A DNA stretch of 64,000 nt from Macrostomum lignano (Eukaryota): assembly GCA_002269645.1 (NCBI GenBank), contig NIVC01000843.1, forward strand, positions 62,001-126,000, given 5' to 3'. A model generated the notes under the pieces. That model saw nothing but the letters and a program-made list of their open reading frames with translations. It had not been told where the DNA came from and made no database searches. Positions within the stretch are counted from its first letter, which is position 1. The number at the start of each line of letters is the position of its first letter. This document shows, piece by piece, positions 1 through 64,000 of the stretch. A program made the position numbers and the translations under genes.

Positions 1-408
1 ATCTCCCCTGAGTTAATTGAGAGAATCTCCCCTGAGTTAATTGAGAGAATCTCCCCTGAGTTAATTGAGAGAATCTCCCCTGAGTTAATTGAGAGAATCT
101 CCCCTGAGTTAATTGAGAGAATCTCCCCTGAGTTAATTGAGAGAATCTCCCCTGAGTTAATTGAGAGAATCTCCCCTGAGTTAATTGAGAGAATCTCCCC
201 TGAGTTAATTGAGAGAATCTCCCCTGAGTTAATTGAGAGAATCTCCCCTGAGTTAATTGAGAGAATCTCCCCTGAGTTAATTGAGAGAATCTCCCCTGAG
301 TTAATTGAGAGAATCTCCCCTGAGTTAATTGAGAGAATCTCCCCTGAGTTAATTGAGAGAATCTCCCCTGAGTTAATTGAGTGAATCTCCCCTGAGTTAG
401 TTGAGAAA
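1..408. repeat. 24-bp minisatellite ATCTCCCCTGAGTTAATTGAGAGA (CMTR1 intron)
   Basis: About 17 near-perfect tandem copies; runs off the window start. Confidence 0.97.
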
Positions 409-610
409 ACCGCTGTTCTTCATGCTCTGCCTGAATCTCAATTGTGCCTGTATTTCTTCATCTGTTTGTTTCTTATGGTACGAGTACAAAGCAAGAATTT
501 TAGAACAGTGCACTAGGCACGTGTTACTCATACCTTGTTTGTAGAGTAGTGTCTTCATTACAGGGCATTGTGTTATTATGCCCAGGCTGTGTCTGGTGTT
601 TATCTACCTA

Positions 611-689
611 ATCTATATATCCACCTACATATCTATCTATCTATCTACATATCTATCTATCTATCTATCATTTTTCTATCTATCTATCC

Positions 690-738
<49 letters not shown>

Positions 739-752
739 ACATCTTTCTATCT
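611..752. repeat. (TATC)n microsatellite
   Basis: Direct reading. Confidence 0.95.
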
Positions 753-772
753 ATGCATCCCTCCCAAACCAG

Positions 773-3700
773 GTGGAAGGCCAGGAGAACATTCAAGAGA
801 TCCGCAGCAAGCAGCTTTACCTCTGCCAAGCCCTTACGGCTATGCTGGTACTTCGCTCCGGCGGCAGCTTCCTATGCAAACTATTCGACATCTTCACCGA
901 GTTTAGTGCCGGGCTCATGTACCTGCTTTACCTGGCGTTCGATCAGTTTGCCTTGTTCAAGCCCGCCACTAGTAGGCCAGCCAACTCAGAGCGCTACGTG
1001 ATCTGTCGAGGCTACCGCAAGCAGCAATCGGAGAGTATTGTGCAATACCTGCTGCTAGTTAATGCCGAAATTAATCTATTAAAAGTTGAAGCTGTGCATT
1101 TGCCGCAGTCCGAGAGGCAAGATGTTCAGGTGAGAGTTTTATAGTAAGAATTAGCTCAGGTGAGAGAAAATTAATTCATAAGGTGTAGCAGCAGCTCATC
1201 AAAGAGTTAATTAATTGATTAGGTGTAGCGGCGGCACATCAAAGAGCTAATTAAATCTTAGAGTGTAGCGGCGGCACATCAAAGAGCTAATTAAATCTTA
1301 GGGTGTAGCGGCGGCACATCAAAGAGCTAATTAAATCTTAGGGTGTAGCGGCGGCACATCAAAGAGTTAATTAATTTATTGGGTGTAGCGGCGGCACATC
1401 AAAGAGTTAATTAATTTATTGGGTGTAGCGGCGGCACATCAAAGAGCTAATTAAATCTTAGGGTGTAGCGGCGGCACATCAAAGAGCTAATTAAATCTTA
1501 GGGTGTAGCGGCGGCACATCAAAGAGTTAATTAATTTATTGGGTGTAGCGGCGGCACATCAAAGAACTCTATATTGAGTTAATTGGTGTAGCAACGGTAC
1601 TTTAAACGATCTTACTTTAAACGATCTAAAAGATCGTTTAAATTAACTGATTGAGTGTAGCGGCGGCACATCAAAGAGTTAATTAATTGATTGGGTGTAG
1701 CGGCGGCACATCAAAGAGTTTATTAACTGATTGGGTGTAGCGGCGGCACATCAAAGAGTTTAGGCCACTAAAAGATCATTTTAAATCCGTTCCCTACTAG
1801 GGCCTCGTTTCGCTGGACGTGCTCAAAGCTGACCGAGCATTTTCTGACTACTTGACCGAATCTAACGATACTCTTGGCCGAATGCAAATCGTTGGATTAT
1901 CCAAGATACATCATTTCTACGATAATCCAGGCATGAAGGTAAGTTAAAAGGATTAAGCGAATAAGTATTATTGTTTACAAATATTCAAACCCGAAGGTCT
2001 AATCTACTGATTGCAGGACACGAGACAAGAGGACACCCGCACAGAGTGCCTGCAGTTCTGGGGAATTCCGGACGAGAAGCGAGGAGAAAAAGTTTTAGGG
2101 AAAGAAAATCCAACGGTAGGGTTGACATCTTTGAGAATGCTGCTGCTGGGATTAGGGATTGGAGTGATGGGATTAGGGATGGCAGTGATGGGATTAAGGA
2201 TGGGAGTGATGGGATTAAGGATGAGAGTGATGGGATTAGGGATGGCAGTGATGGGATTAAGGATGGCAGTGATGGGATTAAGGATGGCAGTGATGGGATT
2301 AAGGATGAGAGTGATGGGATTAAGGATGAGAGTGATGGGATTAGGGATGGCAGTGATGGGATTAGGGATGGCAGTGATGGGATTAGGGATGACAGTGACG
2401 GGATTAAGGATGGGAGTGATGGGATTAAGGATGAGAGTGATGGGATTAGGGATGGCAGTGATGGGATTAAGGATGGGAGTGATGGGATTAAGGATGGCAG
2501 TGATGGGATTAAGGATGGGAGTGATGGGATTAAGGATGGGAGTGATGGGATTAAGGATGAGAGTGATGGGATTAAGGATGAGAGTGATGGGATTAGGGAT
2601 GGCAGTGATGGGATTAGGGACTGTACTAATGAATGAGATATGGCATTAAACTAGTTTAAATTGCATTCTCAGCAAGTTCGTTATTGTTTCCTATTTCAAG
2701 GTTCTCATCAGCCAGCTAATTGGCGAGGGAAACATGAGCAAACTGCTGCCCCCGGATGCCTCCAGTTCAGCCAAATCCGTCACTGCGGACAGCTTAGAGA
2801 AGAATCCCGATTTCTCACCGTACGAACAGCGAGCGATTGCTTGCGGAGAGGTTAACAAGGAAGTCATGCTGCTGTATTCGCGTGGAAATGGATCTGTTTT
2901 GGTCTACAAACCTGCCGAACGTGAGGCGTAAGTTATCTCTGAATTATTTCTGATCATCTCTGGTATAGCTTTCTGTCACTCTAAGATTGTGTCTAAAACT
3001 TCAGGTCACTCTTCTGGGATATTATCTAAGACATCTTGTCACTCTTAGTTCATACGTGAGACATTCTGTCACTCTAAGATCGTATCTAATCCTTATCTCT
3101 CTGAGATCGTATTTCGTATCTAATCCTTATTGTCACTCCGAGATCGTATCTAATCCAATTATTGTCACTCTGAGATCGTATCTAATCCAATTATTGTCAC
3201 TCTGATATCGTATCTAATCCTTATTGTCACTCTGAGATCACATCTAATCCTTATTGTCACTCTGAGATCATATATAATCAGTCTTGTCACTGATATCATA
3301 TCTAATCCTTATTGTCACTCTGAGATCACATCTAATCCTTATTGTCACTCTGAGATCATATATAATCAGTCTTGTCACTCTCAGTCTGATAAGTCTAATA
3401 AAAAGCCAACTTCAATAACTCAGCTGGACCGCACCGGACTCAAAATCGGCTGCTCAACGAGCCCCAATTCCTCGGGAAACTCTGCTACTTGCATTAAGCG
3501 TGTCCCAGCTGAAGCCGCCCAGCTACAAGCTTCGAGTTGCCTGCCTACAAATACTCGATTGTCCAATTTTGCAAGGCCAAAACCTGACTGACAAGCCGCT
3601 ATCAGATCGGCTAGCCTGTATTCGACAGCTGTGTTATTGTGCGAATTTTGAGCGAGTACCGTTGCGATCCAGGCTGCAACCGCCGGTGATCTTTCCCGTG

Positions 3701-4367
3701 TACGAGCTGCCGTCCGATTCGGCAGACAGTTTCAAGAAGCTGGTGCAAGTTCAAAAGATCAAAGGATCTGTTAAACCAATGCCAATGCTGAAACAGGAGG
3801 ATGGGTATCTGTTTGCTATCAAAGGATTGTACCTCTTTCGTGTTACAAGGTAAGTTTTGGTATAGAAATGAGATTGGAAATCCAATGGTGTAGAGTCCAT
3901 TGCTAAAGCTAATCCTAAATCTCTAAATGATGTAAAATCCATCTCTAAATGATGTAAAATCCATCTCTAAATGATGTAAAGTCCATCTTTATTTTATGTA
4001 AAATCCTTCCCTAATTAATGCTAATCCATCTCTAATTGATGTAAAATCCATTTCCAAATGCAAAGCCTGTCGCTAAATGATGTAAAGCATTCTCCTATAA
4101 ATTTTCTTAATTCACTTACCCATCAACCACCCGCGCAGGGATCCCTGGCGATTGACAATGTCTCAGAAGGCCAACAAGCTCTATTATTTCCACAAGGAGG
4201 GCAAAGCGCTAACGTGTTTCGAGTCAAGGCCAGAGTTTTTGCCAAATTATCGTCAACAAGTTGAGAGCATGATGTGGGTTGATTACGAGTCTGCTAACGA
4301 CAAAGAACTCGATGTGAAACGTCTGTTGCAATTGGTTGATAAGAAGCTTAACAGTAAAAGGAATTAA
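773..4367 (+). CDS. CMTR1: Cap-specific mRNA (nucleoside-2'-O-)-methyltransferase 1, 3' part (5' exons lie outside the window)
   Basis: Exons 773-1129, 1801-1938, 2017-2115, 2701-2927, 3424-3849, 4139-4367, all AG/GT-bounded and phase-compatible. Peptides [19 protein letters not shown]...KLFDIF...[18 protein letters not shown] (RrmJ/FtsJ-type MTase), [19 protein letters not shown]...QILD (guanylyltransferase-like) and [18 protein letters not shown] (WW-like) match the CMTR1 domain order. Confidence 0.93.
1183..1760. repeat. 40-bp minisatellite GGGTGTAGCGGCGGCACATCAAAGAGCTAATTAAATCTTA
   Basis: Tandem copies with variants, interrupted around 1570-1650. Confidence 0.95.
2148..2619. repeat. 21-bp minisatellite GGGATTAAGGATGGCAGTGAT
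   Basis: Tandem copies; source of spurious ORFs 1971-2636 and 2011-2649. Confidence 0.96.
2974..3381. repeat. About 30-bp minisatellite TGTCACTCTGAGATCATATCTAATCCTTAT
   Basis: Degenerate tandem copies. Confidence 0.9.
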
Positions 4368-4640
4368 GCTACTTTCAACGATTTTACATTCTGTTAGTTT
4401 TTTATGCCCAGTTATCTAATAGAAATTAGAATTAATAAGTACTTGTAGTTAAAAAATCTTGACTGTGGTAATTGGTGCGTGTATATCTATGTATCTAACA
4501 AATATTTGTTCTCATTAAAGCATTTTCTAACACAAACTAGCTTAGGTTTTTACCCCAGAATAGTTAATAGTCTTTTTGCATTCTCGTCACTTTAAAAGTA
4601 CACTTTAGTCCCAATTCAACCAACCGGCGTCCTGTAAACG

Positions 4641-4976
4641 GTTGCAATAAAAGTACATTTTGTCCCAACGAGCCTCCTATATAGGTTGCAATAAAAGTAC
4701 ATTCTGTCCCAACGAGCCTCCTATATAGGTTGCAATAAAAGTACATTCTGTCCCAGCGAGCTTCCTATATAGGTTGCAATAAAAGTACATTCTGTCCCAA
4801 CGAGCCTCCTATATAGGTTGCAATAAAAGTACATTCTGTCCCAACGAGCCTCCTATATAGGTTGCAATAAAAGTACATTCTGTCCCAGCGAGCCTCCTAT
4901 ATAGGTTGCAATAAAAGTACATTCTGTCCCAGCGAGCCTCCTATATAGGTTGCAATAAAAGTACATTCTGTCCCAG
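4641..4976. repeat. 44-bp minisatellite GTTGCAATAAAAGTACATTCTGTCCCAACGAGCCTCCTATATAG
   Basis: About 7-8 copies downstream of the CMTR1 stop; each unit contains AATAAA. Confidence 0.95.
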
Positions 4977-5640
4977 AGATCCTCCTACTAGGGCTCTCCC
5001 AAAATTAATGTTACTTTTCATTATGTCTCTCATTCTGATGATCCAAATAACATCATTTTGCACAATTTTATAGCGGCAACTCTCTTCTTCATATTAGCTC
5101 TAACATTTTTAAAATCAGAGAATGGAAACAAAAGTTACAAACTCAAACGTAGCAGGAGCTCGACCATAGACCTACTGTAAGTTATGTCGATTCCAATTTC
5201 TCTATTTCTTAAAGTACAGTTTAGAGCTAGGGCTTTCTTAGAAATCGTTATTCATCCCATAAATGTAATTTGTGTATTATATCACTGCTTACAATTTGTT
5301 TCCTTGCTTTCGCTCATTGATAGTTAAGTCTCTAAATTATTAAAACTGAATAATTCCACAAATTTGCCATGATCCTGTTTCAAAATTTTTTAAAACGCAT
5401 CCTGTTGTTGTCAAATAATTATCATGTATCTGTGTGCTTTCACTGCACACTTTCATTTGTTCGTGTGACATTACATTGATGACCGTGTGAATTCTAGTGT
5501 GAATTCAGCTTTGCTGAATGAGCTAAGCGTCTTTTTTCTCTTTTCAGACTCTAATTGTACTTGGAGACTTACTTTTTTACATTACAGCGTGTATCAAATA
5601 CTGTATTATCACAAACTCCAGATCTTTTTCTGCCCTCAAG

Positions 5641-6240
5641 TCCCCATCCAGTGCCTACACTCTCCACCCTCCAGTCCCTACACTCTCCACCCTCCAGTCC
5701 CTACACTCTCCACCCTCTAGTCCCTACCCTCCCAACCCTCCAGTTCCTACCCTCTCCAGTCCCTACCCTCCCCACCCTCCAGTCCGTATCCTCCCTACCC
5801 TTCAGTCCCTACCCTCACACCCTACAGTCCCTACCCTCCACACCCTCCAGTCCCTACCCTCCACACCCTCCAGTCCCTACCCTTCCCCACCCTCTAGGCC
5901 CTACCCTACCCATCCTCCAGTCCCTACCCTCCACACCCTCCAGTCCCTATCCTCCCCACCCTTCAGTCCCTACCCTCCACAACCTCCAGTCCCTACCCTC
6001 CCTACCCTCCAGTCCCTACCCTCCCACCCTCCAGTCCCTACCCTCCCCACCCTTCAGTCCCTATCCTCCCCACCCTTCAGTCCCTACCCTCCACACCCTC
6101 CAGTCCCTACCCTCCCTACCCTCCAGTCCCTACCCTCCCCACCCTCCAGTCCCTACCCTCCCCACCCTTCAGTCCCTACCCTCCACACCCTCCAGTTCCT
6201 ACCCTCCCCACCCTTCAGTCCCTACCCTCCCCACCCTCTA
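5641..6240. repeat. C-rich 21-24-bp minisatellite (CCCTCCAGTCCCTACCCTCCCCA)
   Basis: Strong strand asymmetry; source of ORF 5555-6241. Confidence 0.93.
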
Positions 6241-6375
6241 GGCCCCTGCCATCTGTTGCTGCCAACGTCAAATCTGAACTCCGCAACAATTAATTAGGAA
6301 TCATATAAATGTCATTTGGTTCGCCCATATTTAACAACTGCTGCCCAGTCGCAGCCCAGTCGCTGATAAAATAAC

Positions 6376-9300
6376 ATGCCAAACGAAGGCAATCCGCCAG
6401 AAGATCTGCCCCAGCCAGACGATGGCACCCGGCCTGTGTTGCGCGAGCACTACCGTCCACCTCGAGGCGATCAAGAGCCCGACCAATTCAGAGCCCGCCT
6501 GCAAGCCGTTGCTGAGGAGGGCGGCTTTCCATTGGATCGTCTGCCTGGCCGACTGCTAATTCCTCAATACGATATCGTTATTGTCGGCGATCGGTATAAC
6601 GATCTGGCAGACATGGAATCGCTGCGCAGTCTGCTGCAGGAAATCCGCTTCGATGATAACACTGCGCCTAGGGTTCTGGTTAATGAGCCGCTGGCTGGCG
6701 AATCCGTGAGCATTAGGGATGGCGATTAGGGAGATATATAGTTAGAAAGACTTAAGGATTAGAAAGAGAATGAGGATTAGGGAGAGGTGGGGATCAGTGA
6801 GATTGGGATTAGGGAGAAATAGGAATTAGGGAGAGATAGGGATTAGAGAGAGATGGGATTAGAGAGAGGAGTTGCGATTAGAGAGAGATTGGGATTAGGG
6901 ATAGATGGGGATTAGGGAGATATAGGGATTAGAGATAGGAGATAGTGATTATAGAGATGAGGATTAGGGAGAGATAGGGATTAAGGAAAGATGAGGATTA
7001 GAGAAATATAGGGATTAAGGAGAGATGGGGATTAGGGAGAGATGGGGATTTGCGAGAGAAAGAGTGAGAAGTGTTACATAGGAAAAAGGTCAGTAAATAC
7101 TCGCTAATGAGTAGACTATTATGTGTATTTTCCTTTGTTAAAATTCTCAGCCGAAATCTATCCACTTGTCGCGCTTCTCCCTCCCTCCTTAATCCGCAGG
7201 CCAGCTACCTCTCCTGGCTCAACTCCGCCAACATTCGCAGCACGTTTGTATTCATCTACGTGACAAACGAATTCTTGCGGAACTCCGAGCGACTTCGCTA
7301 CATCGAAGAGCTGTACAATGAGAGCGTCTCGGGATCAGCTGATCGGCGCAATCGCATTGTGCCCGTGTTCGCTCCCGGAGTCGATGTGCACAGCATAGAG
7401 GAAATGTCCATTCCCGAGGCTGCTCTGTTTAGAAACCTGAGAGGCATGCGCCTTGAGATGGATCCGATGACTCGTCAGCTGAGATTGCGGTCTGGAGAGG
7501 TAAGAGCTGCGTCACTATGTAACATTAAAACTGATTGATCCCGATTCTGAAGTAATCGGTCCCGATTCTGAAGTAATTGGTCCCGATTCTAAAGTAATTG
7601 GTCCCGATTCTGAAGTGATTGGTCCCGATTCTAAAGTAATTGATCCCGATTCTGAAGTAATTGATCCCGATTCTAAAGTAATCGGTCCCGATCCTGAAGT
7701 AATTGGTCCCGATTCTGAAGTAATTGGTCTCGATTCTGAAGTAATTGGTCCCGATCCTGAAGTAATTGGTCCCGATCCTGAAGTAATTGGTCCCGATTCT
7801 GAAGTAATTGGTCTCGATTCTGAAGTAATTGGTCCCGATCCTGAAGTAATTGGTCCCGATTCTGAAGTAATTGGTCTCGATTCTGAAGTAATTGGTCCCG
7901 ATTCTAAAGTAATTGATCCCGATTCTGAAGTAATTGGTCCCGATTCTGAAGTAATTGGTCGGGGGGCCGTAGCCCAGCGGTAGCGCAGCTGCTCTGGTGT
8001 GCCAGCGACCCAGGCTCGATTCCAAGTGCAGCCACATTAATTTGGGGCTGAATTGGCATTTCGGCTTGGCTCGCTTGTGCAATTAACGGCCTTGAGAGCC
8101 AACCCCCCAAGGCGCAGTGAAGTGTACATGCCTAACAATTAATAAATTTAGGGCCGCTGTACACTCCTGTGTGAGTGTGTGCCTGCGTAACGTATCCGCG
8201 CGCTTGTATGCCTGCTCAGGGGAGTCGGCGGAATGGGCAGTAATGCCTCTCGCCGGTTGTGTGCCTATGTCGCCTAAAGTGCGCCAGGGTGCACACAACC
8301 CCCCTGCCTCTAATAATAAAAAAGTAATTGGTCCCGATTATAAAGTAATTGGTCCCGATTCTGAAGTAATTGGTCCCGATTCTAAAGTAATTGGTCCCGA
8401 TTCTGAAGTATTTGGTCCCGATTCTGAAGTATTTGATCCCGATTCTGAAGTAATTGATCCCGATTCTGAAGTAATTGGTCCCGATTCTGAAGTAATCGGT
8501 CCCGATCCTGAAGTAATTGGTCCCGATTCTGAAGTAATTGGTCTCGATTCTGAAGTAATTGGTCCCGATTCTGAAGTAATTGGTCTCGATTCTGAAGTAA
8601 TTGATCCCGATTCTAAAGTAATTGATCCTGATTCTGAAGTATTTGATCCCGATTCTGAAGTAATTGGTCCCGATCCTAAAGTAATTGGTCCCGATCCTGA
8701 AGTAATTGGTCCCGATTCTAAAGTAATTGATCCCGATTCTGAAGTAATTGGTCGCGATTCTAAAGTAATTGGTCCCGATTCTGAAGTAATTGGTCCCGAT
8801 CCTGAAGTAATTGGTCCCGATTCTAAAGTAATTGATCCCGATTCTGAAGTAATTGGTCCCGATTCTAAAGTAATTGATCCCGATTCTGAAGTAATTGATC
8901 CCGATTCTGAAGTAATTGGTCCCGATCCTAAAGTAATTGGTCCCGATTCTGAAGTAATTGGCCCCGATTCTAAAGTAATTGGTCCCGATTCTAAAGTAAT
9001 TGATCCCGATTCTGAAGTAATTGGTCCCGATTCTGAAGTAATTGATCCCGATTCTGAAGTAATTGATCCCGATTCTGAAGTAATTGATCCCGATTCTGAA
9101 GTAATTGATCCCGATTCTGAAGTAATTGATCCCGATTCTAAAGTAATTGATCCCGATTCTGAACTAATTGGTCCCGATTCTGAAGTAATTGATCCCGATT
9201 CTGAAGTAATTGATCCCGATTCTGAAGTAATTGATCCCGATTCTGAAGTAATTGATCCCGATTCTGAAGTAATTGGTCCCGATCCTAAAGTAATTGGTCC

Positions 9301-10787
9301 CGATTCTGAAGTAATTGGCCCCGATTCTAAAGTAATTGGTCCCGATTCTGAAGTATTTGATCCCGATTCTGAAGTAATTGGTCCCGATTCTAAAGTAATT
9401 GGTCCCGATTCTGAAGTAATTAATCCCGATTCTAAAGTAATTGATTCCGATTCTGAAGTAATTGGTCCCGATTCTAAAATAATTGATTCCGATTCTGAAG
9501 TAATTGGTCCCGATTCTGAAGTAATTGATCCCGATTCTGAAGTAATTGGTCCCGATTCTGAAGTAATTGATCCCGATTCTGAAGTAATTGATCCCGATTC
9601 TGAAGTAATTGATCCCGATTCTGAAGTAATTGATTCCGATTCTGAAGTAATTGATCCCGATTCTAAAGTAATTGGTCCGATTCTGAAGTAATTGGTCCCG
9701 ATTCTAAAGTAATTGGTCCCGATCCTAAAGTAATTGGTCCGATTCTGAAGTAATTGAGCTTGATCCTAAAGTAATTGGTCCCGATTCTGAAGTAATTGAT
9801 TCCGATTCTGAAGTAATTGATCCCAATCATGAAGTAATTGAACCCGATTCTAAAGTGATCCATCCCTTTCCTGAAGTGATCCATCCCTTTCCTGAAGTGA
9901 TCCATCCCTTTCCTGAAGTGATCCATCCCTTTCCTGAAGTGATCCATCCCTTTTCTGAAGTGATCCATCCTATCCTGAAGTGATCCATCCCTATCGATCC
10001 TGAAGTGATCCATTCTGATCCGATCCTAAAAAATTGATTGCAATCCTGAAGGAACTGGTTTCAGTGTTAATAGAACCATCCCCATCGTGAATACAGCCAT
10101 CTCAGCTATGCAGGCATCGTGAACAATGTCCCTTATTCCCAACAGCTGGGCCAGGTGCGCCAGCTGCTGCGCACCCGCCTCAACCAGCGCCGCAGTCGGG
10201 AGAACGTCCAGATCGAACAGGTTCGAGATGAAATCGCCCGGGCCAACAACCGCGAAGGCGCCCGCCTCATCGACCAGCTGGCCAGCTTCTTCGCCCAACG
10301 GATGCGCCTATCCGAAGAGGATGTGAAACGCTTGCGAGCCCCATTGGACGCTGTGCTGCAACACCACGGCGAGCCGCTGCCGTCAACTGAGCAGCGGACC
10401 ACTCTGCAGCCGCAAGAAGTTAGCAGCCAGCAGACTCCGTTGGATTCTGGTCACGCTACTATGGCTACTGTTAGTAGGGGCAATTCTCAAGTAGATATGC
10501 AGCAGACGTCTCAGCAGTCCATCCAGCAGCCGCGCCAGCAACCTCTCCAGCAACCGCAAGCTGCCGCCGCCGCCCAACAGGTGGTTAATAATCCGGAAAA
10601 TGTTCAAGTTGGCAGCGCTAATCAGCTGTCAGTTCGAGGTCAAACTGTTCACGTACACGTCACCTATGTGCAGCAGTTTGTAGCGGGCGCTACCGAGGCG
10701 CATCAGCATGCTCAAGGCGGCGAAGATGCTGAAGGAGCTCAGGGCGGCGGCGGAGTCGGAACCGGCGGAAACTATCGACAGGCTTGA
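6376..10787 (+). CDS. TIR-domain protein with Gln-rich tail and C-terminal RHIM motif (TRIF/TICAM-like adaptor architecture), about 447 aa
   Basis: Exon 1 6376-6705 (ATG preceded by in-frame TGA TAA; donor GTGAGC), exon 2 7200-7499 (CCGCAG acceptor, GTAAGA donor), exon 3 about 10074-10787 (only phase-0 acceptor found; uncertain). TIR-like pattern: YDIVIVG (betaA), RSTFVFIYVTNEFL (betaC), EELYNESV (alphaC), NRIVPVF (betaD), LFRNLRGMRL. RHIM-like VVNNPENVQVGSANQLSVRG at 10581-10640. Family assignment is by pattern recognition. Confidence 0.75.
6726..7050. repeat. GA-rich degenerate repeat (GGGATTAGGGAGAGAT)
   Basis: Intron 1 of the TIR gene. Confidence 0.88.
7535..10021. repeat. 21-bp minisatellite GAAGTAATTGGTCCCGATTCT, interrupted by a SINE and ending in variant unit GTGATCCATCCCTTTCCTGAA
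   Basis: Intron 2 of the TIR gene; source of the VIGPDSE-repeat ORFs. Confidence 0.97.
7961..8321 (+). mobile_element. tRNA-derived SINE, family 1, apparently full length
   Basis: tRNA-like head with A-box TAGCCCAGCGG and B-box GGCTCGATTCC; (TAA)nA tail; flanked by AAGTAATTGGTC at 7949-7960 and 8322-8333. A second copy lies at 44575-44790. Confidence 0.85.
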
Positions 10788-10947
10788 ATAAGTTTGACTT
10801 TTCTCTGTGTAGCATAGCAATGTCAGGTTTCCTTTATTCAGCTTGCTTATGATTTTGTTATTGATGTTAGTGGCAACAAGTCTGCATTGACTCTGTGTTC
10901 ACTTTTTATGATCAGGTGGGGTCGATTAGATAGGTGGGATTGATTCA

Positions 10948-11370
10948 ATAGATGGGATTGGTCAGGTAAGAATCAGATAGGATTGGTCAGGTGGGATTGG
11001 TCAGGTGAGATTGGTCAGGTGGGATTGATCAGGTGGGATTGGTCAGTTGGGATTGGTCAGGTGGGATTGGTCAGGTGGGATTAATCAGGTGGGATTGATC
11101 AGGTGGGATTAATCAGGTGGGATTAATCAGGTGGGATTAATCAGGTGGGATTAATCAGGTGGGATTGATCAGGTGGGATTAATCAGGTGGGATTGGTCAG
11201 GTGGGATTAATCAGGTGGGATTGATAAGGTCGGATTAATCAGGTGGGATTGGTCATGTGGGATTAATCAGGTGGGATTAATCAGGTGGGATTGATCAGGT
11301 GGGATTGGTCAGGTGGGATTAATCAGGTGGATTGATCAGGTGGGATTAATCAGGTGGGAATCAGATGGGA
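10948..11370. repeat. 14-bp minisatellite CAGGTGGGATTAAT
   Basis: Direct reading. Confidence 0.95.
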
Positions 11371-11992
11371 TTAGCTAGTACATCTGATAATAAGACAGTG
11401 GATTGCACAGTATCAGTTGCTACAAATCCTCCATCGACCAATTATTATTTATCATGTTAAAAGTACAATAATACGTTTAGGTAATCTGTTATTGATTTTA
11501 ACGCCGTTGCATTACGAGTATCGTATCTATCTTGTTTTCATTGAAAAAAAATTGTGAAAACTAACTCATATTTAATGCTGGTTGCCTGATGACTACTTTT
11601 AATCTGAAAACTGTTAACATTCTAATGATATTTGGCGATTATTAGTCTGGCCATTATATCCTTTGAGATTTTTTGAACTTTGCCTTAAATATCATGTGAA
11701 TTGCGCCCATTATAGCCAAACTATTTGAATTCTTGTTGTCTAGATGTCTTTATGCCGTTTTAAACTCCTTATCAAAACAAATGTTTCCCACTATCCCGTG
11801 AATAAAATGACGCAAGAAATTTGGACGGTAATTAGAATTTAATGAAATTAGAAAAAAATAAGCAAAACGCTGCTAACTTTGTTTTATTCAGCATGCAAAT
11901 ATTTTACGTGAAAAAGTATTTGTTTGAGTTTGTGTTCCTTCCTGTACTTTATGTGACATTATCAGGTTTTGTACAATCGTACATTGCCGCCT

Positions 11993-13414
11993 GACCCTAA
12001 CCTAAGAGTCCCAGTCCCTAACCTAGGAATCCCAGTCCCTAACCTAGGAATCCCAGTCCCTAACCTAAGAATCCCAGTCCCTAACCTAAGAATCCCATCT
12101 CTAACCTAAGAATCCCAATCCCTAACCTAAGAATCCAATCCCTAACCTAGGAATCCCAGTCCCTAACCTAGGAATCCCAGTCCCTAACCTAGGAATCCCA
12201 GTCCCTAACCTAAGAATCCCAGTCCCTAACCTAAGAGTCCCAATCACTAACCTAAGAATCCCAATCACTAACCTAAGAATCCCAGTCCCTAACCTAAGAA
12301 TCCCATCTCTAACCTAAGAATCCCAATCCCTAACCTAAGAATCCAATCCCTAACCTAGGAATCCCAGTCCCTAACCTAGGAATCCCAGTCCCTAACCTAG
12401 GAATCCCAGTCCCTAACCTAGGAATCCCAGTCCCTAACCTAGGAATCCCAGTCCCTAACCTAAGAATCCCAGTCCCTAACCTAAGAGTCCCAATCACTAA
12501 CCTAAGAATCCCAATCACTAACCTAAGAATCCCAGTCCCTAACCTAAGAATCCCAGTCCCTAACCTAAGAATCCCATCTCTAACCTAAGAATCCCAATCC
12601 CTAACCTAAGAATCCAATCCCTAACCTAGGAATCCCAGTCCCTAACCTAGGAATCCCAGTCCCTAACCTAGGAATCCCAGTCCCTAACCTAAGAATCCCA
12701 ATCCCTAACCTAAGAGTACAATCCCTAACCTAGGAATCCCAGTCCCTAACCTAAGAATCCCAATCCCTAACCTAAGAATCCCATCTCTAACCTAAGAATC
12801 CCAATCCCTAACCTAAGAATCCCAATCCCTAACCTAAGAATCCCAGTCCCTAACCTAAGAATCCTAATCACTAACCTAAGAATCCCAGTCCCTAACCTAA
12901 GAATCCCAGTCCCTAACCTAAGAATCCCAATCCCTAACCTAAGAATCCCATCTCTAACCTAAGAATCCCAATCCCTAACCTAAGAATCCCAGTCCCTAAC
13001 CTAAGAATCCCAATCCCTAACCTAAGAGTACAATCCCTAACCTAGGAATCCCAGTCCCTAACCTAAGAATCCCAATCCCTAACCTAAGAATCCCATCTCT
13101 AACCTAAGAATCCCAATCCCTAACCTAAGAATCCCAATCCCTAACCTAAGAATCCCAGTCCCTAACCTAAGAATCCCAATCACTAACCTAAGAATCCCAG
13201 TCCCTAACCTAAGAATCCCAGTCCCTAACCTAAGAATCCCAATCCCTAACCTAAGAATCCCATCTCTAACCTAAGAATCCCAATCCCTAACCTAAGAATC
13301 CCAGTCCCTAACCTAAGAATCCCAATCCCTAACCTAAGAATCCCATCTCTAACCTAAGAATCCTAATCCCTAACCTAAGAATCCTAATCCCTAACCTAAG
13401 AATCCCAATCACTA
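11993..13414. repeat. 21-bp minisatellite CCCTAACCTAAGAATCCCAGT containing a telomere-like CCCTAA
   Basis: About 65 copies with block-wise higher-order duplication. Confidence 0.97.
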
Positions 13415-13506
13415 GTCCCAACTTCAAAATTTTAAACCTTCTGAAAGTTCTAATCATAGAAGAACAAGTATGAAAAGTGTTTTATTAAAAAATGAAAACT
13501 GACCAG

Positions 13507-15242
13507 AGTCTACCTGTGCCACATCCGCAATATTCAAGGCTATCTTGATAATCCAACGAGGACCGTTCGATCTGCCATCGTCAGTGAGCTCTGCCGATGG
13601 TGCTCTGCAATCATCGTTAATTAACCTTAAAGAAGAAGAACATTTAGGCAATGTCTGCATTGCATCAAGGCTATTCGGCTGCAATGGTAAGTTACGGCCA
13701 AATTTTTTATACGGCTCGTAGATTCAAATACGGCAGAGTAGCATTGACATTGTTATTTAGCTCTCCAGAATAGGACATCAGCTCTCCATTTGAGCCAGTT
13801 AGCATCTCAGCAACTCCCCATTGAGCCAATTGGCATCTCAGCAACTCCCCATTGAGCCAATTGGCATCTCAGCAACTCCCCATTGTGAGCCAATTGGCAT
13901 CTCAGCAACTCCGCATTGGGCCAATTGGCATCTCAGCAACTCCCCACTGAGCCAATTGGCATCTCAGCAACTCCCCATTGTGAGCCAATTGGAATCTCAG
14001 CAACTCCCCATTGAGCCAATTGGCATCTCAGCAACTCCCCATTGTGAGCCAATTGGCGTCTCAGCAACTCCCCATTGAGCCAATTGGCATCTCAGCAACT
14101 CCCCATTGAGCCAATTGGCATCTCAGCAACTCCCCATTGTGAGCCAATTGGCATCTCAGCAACTCCCCATTGTGAGCCAATTGGCATCTCAGCAACTCCC
14201 CATTGAGCCAATTGGCATCTCAGCAACTCCCCATTGTGAGCCAATTGGCATCTCAGCAACTCCCCATTGTGAGCCAATTGGCATCTCAGCAACTCCCCAT
14301 TGAGCCAATTGGCATCTCAGCAACTCCCCATTGTGAGCCAATTGGCATCTCAGCTACTTAAAAGTCTATAAGAATAATCTTCTATAAAAGTCAGTCTATT
14401 ACAAGTCCTTTTTCCTCTCCCATCGCGCAGCTCTGTGCCGTCACCTTGTCAGCTTGTCAGATCGTCATGTACCGCGGCCGCTACTACAAGTAGTGAAACT
14501 CAGCATTAAGCGCCATTGTGAGCAATGTGTGCAGCTTAGGCAGGTACAAGCGAAGAAACAAATCAATGTTCTCCTAGTGCCAACTAGTCTACCAGTAGCT
14601 TTGACATCCATCTCCAACTCGCCTTACGGATGTCAGTTATTAAATAATCTTCTATCGAGCAAGTCAAAAGCTACAATTCTGCTAGCTAGGCAGGCTTGGC
14701 TACTACCATATCGATCGCTTAATTTAGCTTGGTTCGACCGGCTGCTCAGCCTGCTTTGTCGGGCAATTGCTTTGGATGCACTTTTAGCTTGGCTATCAAC
14801 TCTGGGCGGCGGATTCTCCAACCTGGGCGATTCGTTTGCTGATGCTGCATCGATTGCTGGCGAAATTGCTTGTCGACAGTTTCGTGTTGCTATGGAGTTG
14901 GACGATGCCGAGTTGCAGTGCCGCTGCTGTATCTGGTACGCTCAGAGTCTGCTGCAGCGCGGCTTCATCAGCAGGGCTGCTAGGCTGCTTCGATCGGCTT
15001 ACGTTGCTTCTGTAAGGCGACCGGACGTGTCCGGGGATCCCAGGATTCGACTCATGTGTCTGGGCGTCTGGCGAAAGCTGCAAGCTGCTCAGATCAAGCG
15101 GCGACTCGATCGGTCTAGAAAATATCTACTAGGAGCAGAAACAATAGCGACTAAGGAAAATGGACAGTCGTCTCAATCGGAGAGGTTACTGTATCGATCT
15201 TATGACACGTCTGCTATTGTTGGTGCTATCATCAAAGTCTGA
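13507..15242 (+). CDS. DUF4807 / C. elegans F58A4.6-like conserved uncharacterised protein (5' end unresolved)
   Basis: Main exon 14431-15242 contains LLAWLSTLGGGFSNLGDSF...AGEIACRQFRVAMELDD...RCCIWYAQSLLQRG...RIRLMCLGVWRKL, the DUF4807 signature as I recall it. A phase-compatible candidate upstream exon is 13507-13686 (GTAAGT donor). No start codon identified. Confidence 0.72.
13786..14355. repeat. 31/33-bp minisatellite GAGCCAATTGGCATCTCAGCAACTCCCCATT(GT)
   Basis: Direct reading. Confidence 0.96.
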
Positions 15243-15305
15243 TGACTGATCATTGTTTCTTTTAAAAAAGCAACTTCCAAGAAAACGAATTTTAATTTCG
15301 ATCTC

Positions 15306-16285
15306 AATTAGAATCGCATTCGGGTTCGGACCCCCCCTCAATTAGAATCGCATTCTGACCCCTCCTCAATTAGAATCGCATTCTGACCCCCCCCTCAATT
15401 AGAATCGCATTCTGACCCCCCCCCTAATTAGAATCGCATTCTGACCCCCCCCCTCTCAATTAGAATCGCATTCTGACCCCCCCCCTCAATTAGAATCGCA
15501 TTCTGACCCCCCCCTCAATTAGAATCGCATTCTGACCCCCCTCTCAATTAGAATCGCATTCTGATCCCCCTCAATTAGAATCGCATTCTGACCCCCCCCT
15601 CAATTAGAATCGCATTCTGACCCCCCCCCCTAATTAGAATCGCATTCTGACCCCCCTAATTAGAATCGCATTAATCTGACGCCCCCCCCAATTAGAATCG
15701 CATTTTGACCCCCTCAATTAGAATCGCATTCTGACCCCCCCCCCCAATTAGAATCGCATTCTGACCCCCCCCCCAATTAGAATCGCATTCTAACCCCCCC
15801 CCCCCAATTAGAATCGCATTCTGACCCCCCCTCAATTAGAATCGCATTCTGACCCCCCCCCTAATTAGAATCGCATTCTGACCCCCCTAATTAGAATCGC
15901 ATTAATCTGACGCCCCCCCCCAATTAGAATCGCATTTTGACCCCCTCAATAAGAATCGCATTCTAACCCCCCCGCCCCCAATTAGAATCGCATTCTGACC
16001 CCCCCCCAATTAGAATCGCATTCTGACCCCCCCCCTCAATTAGAATCGCATTCTGACCCCCCCCCCCTAATTAGAATCGCATTCTGACCCCCCTAATTAG
16101 AATCGCATTAATCTGACGCCCCCCCCCCCAATTAGAATCGCATTTTGACCCCCTCAATTAGAATCGCATTCTAACCCCCCCGCCCCCAATTAGAATCGCA
16201 TTCTGACCCCCCCCAATTAGAATCGCATTCTGACCCCCCCAATTAGAATCGCATTCTGACCCCCCCCCAATTAGAATCGCATTCT
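15306..16285. repeat. About 30-bp minisatellite AATTAGAATCGCATTCTGA(C)n with variable poly-C
   Basis: Direct reading. Confidence 0.96.
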
Positions 16286-16604
16286 GAGACAAAAGTTCCA
16301 GTCTTACTATTGAAGTCTCAATTAAAACGACTTGAAATTTTATTTGCAACTGCGCAACTCGCTGCCCCTTAGCAACTAAAGGTAATAAAATGGGGACTGT
16401 GCTTAATGCTTTTGGTAATCTGAAATGTGTCTTACAATTTAATAGGCTATAAAATTCTTAATATATTGTAATAAACGGCTTTCTCATACTTAGTGCTGTA
16501 AACTTTTTTGAGTTTACTTTCAAGTTATTGCTTATTGCTTCTTGTGTGTCTGTTCTTTTAGTTTTAAAAGATTGTTTCCTTTACTTTATTTTCAGTAATA
16601 CAAA

Positions 16605-17088
16605 ATGGCCACAAGGCCGGTAACGCACCTAGCTGTTTACCGTACTTTCAATTCCTTGTAAATCCTTCCCGAGTTATTCATTTTTTCTTTTTATGTTTCT
16701 TTTTTACTAATGATGAAGAAAGCATAAGAAATGCTATAGGTTAGCTTAACTCTGAGAACTACATATTTACCTATACTTTAGGTCTGTTTTCGTACGAAGA
16801 TAAGCTTACCGTAAATAGATTTACATATTTACAGGTGTTTACTTATGTGTGGAAACACGATTTATAATCTGTTTACAAGTTAATAGATCAACTTGTATGA
16901 TTGTATCATTGAGCTATAGAGATGAAACAATACAGACAGGCAGACAGACGGACACACAGACAGACAGACAGACAGACAGACATAGGCAGACAGACAGACA
17001 TAGGCAGGCTGGCAGACAGACAGGCAGACAGACAGACATAGGCAGGCAGACAGACAGACAACAGACAGACAGACAGACAGACAGACAT

Positions 17089-17139
<51 letters not shown>

Positions 17140-17327
17140 GGCAGACAGACATAGGCAGACAGACAGACATAGGCAGGCAGGCAGACAGACAGGCAGACAG
17201 ACAGACATAGGCAGACAGACAGACATAGGCAGGCTGGCAGACAGACAGGCAGACAGACAGACATAGGCAGGCTGGCAGACAGACAGGCAGACAGACAGAC
17301 ATAGGCAGGCAGACAGACAGACAGACA

Positions 17328-17382
<55 letters not shown>

Positions 17383-17643
17383 GGCAGACAGACATAGGCA
17401 GACAGACAGACATAGGCAGGCAGGCAGACAGACAGGCAGACAGACAGACATAGGCAGACAGACAGACATAGGCAGGCTGGCAGACAGACAGGCAGACAGA
17501 CAGACATAGGCAGGCAGACAGACAGACAGACAGACAGACAGACAGGCAGGCAGACAGATAGACAGACAGACAGACAGACAGGCAGGCAGGCAGGCAGACA
17601 GATAGACATAGGCAGACAGACAGACAGACAGACATAGGCAGGC

Positions 17644-17696
<53 letters not shown>

Positions 17697-17759
17697 TAGG
17701 CAGGCAGGCAGGCAGGCAGGCAGACAGACAGACAGGCAGGCAGGCAGGCAGGCAGACAC

Positions 17760-17815
<56 letters not shown>

Positions 17816-18021
17816 CAGACAGGCAGGCAGGCAGGCAGACAGACAGACAGACAGGCAGGCAGGCAGGCAGACAGGCAGACAGACAGACACACAGACAGAC
17901 AGGCAGGCAGGCAGGCAGGCAGGCAGACAGGCAGACAGACAGACAGACAGACAGACACACAGACAGACAGACAGACAGACAGACAGGCAGGCAGGCAGGC
18001 AGACACACAGACAGACCGACA

Positions 18022-18056
<35 letters not shown>

Positions 18057-18289
18057 GGCAGGCAGGCAGGCAGACAGACAGGCAGACAGACAGACATAGG
18101 CAGACAGACAGACATAGGCAGGCTGGCAGACAGACAGGCAGACAGACAGACATAGGCAGGCAGACAGACAGACAGACAGACAGACAGGCAGGCAGGCAGA
18201 CAGATAGACAGACAGACAGACAGGCAGGCAGGCAGGCAGGCAGACAGATAGACATAGGCAGACAGACAGACAGACAGACATAGGCAGGC

Positions 18290-18330
<41 letters not shown>

Positions 18331-18331
18331 T

Positions 18332-18365
<34 letters not shown>

Positions 18366-18397
18366 ACAGACAGACAGGCAGGCAGGCAGGCAGACAC

Positions 18398-18465
<68 letters not shown>

Positions 18466-18574
18466 CAGACAGGCAGGCAGGCAGGCAGACAGACAGACAG
18501 ACAGGCAGGCAGGCAGGCAGACAGGCAGACAGACAGACACACAGACAGGCAGGCAGGCAGGCAGGCAGACAGGC

Positions 18575-18611
<37 letters not shown>

Positions 18612-18675
18612 CACAGACAGACAGACAGACAGACAGACAGGCAGGCAGGCAGGCAGACACACAGACAGACCGACA

Positions 18676-18710
<35 letters not shown>

Positions 18711-21700
18711 GGCAGGCAGGCAGGCAGACAGACACACAGACAGACAGGTGCACTCAGCAAGCAGCATGCCCAATGCAATACATATAACTATTATATTTCA
18801 GGATTACCCGCCGCAATCATCGGAAGAGAGCAGCTCCAGTCTGCTATTCTCTGTGCCGCAAACTTTAGGCCCGACGCCTCCTGTAAGTGATGGAATCGCT
18901 GCTTTGTTCTCTCGGGCTTGTTATTTAATTTATATTTGAAGAGCATAGGCTTTTAAAGCATAGTTAGAATAAAAATTTGTGCTTTTTAATTATAATATCA
19001 GCTCCGATGTTCGACCAATGCTACTACTAGTAGCAACGAGGTGACAACAGATTTTGAAGTGTCGTACGATCATACCGCTTCCCAGGCCGTCGAAGTCGCA
19101 GAAGATTTGCCGGCTTCTGAGGAGGCCGCAGCTGCCGCCTACGCGTTGCCAAGCGGTCAAGAGTTGCCCGGAAATCGGCTTGATTCTGCTTCTGGAAGCA
19201 GCGGCAGCAACAGCGGTAAGACTAATTTAGAAATAAAAACAAATTTATAAAATTTAGAATCCCTAGCTTAAGAGTTGTCTATAGAATCGCCAAGATAAAC
19301 CTTATAGATTCGCCAAAATAGACCCTCTAGATTTACCTAGATAATCCCTCTAGATTTGCCAAGATAGACCCTCTAGATTTACCTAGATAAGCCCTCTAGA
19401 TTTGCCAAGATAGACCCTCTAGATTTACCTAGATAAGCCCTCTAGATTTGCCAAGATAGACCCTCTAGATTTACCTAGATAAGCCCTCTAGATTTGCCAA
19501 GATAGACCCTCTAGATTTACCTAGATAAGCCCTCTAGATTTGCCAAGATAGACCCTCTAGATTTACCTAGATAAGCCCTCTAGATTTGCCAAGATAGACC
19601 CTCTAGATTTACCTAGATAAGCCCTCTAGATTTGCCAAGATAGACCCTCTAGATTTACCTAGATAAGCCCTCTAGATTTGCCAAGATAGACCCTCTAGAT
19701 TTACCTAGATAAGCCCTATAGATTTGCCAAGATAAGCCCTATAGATTTGCCAAGATAGACCTTATAAATTCGTCAAGATAGACCTTATAGATTCGGCAAG
19801 ATAGACCTTATAGATTCGGCAAGATAGACCTTATAGATTCGCCAAGATAGGCCTTATAGATTCGGCAGGATAAACCTTATATATTCGGCAAGATAGGCCT
19901 TATATATTCGGCAAGATAGGCCTTATAGATTCGGCAGGATAAACCTTATAGATTCGGCAAGATAGGCCTTATAGGCAAGATAAACCTTATCTATTCGCCA
20001 AGAAAGACCTTATAGATTCGCCATGACAAGCTCTAAGAGATTAGCTTTTTATCTCATCGCCCTCAGCAAAAGAAACGCCAGCGCCCATCGTTCATGCCAG
20101 TCGCTTAGGCGACAAAGAAGATGAAGAGAAGGATGATGAAGCTACCGCGCCAAATCAGCATCAGCCGCCCCAGTTGCTGGTTGGAGCCACCACTGCCAGT
20201 ACTAGCGATGGTGCAACCAGAACTCGAAGCACCGCTTTTTGCGCCTCTGAGACCAGCAGTGATTGGTTAGTTTTTTATTTTTGTTTTTGAGCACAACCTG
20301 TAAGCAGACTCGTATAGACATTGCTGACTCTCAGCATCCCTCTCACAGAGACTCCTGACTCTCAAAATCCCTCTCACAGAGACTCCTGACTCTCAATACA
20401 CCTTCACATAGACTCCTGACTCTCAAAATCCCTCTCACAGAGACTCCTGACTCTCAAAATCCCTCTCACAGAGACTCCTGACTCTCAAAATCCCTCTCAC
20501 AGAGACTCCTGACTCTCAAAATCCCTCTCACAGAGACTCCTGACTCTCAAAATCCCTCTCACAGAGACTCCTGACTCTCAGTACCGTCTTCAGAGAGACA
20601 AAGAGATCGAGACAGAGATCCCTGAATCTCAGGGCCTAATTAATCGGCGACTCTAATTCCCAGATTAACTAGTATAACTCCCTAATCTCTAAGAATCCCG
20701 AATTACTGAGTTGTCCCTCTTATTGCTCTTTAGCCTAACTTCTAAATTTTTCTCCTGCGACTGCTATTCAGATCCTCAATGCCTCAGCCCAGTGAGCAGA
20801 TGTGCAACCGACAGCTCAGCCGCAGCTATTGCGCGGCGCATCTGAAGGCTGCTTTCGGCTGTTCAGTCCAAGGACTGGTGGGGGGGGGGGTCGCCACACA
20901 CACCCTCAATTACCCCAGCCAATGCTGGCACCCATTTTACAGCTGGGTGAACTGAAGCAATGCAGAGTTAGGTCAGTGTTTTACTCAAGGACACAAATTG
21001 TTCGAATGGGATCGGGAATCGAACCCCCCACCTCTAAGTCGTGAATCCGACGCTCTAACCAGTAGGTTACAGCTCCCTAGTTAATACATGCAATGGTTTC
21101 TATGCAGCCTTTGCTAGCTGTTATTAATATATAATCATTTATAAATGTACTCCAGCGACTATCGGCAGCCTTCATATTTTGTCGGCTCTGATCCGCCAAT
21201 AGTGATTGACTCGGGCCCGGAGTCTCAGGCTAGACAGCAGCAGCAGATTCTGCCGCCGCCACCGCCGCCGCCGCCGCCGCCCTCTGGCGGCAACCGCAAG
21301 CGGGCTTGCAACACTGGCTCGGGCACTGATGCAGGGTTGTCTGATCAGTCTGGCTCCAGCAACACTCCTCGAAGCGGCCGGAAACGACAAAAGCAGCAGC
21401 AGCAGCCTCCTCAGCCTCAGCCGCCGCCGCCTTCTCCTCCGCCCCGACAGTCGACATCTTCGACTAATTCGTCATTATTTTCTTCGGCGTCGATGGCTTC
21501 TTCGGCTGCAGCGTTGGCTGGTAGCCAATTGTTTTTTTTTTATTTTACCTTTTTGTGTCTGTAGAAACGAGCTGTGCTTGAATTATTCTTCAAAATTGCT
21601 CTCAAAATGGGAAGATTTGGAGAATTGCTCAAAGTGAGAAGATTTGGGGGATTTCTGAAAATAGGAAAGATTTGATGATTCCTCAATGAGGGAATGAGAA

Positions 21701-24700
21701 TATTTGGGGATGGATCTAAATGGGAAAATTTGGGGATTGCTCAAAATGGGAAAATTTGGATATTGCTCAAAATGGGAAAATTTGAAGGATTGCTCAAAAT
21801 GGGAAGATTTGGAGAATTGCTCAAAATGGGAAGATTTGAAGGATTACTTAAAATGGGAATATTTGGGGCATTGCTCAAAATGGGAAGATTTGGGGATTGC
21901 TCAAAATGAGAAGATTTGGGGATTGCTCAAAATGAGAAGATTTGGGGGTTGCTCAAAATGGGATGATTTATAGATTGCTCAATGTGGGAAGATTTGGGGT
22001 ATTTCTCAAAATGGGAAGATTTGGGGATTGCTCAAGTTATTCTTCATAAGCATGCTTTCCTAATACACGCAGGTGGCAACCCGGAAGCGTTTCTCTGGCG
22101 TTCAGGAGCCTTGGCACCGGGCCAATACAACTGCGTGATGCTGATGTTTCCGCAAGCCATCGCCAGGGAAGCAATTCCCAGACTAAAGTCGGCTATAGAC
22201 GGTTGGCTAGGCCATCAAGGGGTCAGCGTGTCGGAGCTGCCCTTGACGTCGGAGCGGCCGTCTGAGAGAACCGATAATGGCTACGAAGGGGATAACAGCA
22301 GCAACTCGACCAGTTCCCATGCGGTTGCTACCGCAGCCGCCGCCGCCGCCGCAGTGCGTCGATCCGATGTTGCCAATTTCGGCGGCGACACCGGGTCCGC
22401 GCCGACACAGTTGAACACTGCGTCATCTTGTTCGACTGCAGGTCGGCAACAGGCTGCGAGTGACAGCACTCCGGGCTTCGTGCCCAGGATGGCCATCGCT
22501 CATGGTGCCGCCACAGCTGCTGAGAATGCTAATCCTTCCATAATCGCTACTAATAGTAGCGGTACCGATGATGCATCGAGCAGGTTTGTTTATTTTTCAG
22601 TTTTGTAAGTTCTATCCACACTCTATGGATGGGATTTTATACCATATAGAATTCCCCACACTCTATGGATGGGATTTTATACCATATAGAATTCCCCACA
22701 CTCTATGGATGGGATTTTATACCATATAGAATTCCCCACACTCTGGATGGGATTTCATACCATATAGAATTCCCCACACTCTATGGATGGGATTTCATAC
22801 CATATAGAATTCCCCACACTCTATGGATGGGATTTCATACCATATAGAATTCCCCACACTCTATGGATGGGATTTCATACCATGCGTGGGCTCGATAGTA
22901 AAAGTTAACACAGCTTCCCACACCTCACCCAGGCAGGTGTATGCCCTGTGGCGGGCTGACAGGTTCTACTACGCTGGTCGCATAGTTAGCACAGAGCCGC
23001 ACGGGGCTGAGCCTGTGGAACCATTTCGAATCGCATTCGATGACGGAAGCGTCGCACCATCGGTGCAATTCAATCAGATTGTCTGGCACAGTCTGCTTCC
23101 GGTTGGCACCAGAGTCTGCGCCGATCCCGCCTCTACCGGAAACTTCACTAATGGCTATGAGATTTTGAGGCACATCAGCCCTGCTAGCTCAGATATGAGT
23201 AGCCTGGTGTACTTGGTGAAGCACCAGAGCACTGGTCAGACTGTCGCGCTGCCTCGCGGCGGTGTCGCTCTGACTAAATCGTCCGCTCGTAGCCTACTAG
23301 CTAACGGCCCAGACTCCAGATGTTCTCCTGGCGAGCTTTCCGCCTCTTCTATTAGGGATCTATCATCTGATGTGGTGTTGGAGACCAGCAATGGTGCTAC
23401 TAGCACTACTAATAGTAATTCCAATTCAGTAGCCAATCAGCGAACTCAGAGAGTTCGTAAGGAGCGCCCGTTGAGAGGCAGTTGGCTGCCTGAACCGCCT
23501 GCCAGCGTTTGCGCGCCTGATAGGTGAGGTCGCGAGTTCGAATCTTTTGGGATTCGATACCATCGGACTGAAAAATTGTGTATGGTTAGATAAGATCCCG
23601 AGTGAGTTCGAATCCCACTTCAGTTTGACTCTTTAGGGCTGAGAATAGCGTGTAGATAAGGTCCCGAGTTCGAATCCCATAATTTGGTTTGAGTCTTTAG
23701 GACTGAGAATAGTGTATAGATAAGGTCCGGAGTTCGAATCCCAATTTAGCCATATTATTAGGCTGAAAATTCGTCGAAGAAGTCCCGGGTTCGAATCTCA
23801 ATTCGACCAATTGACCCACTGAAAATACAATAGGAAAGTCCTGAGTTCGAATCCCGTTTTGGTTGTTTGTCTGACTATAAATGAAGTCCCGAGTTCGCAT
23901 TCTGATTTAAGCTTTTTCGTTTTAAAATTACCTACTTTCAGTAGTAGTAAAAATCATGAACATCCTTTACTTTTCCCCAGGCCAGGAAGCGGACGAAAAT
24001 TAGGCTCCGCCAATAAGCGTCGTCAAGGAGGCGGCACCCCGTCAACTCCCAGGACTCCGTCATCAGCAGCCGCGGTCCCTGTCGCATCTACTTCGGCGGC
24101 CACCCCTCGGGGGGTTCGACGCCAGCTTCCAGAGCCAGAAGCTGCTGCTGTCTCGCCGGTGTCGCGTCGCTCTATAGACGAAGAGGTGAATCTGTCGTCT
24201 CTGCCGATGTCGCCGCCGCCGCGTCGAAGTCCTCGACGTGGCTTGAAGCAGCAGCAGCAGCAGCAGTCGGTGGCGGCGGGGTCAGACAGCCGCGGTCCAA
24301 TACTGGACTCGCACTTGTTTGCTGGCTACACATTTCTAATATCGAACTCTCCTTGTCCAGTTGATGATGCCCAGCTGCCCGCCGATGTCCTAGCTCGGCA
24401 GAATCGAGCTCGCGACCTCTTCGATCACGTCTGGCTAGAGCGGCAGTTGGTTCGAGGCGGCGGCAAGCTGTTCGCGGACAAGTTGACTTCGGACAATCTT
24501 CACAATCAACCGCTGATTCTGTTGTCGCCAAACTTCAGCAGATCGGTGAAGTTTCTGTTGTGCCTGACAGCTCGGGTGCCCTGCCTGTCGACTCTTTGGG
24601 TCACCGACTCCTGCTCTAGAGGCGCACTTCAGCCAGTTGATTCTTATCGACACGTTCGAGGATGGGATTCGTTGAATAATCGCCTAGTGCCCTGGTCTGC

Positions 24701-25022
24701 GGAATCTATATTGCCCGTGCAGCCGGTGTTCAATCGTCAACTACTAGTTATAGTAGTGTCAGACGATGCAGAGTTTCTTGCCAGGTGTACAGATCTGCTT
24801 CAAGCTGCCGGGGCTAATGTAAAGCCTGTGCAGCCGCGACTGGTTGCCAACCTGACTGCTGCTGATGTTGCCGGCGTTGGTGATAGACTGGCGTGGCTGG
24901 ATGAGCAGTCTTGTCCAATGTCTGTGCCCCGGTGTCTGCTGCAGCTGGGCTGCCGACCAATGCCTAGGGATTATTATGTTTCCTGTGTGGTCTGCGGTAA
25001 ACAGCTGCCTATTGACAATTGA
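16605..25022 (+). CDS. TP53BP1: TP53-binding protein 1 homolog (tandem Tudor + tandem BRCT), about 1005 aa
   Basis: Exons 16605-16619, 18802-18882, 19002-19215, 20067-20265, 21156-21520, 22073-22583, 22933-23523, 23981-25022 total 3018 nt in one frame. Tudor: VYALWRADRFYYAGRIV...FRIAFDDG. BRCT: LFAGYTFLIS...SRSVKFLLCLTARVPCLSTLWVTDSC...LLQAAGA. The first 15-nt coding exon is less certain. Confidence 0.88.
16930..18746. repeat. Compound (AGAC)n/(AGGC)n microsatellite, 1.8 kb (53BP1 intron 1)
   Basis: Source of the three 600-aa minus-strand CLSV-repeat ORFs. Confidence 0.98.
19295..20015. repeat. 23-bp minisatellite with 46-bp dimer (TCTAGATTTGCCAAGATAGACCC/TCTAGATTTACCTAGATAAGCCC)
   Basis: Direct reading. 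Confidence 0.95.
20325..20580. repeat. 31-bp minisatellite ACTCTCAAAATCCCTCTCACAGAGACTCCTG
   Basis: Direct reading. Confidence 0.94.
20800..21077 (-). mobile_element. tRNA-derived CORE-like SINE, family 2, in a 53BP1 intron
   Basis: Minus strand reads TGGTTAGAGCG (A-box)...GGTTCGATTCCC (B-box)...TTGTGTCCTTGAGTAAAACACT...CACCCAGCTGTAAAATGGG, which resembles the CORE domain. A second copy lies at 59361-59657. Confidence 0.8.
21595..22035. repeat. 27-bp minisatellite TTGCTCAAAATGGGAAGATTTGGGGA
   Basis: Direct reading; related to 25072-26125. Confidence 0.93.
22616..22883. repeat. 40-bp minisatellite CTCTATGGATGGGATTTTATACCATATAGAATTCCCCACA
   Basis: About 6.5 copies. Confidence 0.95.
23529..23905 (+). 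repeat. Degenerate tandem array with a recurrent B-box-like motif GTCCCGAGTTCGAATCCC
   Basis: About 7 GAGTTCGAATC-like cores spaced roughly 45-65 bp apart with poorly conserved linkers. Confidence 0.7.
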
Positions 25023-25071
25023 TTTGTCGCGTAACATTCCCAAGGCGGCAGCACTTCAGGTGACTGCTCGA

Positions 25072-26125
25072 ATGGGGAGATTTGAGGAAGGTGCTTAAAA
25101 TAGGGAGATTTGATGAAGGTGCTTAAAATGGGGAGATTTGAGGAAGGTGCTTAAAATGGGGAGATTTGAGGAAGGTGCTTAAAATAGGGAGATTTGAGGA
25201 AGGTGCTTAAAATGGGGAGATTTGAAGAAGTTGCTTAAAATGGGGAGATTTGAGGAAGGTGCTTTAAATGGGGAGATTTGAAGAAGGTGCTTAAAATGGG
25301 GAGATTTGAGGAAGGTGCTTAAAATAGGGAGATTTGAGTAATACGCTCAAAATGGGGAGATTTGAGGAATATGCTCGAAATGGGGAGATTTGAAGAATAT
25401 GCTCGAAATGGGGAGATTTGAGGAATATGCTCGAAATGCGGAGATTTGAGGAAGGTGCTTAAAATAGGGAGATTTGAGTAATATGCTCGAAGTGGGGAGA
25501 TTTGAGTAATATGCTCGAAGTGGGGAGATTTGAGTAATATGCTCGAAGTTGGGAGATTTGAGGAATATGCTTGAAGTGGGGAGATTTGAGTAATATGCTC
25601 GAAGTTGGGAGATTTGAGTAATATGCTCGAAGTTGGGAGATTTGAGTAATACGCTCAAAATGGGGGAGATTTGAGGAATATGCTCAAAATGGGGAGATTT
25701 GAGAAATATGCTCGAAATGGGGAGATTTGAGGAATATGCTCGAAATGGGGAGATTTGAGGAATATGCTCGAAATGGGGAGATTTGAGGAATATGCTCGAA
25801 ATGTGGAGATTTGAGGAAGGTGCTTAAAATAGGGAGATTTGAGTAATATGCTCGAAGTGGGGAGATTTGAGTAATATGCTCGAAGTGGGGAGATTTGAGG
25901 AATATGCTCGAAGTTGGGAGATTTGAGTAATATGCTCGAAGTTGGGAGATTTGAAGAAGGTGCTTAAAATAGGGATATTTGAGTACCATGCTCGAAGTGG
26001 GGAGATTTGAGGAAGGTGCTTAAAACGGGGAGATTTGAGTAATATGCTCAAAGGGAGGAAATTTGAGTAACATGCTCGAAATGGGGAGATTTTAGGAAGG
26101 TGTTCAAAATAGGAAGATTTGAGGA
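25072..26125. repeat. 28-bp minisatellite GGGGAGATTTGAGGAATATGCTCGAAAT
   Basis: Begins about 50 bp after the 53BP1 stop codon. Confidence 0.96.
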
Positions 26126-26811
26126 TCGGTCAAATTGGGGAAGATTTTCTATTCATAAATAAAAATAGTAATATGTACAATACTCGTGAATTCATTAATT
26201 TTGGAACAACTCTGAGATAAAGTGAACTATAGATATCGAGTGCTTTATACAGTACCCAGTATAATCTAAACACAGTCATGCCCATAATTATTTTAAGTCC
26301 TAATTGTAAGTTTTTGATTGAAATTGATAATTTTATCCACAATTAAGATTTCAAGTTATTTTGGTACAGTGTTTTGTATATTTTGTATTTTGTATTTGAT
26401 TTTAAGTGCAGTTAACTGCGTATATCTGCCTTAAATCCGCTAGCCACTGTTTTAAAATTGCACAGTGAATATGACCGCATTTTATACTACTATACATCAG
26501 TAGGTTCATTGTTTATTAATTTAATTTATATCTCAACCCACGCTAGCAGCATGTTGCATTAAGAATTTCATATTAATTTTCAATTCTAATGAAATTTTTG
26601 CGTGACATTTCTGCTAATTTAATCATAGCCACCGGTTTTTATTAATAATTTATTAAATTAGTACATAATTTTACTGCCTAATTTTTGTTAAGTAGCCTTA
26701 TTTTTAAATAACTATCCATTTCTTAGAAAATGCCTTCATAAAATGCAGGTCGTTCATTTTGCTTTTTTGTCCTGTAGTACAAGCGGTCATTAATCACCGG
26801 ATATGCGCTCA

Positions 26812-27950
26812 CAAATCATCCAGAGAATTGGTCATATATGATCCAGAGAATTGGTCATAAATAATCCAGAGAATTGGTCATATATGATCCAGAGAATTGG
26901 TCATAAATAATCCAGAGAATTGGTCATATATGATCCAGAGAATTAGTCATATATGATCCAGAGAATTGGTCATAAATCATCCAGAGAATTTGTCATGAAT
27001 CATCCAGAGAATTTGTCTTTAATGATCCAGATAATTGGTCATAAATCATCCAGAGAAATGGTCATAAATGATCCAGAAAATTGGTCATAAATGATCCAGA
27101 GAATTGGTCGTAAATGATCCAGAGAATTGGTTATAAATAATCCAGAGAATTGGTCATATATGATCCAGAGAATTGATCATAAATCATCCAGAGAATTTGT
27201 CATAAATCATCCAGAGAATTTGTCTTTAATGATCCAGATAATTGGTCATAAATCATCCAGAGAAATGGTCATAAATCATCCAGAAAATTGGGCATAAATG
27301 ATCCAGAGAATTGGTCATATATGATCCAGAGAATTGGTCATAAATAATCCAGAGAATTGGTCATATATGATCCAGAGAATTGGTCATATATGATCCAGAG
27401 AATTGGTCATAAATCATCCAGAGAATTGTCATATATGATCCAGAGAATTGGTCATATATGATCCAGAGAATTGGTCATAAATCATCCAGAGAATTGGTCA
27501 TATATGATCCAGAGAATTGGTCATATATGATCCAGAGAATTGGTCATAAATAATCCAGAGAATAGGTCATAAATAATCCGGAGAATCTGTCTTTAATGAT
27601 CCAGATAATTGGTCATAAATCATCCAAAGAAATGGTCATAAATGATCCAGAGAATTGGTCATATATGATCCAAAGAATCGGTCATAAATACCACAGAGAG
27701 AATTGGTCATAAATCACCAGATAATCGCTTATGAGTCATCCAGAGAATCGCTCATAAATAAGCTAGAGAATTCGTCTTAAATTATCCAGAGAATTGGTCA
27801 CAAATAATTCAGAGAATTGGTCACAAATCATCCATAGAGTTGTTCATAAATCACACCGAGAATATTGGTCATAAATCATTTAGAAAATTGCTCATAAAAT
27901 TCACATAATTGGTTGTAAATCATACAGAAAATTGATGGTAAATCATCCAG
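26812..27950. repeat. 23-bp minisatellite ATGATCCAGAGAATTGGTCATAT
   Basis: Decays toward its 3' end. Confidence 0.95.
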
Positions 27951-28294
27951 AAAATCGTTTTGTCAGTCTAAAGGTAAAAATTCAACTTACGGTCTAAAAA
28001 AATTTAAGAGTCGTTCATAATTTATAAAGTGCAGAATTGATTGATTAAAACCGAACATTATTATTTGTCTAAGTATTATTAGGTTATTTTTTTGTGGTCC
28101 AATCGATGCGCTACTTAAAGTAGCTTATGCAATTTGCAGGCAGCATTTTTGCTCTACTTTATGTTACAACCTGTTACAGTATATAAGGGTGCATGCTGTT
28201 TGCTAATTAGATATCGTGTAGGCGTATGATATAGACCAGACAAGGGCACGGTATTGAGATACTGCTGCAATCACAGCATGCATAATTATTGCTG

Positions 28295-31200
28295 TCAGCT
28301 GGTGGGCAGACGCAGACACGCCTGCAGTTCACCCAGGGTAACAAACTGGTCCCCATTGGCGTTGCAGAAGCGCAGGAAATTCACAGCGCACTTTCTTGTA
28401 CGCCTTAGTTCCGGTTTCCTTCTACGTCTGCTACTTGCGTCGGAAGTTCCTTCAGCGCCATTGGAGTCGCCACGCCGTCGGGCCTTCCAGTGCGCTTTGA
28501 TCTCGCGGCGCCACCAGCGCTGCTCCTTGCGATCCAGCTGGCCGTCCCGGCTAACATCGGCGCGTTGGAAGCGCAGTTTTAAACTGCGCGCCTCTACGCT
28601 GAGATGAGCGTCCTCGGGCCGCCAGGCGTCTCTGGTCTCCTGCACCATCAGGGCCGTCAGCTGGCTGGCGAACTCGCGCAGCAGCGGCTGCGAACAGCCG
28701 CGGAAACCGGCCGACTGGGTGGCGCGAGCTCTGATGTGCGCCGACTCGCAGTCCAGGGTGGCGCCGCTGCCGGTTCCGCCTTTCAGCACCCGGCCGGAGT
28801 CCGGGTCCATGCAGAAGCACAATAAGCTTGTCGTTGGTGCCCCGGCGGTGTGGCACTGCCGCTTGGCGTACTTGCCATCGGCCGAGCACTCGGGGACGAA
28901 CACTCGGCTGATGCTTGACGCCGCCACCGATGCCATCGTCGCTGCTCGTTGACGCGACAGTTGTCGATTCTTCTCAAGCGCCTCCTCGCGCGCCAGCGGG
29001 CAGGATTTGTGCGCGAACGGGCGCGCTTTTCTTGGTCGTTTGCGTCTGCGCCGACGAGAGACCAGCTCCATCAGGCTGCCCTTGCTGCCTCCGCCTGCTG
29101 CTAATGGCAGGCCTCCGCTCGCTGCTTGGGATGATGAGGAGCGGCCAGGCCACTCAGCTGACACTGCGGAGGCTGCGGCGACTAGAGGAGCTGCAACTCC
29201 TCCTTGGGAGGATCTCGGTGCTGTGCCTGCCGCAGCTGGCGGAGCCGAAATCTGAAGTTCGATAGTTTTGGGATTGAGACAGTGCAACCTGGGACACGAT
29301 TTTGCAGAGAAATTGGATGCTTAAATTATTAAAAGAATCAAAATGATTTTATTGTTGCGGGTGACCTGCAGGTGGCATTCAGTCAAGATTAATTAAGCTA
29401 CCGATTCCTGCAGGTTACATTCAATCAAGAGTAATTAAGCTACCGATTCCTGCAGGTGGCATTCAATCAAGAGTAATTGAGCTACCGATTCCTGCAGGTG
29501 GCATTCAATCAAGAGTAATTAAGCTACCGATTCCTGCAGGTGGCATTCAATCAAGAGTAATTAAGCTACCGATTCCTGCAGGTGGCATTCAATCAAGAGT
29601 AATTAAGCTACCGATTCCTGCAGGTTACATTCAATCAAGAGTAATTAAGCTACCGATTCCTGCAGGTGGCATTCAATAAAGAGTAATTGAGCTACCGATT
29701 CCTGCAGGTGGCATTCAATCAAGAGTAATTAAGCTACCGATTCCTGCAGGTGGCATTCAATCAAGAGTAATTAAGCTACCGATTCCTGCAGGTGGCATTC
29801 AATCAAGAGTAATTAAGCTACCGATTCCTGCAGGTTACATTCAATCAAGAGTAATTAAGCTACCGATTCCTGCAGGTGGCATTCAATAAAGAGTAATTAA
29901 GCTACCGATTCCTGCAGGTGGCATTCAATCAAGAGTAATTGAGCTACCGATTCCTGCAGGTGGCATTCAATAAAGAGTAATTAAGCTACCGATTCCTGCA
30001 GGTGGCATTCAATCAAGAGTAATTAAGCTACCGATTCCTGCAGGTGGCATTCAATCAAGAGTAATTAAGCTACCGATTCCTGCAGGTGGCATTCAGTCAA
30101 GAGTAATTAAGCTACCGATTCCTGCAGGTGGCATTCAGTTAAGAATAAGTAGAAGCTATATGCCAAATAACCCTCACCACGGTCACAGGTGTAGAATTCT
30201 CCAATCCGAAGCACAGAATCCATTCGGCTCGCTCCAACTGCTTGTTCGCATTGAGGTCGCAGGTCCTAAAGAAGCGCCTGGCGCAACCTTTCGGCTTGAT
30301 GTTCGCTCGCGTTACTTTTCTCAGCGCCTTGGTCTCTCGGTAGTTCAGCTGGCCGTCACCGTCCAAATCCAGCTGGGTGAATTTCCACTCTGCCGATCGT
30401 CTCTCTGGCTGTTGTTGCATCGACTGCTCAACAGCGGCTCCGCGAGTTGGTAAACTACCGATCTCTCGTCTGGGCTTGAGTAGGCCTCCAGTTCGATAAG
30501 TTATTGACGCATTGAACTCAATTTCGAACTGTTTGAGAATGTTCCGGTTGAAATGGGCTCGCTGCCGCGAGGAGCAGCGGTCTGTAAAAGGAGGTTGCGT
30601 GGAGTAACTGGTACTACGACTAACCGGCACCGCGTTCAAACAGGGGTGTCGCCACCCGGGGGGGGGCATGGGGACATGTCCCTCCCAGTAAAAGCTGTGT
30701 GAAGGACACACCAGCTGTGTGACCCGTTATGGAAATCAACGACTGCTTCAGGGCGCCAAAATGAGTGCTTGTGACGCTAAAATGAGTTCCATGGGCGCTA
30801 AAATGAGTTCCTTTGGCGCTAAAATGAGTTCCTTTGGCGCTAAAATGAGTTCCTTTGACGCTAAAATGAGTGCCTGTGACGCTAAAATGAGTGCCTGTGA
30901 CGCTAAAATGAGTGCCTGTGGCGCTAAAATGAGTGCCTGTGACGCTAAAATTTAGTACCTTTGGCGCTAAAATGAGTGCCTGTGGCGCTAAAATGAGTGC
31001 CTGTGACGCTAAAATTAGTACCTTTGGCGCTAAGAATTCTTGGCTTTGTCCCTCTCACCATAAAATCCATTGCAATTGAGGCCCCCTGCGTTCAAGTAAA
31101 CTTAAAAAACGAAATAGTGGCTTTAATTTTAATCCTGGATTCTTTGCACACAAATTGCGCTTGTTTCACAAAATATTGCCGGACAAATCGGCAATTAGAG

Positions 31201-34200
31201 GTCGCTATAAAATTTTTAACGAGCTTTTAACAAGTCCAGACCCTCGAGATAAAAATGTTAAGATTTTTGTAGACAAAGAGGCCAGTATCTGAAGCGGCAG
31301 CAGCTTTGAAGTTCTCAACAGTCTTTGTTAGGTCTATAGACTATAGAACAAAGAATTGTAATCTCACGGTATGGAAGGTTGACTGAATTGTCTATGGTCG
31401 AAACAGGACTTTCTGTTAATAATGAGCCATTAATCAGACGTCACTGGTCAAAATTTCTATGGTAAATTTACGTTAAGGCAATGACATTCAAGCAATGACC
31501 GGTCATTGTTTGAAATCGACAAAAAAAAGCAATTCACCGGGATATCATTTTAGAAAACGAACGAGTCTATGAGCGTAAAATAGAATAGTCTATGGTTGTA
31601 AGTGGAGGCTTCGCCCGCACACCCCCATTCCTTCTTCCTACTTGGATCCTGGTGGAAAAATTGACCAATGAAGTTAGCTGGAAGTGAGAAGACATGGTAA
31701 TGGCCAAATTGACACCCCGTTATCATATACGTAATATATCACTGATGCATGTCAGGCTGATAAACTTCAAACTGAAGCTGTGTATTGTCCATATTAAAAA
31801 ATTTCAATTGGTAATTAGAGTACTAATAAAATTTAAATGTCTCAGGTTCTCAATACTTGGGTAACACCCTTTTTACTAATTATTATTATTACAATAGCTA
31901 CTTGCTAATTATGTAATTGTAATGGGTGTTACCGTCAGACACGCACTTTTACGTCCGCTACCTCTGCCGCCACCTTTCCTACGTCGTCCTCTCTGCCTGT
32001 TGTGTTGTTTATTTCCATCGGCTTGCCGATCTGCTTTTTGTTGCTGCTGCTGCTGCCGGCGCCGCTGCTTTTTCTTCCTCCGCCGTCTGCCGTTCCGGCA
32101 ACTCGGCCGGCGAGGCAGCTGAACGCCGGAGCCGGGGAGCGGCTTGCCGCTGCGTCGGCGAACGCAGAAACAGTACTTGAGCTGGTAATTGCACTGCACC
32201 CGGCGGAATTTGCCTCTCCTACTGCACTGCGGCACGTAGATCACCTGCCGGCCTGTGCTGGACTTCTCCAGTGCGGCCAGCCGCATGTCCTGGCATCGAC
32301 CTCGTCCGCTGCCCGACCTGCGCCGGCCCGCTCGAGTGCCTGCCGCCGAGGCAGACGCCGCCGACGCCGTCCCCTCGCCTAGAAAAGGAATGCGTATTGG
32401 ACAGGTATTTTATTTATATAGCAATATAATTAGTAACTAAGGAGAGCTGTAGATATTTAACGCCTTTGGCGACATCGGTTCCACAGCCAGCTCTGACGGC
32501 AATTCTGCCCATTCCTCTGACTCCTGATCACACGCATGAGGAGTCTTTAAATGAGTCATTAAATGAGTCATTATATGAGTGTGACTTAATGACCTTACCT
32601 TGACCTAGCTTGACCTTTTTACAGAATTAACTATCGTAAAAGCCACAATATTTTCTAGCAATCGCGACTATCAAGCTTCGGTCGTTGAGTCTTCTTTTTT
32701 GCTCTGTTTGTGCCTGCTCACCTGGCAGCGGGGCCCCGCACGCGCCAAGGTGTCTGACGCGCACTTTCTGACCGTGGCAGCGCCGCAGAAACTGCAGCAT
32801 GCATCGAGAGTCGTACGTCTTTCCGTCGGTGCCGCAGACCCGGGTGCCAGCTGGACTGGAGGAGCCCGACGATGACGCCGCCAAAGCAGAGGACGCCTGC
32901 ATCCGGTAGCAAAAGTCCGGCCGACATTCCAGATTTCGTCGGGCTTTGCGCGACTCCAACACGTCGCGGAGTGAGCCGGTGGACTCGGCGCCAGAGCTGC
33001 GGCTTGAGTCCGCACGTCGAGCGTTGGACGCCGCCGCCGGGCCGTAGACCGAACCGTCAGCTGTTCGAGTTGAGCTGGACGACTTGCCTTGCTCGTTGTT
33101 GGCGTTGATCTGACGCGATAATGAAGTTCATTAATGTTTTGTGTGTTGCTATGAGATTAGAGTTTTAACCACTGCATCTGGTCCTGCTGGAAGGAGCTAT
33201 TTCGATAAAATGATTTTCATACTTCAGTACTTTCCTTTCTGAAACGCTGCTAACGTCTGAAACGTCACTATTTACGAGAATGGCATTATTGTCAAAGAGA
33301 ATGAAGTCACTGTCAGAGAATGGCATCACTGTCAAAAAGAATGGCATCACTGTCAAAGAGAATGAAGTCGCTGTCAAAGAGAATGATTTCACTGTCAAAG
33401 AGAATGAAATCACTGTCAAAGAGAATGATTTCACTGTCAAAGAGAATGAAATCACTGTCAAAGAGAATGAAATCACTGTCAAAGAGAATGAAATCACTGT
33501 CAAAGAGAATGAAATCACTGTCAAAGAGAATGAAGTCACTGTCAAAGAGAATGATTTCACTGTCAAAGAGAATGAAGTCACTGTCAAAGAGAATGATTTC
33601 ACTGTCAAAGAGAATGAAGTCACTGTCAAAGAGAATGAAGTCGCTGTCAAAGAGAATGATTTCACTATCAAAGAGAATGATTTCACTGTCCAAGAGAATG
33701 AAGTCACTGTCAAAGAGAATGAAGTCACTCTCAAAGAGAATGATTTCACTGTCCAAGAGAATGAAGTCACTGTCAAAGAGAATGAAGTCACTCTCAAAGA
33801 GAATGAAGTCTGTCAAAGAGAATGAAGTCACTGGCAAAGAGAATGAAGTCACTGTCAAAGAGAATGAAGTCACTGTCAAAGCGAATGACATCACCGTCTG
33901 GAGAATAATGTCACTGTTCAAGTGGCTAAGACGTTAGCTTTTTTTTGCTGGTCCTTCGTACTCTGTTAAGCTGGATAACATCACTGTCTATCATAGTATA
34001 TGTACTGTATGATTTCCCCTAGACAACTCGGAAGTCATTCGAATTTCGAATTTGGAACATTCGAAACACATGTACTCGACTACTCTGTCGCCTCACCTGG
34101 TCCCAGAAGCTCCGGGACTGCGAACTTGGCACTAGCCTGCTGCTGTTAGACGAACAGCATCCAGAACTGATCAGTAGCAGCAGCAGTGTAAGCAGAAGAG

Positions 34201-34225
34201 GCGACTGAAAAAGTCTCCAAGCCAT
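28295..34225 (-). CDS. SMOC: SPARC-related modular calcium-binding protein (signal peptide-Kazal-thyroglobulin-EC-thyroglobulin-EC), about 769 aa
   Basis: Minus-strand exons 34097-34225, 32722-33109, 31947-32378, 30178-30581, 28295-29251 (2310 nt, in frame). Signal peptide MAWRLFQSPLLLTLLLLLISSG; Kazal VCGTDGKTYDSRC...HLGAC; thyroglobulin type-1 VPQC...VQCNYQLKYCFCV and VPEC...RQCH...CFCMDPDSG; EF-hand pairs DLDGDGQLNYRE/DLNANKQLERAE and DVSRDGQLDRKE/NANGDQFVTLGE. Confidence 0.88.
29366..30138. repeat. 42-bp minisatellite CCTGCAGGTGGCATTCAATCAAGAGTAATTAAGCTACCGATT
   Basis: About 18 copies in a SMOC intron. Confidence 0.97.
30641..31088. mobile_element. Candidate 448-bp hAT-like MITE carrying a 21-bp minisatellite (SMOC intron)
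   Basis: Termini CAGGGG...CCCCCTG; flanks CGTTCAAA (30633-30640) and CGTTCAAG (31089-31096) form a 7/8-matching 8-bp TSD. The TIRs are short and imperfect. Confidence 0.55.
30755..31032. repeat. 21-bp minisatellite GCGCTAAAATGAGTGCCTGTG
   Basis: Lies inside the candidate MITE. Confidence 0.94.
33290..33885. repeat. 21-bp minisatellite GTCACTGTCAAAGAGAATGAA
   Basis: SMOC intron 1; source of four overlapping spurious ORFs. Confidence 0.96.
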
Positions 34226-35368
34226 CCTCGTGTGGCGCAGATGTTCCTCTCGGCTATTGCCGACTTTGACAGGCGGCTTTCTTAGCCTGACAGAGAAGCG
34301 TATTATTATTATGCGTTGGAAGCTGAAGGGAGGCAGCGGCGGTCCAGACACGCAACTGGGCCCCAGACCAAGCGACCAACGGAATGGCTAGCTTTCAACT
34401 CCAGCTGTTGTGTCCGCCCCCTCGTTCCGAGGATTCCATTTTTAGATTTTTAGTATATAGAAGAAAGCCAGAAGCTTGCCATCTTGTTGTGCATTTTCTT
34501 CGCTAGTAGCACATCTGCTTCTTGGCCTAACCAACCCCCTCAGACTGTGCAAGACTTTCTTTCTGCGCTAAACTGCACGGGCTTTCACCGACCGCTCTCT
34601 CCTTCACTCTATCCAGGTGCTAAGTGCCTTAGTTCTTTGCTTTCTCTGCTTACCTGATGTCAAGGAGAGCTTTAACTAGAGACTTCTGGATTGGTAAAAG
34701 CTAATTAACATATAAGCTTGTTAAGAAACTCGTTTTTGATAGTCTTGAAACTTTAAGCCAATGTTTACTAGACTTGACTTTGTTGTGATGCAGAACCTTC
34801 GGTGGTGAGGCACCACTCATGCACACGCTCACACTAGGTGTACACTCTCTGAGCCTTGAGAGGTTGTCCATCATGAATCACAGGACAACCCTCCCCCACC
34901 GGCAAATTTTCATGCACACAAGCCCTAAACAAAAACATTAGCAAAATCTTTATAGAAAAATCTATGAAGTGGCAGATTATATTTTTTCGTTCGATTTCGC
35001 GGCAGAAATATAATTTGAAAGCTTTCCAATCCAGATTCCCATTTCTAGTAATTCATGGAACCGAAAGAAGCTAGCGTTTGTTTTTCTCTCCATCCATCCA
35101 ACACAGAAGCGCCGCTTGACCCAAAGCTTCATCAGTTCCACACCGCGGGACATCCCAAGCCTTCGCCCCCCCCCCAGAAAAGCCTTTAACAGCTGTCAAT
35201 GCATCCCACGTGAATTCCACAACTTGCCTAAAGAAATGAAGGGACAAAATCGTAAGTAGTCGCAATTGCCTACTTTCAAGTAGGATTTATAGCAAAGGGC
35301 CGCATATGACCGACCCCTGATTTATAGCTTTTCCCTCTAAGTGGGCGTTGGGCACCGCTCCATCGATC

Positions 35369-37134
35369 GGGTTTACGAAATTTGCCCAGCGACGTTTTTC
35401 CGCCGACATTTACCGGCCGGAACTAGTACTCAATTAATTTCCACATGACCCTTTGTTTCTCATTGTTATTTATTGTTATTTTATTTCAGTTCAGTGGCAT
35501 ATATTTCTGTATGCTCATGCATTACAAATTGTCAATTAGATCCATTTTCCAAGATTTTTCCACGAGAGGTTCTCACCTTCGATCTTCGGAAAATGAGAGT
35601 GCAGCCGCTGCACAAATAAACGTAAAAATGTGAAACGGTACAGCGAATAATTTTATTGTCTAACAAGTAGCTTTATTGTCTAAGAGGTAGCTTTATTGTC
35701 TAACAAGTAGCTTTATTGTCTAAGAGGTAGCTTTATTGTCTAAGAGGTAGCTTTATTGTCTAAGAGGTAGCTTTATTGTCTAAGAGGTAGCTTTATTGTA
35801 TAAGAGGTAGCTTTATTGTCTAAGAGGTAGCTTTATTGTCTAACAAGTAGCTTTATTGTCTAACAAGTAGCTTTATTGTCTAAGAGGTAGCTTTATTGTC
35901 TAAGAGGTAGCTTTATTGTATAAGAGGTAGCTTTATTGTCTAAGAGGTAGCTTTATTGTCTAACAAGTAGCTTTATTGTCTAACAAGTAGCTTTATTGTA
36001 TAAGAGGTAGCTTTATTGTCTAAGAGGTAGCTTTATTGTCTAACAAGTAGCTTTATTGTCTAACAAGTAGCTTTATTGTCTAAGAGGTAGCTTTATTGTC
36101 TAAGAGGTAGCTTTATTGTATAAGAGGTAGCTTTATTGTCTAAGAGGTAGCTTTATTGTCTAACAAGTAGCTTTATTGTCTAACAAGTAGCTTTATTGTC
36201 TAAGAGGTAGCTTTATTGTCTAAGAGGTAGCTTTATTGTATAAGAGGTAGCTTTATTGTCTAAGAGGTAGCTTTATTGTCTAAGAGGTAGCTTTATTGTA
36301 TAAGAGGTAGCTTTATTGTCTAAGAGGTAGCTTTATTGTCTAAGAGGTAGCTTTATTGTCTAAGAGGTAGCTTTATTGTATAAGAGGTAGCTTTATTGTC
36401 TAAGAGGTAGCTTTATTGTCTAACAAGTAGCTTTATTGTCTAACAAGTAGCTTTATTGTCTAAGTGGTAGCTTTATTGTCTAAGAGGTAGCTTTATTGTC
36501 TAACAAGTAGCTTTATTGTCTAACAAGTAGCTTTAATGTCTAAGAGGTAGCTTTATTGTCTAAGAGGTAGCTTTATTGTCTAACAGGTAGCTTTAATGTC
36601 TAAGAGGTAGCTTTATTGTCTAAGAGGTAGCTTTATTGTCTAACAAGTAGCTTTATTGTCTAACAAGTAGCTTTATTGTCTAAGAGGTAGCTTTATTGTC
36701 TAAGAGGTAGCTTTATTGTCTAAGAGGTAGCTTTATTGTCTAAGAGGTAGCTTTATTGTCTAACAAGTAGCTTTAATGTCTAAGAGGTAGCTTTATTGTC
36801 TAAGAGGTAGCTTTATTGTCTAAGAGGTAGCTTTATTGTCTAACAGGTAGCTTTAATGTCTAAGAGGTAGCTTTATTGTCTAACAGGTAGCTTTATTGTC
36901 TAAGAGGTAGCTTTATTGTCTAAGAGGTTATTACCGTCAAGTAAATTTAATCTTCACAATTTCATTTCGCATCATGTTTCCGTTCATGATTCTATTATGC
37001 GGCTAAATGAAAAGGAATTGAAAACACAACGAGAATCGACTTCCTTTAGGGGGAAATCAGCCAAAAATGGAGCGAAATTTTGTCCCCGGGCAAACGTCGG
37101 CGGGCAAACGTCGGTGGGCAAACGTCGTGCTACC
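35369..37134. mobile_element. Candidate degenerate DNA transposon: imperfect 47-bp inverted termini enclosing a 20-bp minisatellite
   Basis: 35369-35416 versus the reverse complement of 37085-37134 match at roughly three quarters of positions by eye. Both are built from GACGTTTGCCC subunits. No clean TSD. Confidence 0.35.
35653..36927. repeat. 20-bp minisatellite CTTTATTGTCTAAGAGGTAG
   Basis: About 64 copies, with AACAAG/AAGAGG variants. Confidence 0.98.
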
Positions 37135-37497
37135 GCTCTATCTTGGGTAAAAATTTGCGTAAATCAAAGTACATCAAAGTATGAAAGATTATCTCTAAAT
37201 CTCAAAACTTGAGTTTCTCTTTGCTTATTTTTAGTTTATTTAAAATTTACGTTAGTATTCACAATCAAGTATAACGTTGAAAGAGAACAGAGTGTTAGAT
37301 ATGAGTTTTTCGTGCCTGCTAAATCGCACACACTGCGAGATACTACGCGTATTAAAAACATTTTTACTTTCTCAGTCACAATGTGATTTTGTTAAATTAC
37401 AGTCTACAATCTACATCGTTGTCAAGAATTCCCTAGCCTACATTCCGGGGGGGGGGGGGTGGTTTACGAGTGCAATGAAGGACTGCAGCATGCTAAG

Positions 37498-37804
37498 GGC
37501 GCCATTGGGAGTGCCATTGGGAGTACCATTGAGAGTGCCACTGAGAGTGCCATTGGGAGTGCCATTGAGAGTGCCATTGAGAGTGCCATTGGGAGTGACA
37601 TTGAGAGTGTCTTTGAGAGGGCCATTGGGAGTGACATTAGGAGTGCCATTGAGAGTGGCATTGGGAGTGACATTAAGAGTGCCATTGAGAGTGCCATTGG
37701 GAGTGACATTAAGAGTGTCATTGAGAGTGCCATTGGGAGTGCCATTGGGAGTGACATTAAGAGTGCCATTAAGAGTGCCATTGGGAGTGCCATTGGGTGT
37801 GCCA
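37498..37804. repeat. 12-bp minisatellite GAGTGCCATTG(G/A)
   Basis: Direct reading. Confidence 0.94.
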
Positions 37805-37964
37805 TACGGAGCATCTTTAGAGTGCTTTTAATATAGGCACTGCTAATAGCGTCTGTAGGAATCTAATCAATAAAAATTCAAATCACTCAGCCCAGCTTAA
37901 ACACGACAATTATTTTAGCAATTGAAAAAACAATAAAACACAATGCTCATATTCATGCAGGCAG

Positions 37965-40900
37965 TCAGGTGCAGGTCATGCGGCTGCTCTGTCTGGGAAA
38001 CCTCTCGTCAGGTGCGGTCGGATCCGCCGAGACGATGCCGCTGGTGCGCAGGCGGGCCACCCGCTCCTGCGCCGACTCCAGCTGAGCCCAGCGCGCCGCC
38101 TCGCGCGCCTTCTTCTCGCGCGACATCGCCTTGGTAGTTTTCAATGCCAGATTCGAACCCTGGCGCTCCTGTTGTTGCATCTCCTGACGCTCCTGTTTTC
38201 GCGCCTGCACCTGCTGTGCCAGGTCGCTAAGTCGCGGATCGCGGGCTCGAATCTCCGGCTGACCGGGGCGCGAATTTTCTGCGCGCTTTTTCTTCTCCTC
38301 TTGACGCGCGGCGGCGGCGCGCGACCGTTCGGCGCGATGGCGCCCGATTAGCTCCATTGTGTGCAGCAGCTTCTCATCTTTGGCCTGCTTCTCCTCGAGA
38401 ATCTGGTCGCGCTTCTCTTCCACTTCTTGAGTCTGGCGCTGCTTTGCCAGGCTGAGCCGCTCCCGAAGCTCTGCGATGCTCATCTCCGACAGGAAGCCGA
38501 AGCCAGCGATCTCGGTGAGGTCCAGCCGCTTCTCACGGGGAGCCTGTGGTTGTTAGAGTTTGTTGTTTCATTTTACACATAGTTAATTTTCTTCATTGCG
38601 TGAGGCATGGGGCTGGTGAAGCTGTTAGACATGTTAGACAGAGACAATATGGATATGTTAGACATGTTAGAGACAATGGGTCTGTTAGACGTGTTAGACA
38701 CTATTGATCTGTTAGACAGAGACTGTGGATCTGTTAGATATTCAAACAGAGACAGTGGATCTGTTCGACGTGTTAGAGACAATGGATCTGTTCGACGTGT
38801 TAGACACTATTGGTCTGTTAGACATGTTAGATACTATTGATATGTTAGACATGTTAGACACAATGGATCTGTTAGACATGTTAGACAGAGACTATGGATC
38901 TGTTAGATATGTTAGACAGAGACTATGGATCTGTTAGATATTCAGACAGAGATAATGGAACTGTTAGACATGTTTAGCTTACACAATGGAACTGTTAGAC
39001 ATGTTAGACACAATGGATCTGTTAGATATGGTAGAGACAATGGGTCAGTTTCTGTTAGACATGTTACACAAAGATTTTATCAATCTGTTAGACATTTATC
39101 TTGCAAGTCTGTCAAACAGATGCGCATCAATCACTCACCTGAGTAGCTTCAATCGCTCGAATCTCAGCGATCAGCTCCATCTTTCTTCGAAGCTCGGCTG
39201 CCGCCTCCTCGTAGGCCTGCTTGAGCAGCTCCTCAGTCTCCTGCTGCTGCTCAGCTCTGCTCAACGCCTTGGCTTTCTGGGCGTCTCTAACCGCCTGCCT
39301 AGCCTTGGCGTGACCCGCCATGATCTCCGCCATCCGCTGCTTCAGCTGCTCCTCCTCAGCTGCCCGCATCGCGGCCAGCTCTTCCTGACGTTCGGCAGCC
39401 GCCTCGCGCTCCTTCTCCACCACGGCCCGGTTGGATTCGGCCAGACGGCGTCTAGCGATGACCGCCTCCTCGTAGGACAGCTGGCCTTCCAGACGGCGGC
39501 GCTCGAGTTCGGCGAGTTGAGACTGCAGGTCCGCCTCCTTCTGTGCCTGCTGCCAGGCCTGCGGATTCAGGGGTCAGGGAGGTTGGTGTGTCAGGTGAGC
39601 TGTCAGATGGTGTGTCAGGTGAGCTGTCAGATGATGTGTGAGATTAGCTAGCTGTCAGATAAGCTGTCAGGTGATGTGTCAGATGAGCTAGCTGTCAGGT
39701 GATGTGTCAGATGAGCTAGCTGTCAGGTGATGTGTCAGATAAGCTGTCAGGTGATGTCAGATGAGGTAGCTGTCAGGTGATGTGTCAGATAAGCTAGCTG
39801 TCAGGTGATGTGTCAGATAAGCTGTCAGGTGATGTCAGATGAGGTAGCTGTCAGGTGATGTGTCAGATAAGCTGTCAGGTGATGTCAGATGAGGTAGCTG
39901 TCAGGTGATGTGTCAGATAAGCGCTGTCAGGTGATGTGTCAGATAAGCGCTGTCAGGTGATGTGTCAGATAAGCTGTCAGGTGATGTGTCAGATAAGCTG
40001 TCAGGTGATGTGTCAGATGAGGTAGCTGTCAGGTGATGTGTCAGATAAGCTGTCAGGTGATGTGTCAGATAAGCTGTCAGGTGATGTGTCAGATGAGGTG
40101 TCAGGTGATGTGTCAGATAAGCTGTCAGGTGATGTGTCAGATGAGGTGTCAGGTGATGTGTCAGATAAGCTGTCAGGTGATGTGTCAGATAAGCTTTCAG
40201 GTGATGTGTCGGATGATCATTCAGGTGGTGTGTCAGATAAACTGTCAGGTGATGTGTCAGATAAGCTGTCAGGTGATGTGTCAGATAAGCTGTCAGGTGA
40301 TGTGTCAGATAAGCTGTCAGGTGATGTGTCAGATAAGCTGTCAGGTGATGTGTCAGATGAGGTGTCAGGTGATGTGTCGGATGATCATTCAGGTGATGTG
40401 TCAGATAAGCTGTCAGGTGATGTGTCAGATGAGGTGTCAGGTGATGTGTCGGATGATCATTCAGGTGATGTGTCAGATAAGCTGTCAGGTGAAGTGTCAG
40501 ATGAGGTGTCAGGTGATGTGTCGGATGATCATTCAGGTGATGTGTCAGATAAGCGCTGTCAGGTGATGTGTCAGATGAGTTGTCAGGTGATGTGTCAGAT
40601 GAGGTGTCAGGTGATGTGTCAGATAAGCTGTCAGGTGATGTGTCAGATGAGGTGTCAGGTGATGTGTCGGATGATCATTCAGGTGATGTGTCAGATAAGC
40701 TGTCAGGTGATGTGTCAGATGAGGTGTCAGGTGATGTGTCAGATGAGGTGTCAGGTGATGTGTCGGATGATCATTCAGGTGATGTTTCAGATAAGCGCTG
40801 TCAGGTGATGTGTCAGATAAACTGTCAGGTGATGTGTCAGATAAGCTGTCAAGTGTCAGGAAACCCACCTCGAAAGCGGACTTATCAAAGGCACCGGCTT

Positions 40901-43900
40901 CCAGCGCGCCGAGCCTCTCAGCTTCGCGCTTCTCCGCCTCTCTGTAGCGCGCCCACTCGCGCATGATGGCGGCAGCGTTGAGCTTCACAGCCGCCTGACC
41001 GGCGCCCTGGCGCTCCTTCGGCATCGGATTCGATTTCGGCGCGTCGAAGGCCAACGCTCGCTCCTGCTCGGCTCGAATTTCTCGAATTTTTCGTTCGCAT
41101 TTCTCGGATTTGCCCGGATCGGCGCAGCGAGGCCGCTGGCGCGTGGCCTCGGCCAGTCTTTGTTCGGCCACTTCGCGATTCTTCCGGCGCCGTTCGGCTA
41201 GATCGGCGCTCTCCTGAGGCCGCTCGTAGGTGCTGCTGGGCACCGGGCGGCTGGGTGCCAGGGTGGGCAGCTCCTCCGGCATCGGCACTGAGCGCGGCTT
41301 CGGCTCCGTGAGAGTGAACGGCTGCGGCTCTGCGGGTGCGGAATTGGCTGAGTTGTAGCGCTGCTGCGTGTCTAACAGCTTGGTCCACCTGTGTCTAACA
41401 GCTTGGCGCATCTGTGTCTAACAGCTTGGCGCATCTGTGTCTAACAGCTTGGCGCATCTGTGTCTAACAGCTTGGCGCATCTGTGTCTAACAGCTTGGCA
41501 TTTCTGTGTCTAACAGCTTTGCGCATCTGTGTCTAACAGCTTGGCACATCTGTGTCTAACAGCTTGGCATTTCTGTGTCTAACAGCTTGGCGCACCTGTG
41601 TCGAACAGCTTGGCATTTCTGTGTCTAACAGCTTGGCATTTCTGTGTCTAACAGCTTGGCATTTCTGTGTCTAACAGCTTGGCGCACCTGTGTCTAACAG
41701 CTTGGCATTTCTGTGTCTAACAGCATGGCACATCTGTGTCTAACAGCTTGGCATTTCTGTGTCTAACAGCTTGGCGCATCTGTGTCGAACAGCATGGCAC
41801 ATCTGTGTCTAACAGCTTGGCATTTCTGTGTCTAACAGCTTGGCATTTCTGTGTCTAACAGCTTGGCGCATCTGTGTCTAACAGCTTGGCATTTCTGTGT
41901 CTAACAGCTTGGCATTTCTGTGTCTAACAGCTTGGCGCATCTGTGTCTAACAGCTTGGCGCACCTGTGTCTAACAGCTTGGCACATCTGTGTCTAACAGC
42001 TTGGCATTTTTGTGTCTAACAGCTTGGCGCACCTGTGTCGAACAGCTTGGCATTTCTGTGTCTAACAGCTTGGCATTTCTGTGTCTAACAGCTTGGCATT
42101 TCTGTGTCTAACAGCTTGGCGCACCTGTGTCTAACAGCTTGGCATTTCTGTGTCTAACAGCATGGCACATCTGTGTCTAACAGCTTGGCATTTCTGTGTC
42201 TAACAGCTTGGCGCATCTGTGTCGAACAGCATGGCACATCTGTGTCTAACAGCTTGGCATTTCTGTGTCTAACAGCTTGGCATTTCTGTGTCCAACAGCT
42301 TGGCGCATCTGTGTCTAACAGCTTGGCATTTCTGTGTCTAACAGCTTGGCGCATCTGTGTCTAACAGCTGTCTAACAGCTTGGCGCACCTGTGTCTAACA
42401 GCTTGGCATTTCTGTGTCTAACAGCTTGGCGCATCTGTGTCTAACAGCTTGACATTTCTGTGTCTAACAGCTTGGCGCACCTGTGTCTAACAGCTGTCTA
42501 ACAGCTTAACGCACCTGTGTCTAACAGCTTGGCGCATCTGTGTCTAACAGCTTGGCGCATCTGTGTCTAACAGCTTGGCGCACCTGTGTCTAACAGCTTG
42601 GCGCACCTGTGTCTAACAGCTTGGCGCACCTGTGTCTAACAGCTTGGCGCACCTGTGTCTAACAGCTTGGCGCATCTGTGTCTAACAGCTTGACATTTCT
42701 GTGTCTAACAGCTTGGCGCACCTGTGTCTAACAACTGTCTAACAGCTTGGCGCACCTGTGTCTAACAGCTTGGCATTTCTGTGTCTAACAGCTTGGCGCA
42801 TCTGTGTCTAACAGCTTGACATTTCTGTGTCTAACAGCTTGGCGCACCTGTGTCTAACAACTGTCTAACAGCTTAACGCACCTGTGTCTAACAGCTTGGC
42901 GCATCTGTGTCTAACAGCTTGGCGCACCTGTGTCTAACAGCTTGGCGCACCTGTGTCTAACAGCTTGGCGCACCTGTGTCTAACAGCTTGGCGCACCTGT
43001 GTCTAACAGCTTGGCGCACCTGTGTCTAACAGCTTGGCGCACCTGTGTCTAACAGCTTGGCATTTCTGTGTCTAACAGCTTGGCATTTCTGTGTCTAACA
43101 GCTTGGCGCACCTGTGTCTAACAGCTTGGCATTTCTGTGTCTAACAGCATGGCACATCTGTGTCTAACAGCTTGGCATTTCTGTGTCTAACAGCTTGGCG
43201 CACCTGTGTCTAACAGCTTGGCATTTCTGTGTCTAACAGCTGTCTAACAGCTTGGCGCATCTGTGTCTAACAGCTTGACATTTCTGTGTCTAACAGCTTG
43301 GCGCACCTGTGTCTAACAGCTTGGCGCACCTATGTCTAACAGCATAGCACATCTGTGTCTAACAGCTTGGCATTTCTGTGTCTAACAGCTTGGCGCACCT
43401 GTGTCTAACAGCTTGGCATTTCTGTGTCTAACAGCTGTCTAACAGCTTGGCGCATCTGTGTCTAACAGCTTGACATTTCTGTGTCTAACAGCTTGGCGCA
43501 CCTGTGTCTAACAGCTTGGCGCACCTATGTCTAACAGCTTGGCGCACCTGTGTCTAACAGCTTGGCGCATCTGTGTCTAACAGCTTGGACTCTCATTGTC
43601 TAACAGCATGGACTCTCATTGTCTAACAGCTTGGCGCATCTGTGTCTAACAGCTTGGACTCTGTGTCTAACAGCTTGGACTCTGTGTCTAACAGCTTGGA
43701 CTCTCATTGTCTAACAGCTTGGCGCATCTGTGTCTAACCAAACTGGTGTACCTATATAAGTTATCGAGTTCAACTGTGAAATAGACTTTAAATATATTGA
43801 CATTAATCAGTGAACAAGTATTCCAATTGTCTAGCAATTCGAGGCATTGGCACAATTTAAGCAATAAAGCGCATTTCGATACATATCGGCAGTTGCGTAA

Positions 43901-46782
43901 AAGTAAATTACATTTTTCGATGTCAGTTTGATCAGATAGCTGGAAATCGATGACTTAAATGTCGCAAAAAAATATAACGAAAAAACGTAGACAAAAAACT
44001 TTTTTAGGTTATCTACGAGTATTTTCCCGAGATCTCCAGGATCAAAAGCTTTTTTATATGAAAATGATATGATAAAAAGTAATAAAAACGCGATAGAAGA
44101 GATGCAAAGAGTGACAGCTGTGCTTGCTCGATCAAAATCAAAATTTTCGGGTGATGTGTGCAATTTTTTCGACAATGATTTCTTACTCAAAATATTTATT
44201 TTACCTTCTTTCGGAAGTCGGTCCTTTTTAGTAATTCTGGCTGGAAACGTTAGTAGTATAGTTAGTAGTATAGTTGGTAGTATAGTTAGTAGTAAAATCG
44301 GTAGCTTATAGCAAGTAAATTCCTATTTTCAATTCGAAAATTCATGCAATAAACATTTTTTCTTACATTCTGTGTAATTTTTTCACTAAAATTTGATTGT
44401 AGCATACCTGTTGGTTTAATCAGCTCTTTTTTGCTTTTCAGACCCTCTTCAATTTGTACTCTGAGTCGCTCGAGTATTTCCTCCAGTTGCGGCAGAAATC
44501 TGTGAAGTTTGAGTTTTATTTACGATATAAATATCAGAAGAATGTCACTGACTGATTTTCAATAAAGTACATTTTAAGAGACAAGGGGGTTGTGTGCACC
44601 CTGGCGCACTTTAAGCGACATTGTCACACAACCGGCGAGAAACATTTCTGGCCCATTTCGCCGACTCCCCTGAGCAGGCAAACAAGAGCGCGGATACGTA
44701 CGCAGTCATACGCACAGGCACACACTCACACAGGAGTGTACAGCGGCCCCAACTTTATTTATCGTTAGGCATGTACACTTCACTGTGCCAAGCAGAGACA
44801 AACCGAGATTCAACCCCCCCCCAATAAAATTACATGCAGAAGTACTTACTCCTCAAGAGGCGAAATGATTTCATTCTCAACGTAGACTCGATCATAGAGT
44901 TTGGCCCACTCGTCCAGCATCCAGGTGTACAGGTGCTTTCTGTTCAGTAGGAAGCTTAGAAACTAAAAAAATGCATGTTTTTCTATAGCGTCAGTTTTGT
45001 TATAATTTGAGGGGTTTTTTGATGAACAATCGCAGTTTGTTCAAATTGTTTTTATCTTCTAAAATCCGCTTACCCGATAGATCCGTTTTCGTTCGAGTGT
45101 AGCGATCAGCTTCTTCAGATTGGGGATTCCCAGCTCCTCCATGCGAAACACGATGAGGTAAGCAAAAACTGGAAATTAAATATGCTTATGTTTGGCACTA
45201 TTGAGTTTAGACTTGGCATTGTTATAGTAGTTGGGGGTGCAAAATCCTAATTTGAATTTCTGTCATTTTTTGAAACTCTGTGTCTTTTGATGTTTGTTTG
45301 AAACATCATGGCGCATTTGTAAGTCTAACAGCTTGGCGAATCTGTGTCTAACAGCTTGGCACATCTGTGTCTAACAGCATGGCACATCTGTGTCTAACAG
45401 CATGGCGCATCTGTGTCTAACAGCATGGCACATCTGTGTCTAACAGCATGGCACATCTGTGTCTAACAGCATGGCATTTTTGTGTTTAACAGAATGGCAC
45501 ATCTGTGTCTAACAGCTTGGCACATCTGTGTCTAACAGCTTGGCACATCTGTGTCTAACAGCATGGCACATCTGTGTCTAACAGCATGGCACACCTGTGT
45601 CTAACAGCATGGCACATCTGTGTCTAACAGCATGGCGCATCTGTGTCTAACAGCATGGCACATCTGTGTCTAACAGCATGGCACATCTGTGTCTAACAGC
45701 ATGGCACATCTGTGTCTAACAGCATGGCACACCTGTGTCTAACAGCATGGCACATCTGTGTCTAACAGCATGGCGCATCTGTGTCTAACAGCATGGCACA
45801 TCTGTGTCTAACAGCATGGCACACCTGTGTCTAACAGCATGGCACATCTGTGTCTAACAGCATGGCGCATCTGTGTCTAACAGCATGGCACATCTGTGTC
45901 TAACAGCATGGCACATCTGTGTCTAACAGCATGGCGCATCTGTGTCTAACAGCATGGCACATCTGTGTCTAACAGAATGTCGCATATGTACAGTATAAAT
46001 CTCACCTCGATAGAGATTCTGCTCCGACCGCTTGACGACACGTCCCTCAACATTATAGAAGGCCGTGATCACGGTGTCCAACGCTTTCTCGTAGCGAATG
46101 CACCCGGCAAATATTTCTACGATGGTGACTCGAACAGGGTCATCCCGAGGTAGGACCTGTTGGGTATATTAGTGTTGTATATTTCTTTTTAGACGAATTT
46201 ATTCATTATTATAATGCCCTGAGGTGGCCAGTGTAGATTTTAGGAACAGAGACTTACACCATCGAAGTACTGATTGGCGTGGGCATCCACCGCCATATCT
46301 GCGGAACGAAAGCTGTCCAAAATTTCTTGACTGTGTTGCAGCAACTGCTGCGCAGTCTCTTTAGTTCTGTAGATGATTTGAAAAGACAATTATTTAGACA
46401 TTTTTACGCAGTCTTGTACAGAATTGCGTGCTGTAGTGATCTTGAATAAATGTTTTAGTTGCTAAGTTCATTAAATAGTATGTTAAAAAGTGTCATCCAC
46501 ACAATCATAAAATAAGTCCTCTTTAAGAAAAAACAACTAAATTAAAAAACCAGTAAGAATATCAATTTTTAAACATTTTGTTGCATTTCTGATTAACTGA
46601 AACATCTGTTCAAATTTATGCTTTGTATAATCAGTTTTACGGTACAAGGTTAATCAAACGCCTTATTAGTGACAGTACTTCGTACATTACTTTACCCGTG
46701 CATGTTAGCCCAGCTTTTGTGCGCTCGTATTACTGCTTATGAATAAGGTTTTGTAAATGTATACTTACAATGTGAGTCCCAT
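37965..46782 (-). CDS. CFAP99: Cilia- and flagella-associated protein 99, about 677 aa
   Basis: Minus-strand exons 46769-46782, 46258-46366, 46006-46156, 45074-45168, 44850-44962, 44408-44499, 40869-41329, 39139-39558, 37965-38543 (2034 nt, all phases compatible). Motifs EIFAGCIRY...RSEQNLY, FRMEELG, LYTWMLDEW, EPQPFTLTEPKPR, VKLNAAAIMRE and GFLSEMSIAELRERL. Confidence 0.88.
38622..39100. repeat. Degenerate TGTTAGACA-core repeat (CFAP99 last intron)
   Basis: The core is the reverse complement of the TGTCTAACA core of the 41368-43737 array. Confidence 0.88.
39585..40857. repeat. 24-bp minisatellite GTCAGGTGATGTGTCAGATAAGCT
   Basis: Direct reading. Confidence 0.96.
41368..43737. repeat. 23-bp minisatellite CTGTGTCTAACAGCTTGGCGCAT
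   Basis: About 100 copies in a CFAP99 intron. Confidence 0.98.
44575..44790 (-). mobile_element. 5'-truncated copy of SINE family 1 in a CFAP99 intron
   Basis: The reverse complement matches about 8110-8310 (GTGAAGTGTACATGCCTAAC...GTGCGCCAGGGTGCACACAACCCCC) with several substitutions. Confidence 0.85.
45323..45975. repeat. 23-bp minisatellite CTGTGTCTAACAGCATGGCACAT (same family as 41368-43737)
   Basis: Direct reading. Confidence 0.97.
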
Positions 46783-47832
46783 TCCGGTTTAAATGTTGTA
46801 ACGAAGTGCAAATGTGCCTCGGATTTGACTACGAATAATCGTAAAAGATATCCGATTTTAAATTTTCATATAGTAAATTGTTGTAAGGTAACAAATAGTT
46901 AAAACAAAAAACAGAAGAAATAGAATAAAGATTTGGATATAACTCTGGTTGTCAAGAAGTTTGAATTGTTTTATATAAATAAAAAAATAAAAAATTACAT
47001 AGTATAAAGTAATAAATTTTAAATAAAGGTTTGTTAGTGGCATCTTTTTAACGTTGCGAAAAAGTGCATTAATAATGAGCTTTCTAGTTCTAGCATTTCC
47101 CTCTAGACGGCTTAGAGCTTAATTGCTTTCTGTTGGGTATGCGTTGTTTTTCATGAAAGCTTTTGTATACCCAAATATTTTGCAGTGGTAGTTTAATTTC
47201 AAACAAAAGAATGTTTTCTCGTTTTTATAGTTTCCGTCAGTAAAAATGTAATATACAAAGAACATTATCGATTATGTACTTTAAATAAAATATTTGAACT
47301 AAATTTCGAAACAATTTAAAGTGAACTAAAATATTCTTTGATAAGTAGCTGTCTGTGTTAAAGTTTTTTATACTTGTTTTACAGTCTAAAGTAAAAACTA
47401 ACCATTTTAATTGCCCATTTGTTTATTTTGTAAAAAAGTTTAAGCATTATTTTTATAATTGCCATATAAAGTTTTGTACCTAAAAATTGATTTTCTAAAC
47501 CTATTTTAATGATATAATTTTGTCAACTGTTCAGAAAAAGACATTTTAATTTGTGAGTCCATTTTATATAATTCAAAAGTAGGCCTAATTTAAAAACCTT
47601 GTATATCTACTTTTTATAAAAAATATCTTAATGCTTCTACTAATTTTTATTATTATTAATACCTAATATGAGCACCTTTCACAAATGAAAATCGTTAATT
47701 TTAGGTTTTCATCAATAATTATACTAATAGGAATCAAATTCTATTGCAACTGTATACTTTTTCCATGCTTATAACATTTTCAAAACCTAAAAATTGTCTA
47801 TAATTAGTAATAAATAAACCAAACTGCAGAGC

Positions 47833-47908
47833 ATCCAGGCCCTGCTGTCTACAAAGGCGTGGCCAATCCGTTTGGTCCCAGTCGAGAACCGCAAGGCCGC
47901 TGTCACAG
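47833..47908 (+). pseudogene. Orphaned 5' fragment of cytochrome P450 paralog A (start codon position reads ATC)
   Basis: 76 nt colinear with the first 76 nt of paralog B (51609-51684), but AGC-ATC-CAG replaces AGC-ATG-CAG. It is separated from the rest of the gene by the 47909-48958 insertion. Confidence 0.85.
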
Positions 47909-48958
47909 CAAGGACTTCTAGACTAACAGGACGTGGGACTCAAAGATCGTGCAATTTTTTGGAGGCCACGATTTCCTGGAAAAAATACACTGCGAAGATA
48001 GGAAAAAATCAGTTTTTCGTCACAAAATCTGTGATTGTGTATGATCTGGGGCAGTGAAGACTACCATTCTTTTAATTTAACATGCACAATATGTTACTCT
48101 ATTATATTTTCATATAGCTGTGTAGTGAAGTTTTCATTTTCATATTGTTTTCACTTTATTTCATAGGCCCAAAGTTGCAAACTCACAAGTGGCATTAGCC
48201 AAACTTTTTGTGTTGTTCTTTTTAAAATAAAGTATAAAAACATTGCATGTAGGTACTCTTAGTCTTAAGCTATTATTGTAGGTTTAGTAACTATACTAAT
48301 TCCTAGGCCTACTAGAACTAGACCTATCACTACACTATCTAGCCTAATAAGTAATTAAATTTAGACAATGACTTAGAGATTAGTATATTTAGATTTTTTA
48401 TTATATATAGATTACCAATAAATAGTTTCATATGGTTGGTTACCTAGGCTTGAGAAAGCTGTATTATCAGTTTGTAAGCCAAGCCTATATTTAGGACTAA
48501 GATTTAAGAAGAATAGACTTAATCACAAAAATAGACCCTAACCATTTTTACTAGGTATCTATAAGAAAAAACATTGATTAGTCCTTTTATAACTTTTATT
48601 TTAAAGGCTAAAAATATTATTATATTACAAATTTGAATAGCTTTTCTTTTCTTGAATTTGATATTTGGCTAATGCCACTTGTGAGTTTGCAACTTTGGGC
48701 TTATGAAATAAAGTGAAAACAATATGAAAATGAAAACTTCACTACACAGCTATATGAAAATATAATAGAGTAACATATTGTGCATGTTAAATTAAAAGAA
48801 TGGTAGTCTTCACTGCCCCAGATCAAATGCAATCACAGATTTTGTGACGAAAAACTGATTTTTTCCTATCTTCGCAGTGTATTTTTTCCAGGAAATCGTG
48901 GCCTCCAAAAAATTGCACGATCTTTGAGTTTTGCGTCCTGTTGGTCTAGAGGTCCTTG
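47909..48958. mobile_element. 1050-bp non-autonomous foldback DNA transposon with 295-bp TIRs and 8-bp TSD (hAT- or P-like)
   Basis: TIRs 47909-48203 and 48664-48958, termini CAAGG...CCTTG. The flanking direct repeat TGTCACAG (47901-47908, 48959-48966) is single-copy in the uninterrupted paralog B. The AT-rich internal part has no transposase ORF. Confidence 0.92.
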
Positions 48959-50613
48959 TGTCACAGTCGCTGCCATTGCAGGCGCCTCTCTGGCCACCCT
49001 GTGGTTTGTGCAGCGTCTCAGGCGCCGTTCTCAACTGCCGCCAGGTCCGCGCGGATGGCCGCTGATTGGCAATGTCGAGCTGTTGAAAGCCACTGGCAGA
49101 GCTAAAATTTTTGGTACATTCGATGAGCTGGCAGAAAATTATGGGGATATTACCACCGTCAGTTTTGGACCAATGACCTTCGTTCTGGTGCTCAAGCCAA
49201 AGCTTGTTCAAGAAGGCTTGCTGAGCCCAAAGCTGACCAATCGCATGACGAGTTTCTACTCATTGAACTACTTCACCGAGGGCATGAACAGCATCTTCAG
49301 CAGCCCGAATAACGAGCGCTGGCGCTACCATCGCAAGAGCTCCTATGCCGCATTCAGAATGTTTGCTCAGGGCGAGAGACTCGAGCAGTTCGTCATTGAC
49401 TCGTTCGATAGTGTCACAAAGTACTTTTTAGACCAGGACTCCGAGTACAAAGACGTGTACGAAACTGTGTACTTAATGGTCTACAATCTGCAGTGCCGGA
49501 TGACATTCGGCTCGGAGTACACTCCAGACGATCCCGAGTTTCTTTGGCTTCGGAAAACGCTTGAATATCTGAATCAGGTCTTCCAGACCGGCTTGCTAGT
49601 TGATGCTCTGCCCATACTTCGGTTTCTTCCAATAAAAAGTATTCGCGGTTTCTTCGACGCTACAGATGAACTGCTGTCCTGGGCCAAGAAGCTGTGCGAG
49701 AAACGGAAGGCGAGCTTCAACCCGAATGAGCTGAACGACATTTTTGACTTCCTGATTCAAGAGCAGCGACAGGCCGTTGCGTCTGGCAATGGGTGAATAG
49801 TTTTATGCTATTCTAATCACTATAAGCATGTTGCAGCTTTTTCTTGTCAATTATTAAAACTTGTTTTCGTTATGATTAAGCAATAGTTTCCGTACCGTAT
49901 AAAAGCTAACTACTACTGACAGCAAAACAAATATAAGTATTGAATCCGCTGTTTGTCATTCACCCAGGCACCTGTTTCAAGACGTCCACCTTCGCCAAAC
50001 GCTGATGGATATTTTTGGTGCTGGCACAGACACCACAGCTATGACCCTCTACTGGGTCATCTGGGGCCTGTGCAGCTTCCCAGAGATGCAGGAGCGCTGC
50101 TACGCCGAGGTGAACTCTGTATTCGGCGACTCAACTCCGAGAATGTCGGAGCGACACCGCCTGCCGTATACCGACGCTTTTCTGCACGAGGTGATGCGCT
50201 TCTGGCCTCTCGGTGGCCTGATACCGAGAGAGTGCAACGAAGATTGTCAGTTGGGTGGCTACCAGCTGCCTCGAGGCACCCAGGTGATGCTATCGACTTA
50301 CCGGTGCCATTATGATCCAACAGCGTTTCCGGATCCGCACACGTTCAAGCCGGAGCACTTTCTCACTGAGAACGGCGAGCTGGCGCCTTACAATCGAAAC
50401 TTTTTCATCTTCGGCGCCGGCACTCGGGTCTGCCTTGGCGAATCGATCGCTAAGAAGACGACATTTTTAATCACTACGCTGCTGATTCAATCGTTCAAGT
50501 TCATCCAGAGTCCGGAGTTCAAGGACTCAGATGGTTACAAAGAGTCCTCTTCGCTACTGTTCGCCATGCCGCGCAGGTTCAAGGTCCGCGTTGTGCCGCG
50601 CAAAGGCGCTTAA
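48959..50613 (+). CDS. Cytochrome P450, clan 2 (CYP1/2/17-like), paralog A; body intact, 5' end disrupted
   Basis: Exons 48959-49792 and 49968-50613. Motifs LPPGPRGWPLIGN, I-helix DIFGAGTDTT, K-helix EVMR, FKPEHF and heme FGAGTRVCLGE. No internal stops. Confidence 0.85.
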
Positions 50614-51608
50614 GGCGATTCCAATGACTTTTGTCATATTGATTTCTTGTAAAAAACTAGTATTTCGGTCTTAACCGATCACATTCTATATATTTTTAGT
50701 ATATATGCTCTCTATATCATATGACGAATTACAGATGTAAACGTTTAAATATATATATTTTATATACATTCCCAATTTTTATTGTTAGTGTCTTTTTAAC
50801 ACTTGGCAACGCACTGTGAATCGTTTTTTGACTCTCCTTATTCAAACAATGTAACAAATTTTAAAGTACATTGTGTCCTGTCAGTTGTAAGCCAGACTTT
50901 TTGACGTGTACTTTGTAATCCTAGGTCTTCTATCGTTTAAAAATAAACAAAGAAAATCGCCAGATGACCTGGCCTTTTAAAAAGAGTATGCCCTGACTTA
51001 GCTTCCTTTGTTTTGTCTTTAGTTACTAAGGCGTATTTTCTAAGGCGATTTTAAAGCAAGCTTACGCTATTTTTGTATTAACAGTGCACGCCTATATGAG
51101 AGTAGTTACGAGTAAAACGAGTAGTTAGGCTTGTAAAACGAATAGAATCAACCCTTGTAGAAAACTTCAATTTCGCGGTGCAAACTTGAGCTTGAGCTGT
51201 GTCGAGCAGCTCAAACAAAATAAGATGCGCATCGAGTATCAAACTAACAATAGGAGCTTTTCTCCTTAATAGCCCAAATTGCACCGCAGCTGTCATAAGC
51301 AATTTAATTCTCTCATTCGATGCTATACTTTCGATGTAGTCGTTGTTTTGGTTCAGTGCAAAGCCATCTTACAGAACAAATTGTAGCCCAGTTTTTTTCT
51401 GAACTCAACTCACATACTTTGTTTAAAAGTATTCATCATCATACTTAATATATTAAAAGTATATCTATGGCTATTAGCGTTTTAGCTACTACTAGTACGT
51501 AGCAGAAAATATTTTTATGCTACTGAAAACTCTTCTGTGTGAACATGTGTGATGGATTCATATCTGTTAGATATAGTTTTTATCAATCATTCGCCATCTT
51601 TGCAGAGC

Positions 51609-53233
51609 ATGCAGGCCCTGCTGTCTACAAACGCGTGGCCGGTCCGTTTGGTCCCAGTCGAGAACCGCAAAGCCGCTGTCACAGTCGCTGCCATTGCAGG
51701 CGCCTCGCTGGCCACCCTGTGGTTTGTGCGGCGTCTCAGGCGCCGTTCTCAACTGCCGCCAGGTCCGCGCGGATGGCCGCTGATTGGCAATGTCGAGCTG
51801 TTCAAAGCCACTGGCAGAGACGCTGTACTCGGTACAATTGACAGACTAGCGGAGAAGTACGGCGATATGACTACAGTCAAGTTTGGCGCTCTCTCGTTTG
51901 TATTGGTGTTCGATCCGAAGCTTGTTCAGGAAGGCTTGCTGAGCAAACAGCTGACTAACAGGTTCACGGGCTTCTACTCCTTGGACTACCTCACCGAGGG
52001 CATGAACAGCATCTTTGCCGCGCCAAATAGCGAGCGTTGGCGTTTTCATCGGAAAAGCTCCTACTCAGCCTTTAGGATGTTTGCTCAAGGCGAAAGACTC
52101 GAACAGTTTGTTGTGGACTCGTTTGATGGCGTTGTGAAGTACTTTTCAGGCCAGGAGTCGGAGTACAAAGACGTGTACGAAACTGTGTACCTGCTGGTCT
52201 ACAATCTGCAGTGCCGGATGACGTTCAGCTCGGAGTACACTCCAGACGATCCCGAGTTTATCTGGCTCCGAGAGACAATGGAGTTTTTAAACATCGGCTT
52301 TCAAAAAGGTGTAATTATTGACATCCTGCCCATTCTTCGGTTTCTTCCGTTCAAGAGCTGTCGCGGCTTCATTGATGCTACCGACGGTCTGCTGTCTTGG
52401 GCCAAGAAGCTGTGCGAGAAACGGAAGGCGAGCTTCAACCCGAGCGAGCTGAACGACATTTTGGACTTCCTGATTCAAGAGCAGCGACAGGCCATTGCGT
52501 CTGGCAATTGGTGAGAGCTTTTTCAATATACGAACGTATGTCAGTGCATTTGTCGGTACAAAATGTATCGAAAAAAATTTTCAGACACCTGTTCCAAGAT
52601 GTTCACCTTAGACAAACCCTTATCGACATATTTACCGCTGGAACAGACACTCTAGCTATGACCCTCTACTGGGTCATCTGGGGCCTGTGCAGCTTCCCAG
52701 AGATGCAGGAGCGCTGCTACACCGAGGTGAACTCAGTGTTCGGCGACTCAACTCCCAGAATGTCGGAGCGATACCGCCTGCCGTACACCGACGCTTTTCT
52801 GCACGAGGTGATGCGCTTCTGGCCTCTGGGTCCGCTGGTTCCTAGAGAGTGCTCTGAGGACTGCCAACTGGGTGGCTACCAGCTGCCTCGAGGCACCCAG
52901 GTGATGCTGTCGACTTACCGGTCCTCATTCGATCCGACAGCGTTTCCGGATCCGCACACGTTCAAGCCGGAGCACTTTCTCACCGAGAAGGGCGAGCTGG
53001 CGCCTCATAAGCAAGGTTATATGCCGTTCGGCGCCGGCACTCGGGTCTGCCTTGGCGAGTCGATCGCCAAGAAGACAACGTTTTTAATCACTACGCTGCT
53101 GATTCAATCTTTCAAGTTCGTTCAAAGCCCGGAGTGCAAGGACTTCGATGGTTATGGCGAAAACGCATCGCTACTGTTTGGTCTACCGAAGCGGTTCAAG
53201 GTTCGTGTTGTTCCGCGCAAGGCCGCTTGTTGA
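51609..53233 (+). CDS. Cytochrome P450, clan 2, paralog B; canonical splicing gives an in-frame TGA (possible pseudogene)
   Basis: Exons 51609-52510 and 52585-53233. Start MQALLS; motifs DIFTAGTDTL, EVMR, FGAGTRVCLGE. The junction codon is TG|A. Confidence 0.82.
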
Positions 53234-53872
53234 GGACTTTGTGGCTTCTTGATTGCAAGATGAAATTAAAGCTGACTTCAGTGTTTTAGCCTCAGTGCTT
53301 GTTGTTATCTATAAGACCGCTTTTTAAAATAAAATTCGGCTTTTACATTTCGACAAATGCTCGTCAATTAATAAAAAAATCGTTTTAACTTATTTAGTTG
53401 CATAAAAGAACCATAGCTTACACAACATTTTCGGCATGCTTGATGTTCTAATTGCTTCTATCTGACGTTTATTTCGTTTTTCAGATCGTGGGCTTTAGCC
53501 AAATATAGATTGTGTAGATTCTGTACTTGTTTTCCCATTTTAAGCTTCCGCTTGTCACTAGACATGACATTTATGTGTAATAAATTTGCAATATTTAAAT
53601 ACACTACATATTTACTCTATTAATCATTAAACATAATTAGTAGGAAATACACGAATTTCCTTTACCTTGGCATCCTCTTCAATAATTTTCGAACGATAAC
53701 TAGTTAGTTAACACAATATCGTTGTGTTAAATAAATTGTACCAAAAATTATAACAAATTTGAGCTTAGAAAATGAATGTGAAGAAAAATCTATCTAATTC
53801 AAATCAGTGTTTTCAAACAGCGGCTTTCAAATGTCTGAACGCGGTTGCTTTGTGTTTTGCATGCTGATAGGA

Positions 53873-55776
53873 ATGCAGAATTTTCTCAGCGTCTCTAAGC
53901 TAAACGAGTTCATCTCGACCAAAGAACCGCGCACTCTGATTGCCGGGGCGGCCACAGTGGCGGCTGTGTCCGCTGGAGCCATTTACCTTGCTAAGTACCT
54001 CAGGTACCGGCTTCGGTACAAACTGCCGCCCGGCCCGTTTGCCTGGCCTCTGGTTGGCACGCTCGAAGTGTTCAACACAAAGGGTCGCAAAGGTGCCAAA
54101 GAGTTGCCAGACAAACTGGCTGAAAATTACGGTGACATGGTTACAATTAGTCTGGGAAATACTCCCATGGTTCTTGTGCTCAACCCTGACCTGGTGCTAG
54201 AAGGCCTGCTCAGCAAGCAGTTGACCAGCAGATCCAGCGGCTTCTATTCGTTTACATACGCCACCGAGGACAAGAATGACATATTCGCGGCACCAAACTC
54301 CGAGCGGCTGCGCTACCATAGAAAGTCGGCATTCTCAGCATTCAGAGTGTTTGCTCAGGCCGACCGGCTGGAACAGTTTGTAGTGGATTCGTTTGACAGC
54401 GTGGCGGAGTACTTTGTTGACCAGAGCAACGAGCCGAGGGATGTCTACGAGACCGTCTATCTGCTGATCTACAACCTGCAGTGCCGCATGACCTTTAGCA
54501 CGGAGTACACGCCTCAAGATGCTGAGTTCCTTTGGCTGCGCAATAGCATAGAGGGGTTAAATCAGAGTGTTCAAAAAGGTCTACTGATTGATCTTCTTCC
54601 TTCATTGAGGTTCCTGCCTCTGCAGAGCACCCGCCGGTTCTACAAGCTCACGGACGGTCTGTTGTCCTGGGCCAAGGAGCTCTGCGAGAAACGACAGAGA
54701 AGTTTTAATCCTAGCGAGTTGAACGACATCCTCGACTTTCTAGTTAAAGAGCAGAGGGAAGCAGTTCAGGCTGGCCAAGGGTAAGAATTTAACGCCAACT
54801 TTCATCAAAATTATTGGCATGCCTTTTTAGCACCTAATGGTTGATTGGTAGAAGGCTGACGAACAGCTGGAAATCAGATCTTCCGGGTGTCCCATAAAAT
54901 GAGGTCACTTGATCTATAAATGGTGACTGTTTATCGTCCTTGAATCTCCTTGATATCCCTTTCAAAGCGATTCGATAATTAAAATAATCACATGTCTCTC
55001 CTGTTTTGAAATCAGTCTTGCTAAATAGTTTTCTGCTAGTTTTCATCGACCTTACAAAATGCGACATATACCAGCGTACAAGCATAAACAGAAACTGTGT
55101 ATAACAGTAAAAAATGCATTTATTTTGCAGCCATCTATTCCAAGATGTCCACCTGCGTCAAACTCTTATGGACATTTTCACGGCTGGCACGGATACCACT
55201 AGCATGACCCTATACTGGATGGTTTGGGCCCTCTGCGACAATCCAGAGATGCAGGAGCGCTGCTACGCCGAGGTGAACTCGGTGTTCGGTGACTCAACTC
55301 CGAGAATGTCAGAACGACATCGCCTGCCGTACACCGACGCATTTCTGCACGAGGTGATGCGCTTCTGGCCTCTGGTCACCATGATACCGAGAGAGTGCTA
55401 CGAGGACTGCCAACTGGGAGGCTACCAGCTGCCCCGAGGCACCCAGATGATGCTGTCGACTTACCGGTGTCACTTCGACCCGAAAAACTTTCCGGATCCG
55501 CACACGTTCAAGCCGGAGCACTTTCTCACCGAGAAGGGCGAGCTGGCGCCTCATAAGCAAGGATTTATGCCGTTTGGCGCCGGCACTCGGGTCTGCCTTG
55601 GCGAGTCGATCGCTAAGAAGACAACGTTTTTAATCACTACGCTGCTGATTCAATCGTTCAAGTTCATCCAGTGTCCTGAGTACAAAGGCTCAGATGGTTA
55701 CAGCGACGATGCTATCATACTGTTTGCGCTGCCCAAGCGATTCAAGGTTCGCGTTGTGCCACGCAAGAGTGCTTAA
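53873..55776 (+). CDS. Cytochrome P450, clan 2, paralog C (intact)
   Basis: Exons 53873-54780 and 55131-55776 (junction GG|C). Start MQNFLS (upstream in-frame ATGs exist), TM anchor, LPPGP, DIFTAGTDTT, EVMR, FGAGTRVCLGE. Confidence 0.92.
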
Positions 55777-57096
55777 CTTGACTGTACTTAGAAAGTCTAC
55801 AATAATTCTTTGACATTGATTGTGGTCCCAATTGTAGCCAAAATGTCCTTAATCATAATTTTTACTGACATTACGACCGCAAAATTTCGGTGCTTTCAGT
55901 CCATTGTTTTTTTAAAATGCAGAAATGACAAGTCATAGGTGTGAAGAATATCTGAGTTTGGTTCCTGGTGCTTGGAAATTTTATGCCAATTTTCTGTATA
56001 GCTACAAATCTTTTCGCCATATCATGTACACTCGTTCTATACAGAGATCGTACATGTAGTATTGTTTTTTTTTGTTTTTCGTCATTAAATCATGAAGCTG
56101 ACTAGCAACCTGAAAATTGCAAATCGATTTCTAGTGAAAAAAAATGTTTCAAAATTTTCTGTTCCAGTGCCTAGGGCTTGAAAAAACCGCTAGATGAATC
56201 AACCAACTTTCTTTTTCATTCTATAAAATTCCCATCTTTCCAAATTTTCATACTATTCGAATTTCACAAAAAAAACGGAAAAATACGTGAGCAAATTGCA
56301 TTGTTGCTTTCACGAGGTTCTTACGAAAAGGATCAACATCCATCAACGTGGCAGCATCAATTCACACATCCATGAGGGATAGCCTTTTCAGTGCCTAAAA
56401 TAAATAATTGTACATTCTGTACTCGGAAGTTGAGCGTAGAATATTCATTGAAATTATTAACGGTTTTTACAACCATTTTTATTAAAATTAAGACACGGTG
56501 TTTGATGTAGTTATTCTGCTTTCTTATTTCTGATTTTGGGGGGGGGGGGGTTCGGGGGCTTTTTACATTATATCAGTACATCGACATCATATGTCGGCTA
56601 AACGTCGGTGCAACTTGAAAGTAAATATTTGTCAGCGACGTCGGGTGTTTGGCGGTCACTATAGAGCCACTCTGTCAGCCTGATGACAGTCAATCAACTA
56701 GCTATACTTACTAATTAAATCTTTGCATCACAACGTTCAATCTTAAGGCTTCTGCAGTGTGTGTACATACGAAAAACAGCTATAATTTGGCTACTCAGAT
56801 ACTAAAGTCCTGACACAGAGAGGGGGGCAGAGAGCACACAAAATCTCTGCGCAATCGATCGCAAACTGCAGAAGGGGCAGAGCGCGAGCGAAGGCAAATA
56901 GTTCGGGCTGGGGCTGAGGGAGACTTTGAGAGTAATGGTCGCTGCTTAATCTAACGATAAGGTTGCTATGTTAAGAGCGATACTCGCTAGGGCTTGAATG
57001 GTATAGGGAGCCAAGTCTACAAGTTTCTTCAGAGTAAGCAACTCAAAATAGTTAGCAGCTAGCAGCAGACCAGCACAAACTGATCACTACTGAGCC

Positions 57097-59115
<2,019 letters not shown>

Positions 59116-59360
59116 ATACAGTTTAATAGCTCTCGAAACTACTTTTTACTAAACCTGTTTAGCATTGCTCATGGACCAGTAAACTAGCTTATTGTTATTT
59201 TAAAATCCCTTAATACAAACGAGACTATGCATCGAATGAATTGCCTTATTCGACGTTTTAATGGCAATAAAAATCCTGTCTAAAGTTTTCCTTCTTACGC
59301 TGAAAGATGAATGAAGCAATTGAGAAGGCTAATTATATATTGGCAAATTAAGTATTTTTT

Positions 59361-59657
59361 TAATAATAATAATAGAATTGATTACACCTGCCCTATTGGG
59401 CTATGTGCAACCGAAAGCTCAGCCGCAGCTACTACGCAGCGCATCTGAAGACTGCGTACGGCTGTTCAGTCCAAGGACTGGTGGGGGTGGGGTCGCCACG
59501 CAAACCCTCAATTACCCCAGCTAATACTTTTTTACAGCTAAAATGCTATTTTACAGCTGGGTGAACTGAAGCAATGCAGAGTTAAGTGTCTTGCTCAAGG
59601 GCACAAAGTGTTTTCCAAGTGGGTCGAGAATCGAACCCCCGACCTTTCAGTACTAAG
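59361..59657 (-). mobile_element. CORE-like SINE family 2, second copy
   Basis: Colinear with 20800-21040. Minus strand GGTTCGATTCTCG...TTGTGCCCTTGAGCAAGACACTTAACTCTGCATTGCTTCAGTTCACCCAGCTGTAAAAT, with a (TAT)n-like tail near 59361-59373. Confidence 0.8.
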
Positions 59658-60718
59658 TGAGCCTGCTCTATAAATTTGTTTGATCTATTAAGAACGCTCT
59701 AGAGCGATTTGATAGATTGAATTCAAGGCAGTTAAATATTTATTTTTGATCAGCAATCTTTCATCAATAAATAGCAACTTCTGTCATAGTAATGTCTAAT
59801 GTATTTTTGCACCACCGAGAAATTCTAAAATCATAAAACAATTCCGAAGTACATAACATATGCAATATGATAAATACGTTTCTTAAATAAAAATTCGAAA
59901 AGAAATTGTACTACTGAGATCATTTAAGGGAACCAAGATGCATATAAAAGATGTTATGTTACAATAAATCAGATAGTGGAGGAAAATATCAGGTTTTGTC
60001 GTACACGAATTCATAAATTTTTATAGGCTAAAATGTTTATAAACTAAGCTAAATAAACAAAAAATGGTGTGTGTCGATGCAGTCTGCCATAGGTTTCGCT
60101 TTCATTGTGCCAATGCTGCTGATATTTATTGATAGCGTTTACCCACGCGAATAAGGCAGGCAGTGAGGCAGTGAGCTGTCGGAGCGACTCCTTAAACGAC
60201 GAAGTCTTTGATATGCCTGGCAAAAGTGACCATCTGATTTTTCAGACGATGGTTGTGAGCGGTGCATCGGAAATTATTTTATAAATTGCATCACGTGCCA
60301 CTTGCGTGTAACTTATTTGTACAGTAAATCAAACCTATCCCTTTGTTAATTGGCTCGTGCGAAGGTCACTGTCCAATGTGTCATCTATTTTTAGCAACAA
60401 TCAGCAAACGTCCTAAAATGAAGACTTCTGATTGGCTAACGTCAAGGTCGCAAATTTTTTCTTAGCGTGGTCTATTTTTAGTAAAATTTGTCTATTTAAT
60501 TTCTACCGCGCAAAATTTCATTTTATATTGCAGGGAAGATTCCTAATAGCACTATTTTTAGTTTTATTTTTATCGAGTAGACTTAAAAATAAAACTAGAG
60601 GCTTCTAATAAAACAATGAAAAAGTGAAAAAACGCGGACAGGACACCTTCATACAAATGAAATTTTAACTACAGAAGAATGGAAGAGACGTCGTTCGCAG
60701 TTTTACAGGTGAACAGTT

Positions 60719-61883
60719 CTAAGTTCCCCTGTTCTGTCGAACCGAAGTCACTCTGCTATTGTTGCTGTTGCTGCTGTTGACCTGATACTGTTGCTGCTGC
60801 TGAGCCTGCGACTGCTGATGCTGCTGCTGATGCTGCGCTCTTCTTTGCCGATGTCGAGCCGCCGCCGCCGACACTGGAATGCCGCTGCCGCTGACTCCGG
60901 CCAGCGGTGACAGCGGTGGCTGCGGTTGAGGTTGCTGTTGCGGCGTAGTTTTAGAGGCCGCAGTTGCCTGTGCTGCTAACTTTGGCAGGGCCTGCGACTG
61001 CGGAGGCGGCTGCGGCGTCGGACGCGCACTCGGCGGCGGCGGTGGCGGCGGTGGAGAGCTGGTTGACGCCGACGACGAGTCCGCGCCTCCGCCTCCGTCG
61101 CCTTCGTCGCCACTGCAGAATCGACGTCGCTCTATGCGAACTGGCGGCGGGGCTGACGCTGCTGTCGTAGCCTTCCCTGCTGCTGCTGCCGCGGCCGATG
61201 CGTTACTCTCTTCTTCTTCTTCGTCCGCAGCATCGTCATCGTCAGGGTTTGCATCGTCTTCATTGTCCACCGCGCAGCTGGCGCTAGAGGAGTCATCTGA
61301 CAAGATTAGAAACCGATCGCCCAACAGTTCAGTGTCACTACAGACGGACGGTCGATTAAGCCGCACACGGTGCCTTTGCAATCGGTCTCTGGCTGTTAGA
61401 AACGTTTCCAAATCCAGGGCGTGCGGCGGCGTTGCCAGTGCCAGAGGGAGCAGATCGTCTATCGGGCTGCCAGCTGCACCAGCGGCGGTAGCGGCTGCTG
61501 CTGCAGACGGTCCTTCGGGCACCGCCGGTCCAGCAGCTGACTTTCCAACTCCAGACGACGCCAAATTTGTTGCGGCCGTGGCGTTGGCCGTCGCTCCACC
61601 ATCCGGCGGTTCCCGCGAGAACTCCAAAGTATAGTACAGTTTCTCTGCGCCTGCAGCTGTCGTGCTGTTGTTGGCTTGGCTAGGAGCTGCAGTCGATGAC
61701 TGTGGCTGCTGCTGTTGTTGTTGGGGAGGGTTGCGGCCCGGTGCTGGAGGGAACAGCGCCGGCGGGCACTGCGAGTAGGTGTACGCATCGCCTGATAGTC
61801 GAGACACGGCTGCCTGCAATGCTGCCAGACGATCGGAGTCACGGGCAACGATTCCTGCTCTTTGCTGTTGTTGCTGTTGTTGC

Positions 61884-61915
<32 letters not shown>

Positions 61916-63045
61916 CTGTTGCAAACGGAGGCAGCCTCTTTCCTGGAGGAATTGCGGCTCAATTGTGTGAGTGAGGAGGCTGACTAAGCCTGTGGTCAGC
62001 TGTTGGTTGACCCGCTCCACTTCCGATAGCCGCTCGCGCAGGTAGCGACATTCGTCTGTTAGATTCTGGGAAGGGAAAATGGTTTTGGCATACTACTAGA
62101 TAGTAGCAATGATCGAAAGTAGCTGAATAAATATAGTAAAATACACTATTGTGTACAATATGGTACTGTTTTCATTATAAACAGTGAAAGTAAAACAGTA
62201 ACTTCTGTACTTAAGCCATACCGTGCACACACCTGCGATCTACTCGTGTACACAAATGTGATCTACTCGTGTACACAACTGTGACCTACTCGTGCACACA
62301 CCTGCGATCTACTCGTGTACACAATTGTGATCTACTCGTGTACACACCTGCGATCTACTCGTGTACACAACTGTGACCTACTCGTGCACACACCTGCGAT
62401 CTACTCGTGTACACAACTGTGACCTACTCGTGTACACATCATGTTAGTAAACTAGCACTCGTGTACACATCATGTCAGTCAACTAGCACTCGTGTACACA
62501 TCACGTTAGTCAACTAGCACTCGTGTACACATCATGTTAGTCAACTAGCACTCGTGTACACATCATGTTAGTCAACTAGCACTCGTGTACATATCATGTT
62601 AGTCAACTAGCACTCGTGTACACATCATGTTAGTCAACTAGCACTCGTGTACACATCACGTTAGTCAACTAGCACTCGTGTACACATCATGTTAGTCAAC
62701 TAGCACTCGTGTACACATCATGTTAGTCAACTAGCACTCGTGTACACATCATGTTAGTCAACTAGCACTCGTGTACACATCATGTTAGTCAACTAGCACT
62801 CGTGTACACACCATGAATGCTCGTACAAACCATGGCAGTGATAATTGCACCAGGCCCCATACCTTCTGAATGAGAGTGTTCTGAATCAGCTGGCTTGCCA
62901 GTTCATCCGTGAAGCGGCCAGCCTGCAGCAGTTCCTGCCTGAGCAGAGCGTTCTCCCGCTCAGCCGATTGCAGACGCTGCTCGCACCCGATTCGTTCAAG
63001 ACGATCCAATCGAGTTTTTGCCGTTGCACCGCTCGATGAGGCAAC
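60719..63045 (-). CDS. NCKAP5/NCKAP5L-like coiled-coil protein with low-complexity tail (5' partial)
   Basis: Exons 62863-63045 and 60719-62065 (phase 0). Spliced ENALLRQE...DELASQLIQNTLIQKNLTDECRYLRERLSEVERVNQQL resembles the conserved N-terminal coiled coil of NCKAP5/NCKAP5L, followed by polyQ and Ala/Pro/Ser-rich sequence. Family call is from memory of the motif. Confidence 0.6.
62222..62810. repeat. Two-part minisatellite (23-bp then 31-bp units) sharing CTCGTGTACACA
   Basis: Direct reading. Confidence 0.95.
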
Positions 63046-63109
63046 CTGCATGACGTATAAGGAATAAGAATGGGATTTTAGGTAATGGACCCATACCAGA
63101 CCCGATAAC

Positions 63110-63720
63110 AACGTAACCCACACCCCCTGTTACAGTAGCTCACAACCTAAAAAACAGAAACCCACACCCCCTGTTACAGTAGCTCACAACCTAAAAAACA
63201 GAAACCCACACCCTAGAGCGCCGAAACCCACACCCTAGAGCACCAAAACCCACACCCTAGAGCACCGAAACCCACACCCTAGAGCGCCGAAACCCACACC
63301 CTAGAGCACCAAAACCCACACCCTAGAGCACCGAAACCCACACCCTAGAGCGCCGAAACCCACACCCTAGAGCACCAAAACCCACACCCTAGAGCACCGA
63401 AACCCACACCCTAGAGCACCGAAACCCACACCCTAGAGCACCGAAACCCACACCCTAGAGCACCGAAACCCACACCCTAGAGCACCGAAACCCACACCCT
63501 AGAGCACCGAAACCCACACCCTAGAGCGCCGAAACCCACACCCTAGAGCGCCGAAACTCACACTCTAGAGCACCGAAACCCACACTCTAGAGCACCGAAA
63601 CCCACACCCTAGAGCACCAAAACCCACACCCTAGAGCACCGAAACCCACACCCTAGAGCACCGAAACCCACACCCAAGAGCACAGAAACCCACACCCAAG
63701 AGCACAGAAACCCACACCTA
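63110..63720. repeat. 22-bp minisatellite CCCTAGAGCACCGAAACCCACA
   Basis: Direct reading. Confidence 0.95.
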
Positions 63721-64000
63721 AGAACAAGTTAAAGAACATTTGCTGCCTCTATAGTTAATGTAGATCAATATTGAATTGAATATCTGGACTGCCGATGTTT
63801 GTCTCGACACAGACCAGACTCTCTTTTCAAGTTGTCCTTAAATTTGGTTGACTTCGGTCTAGCAGAGGCATGGCCCGCTAATTAGTCATTAACTTCCAGA
63901 GCTTCACCTCGCGGAGGATTGTAAAATTTGTAAAACCTGAAATTCCGAGCAGCGCCGAATCTGCTATCAAAATTCTACTCTGCGTTCGATAAATAAGAAA

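What the first reader, a model, noticed from the sequence alone, without database searches (positions are those of the whole stretch)
6376..10787. TIR + RHIM adaptor (TRIF-like architecture) hidden in three repeat-separated exons: candidate amyloid-based immune or cell-death signalling in a probable flatworm
Seen: three phase-0 exons join into a protein of about 447 aa. It has a TIR-like beta/alpha pattern (YDIVIVG...RSTFVFIYVTNEFL...EELYNESV...NRIVPVF), a helical linker, a Gln-rich tract and VVNNPENVQVGSANQLSVRG. Established: RHIMs of RIPK1/RIPK3/TRIF/ZBP1 have a (I/V)Q(I/V/L)G core with upstream I/V-x-N and downstream N-x-hydrophobic residues, and form signalling amyloids. TIR plus C-terminal RHIM is the architecture of vertebrate TRIF. 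Inference: this is an invertebrate TIR-RHIM adaptor that may nucleate an amyloid signalosome with an unknown RHIM-bearing effector. No receptor, death domain, TM segment or obvious pLxIS motif is visible in the protein. The ORF track splits it into three unrelated fragments.
Basis: partly seen in the sequence, partly recalled or inferred. Interest (0 to 1): 0.88.

Follow-up and report, generated by a model that had tools for sequence, protein, structure and literature searches.

The report
Flatworm orphan gene, possible TIR-RHIM protein
This is a real, already-annotated but uncharacterised gene of the flatworm Macrostomum lignano. Its protein looks like a TIR domain joined to a RHIM amyloid motif (the layout of the vertebrate immune adaptor TRIF), but no statistical or structural test confirms either part.

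Summary
The window is Macrostomum lignano DNA, identical to GenBank contig NIVC01000843.1. The three exons are real and already annotated as hypothetical protein PAA76082.1.

All the quoted peptides are present. The protein has a disordered N-tail, a ~155-aa (beta-alpha)5 domain, an Arg/Leu-rich helical region and a 27%-Gln linker. These are followed by a 34-aa Val/Gln/Asn beta-prone island and a Gly-rich tail. The island carries an exact match to the published RHIM consensus [IV]Q[ILV]GxxNx[MLI].

Neither key assignment reaches significance.
- TIR: there are no Pfam, PADLOC, NCBIfam or PDB sequence hits. TIR profiles give 4-7 bits, and the shuffle-based p-value runs from 0.001 (hmmsearch) to 0.26 (hhalign). 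AlphaFold models are low confidence (pLDDT 41-46), although TIR domains rank top or near top in both fold searches.
- RHIM: the regex is met (p about 6e-4 for this protein, but about 11 chance hits expected per proteome). The Pfam RHIM model finds nothing.

No orthologue exists outside M. lignano. TLRs are reported absent in this species, and TRIF's other motifs are missing. It is an intriguing candidate, not a demonstrated TIR-RHIM adaptor and not a TRIF homologue.

The parts
6376..6705 (+). Exon 1 (codons 1-110): Pro/Glu-rich N-tail (residues 1-50), then the start of the alpha/beta domain (betaA YDIVIV, alphaA, betaB RVLV, loop NEPLAGES)
   Evidence: identical to the GenBank model; AlphaFold secondary structure
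6706..7199 (+). Intron 1 (GT..AG), mostly a 17-bp minisatellite (6724-7059)
   Evidence: 5.5-5.8% divergent from the second copy against 1.6% for the CDS
7200..7499 (+). Exon 2 (codons 111-210): alphaB, betaC TFVFIYVTNEFLRN, alphaC, betaD RIVPVFA and the rest of the (beta-alpha)5 domain. This is the only segment that aligns robustly to TRAM/TRIF TIRs.
7500..10145 (+). Intron 2 as annotated: 21-bp minisatellite arrays (7534-7960, 8322-9856, 9853-10013), interrupted by a 361-bp unique insert at 7961-8321
   Evidence: the insert is absent from the second copy; intron length 2646 against 1342 nt
10074..10145 (+). Optional 72 nt (24 codons, NHPHREYSHLSYAGIVNNVPYSQQ).
   Evidence: 1/72 differences between the copies against 3/60 just upstream, not significant
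10146..10787 (+). Exon 3 as annotated (codons 211-423 plus stop): helical region, Gln-rich linker, beta-prone island, Gly/Ala tail
   Evidence: this model reproduces PAA76082.1 and, in L002, PAA93411.1 exactly
10371..10580 (+). Gln/Ser/Thr/Pro-rich low-complexity linker (residues 286-355, 27% Gln, ending in poly-Ala)
   Evidence: pLDDT below 50
10581..10682 (+). 34-residue Val/Gln/Asn-rich beta-prone island VVNNPENVQVGSANQLSVRGQTVHVHVTYVQQFV (residues 356-389). It is the candidate amyloid-forming module.
   Evidence: beta-propensity equal to the core strand of the alpha/beta domain; strands predicted at 370-373 and 376-379
10602..10628 (+). VQVGSANQL: exact match to the RHIM core consensus [IV]Q[ILV]GxxNx[MLI]
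   Evidence: register compared with verified RIPK1/RIPK3 RHIMs
10683..10787 (+). Gly/Ala-rich C-terminal tail (residues 390-423) and stop codon

Best explanation
Shown: this is a lineage-restricted, expressed-type, three-exon gene of Macrostomum lignano. It is under purifying constraint and exists in two syntenic copies. It encodes a modular cytosolic protein with a disordered N-tail, a ~155-aa (beta-alpha)5 domain, an ~80-aa Arg/Leu-rich helical region and a Gln-rich disordered linker. These are followed by a 34-aa beta-prone island carrying a canonical RHIM core, and a Gly-rich tail.

Inferred: the alpha/beta domain is a very divergent TIR-type domain, closest to the TICAM (TRAM/TRIF) type. 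It would mediate stimulus-dependent homo- or hetero-oligomerisation. Bringing the tails together would then nucleate a RHIM-type cross-beta (amyloid-like) assembly of the island. That assembly would recruit or activate another RHIM-bearing protein, for example a RIPK1-like kinase of the kind reported in other spiralians.

This would make it work like TRIF or amphioxus bbtTICAM without being their orthologue. Because flatworms lack TLRs, it would act downstream of some other TIR protein or sensor.
For: Real gene:
- GenBank model over the same coordinates.
- Syntenic second copy with the same splice sites.
- CDS 1.6% divergent against 3.8% for unique non-coding sequence, p=0.005; pN/pS 0.60.

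TIR-like domain:
- (beta-alpha)5 topology in two independent AlphaFold runs.
- In-register alignment of betaA to betaC against validated TIR profiles, where FVFIYVTNEFLRN pairs with WTILLLTENFLRD and the BB-loop Gly is kept.
- hmmsearch score exceeded by only 1-2 of 3000 shuffles.
- Human TRIF's own TIR falls below Pfam's cutoff (23.9 against 28 bits), so a Pfam miss is weak evidence against.

RHIM-like motif:
- Exact regex match, unique in the window, p about 6e-4 per protein.
- The upstream V-x-N and downstream N-x-L-x-V positions match verified RIPK1/RIPK3 RHIMs.
- It sits in a beta-prone island between disordered Gln-rich and Gly-rich tracts, the layout described for RHIM and HET-s motifs (PMC4262963).
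- Canonical RHIM-bearing RIPK1 exists in other spiralians (PMC12119088).
Against: - No significant hit to any TIR or RHIM model in Pfam, PADLOC, NCBIfam or PDB sequences.
- Calibrated hhalign is unimpressive: 26% of shuffles reach the real score against the general TIR profile, 4% against TICAM.
- With structure-preserving window shuffles, the hmmsearch p-value rises to 2-4%.
- Both AlphaFold models are low confidence (pLDDT 41-46), and no Foldseek hit has E <= 0.001. Generic flavodoxin-like folds are interleaved with the TIRs.
- A RIPK1/3-derived RHIM HMM gives 0.7 bits, p about 0.009, and the motif ranks 6th of 966 six-frame decoys.
- About 11 chance regex matches are expected per proteome.
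- No orthologues are available to show conservation.
- Identity of the island between the two copies is explained by gene conversion, because the 3' flank is also identical.
- TLRs are absent in M. lignano, and there is no TRAF6 or pLxIS motif.
Confidence: 0.33

Rival explanations
1. An orphan protein with a generic flavodoxin-like alpha/beta domain and a prion-like low-complexity tail. Both the TIR resemblance and the RHIM regex match are coincidental, and the function is unrelated to RHIM or TIR signalling.
For: - All curated profile libraries are silent.
- PDB sequence searches are empty.
- hhalign scores are indistinguishable from shuffles for the general TIR profile.
- The RHIM HMMs fail.
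- About 11 chance regex hits are expected per proteome, and the tail is rich in Val, Gln and Asn, which favours such a match.
- Lumazine synthase and HGPRT folds score close to the TIRs.
- pN/pS 0.6 indicates only weak constraint.
Against: - Several independent weak signals all point to TIR and not to another alpha/beta family.
- The RHIM match extends beyond the 9-mer to flanking consensus positions.
- It lies in a discrete beta-prone island and not inside the Gln-rich tract itself.
- The two features occur in the same order as in TRIF.
Confidence: 0.35
2. The N-domain is a genuine divergent TIR domain, but the tail is not a RHIM. The Gln-rich region and beta-prone tail simply promote self-association or condensation of a TIR scaffold or NADase, as aggregation does for C. 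elegans TIR-1/SARM1.
For: - The TIR hints listed above.
- Flatworms keep about 20 TIR proteins despite lacking TLRs (PMC7958881).
- TIR-1 aggregation controls its activity (PMC11492801, abstract listed).
- A Glu is present near the expected alphaC position (YIEEL), read from the sequence.
- The RHIM profile models fail.
Against: The TIR fold itself is unproven. The exact RHIM consensus, including flanks, would then be coincidence. No NADase motif was tested.
Confidence: 0.15
3. The C-terminal island is a genuine RHIM or amyloid signalling motif, but the N-terminal domain is a non-TIR alpha/beta domain. The protein would be a new RHIM architecture, like the varied RHIM proteins of amphioxus.
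For: The RHIM consensus and its context. Invertebrate RHIMs occur in many domain architectures (PMC4262963). Generic alpha/beta folds score close to the TIRs.
Against: TIR is consistently the best-ranked fold. RHIM HMM support is weak.
Confidence: 0.12
4. Gene-model artefact: the ORFs are chance reading frames between minisatellites and not a functional protein-coding gene.
For: The protein has no homologues outside M. lignano, and pN/pS is not significantly below 1.
Against: - Three long in-phase ORFs with canonical splice sites are conserved in a second syntenic copy.
- Exons are significantly less divergent than introns.
- GenBank annotates both copies independently.
Confidence: 0.03

Closest known systems
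Vertebrate TRIF/TICAM1
   Same: The order of modules is the same: a TIR-type domain followed, after a long linker, by a C-terminal RHIM with the [IV]Q[ILV]GxxNx[MLI] core. The only alignable segment (BB loop, alphaB, betaC) resembles TRAM/TRIF most closely.
   Different: - No detectable homology.
- No TRIF N-terminal domain, pLxIS or TRAF6 motifs.
- 423 aa instead of about 712.
- A helical Arg/Leu-rich region and a Gln-rich linker take the place of TRIF's Pro-rich regions.
- The organism lacks TLRs.
Amphioxus bbtTICAM
   Same: It is a non-vertebrate TIR adaptor reported to signal to RIP through a RHIM without inducing interferon (PMC6043800). Functionally it is the nearest precedent.
   Different: bbtTICAM is a recognisable TICAM homologue in a chordate that has TLRs. 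PMC9440496 did not find a RHIM domain or motif in Leptocardii sequences. The flatworm protein is an orphan in a protostome.
RIPK1/RIPK3 RHIM amyloid cores (PDB 7dac, 9hr6, 8ib0)
   Same: VQVG is identical to the human RIPK3 tetrad. The I/V-x-N positions upstream and N-x-[LM]-x-[IVM] positions downstream are shared.
   Different: The conserved Tyr/Asn positions of RIPK RHIMs (I-Y-N, N-Y) are replaced. The Pfam RHIM model does not detect the peptide and the local HMM gives 0.7 bits. There is no kinase or death domain.
Drosophila IMD-pathway cRHIM proteins (PGRP-LC/LE, Imd, Pirk)
   Same: They are the invertebrate precedent for divergent RHIM-like motifs that form signalling amyloids in immunity without causing cell death (PMC13506858; PMC9387487).
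   Different: cRHIMs have a degenerate VxxG core, whereas the flatworm motif has the canonical vertebrate-type VQVG..N.L. No PGRP or death domain is present.
Fungal HET-s/NWD2 amyloid signalling motifs
   Same: A short beta-prone motif flanked by unstructured regions that transmits an oligomerisation signal by templating (PMC4262963).
   Different: There are no two-repeat 21-aa units, and no HeLo or NACHT partner domain is evident.
SARM1 / C. elegans TIR-1
   Same: TIR proteins conserved in TLR-less or TLR-poor invertebrates. Their activity is switched by aggregation.
   Different: No SAM or ARM domains are present. NADase residues were not established. Similarity is below detection.

Membership tests
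TIR domain superfamily (Pfam PF01582 / PF13676) | Match to a TIR profile HMM at or above the curated cutoff | tested here: not met
   hmmscan at E<=10 found no family for the whole protein or the isolated domain. PADLOC and NCBIfam also found none. Caveat: human TRIF's TIR also misses the TIR_2 cutoff, 23.9 against 28 bits.
TIR domain superfamily (Pfam PF01582 / PF13676) | Sub-threshold but significant profile similarity in the correct register | tested here: inconclusive
   hmmsearch --max gave 7.3 bits (TICAM profile) and 4.0 bits (general TIR profile validated on PDB). These were exceeded by 1-2 of 3000 shuffles, but by 2-4% of 4-residue window shuffles. hhalign gave P=0.02. After calibration, 4% (TICAM) and 26% (general) of shuffles reach the real score.
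TIR domain superfamily (Pfam PF01582 / PF13676) | Five-stranded parallel (beta-alpha)5 fold of about 140 aa, structurally similar to solved TIRs | tested here: inconclusive
   The (beta-alpha)5 topology appears in both models, but at pLDDT 40.7 and 45.8. Foldseek gave MAL TIR prob 0.90, TMt 0.41 at E=0.019; L6 and RUN1 TIRs ranked 1-3 at E 0.16-0.37 with TM about 0.25. No hit reached E<=0.001.
TIR domain superfamily (Pfam PF01582 / PF13676) | Box 1 (F/Y-D-x-F-I/V-S), BB-loop (RDxxPG) and box 3 (FW) motifs | tested here: inconclusive
   Read from the sequence and the alignments. Y-D-I-V-I-V fits box 1 partly. In the loop NEPLAGES the Gly is kept but the Pro position is Ala. No FW box is present; TRAM and TRIF also lack a clear one.
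RHIM (Pfam PF12721) | Core tetrad (V/I)-Q-(V/I/L/C)-G | tested here: met
   VQVG at residues 363-366 of the 423-aa protein, window 10602-10613. The definition comes from PMC13506858.
RHIM (Pfam PF12721) | Extended consensus [IV]Q[ILV]GxxNx[MLI] | tested here: met
   VQVGSANQL matches. It is unique in the six-frame window and appears in about 6e-4 of shuffles of the protein, but about 11 chance hits are expected per 2.5e7-residue proteome. The regex comes from PMC9440496.
RHIM (Pfam PF12721) | Match to the RHIM profile HMM (cutoff 20 bits) | tested here: not met
   No hit at E<=10, while human RIPK3 scores 41.3 bits and RIPK1 23.9 bits. The local RIPK1/3 HMM gives 0.7 bits, and 44 of 5000 shuffles do as well.
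RHIM (Pfam PF12721) | An 18-25-residue beta-prone segment flanked by unstructured sequence | tested here: met
   The Val/Gln/Asn island at 356-389 lies between a 27%-Gln linker and a 32%-Gly tail and has top-ranked beta propensity. The flanks have low pLDDT and strands are predicted at 370-379.
RHIM (Pfam PF12721) | Conservation of the core in orthologues | not testable with these tools
   No homologue is found outside M. lignano in 5.8 billion or 1.84 billion sequences. The island is identical in the second copy, but so is at least 400 nt of 3' flank, which indicates gene conversion.
RHIM (Pfam PF12721) | Amyloid formation and homotypic binding to another RHIM protein | not testable with these tools
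   This needs ThT/EM and interaction assays, and a search of the M. lignano proteome, which is not available here.
TRIF/TICAM1 orthologue | Detectable sequence homology to TICAM proteins | tested here: not met
   BLASTP against TRAM TIR gives E=5.3. Exhaustive phmmer finds only M. lignano. Only 44 columns align, at 25% identity.
TRIF/TICAM1 orthologue | TRIF N-terminal domain, pLxIS motif and TRAF6-binding motifs | tested here: not met
   No Pfam domain is found, and the regex scans are empty.
TRIF/TICAM1 orthologue | Acts downstream of TLR3/TLR4 | tested here: not met
   By the literature only: no TLRs were found in the M. lignano genome (PMC8609888).

The most novel reading that the evidence does not exclude
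A protostome that has lost all Toll-like receptors nevertheless encodes a TIR-type domain fused to a canonical RHIM. This would be the first TRIF-like (TIR to amyloid) adaptor outside the chordates. It would have arisen either by convergence or as a fast-evolving relic of an ancient bilaterian TIR-RHIM module. It would imply a RHIM amyloid signalling or cell-death pathway in flatworms, with partners still unidentified.
Probability: 0.2. Interest if true: 0.8.

Novelty: new variant of a known kind. Interest (0 to 1): 0.45.

Why it matters
Reviews state that no TRIF homologue exists in non-chordates before amphioxus (PMC6043800), and that TRIF, ZBP1 and MLKL are absent from 'lower phyla' (PMC13506858). 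A TIR-RHIM protein in a flatworm would therefore move the pairing of TIR oligomerisation with RHIM amyloid nucleation back to, or independently into, the Spiralia. It would do so in an animal without TLRs. It would also give the experimentally tractable, transgenic, regenerating model M. lignano a handle on amyloid-based immune or cell-death signalling. If the resemblance is coincidental, the locus is simply one more lineage-specific orphan gene with a prion-like tail.

Tried and rejected
- Pfam, PADLOC and NCBIfam scans of the whole protein and its parts at E<=10 found nothing.
- phmmer of the whole protein, the tail and the isolated domain against PDB sequences found no relevant hit.
- Word-indexed and exhaustive homology searches found only M. 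lignano copies. A search with the RHIM-like peptide alone found no candidates.
- AlphaFold single-sequence runs (full length and domain only) were both low confidence. I deliberately did not supply a TIR-containing alignment, because that would have forced a TIR model.
- hhalign against TIR profiles is not distinguishable from shuffles for the general profile.
- A local RIPK1/3 RHIM HMM gave weak support.
- The possible second RHIM-like motif IVNNVPYSQQLGQVRQL, in the optional 24 aa, is not significant. 6.6% of shuffles reach its score, and both GenBank models splice it out.
- Using the second copy to show selection on the RHIM island failed. Both CDS ends and the 3' flank are identical, so gene conversion explains the identity.
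- ARAGORN and Rfam on the intron-2 insert found no tRNA.
- A literature search for the gene ID, and a supplement search for flatworm RIPK1, both found nothing.
- I rejected TRIF orthology, the idea that the gene is hidden or unannotated, and the 10074 acceptor as the main junction.

Full report
**Observation**

Exons 6376-6705, 7200-7499 and 10074-10787 are each a multiple of three in length. They have GT/AG borders and join into a 447-aa ORF that holds every quoted peptide. The introns are almost entirely 17-bp and 21-bp minisatellites, in a window dense with such arrays.

The best database match is Macrostomum lignano 'hypothetical protein BOX15_Mlig032176g1', PAA76082.1. Its gene spans exactly 4412 bp on contig NIVC01000843.1, and the window is identical to that contig with 0 mismatches in 20.8 kb. 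The flatworm guess is therefore right, but the gene is already annotated, without any function or domain.

A second, syntenic copy (PAA93411.1 on NIVC01000029.1) has the same G-patch/FtsJ and DUF4807 neighbours. Exactly the same three splice sites reproduce its protein. The 10146 acceptor also has the better polypyrimidine tract.

**Is it a real gene?**

Between the two copies the CDS differs at 1.57% of positions. Unique intron and 5' flank sequence differs at 5-6%, and all unique non-coding sequence together at 3.8% (Fisher p=0.005). pN/pS is 0.60 from 13 nonsynonymous and 7 synonymous changes, which is not significant on its own. The exons are therefore constrained.

All 20 differences lie in codons 103-345. 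Both ends of the CDS and at least 400 nt beyond the stop are identical (P about 1.6e-5 under uniformity), which points to patchy gene conversion. The perfect identity of the RHIM-like island between copies is therefore not evidence of selection on it.

**Anatomy (423-aa numbering)**

| Residues | Feature |
|---|---|
| 1-50 | Pro/Glu/Arg-rich tail |
| 51-206 | alpha/beta domain |
| 207-285 | Arg/Leu/Gln-rich helices |
| 286-355 | 27%-Gln low-complexity linker ending in poly-Ala |
| 356-389 | VVNNPENVQVGSANQLSVRGQTVHVHVTYVQQFV, 29% Val |
| 390-423 | 32%-Gly tail |

The 356-389 island has beta-propensity equal to the core strand of the alpha/beta domain. There is no TM segment and no TRAF6 or pLxIS motif.

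**TIR test**

Curated libraries are silent at E<=10: Pfam, PADLOC and NCBIfam. phmmer against PDB sequences also finds nothing. An exhaustive phmmer search of 1.84 billion representatives finds only M. lignano, so no deep alignment can be built.

I built a TICAM TIR profile and a general TIR profile. The general profile was validated by recovering TRAM, TRIF, TLR1/2/6/10, MyD88, MAL and SARM1 in PDB. Results with these profiles were as follows.

- hmmsearch --max gives 7.3 and 4.0 bits, aligned in the correct register (YDIVIV on betaA, the BB-loop Gly, FVFIYVTNEFLRN on WTILLLTENFLRD).
- These scores are exceeded by only 1-2 of 3000 global shuffles.
- They are exceeded by 2-4% of shuffles that preserve local composition.
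- hhalign gives P=0.02. When calibrated, 4% (TICAM) and 26% (general) of shuffles reach the real score.
- Only 44 columns align robustly, at 25% identity to TRAM.

Two single-sequence AlphaFold runs give a (beta-alpha)5 topology at low confidence, pLDDT 40.7 and 45.8. In the Foldseek searches TIR domains rank first or near first. MAL scores prob 0.90 with TMt 0.41, and L6, L6 and RUN1 take ranks 1-3 for the domain-only model. However, E is at least 0.007, TM is 0.25-0.41, and lumazine synthase and HGPRT folds are interleaved.

As calibration, human TRIF's own TIR scores 23.9 bits, below Pfam's 28-bit cutoff. My reading is that TIR is the best single guess for this domain, at roughly even odds, but it is unproven.

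**RHIM test**

VQVGSANQL meets the published tetrad (PMC13506858) and the extended regex [IV]Q[ILV]GxxNx[MLI] (PMC9440496). It is the only match in six frames of the window. It appears in about 6e-4 of shuffles of the protein, yet about 11 chance matches are expected per proteome.

Aligned to verified RHIMs from fibril structures (human RIPK3 PLVNIYNCSGVQVGDNNYLTM, human RIPK1 IKYTIYNSTGIQIGAYNYMEIG), the flanking I/V-x-N and N-x-L-x-V positions also agree. The Pfam RHIM model scores RIPK3 at 41 bits and RIPK1 at 24 bits but finds nothing here. A local RIPK1/3 HMM gives 0.7 bits, p about 0.009.

The context fits Kajava et al.'s description of RHIM and HET-s motifs: a discrete beta-prone island between disordered tracts (PMC4262963).

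**Comparison with known systems**

- TRIF is a TIR followed by a C-terminal RHIM. [quoted passage not shown]
- Flatworms, including M. lignano, lack TLRs (PMC8609888) but retain TIR proteins (PMC7958881).
- RIPK1 homologues with a RHIM tetrad exist in zebra mussel and other spiralians (PMC12119088).
- Divergent RHIMs occur in several invertebrates (PMC4262963).

The flatworm protein fails the TRIF membership tests on homology, NTD, pLxIS, TRAF6 motifs and an upstream TLR. At most it works like TRIF.

**Verdict**

This is a real, constrained, lineage-restricted gene. Its product plausibly joins a TIR-like oligomerisation domain to a RHIM-type amyloid motif. Each assignment rests on sub-threshold evidence, and I put the joint reading at about 0.2-0.35. 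The candidate is worth a targeted follow-up: Macrostomum orthologues, RNA-seq junctions, a proteome-wide RHIM scan and a fibril assay.

Noticed in passing
window 7961-8321 (intron 2): A 361-bp unique insert interrupts the 21-bp minisatellite. It starts GGGGGGCCGTAGCCCAGCGGTAGCGC, with sequences that look like tRNA box A and box B, and ends in an A-rich tail. AAGTAATTGGTC flanks it on both sides. It resembles a tRNA-derived SINE and is absent from the second gene copy, so it inserted after the duplication. ARAGORN and Rfam do not call a tRNA.
   Followed up: partly
This stretch differs at 1/72 positions between the gene copies, against about 5% for adjacent intron sequence, and its AG is conserved. 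An alternative-acceptor isoform with two RHIM-like motifs cannot be excluded.
   Followed up: partly
window 6376-6681 and 10551-11187; L002 equivalents: All 20 CDS differences between the two M. lignano copies lie in codons 103-345. The first 102 codons, the last 78 codons and at least 400 nt of 3' flank are identical, whereas the introns and 5' flank differ by 5-6%. This pattern suggests patchy gene conversion between the duplicated loci.
   Followed up: yes
window 6706-7199 and 7500-10145; L002 6331-7024 and 7325-8666: Intron lengths differ strongly between the copies (494/2646 against 694/1342 nt) because of minisatellite copy number. The 21-bp unit core occurs 62 times here and 7 times in the other copy.
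   Followed up: yes
whole window 1-64000: The density of 12-46-bp minisatellite arrays is very high (56 TRF rows with score >=200). It includes a 1.8-kb (ACAG)n tract at 16932-18747 that produces spurious ORFs of more than 600 aa on the minus strand.
   Followed up: no
window about 1-4368, 13540-15243 and from 18803 (from L001 coordinates): The neighbouring annotated genes are a G-patch + FtsJ methyltransferase (cap 2'-O-methyltransferase-like, 807 aa) upstream, and a DUF4807 protein (319 aa) and a 1001-aa protein downstream. The first two are syntenic at the second copy.
   Followed up: partly
P0002 / P0003 (UniProt A0A1I8ISF7, A0A1I8F5C6): Gene models of this gene from the older M. lignano assembly are frameshifted or chimeric. 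One is named 'SGNH domain-containing protein' because of a fused upstream segment. They add no independent information.
   Followed up: partly
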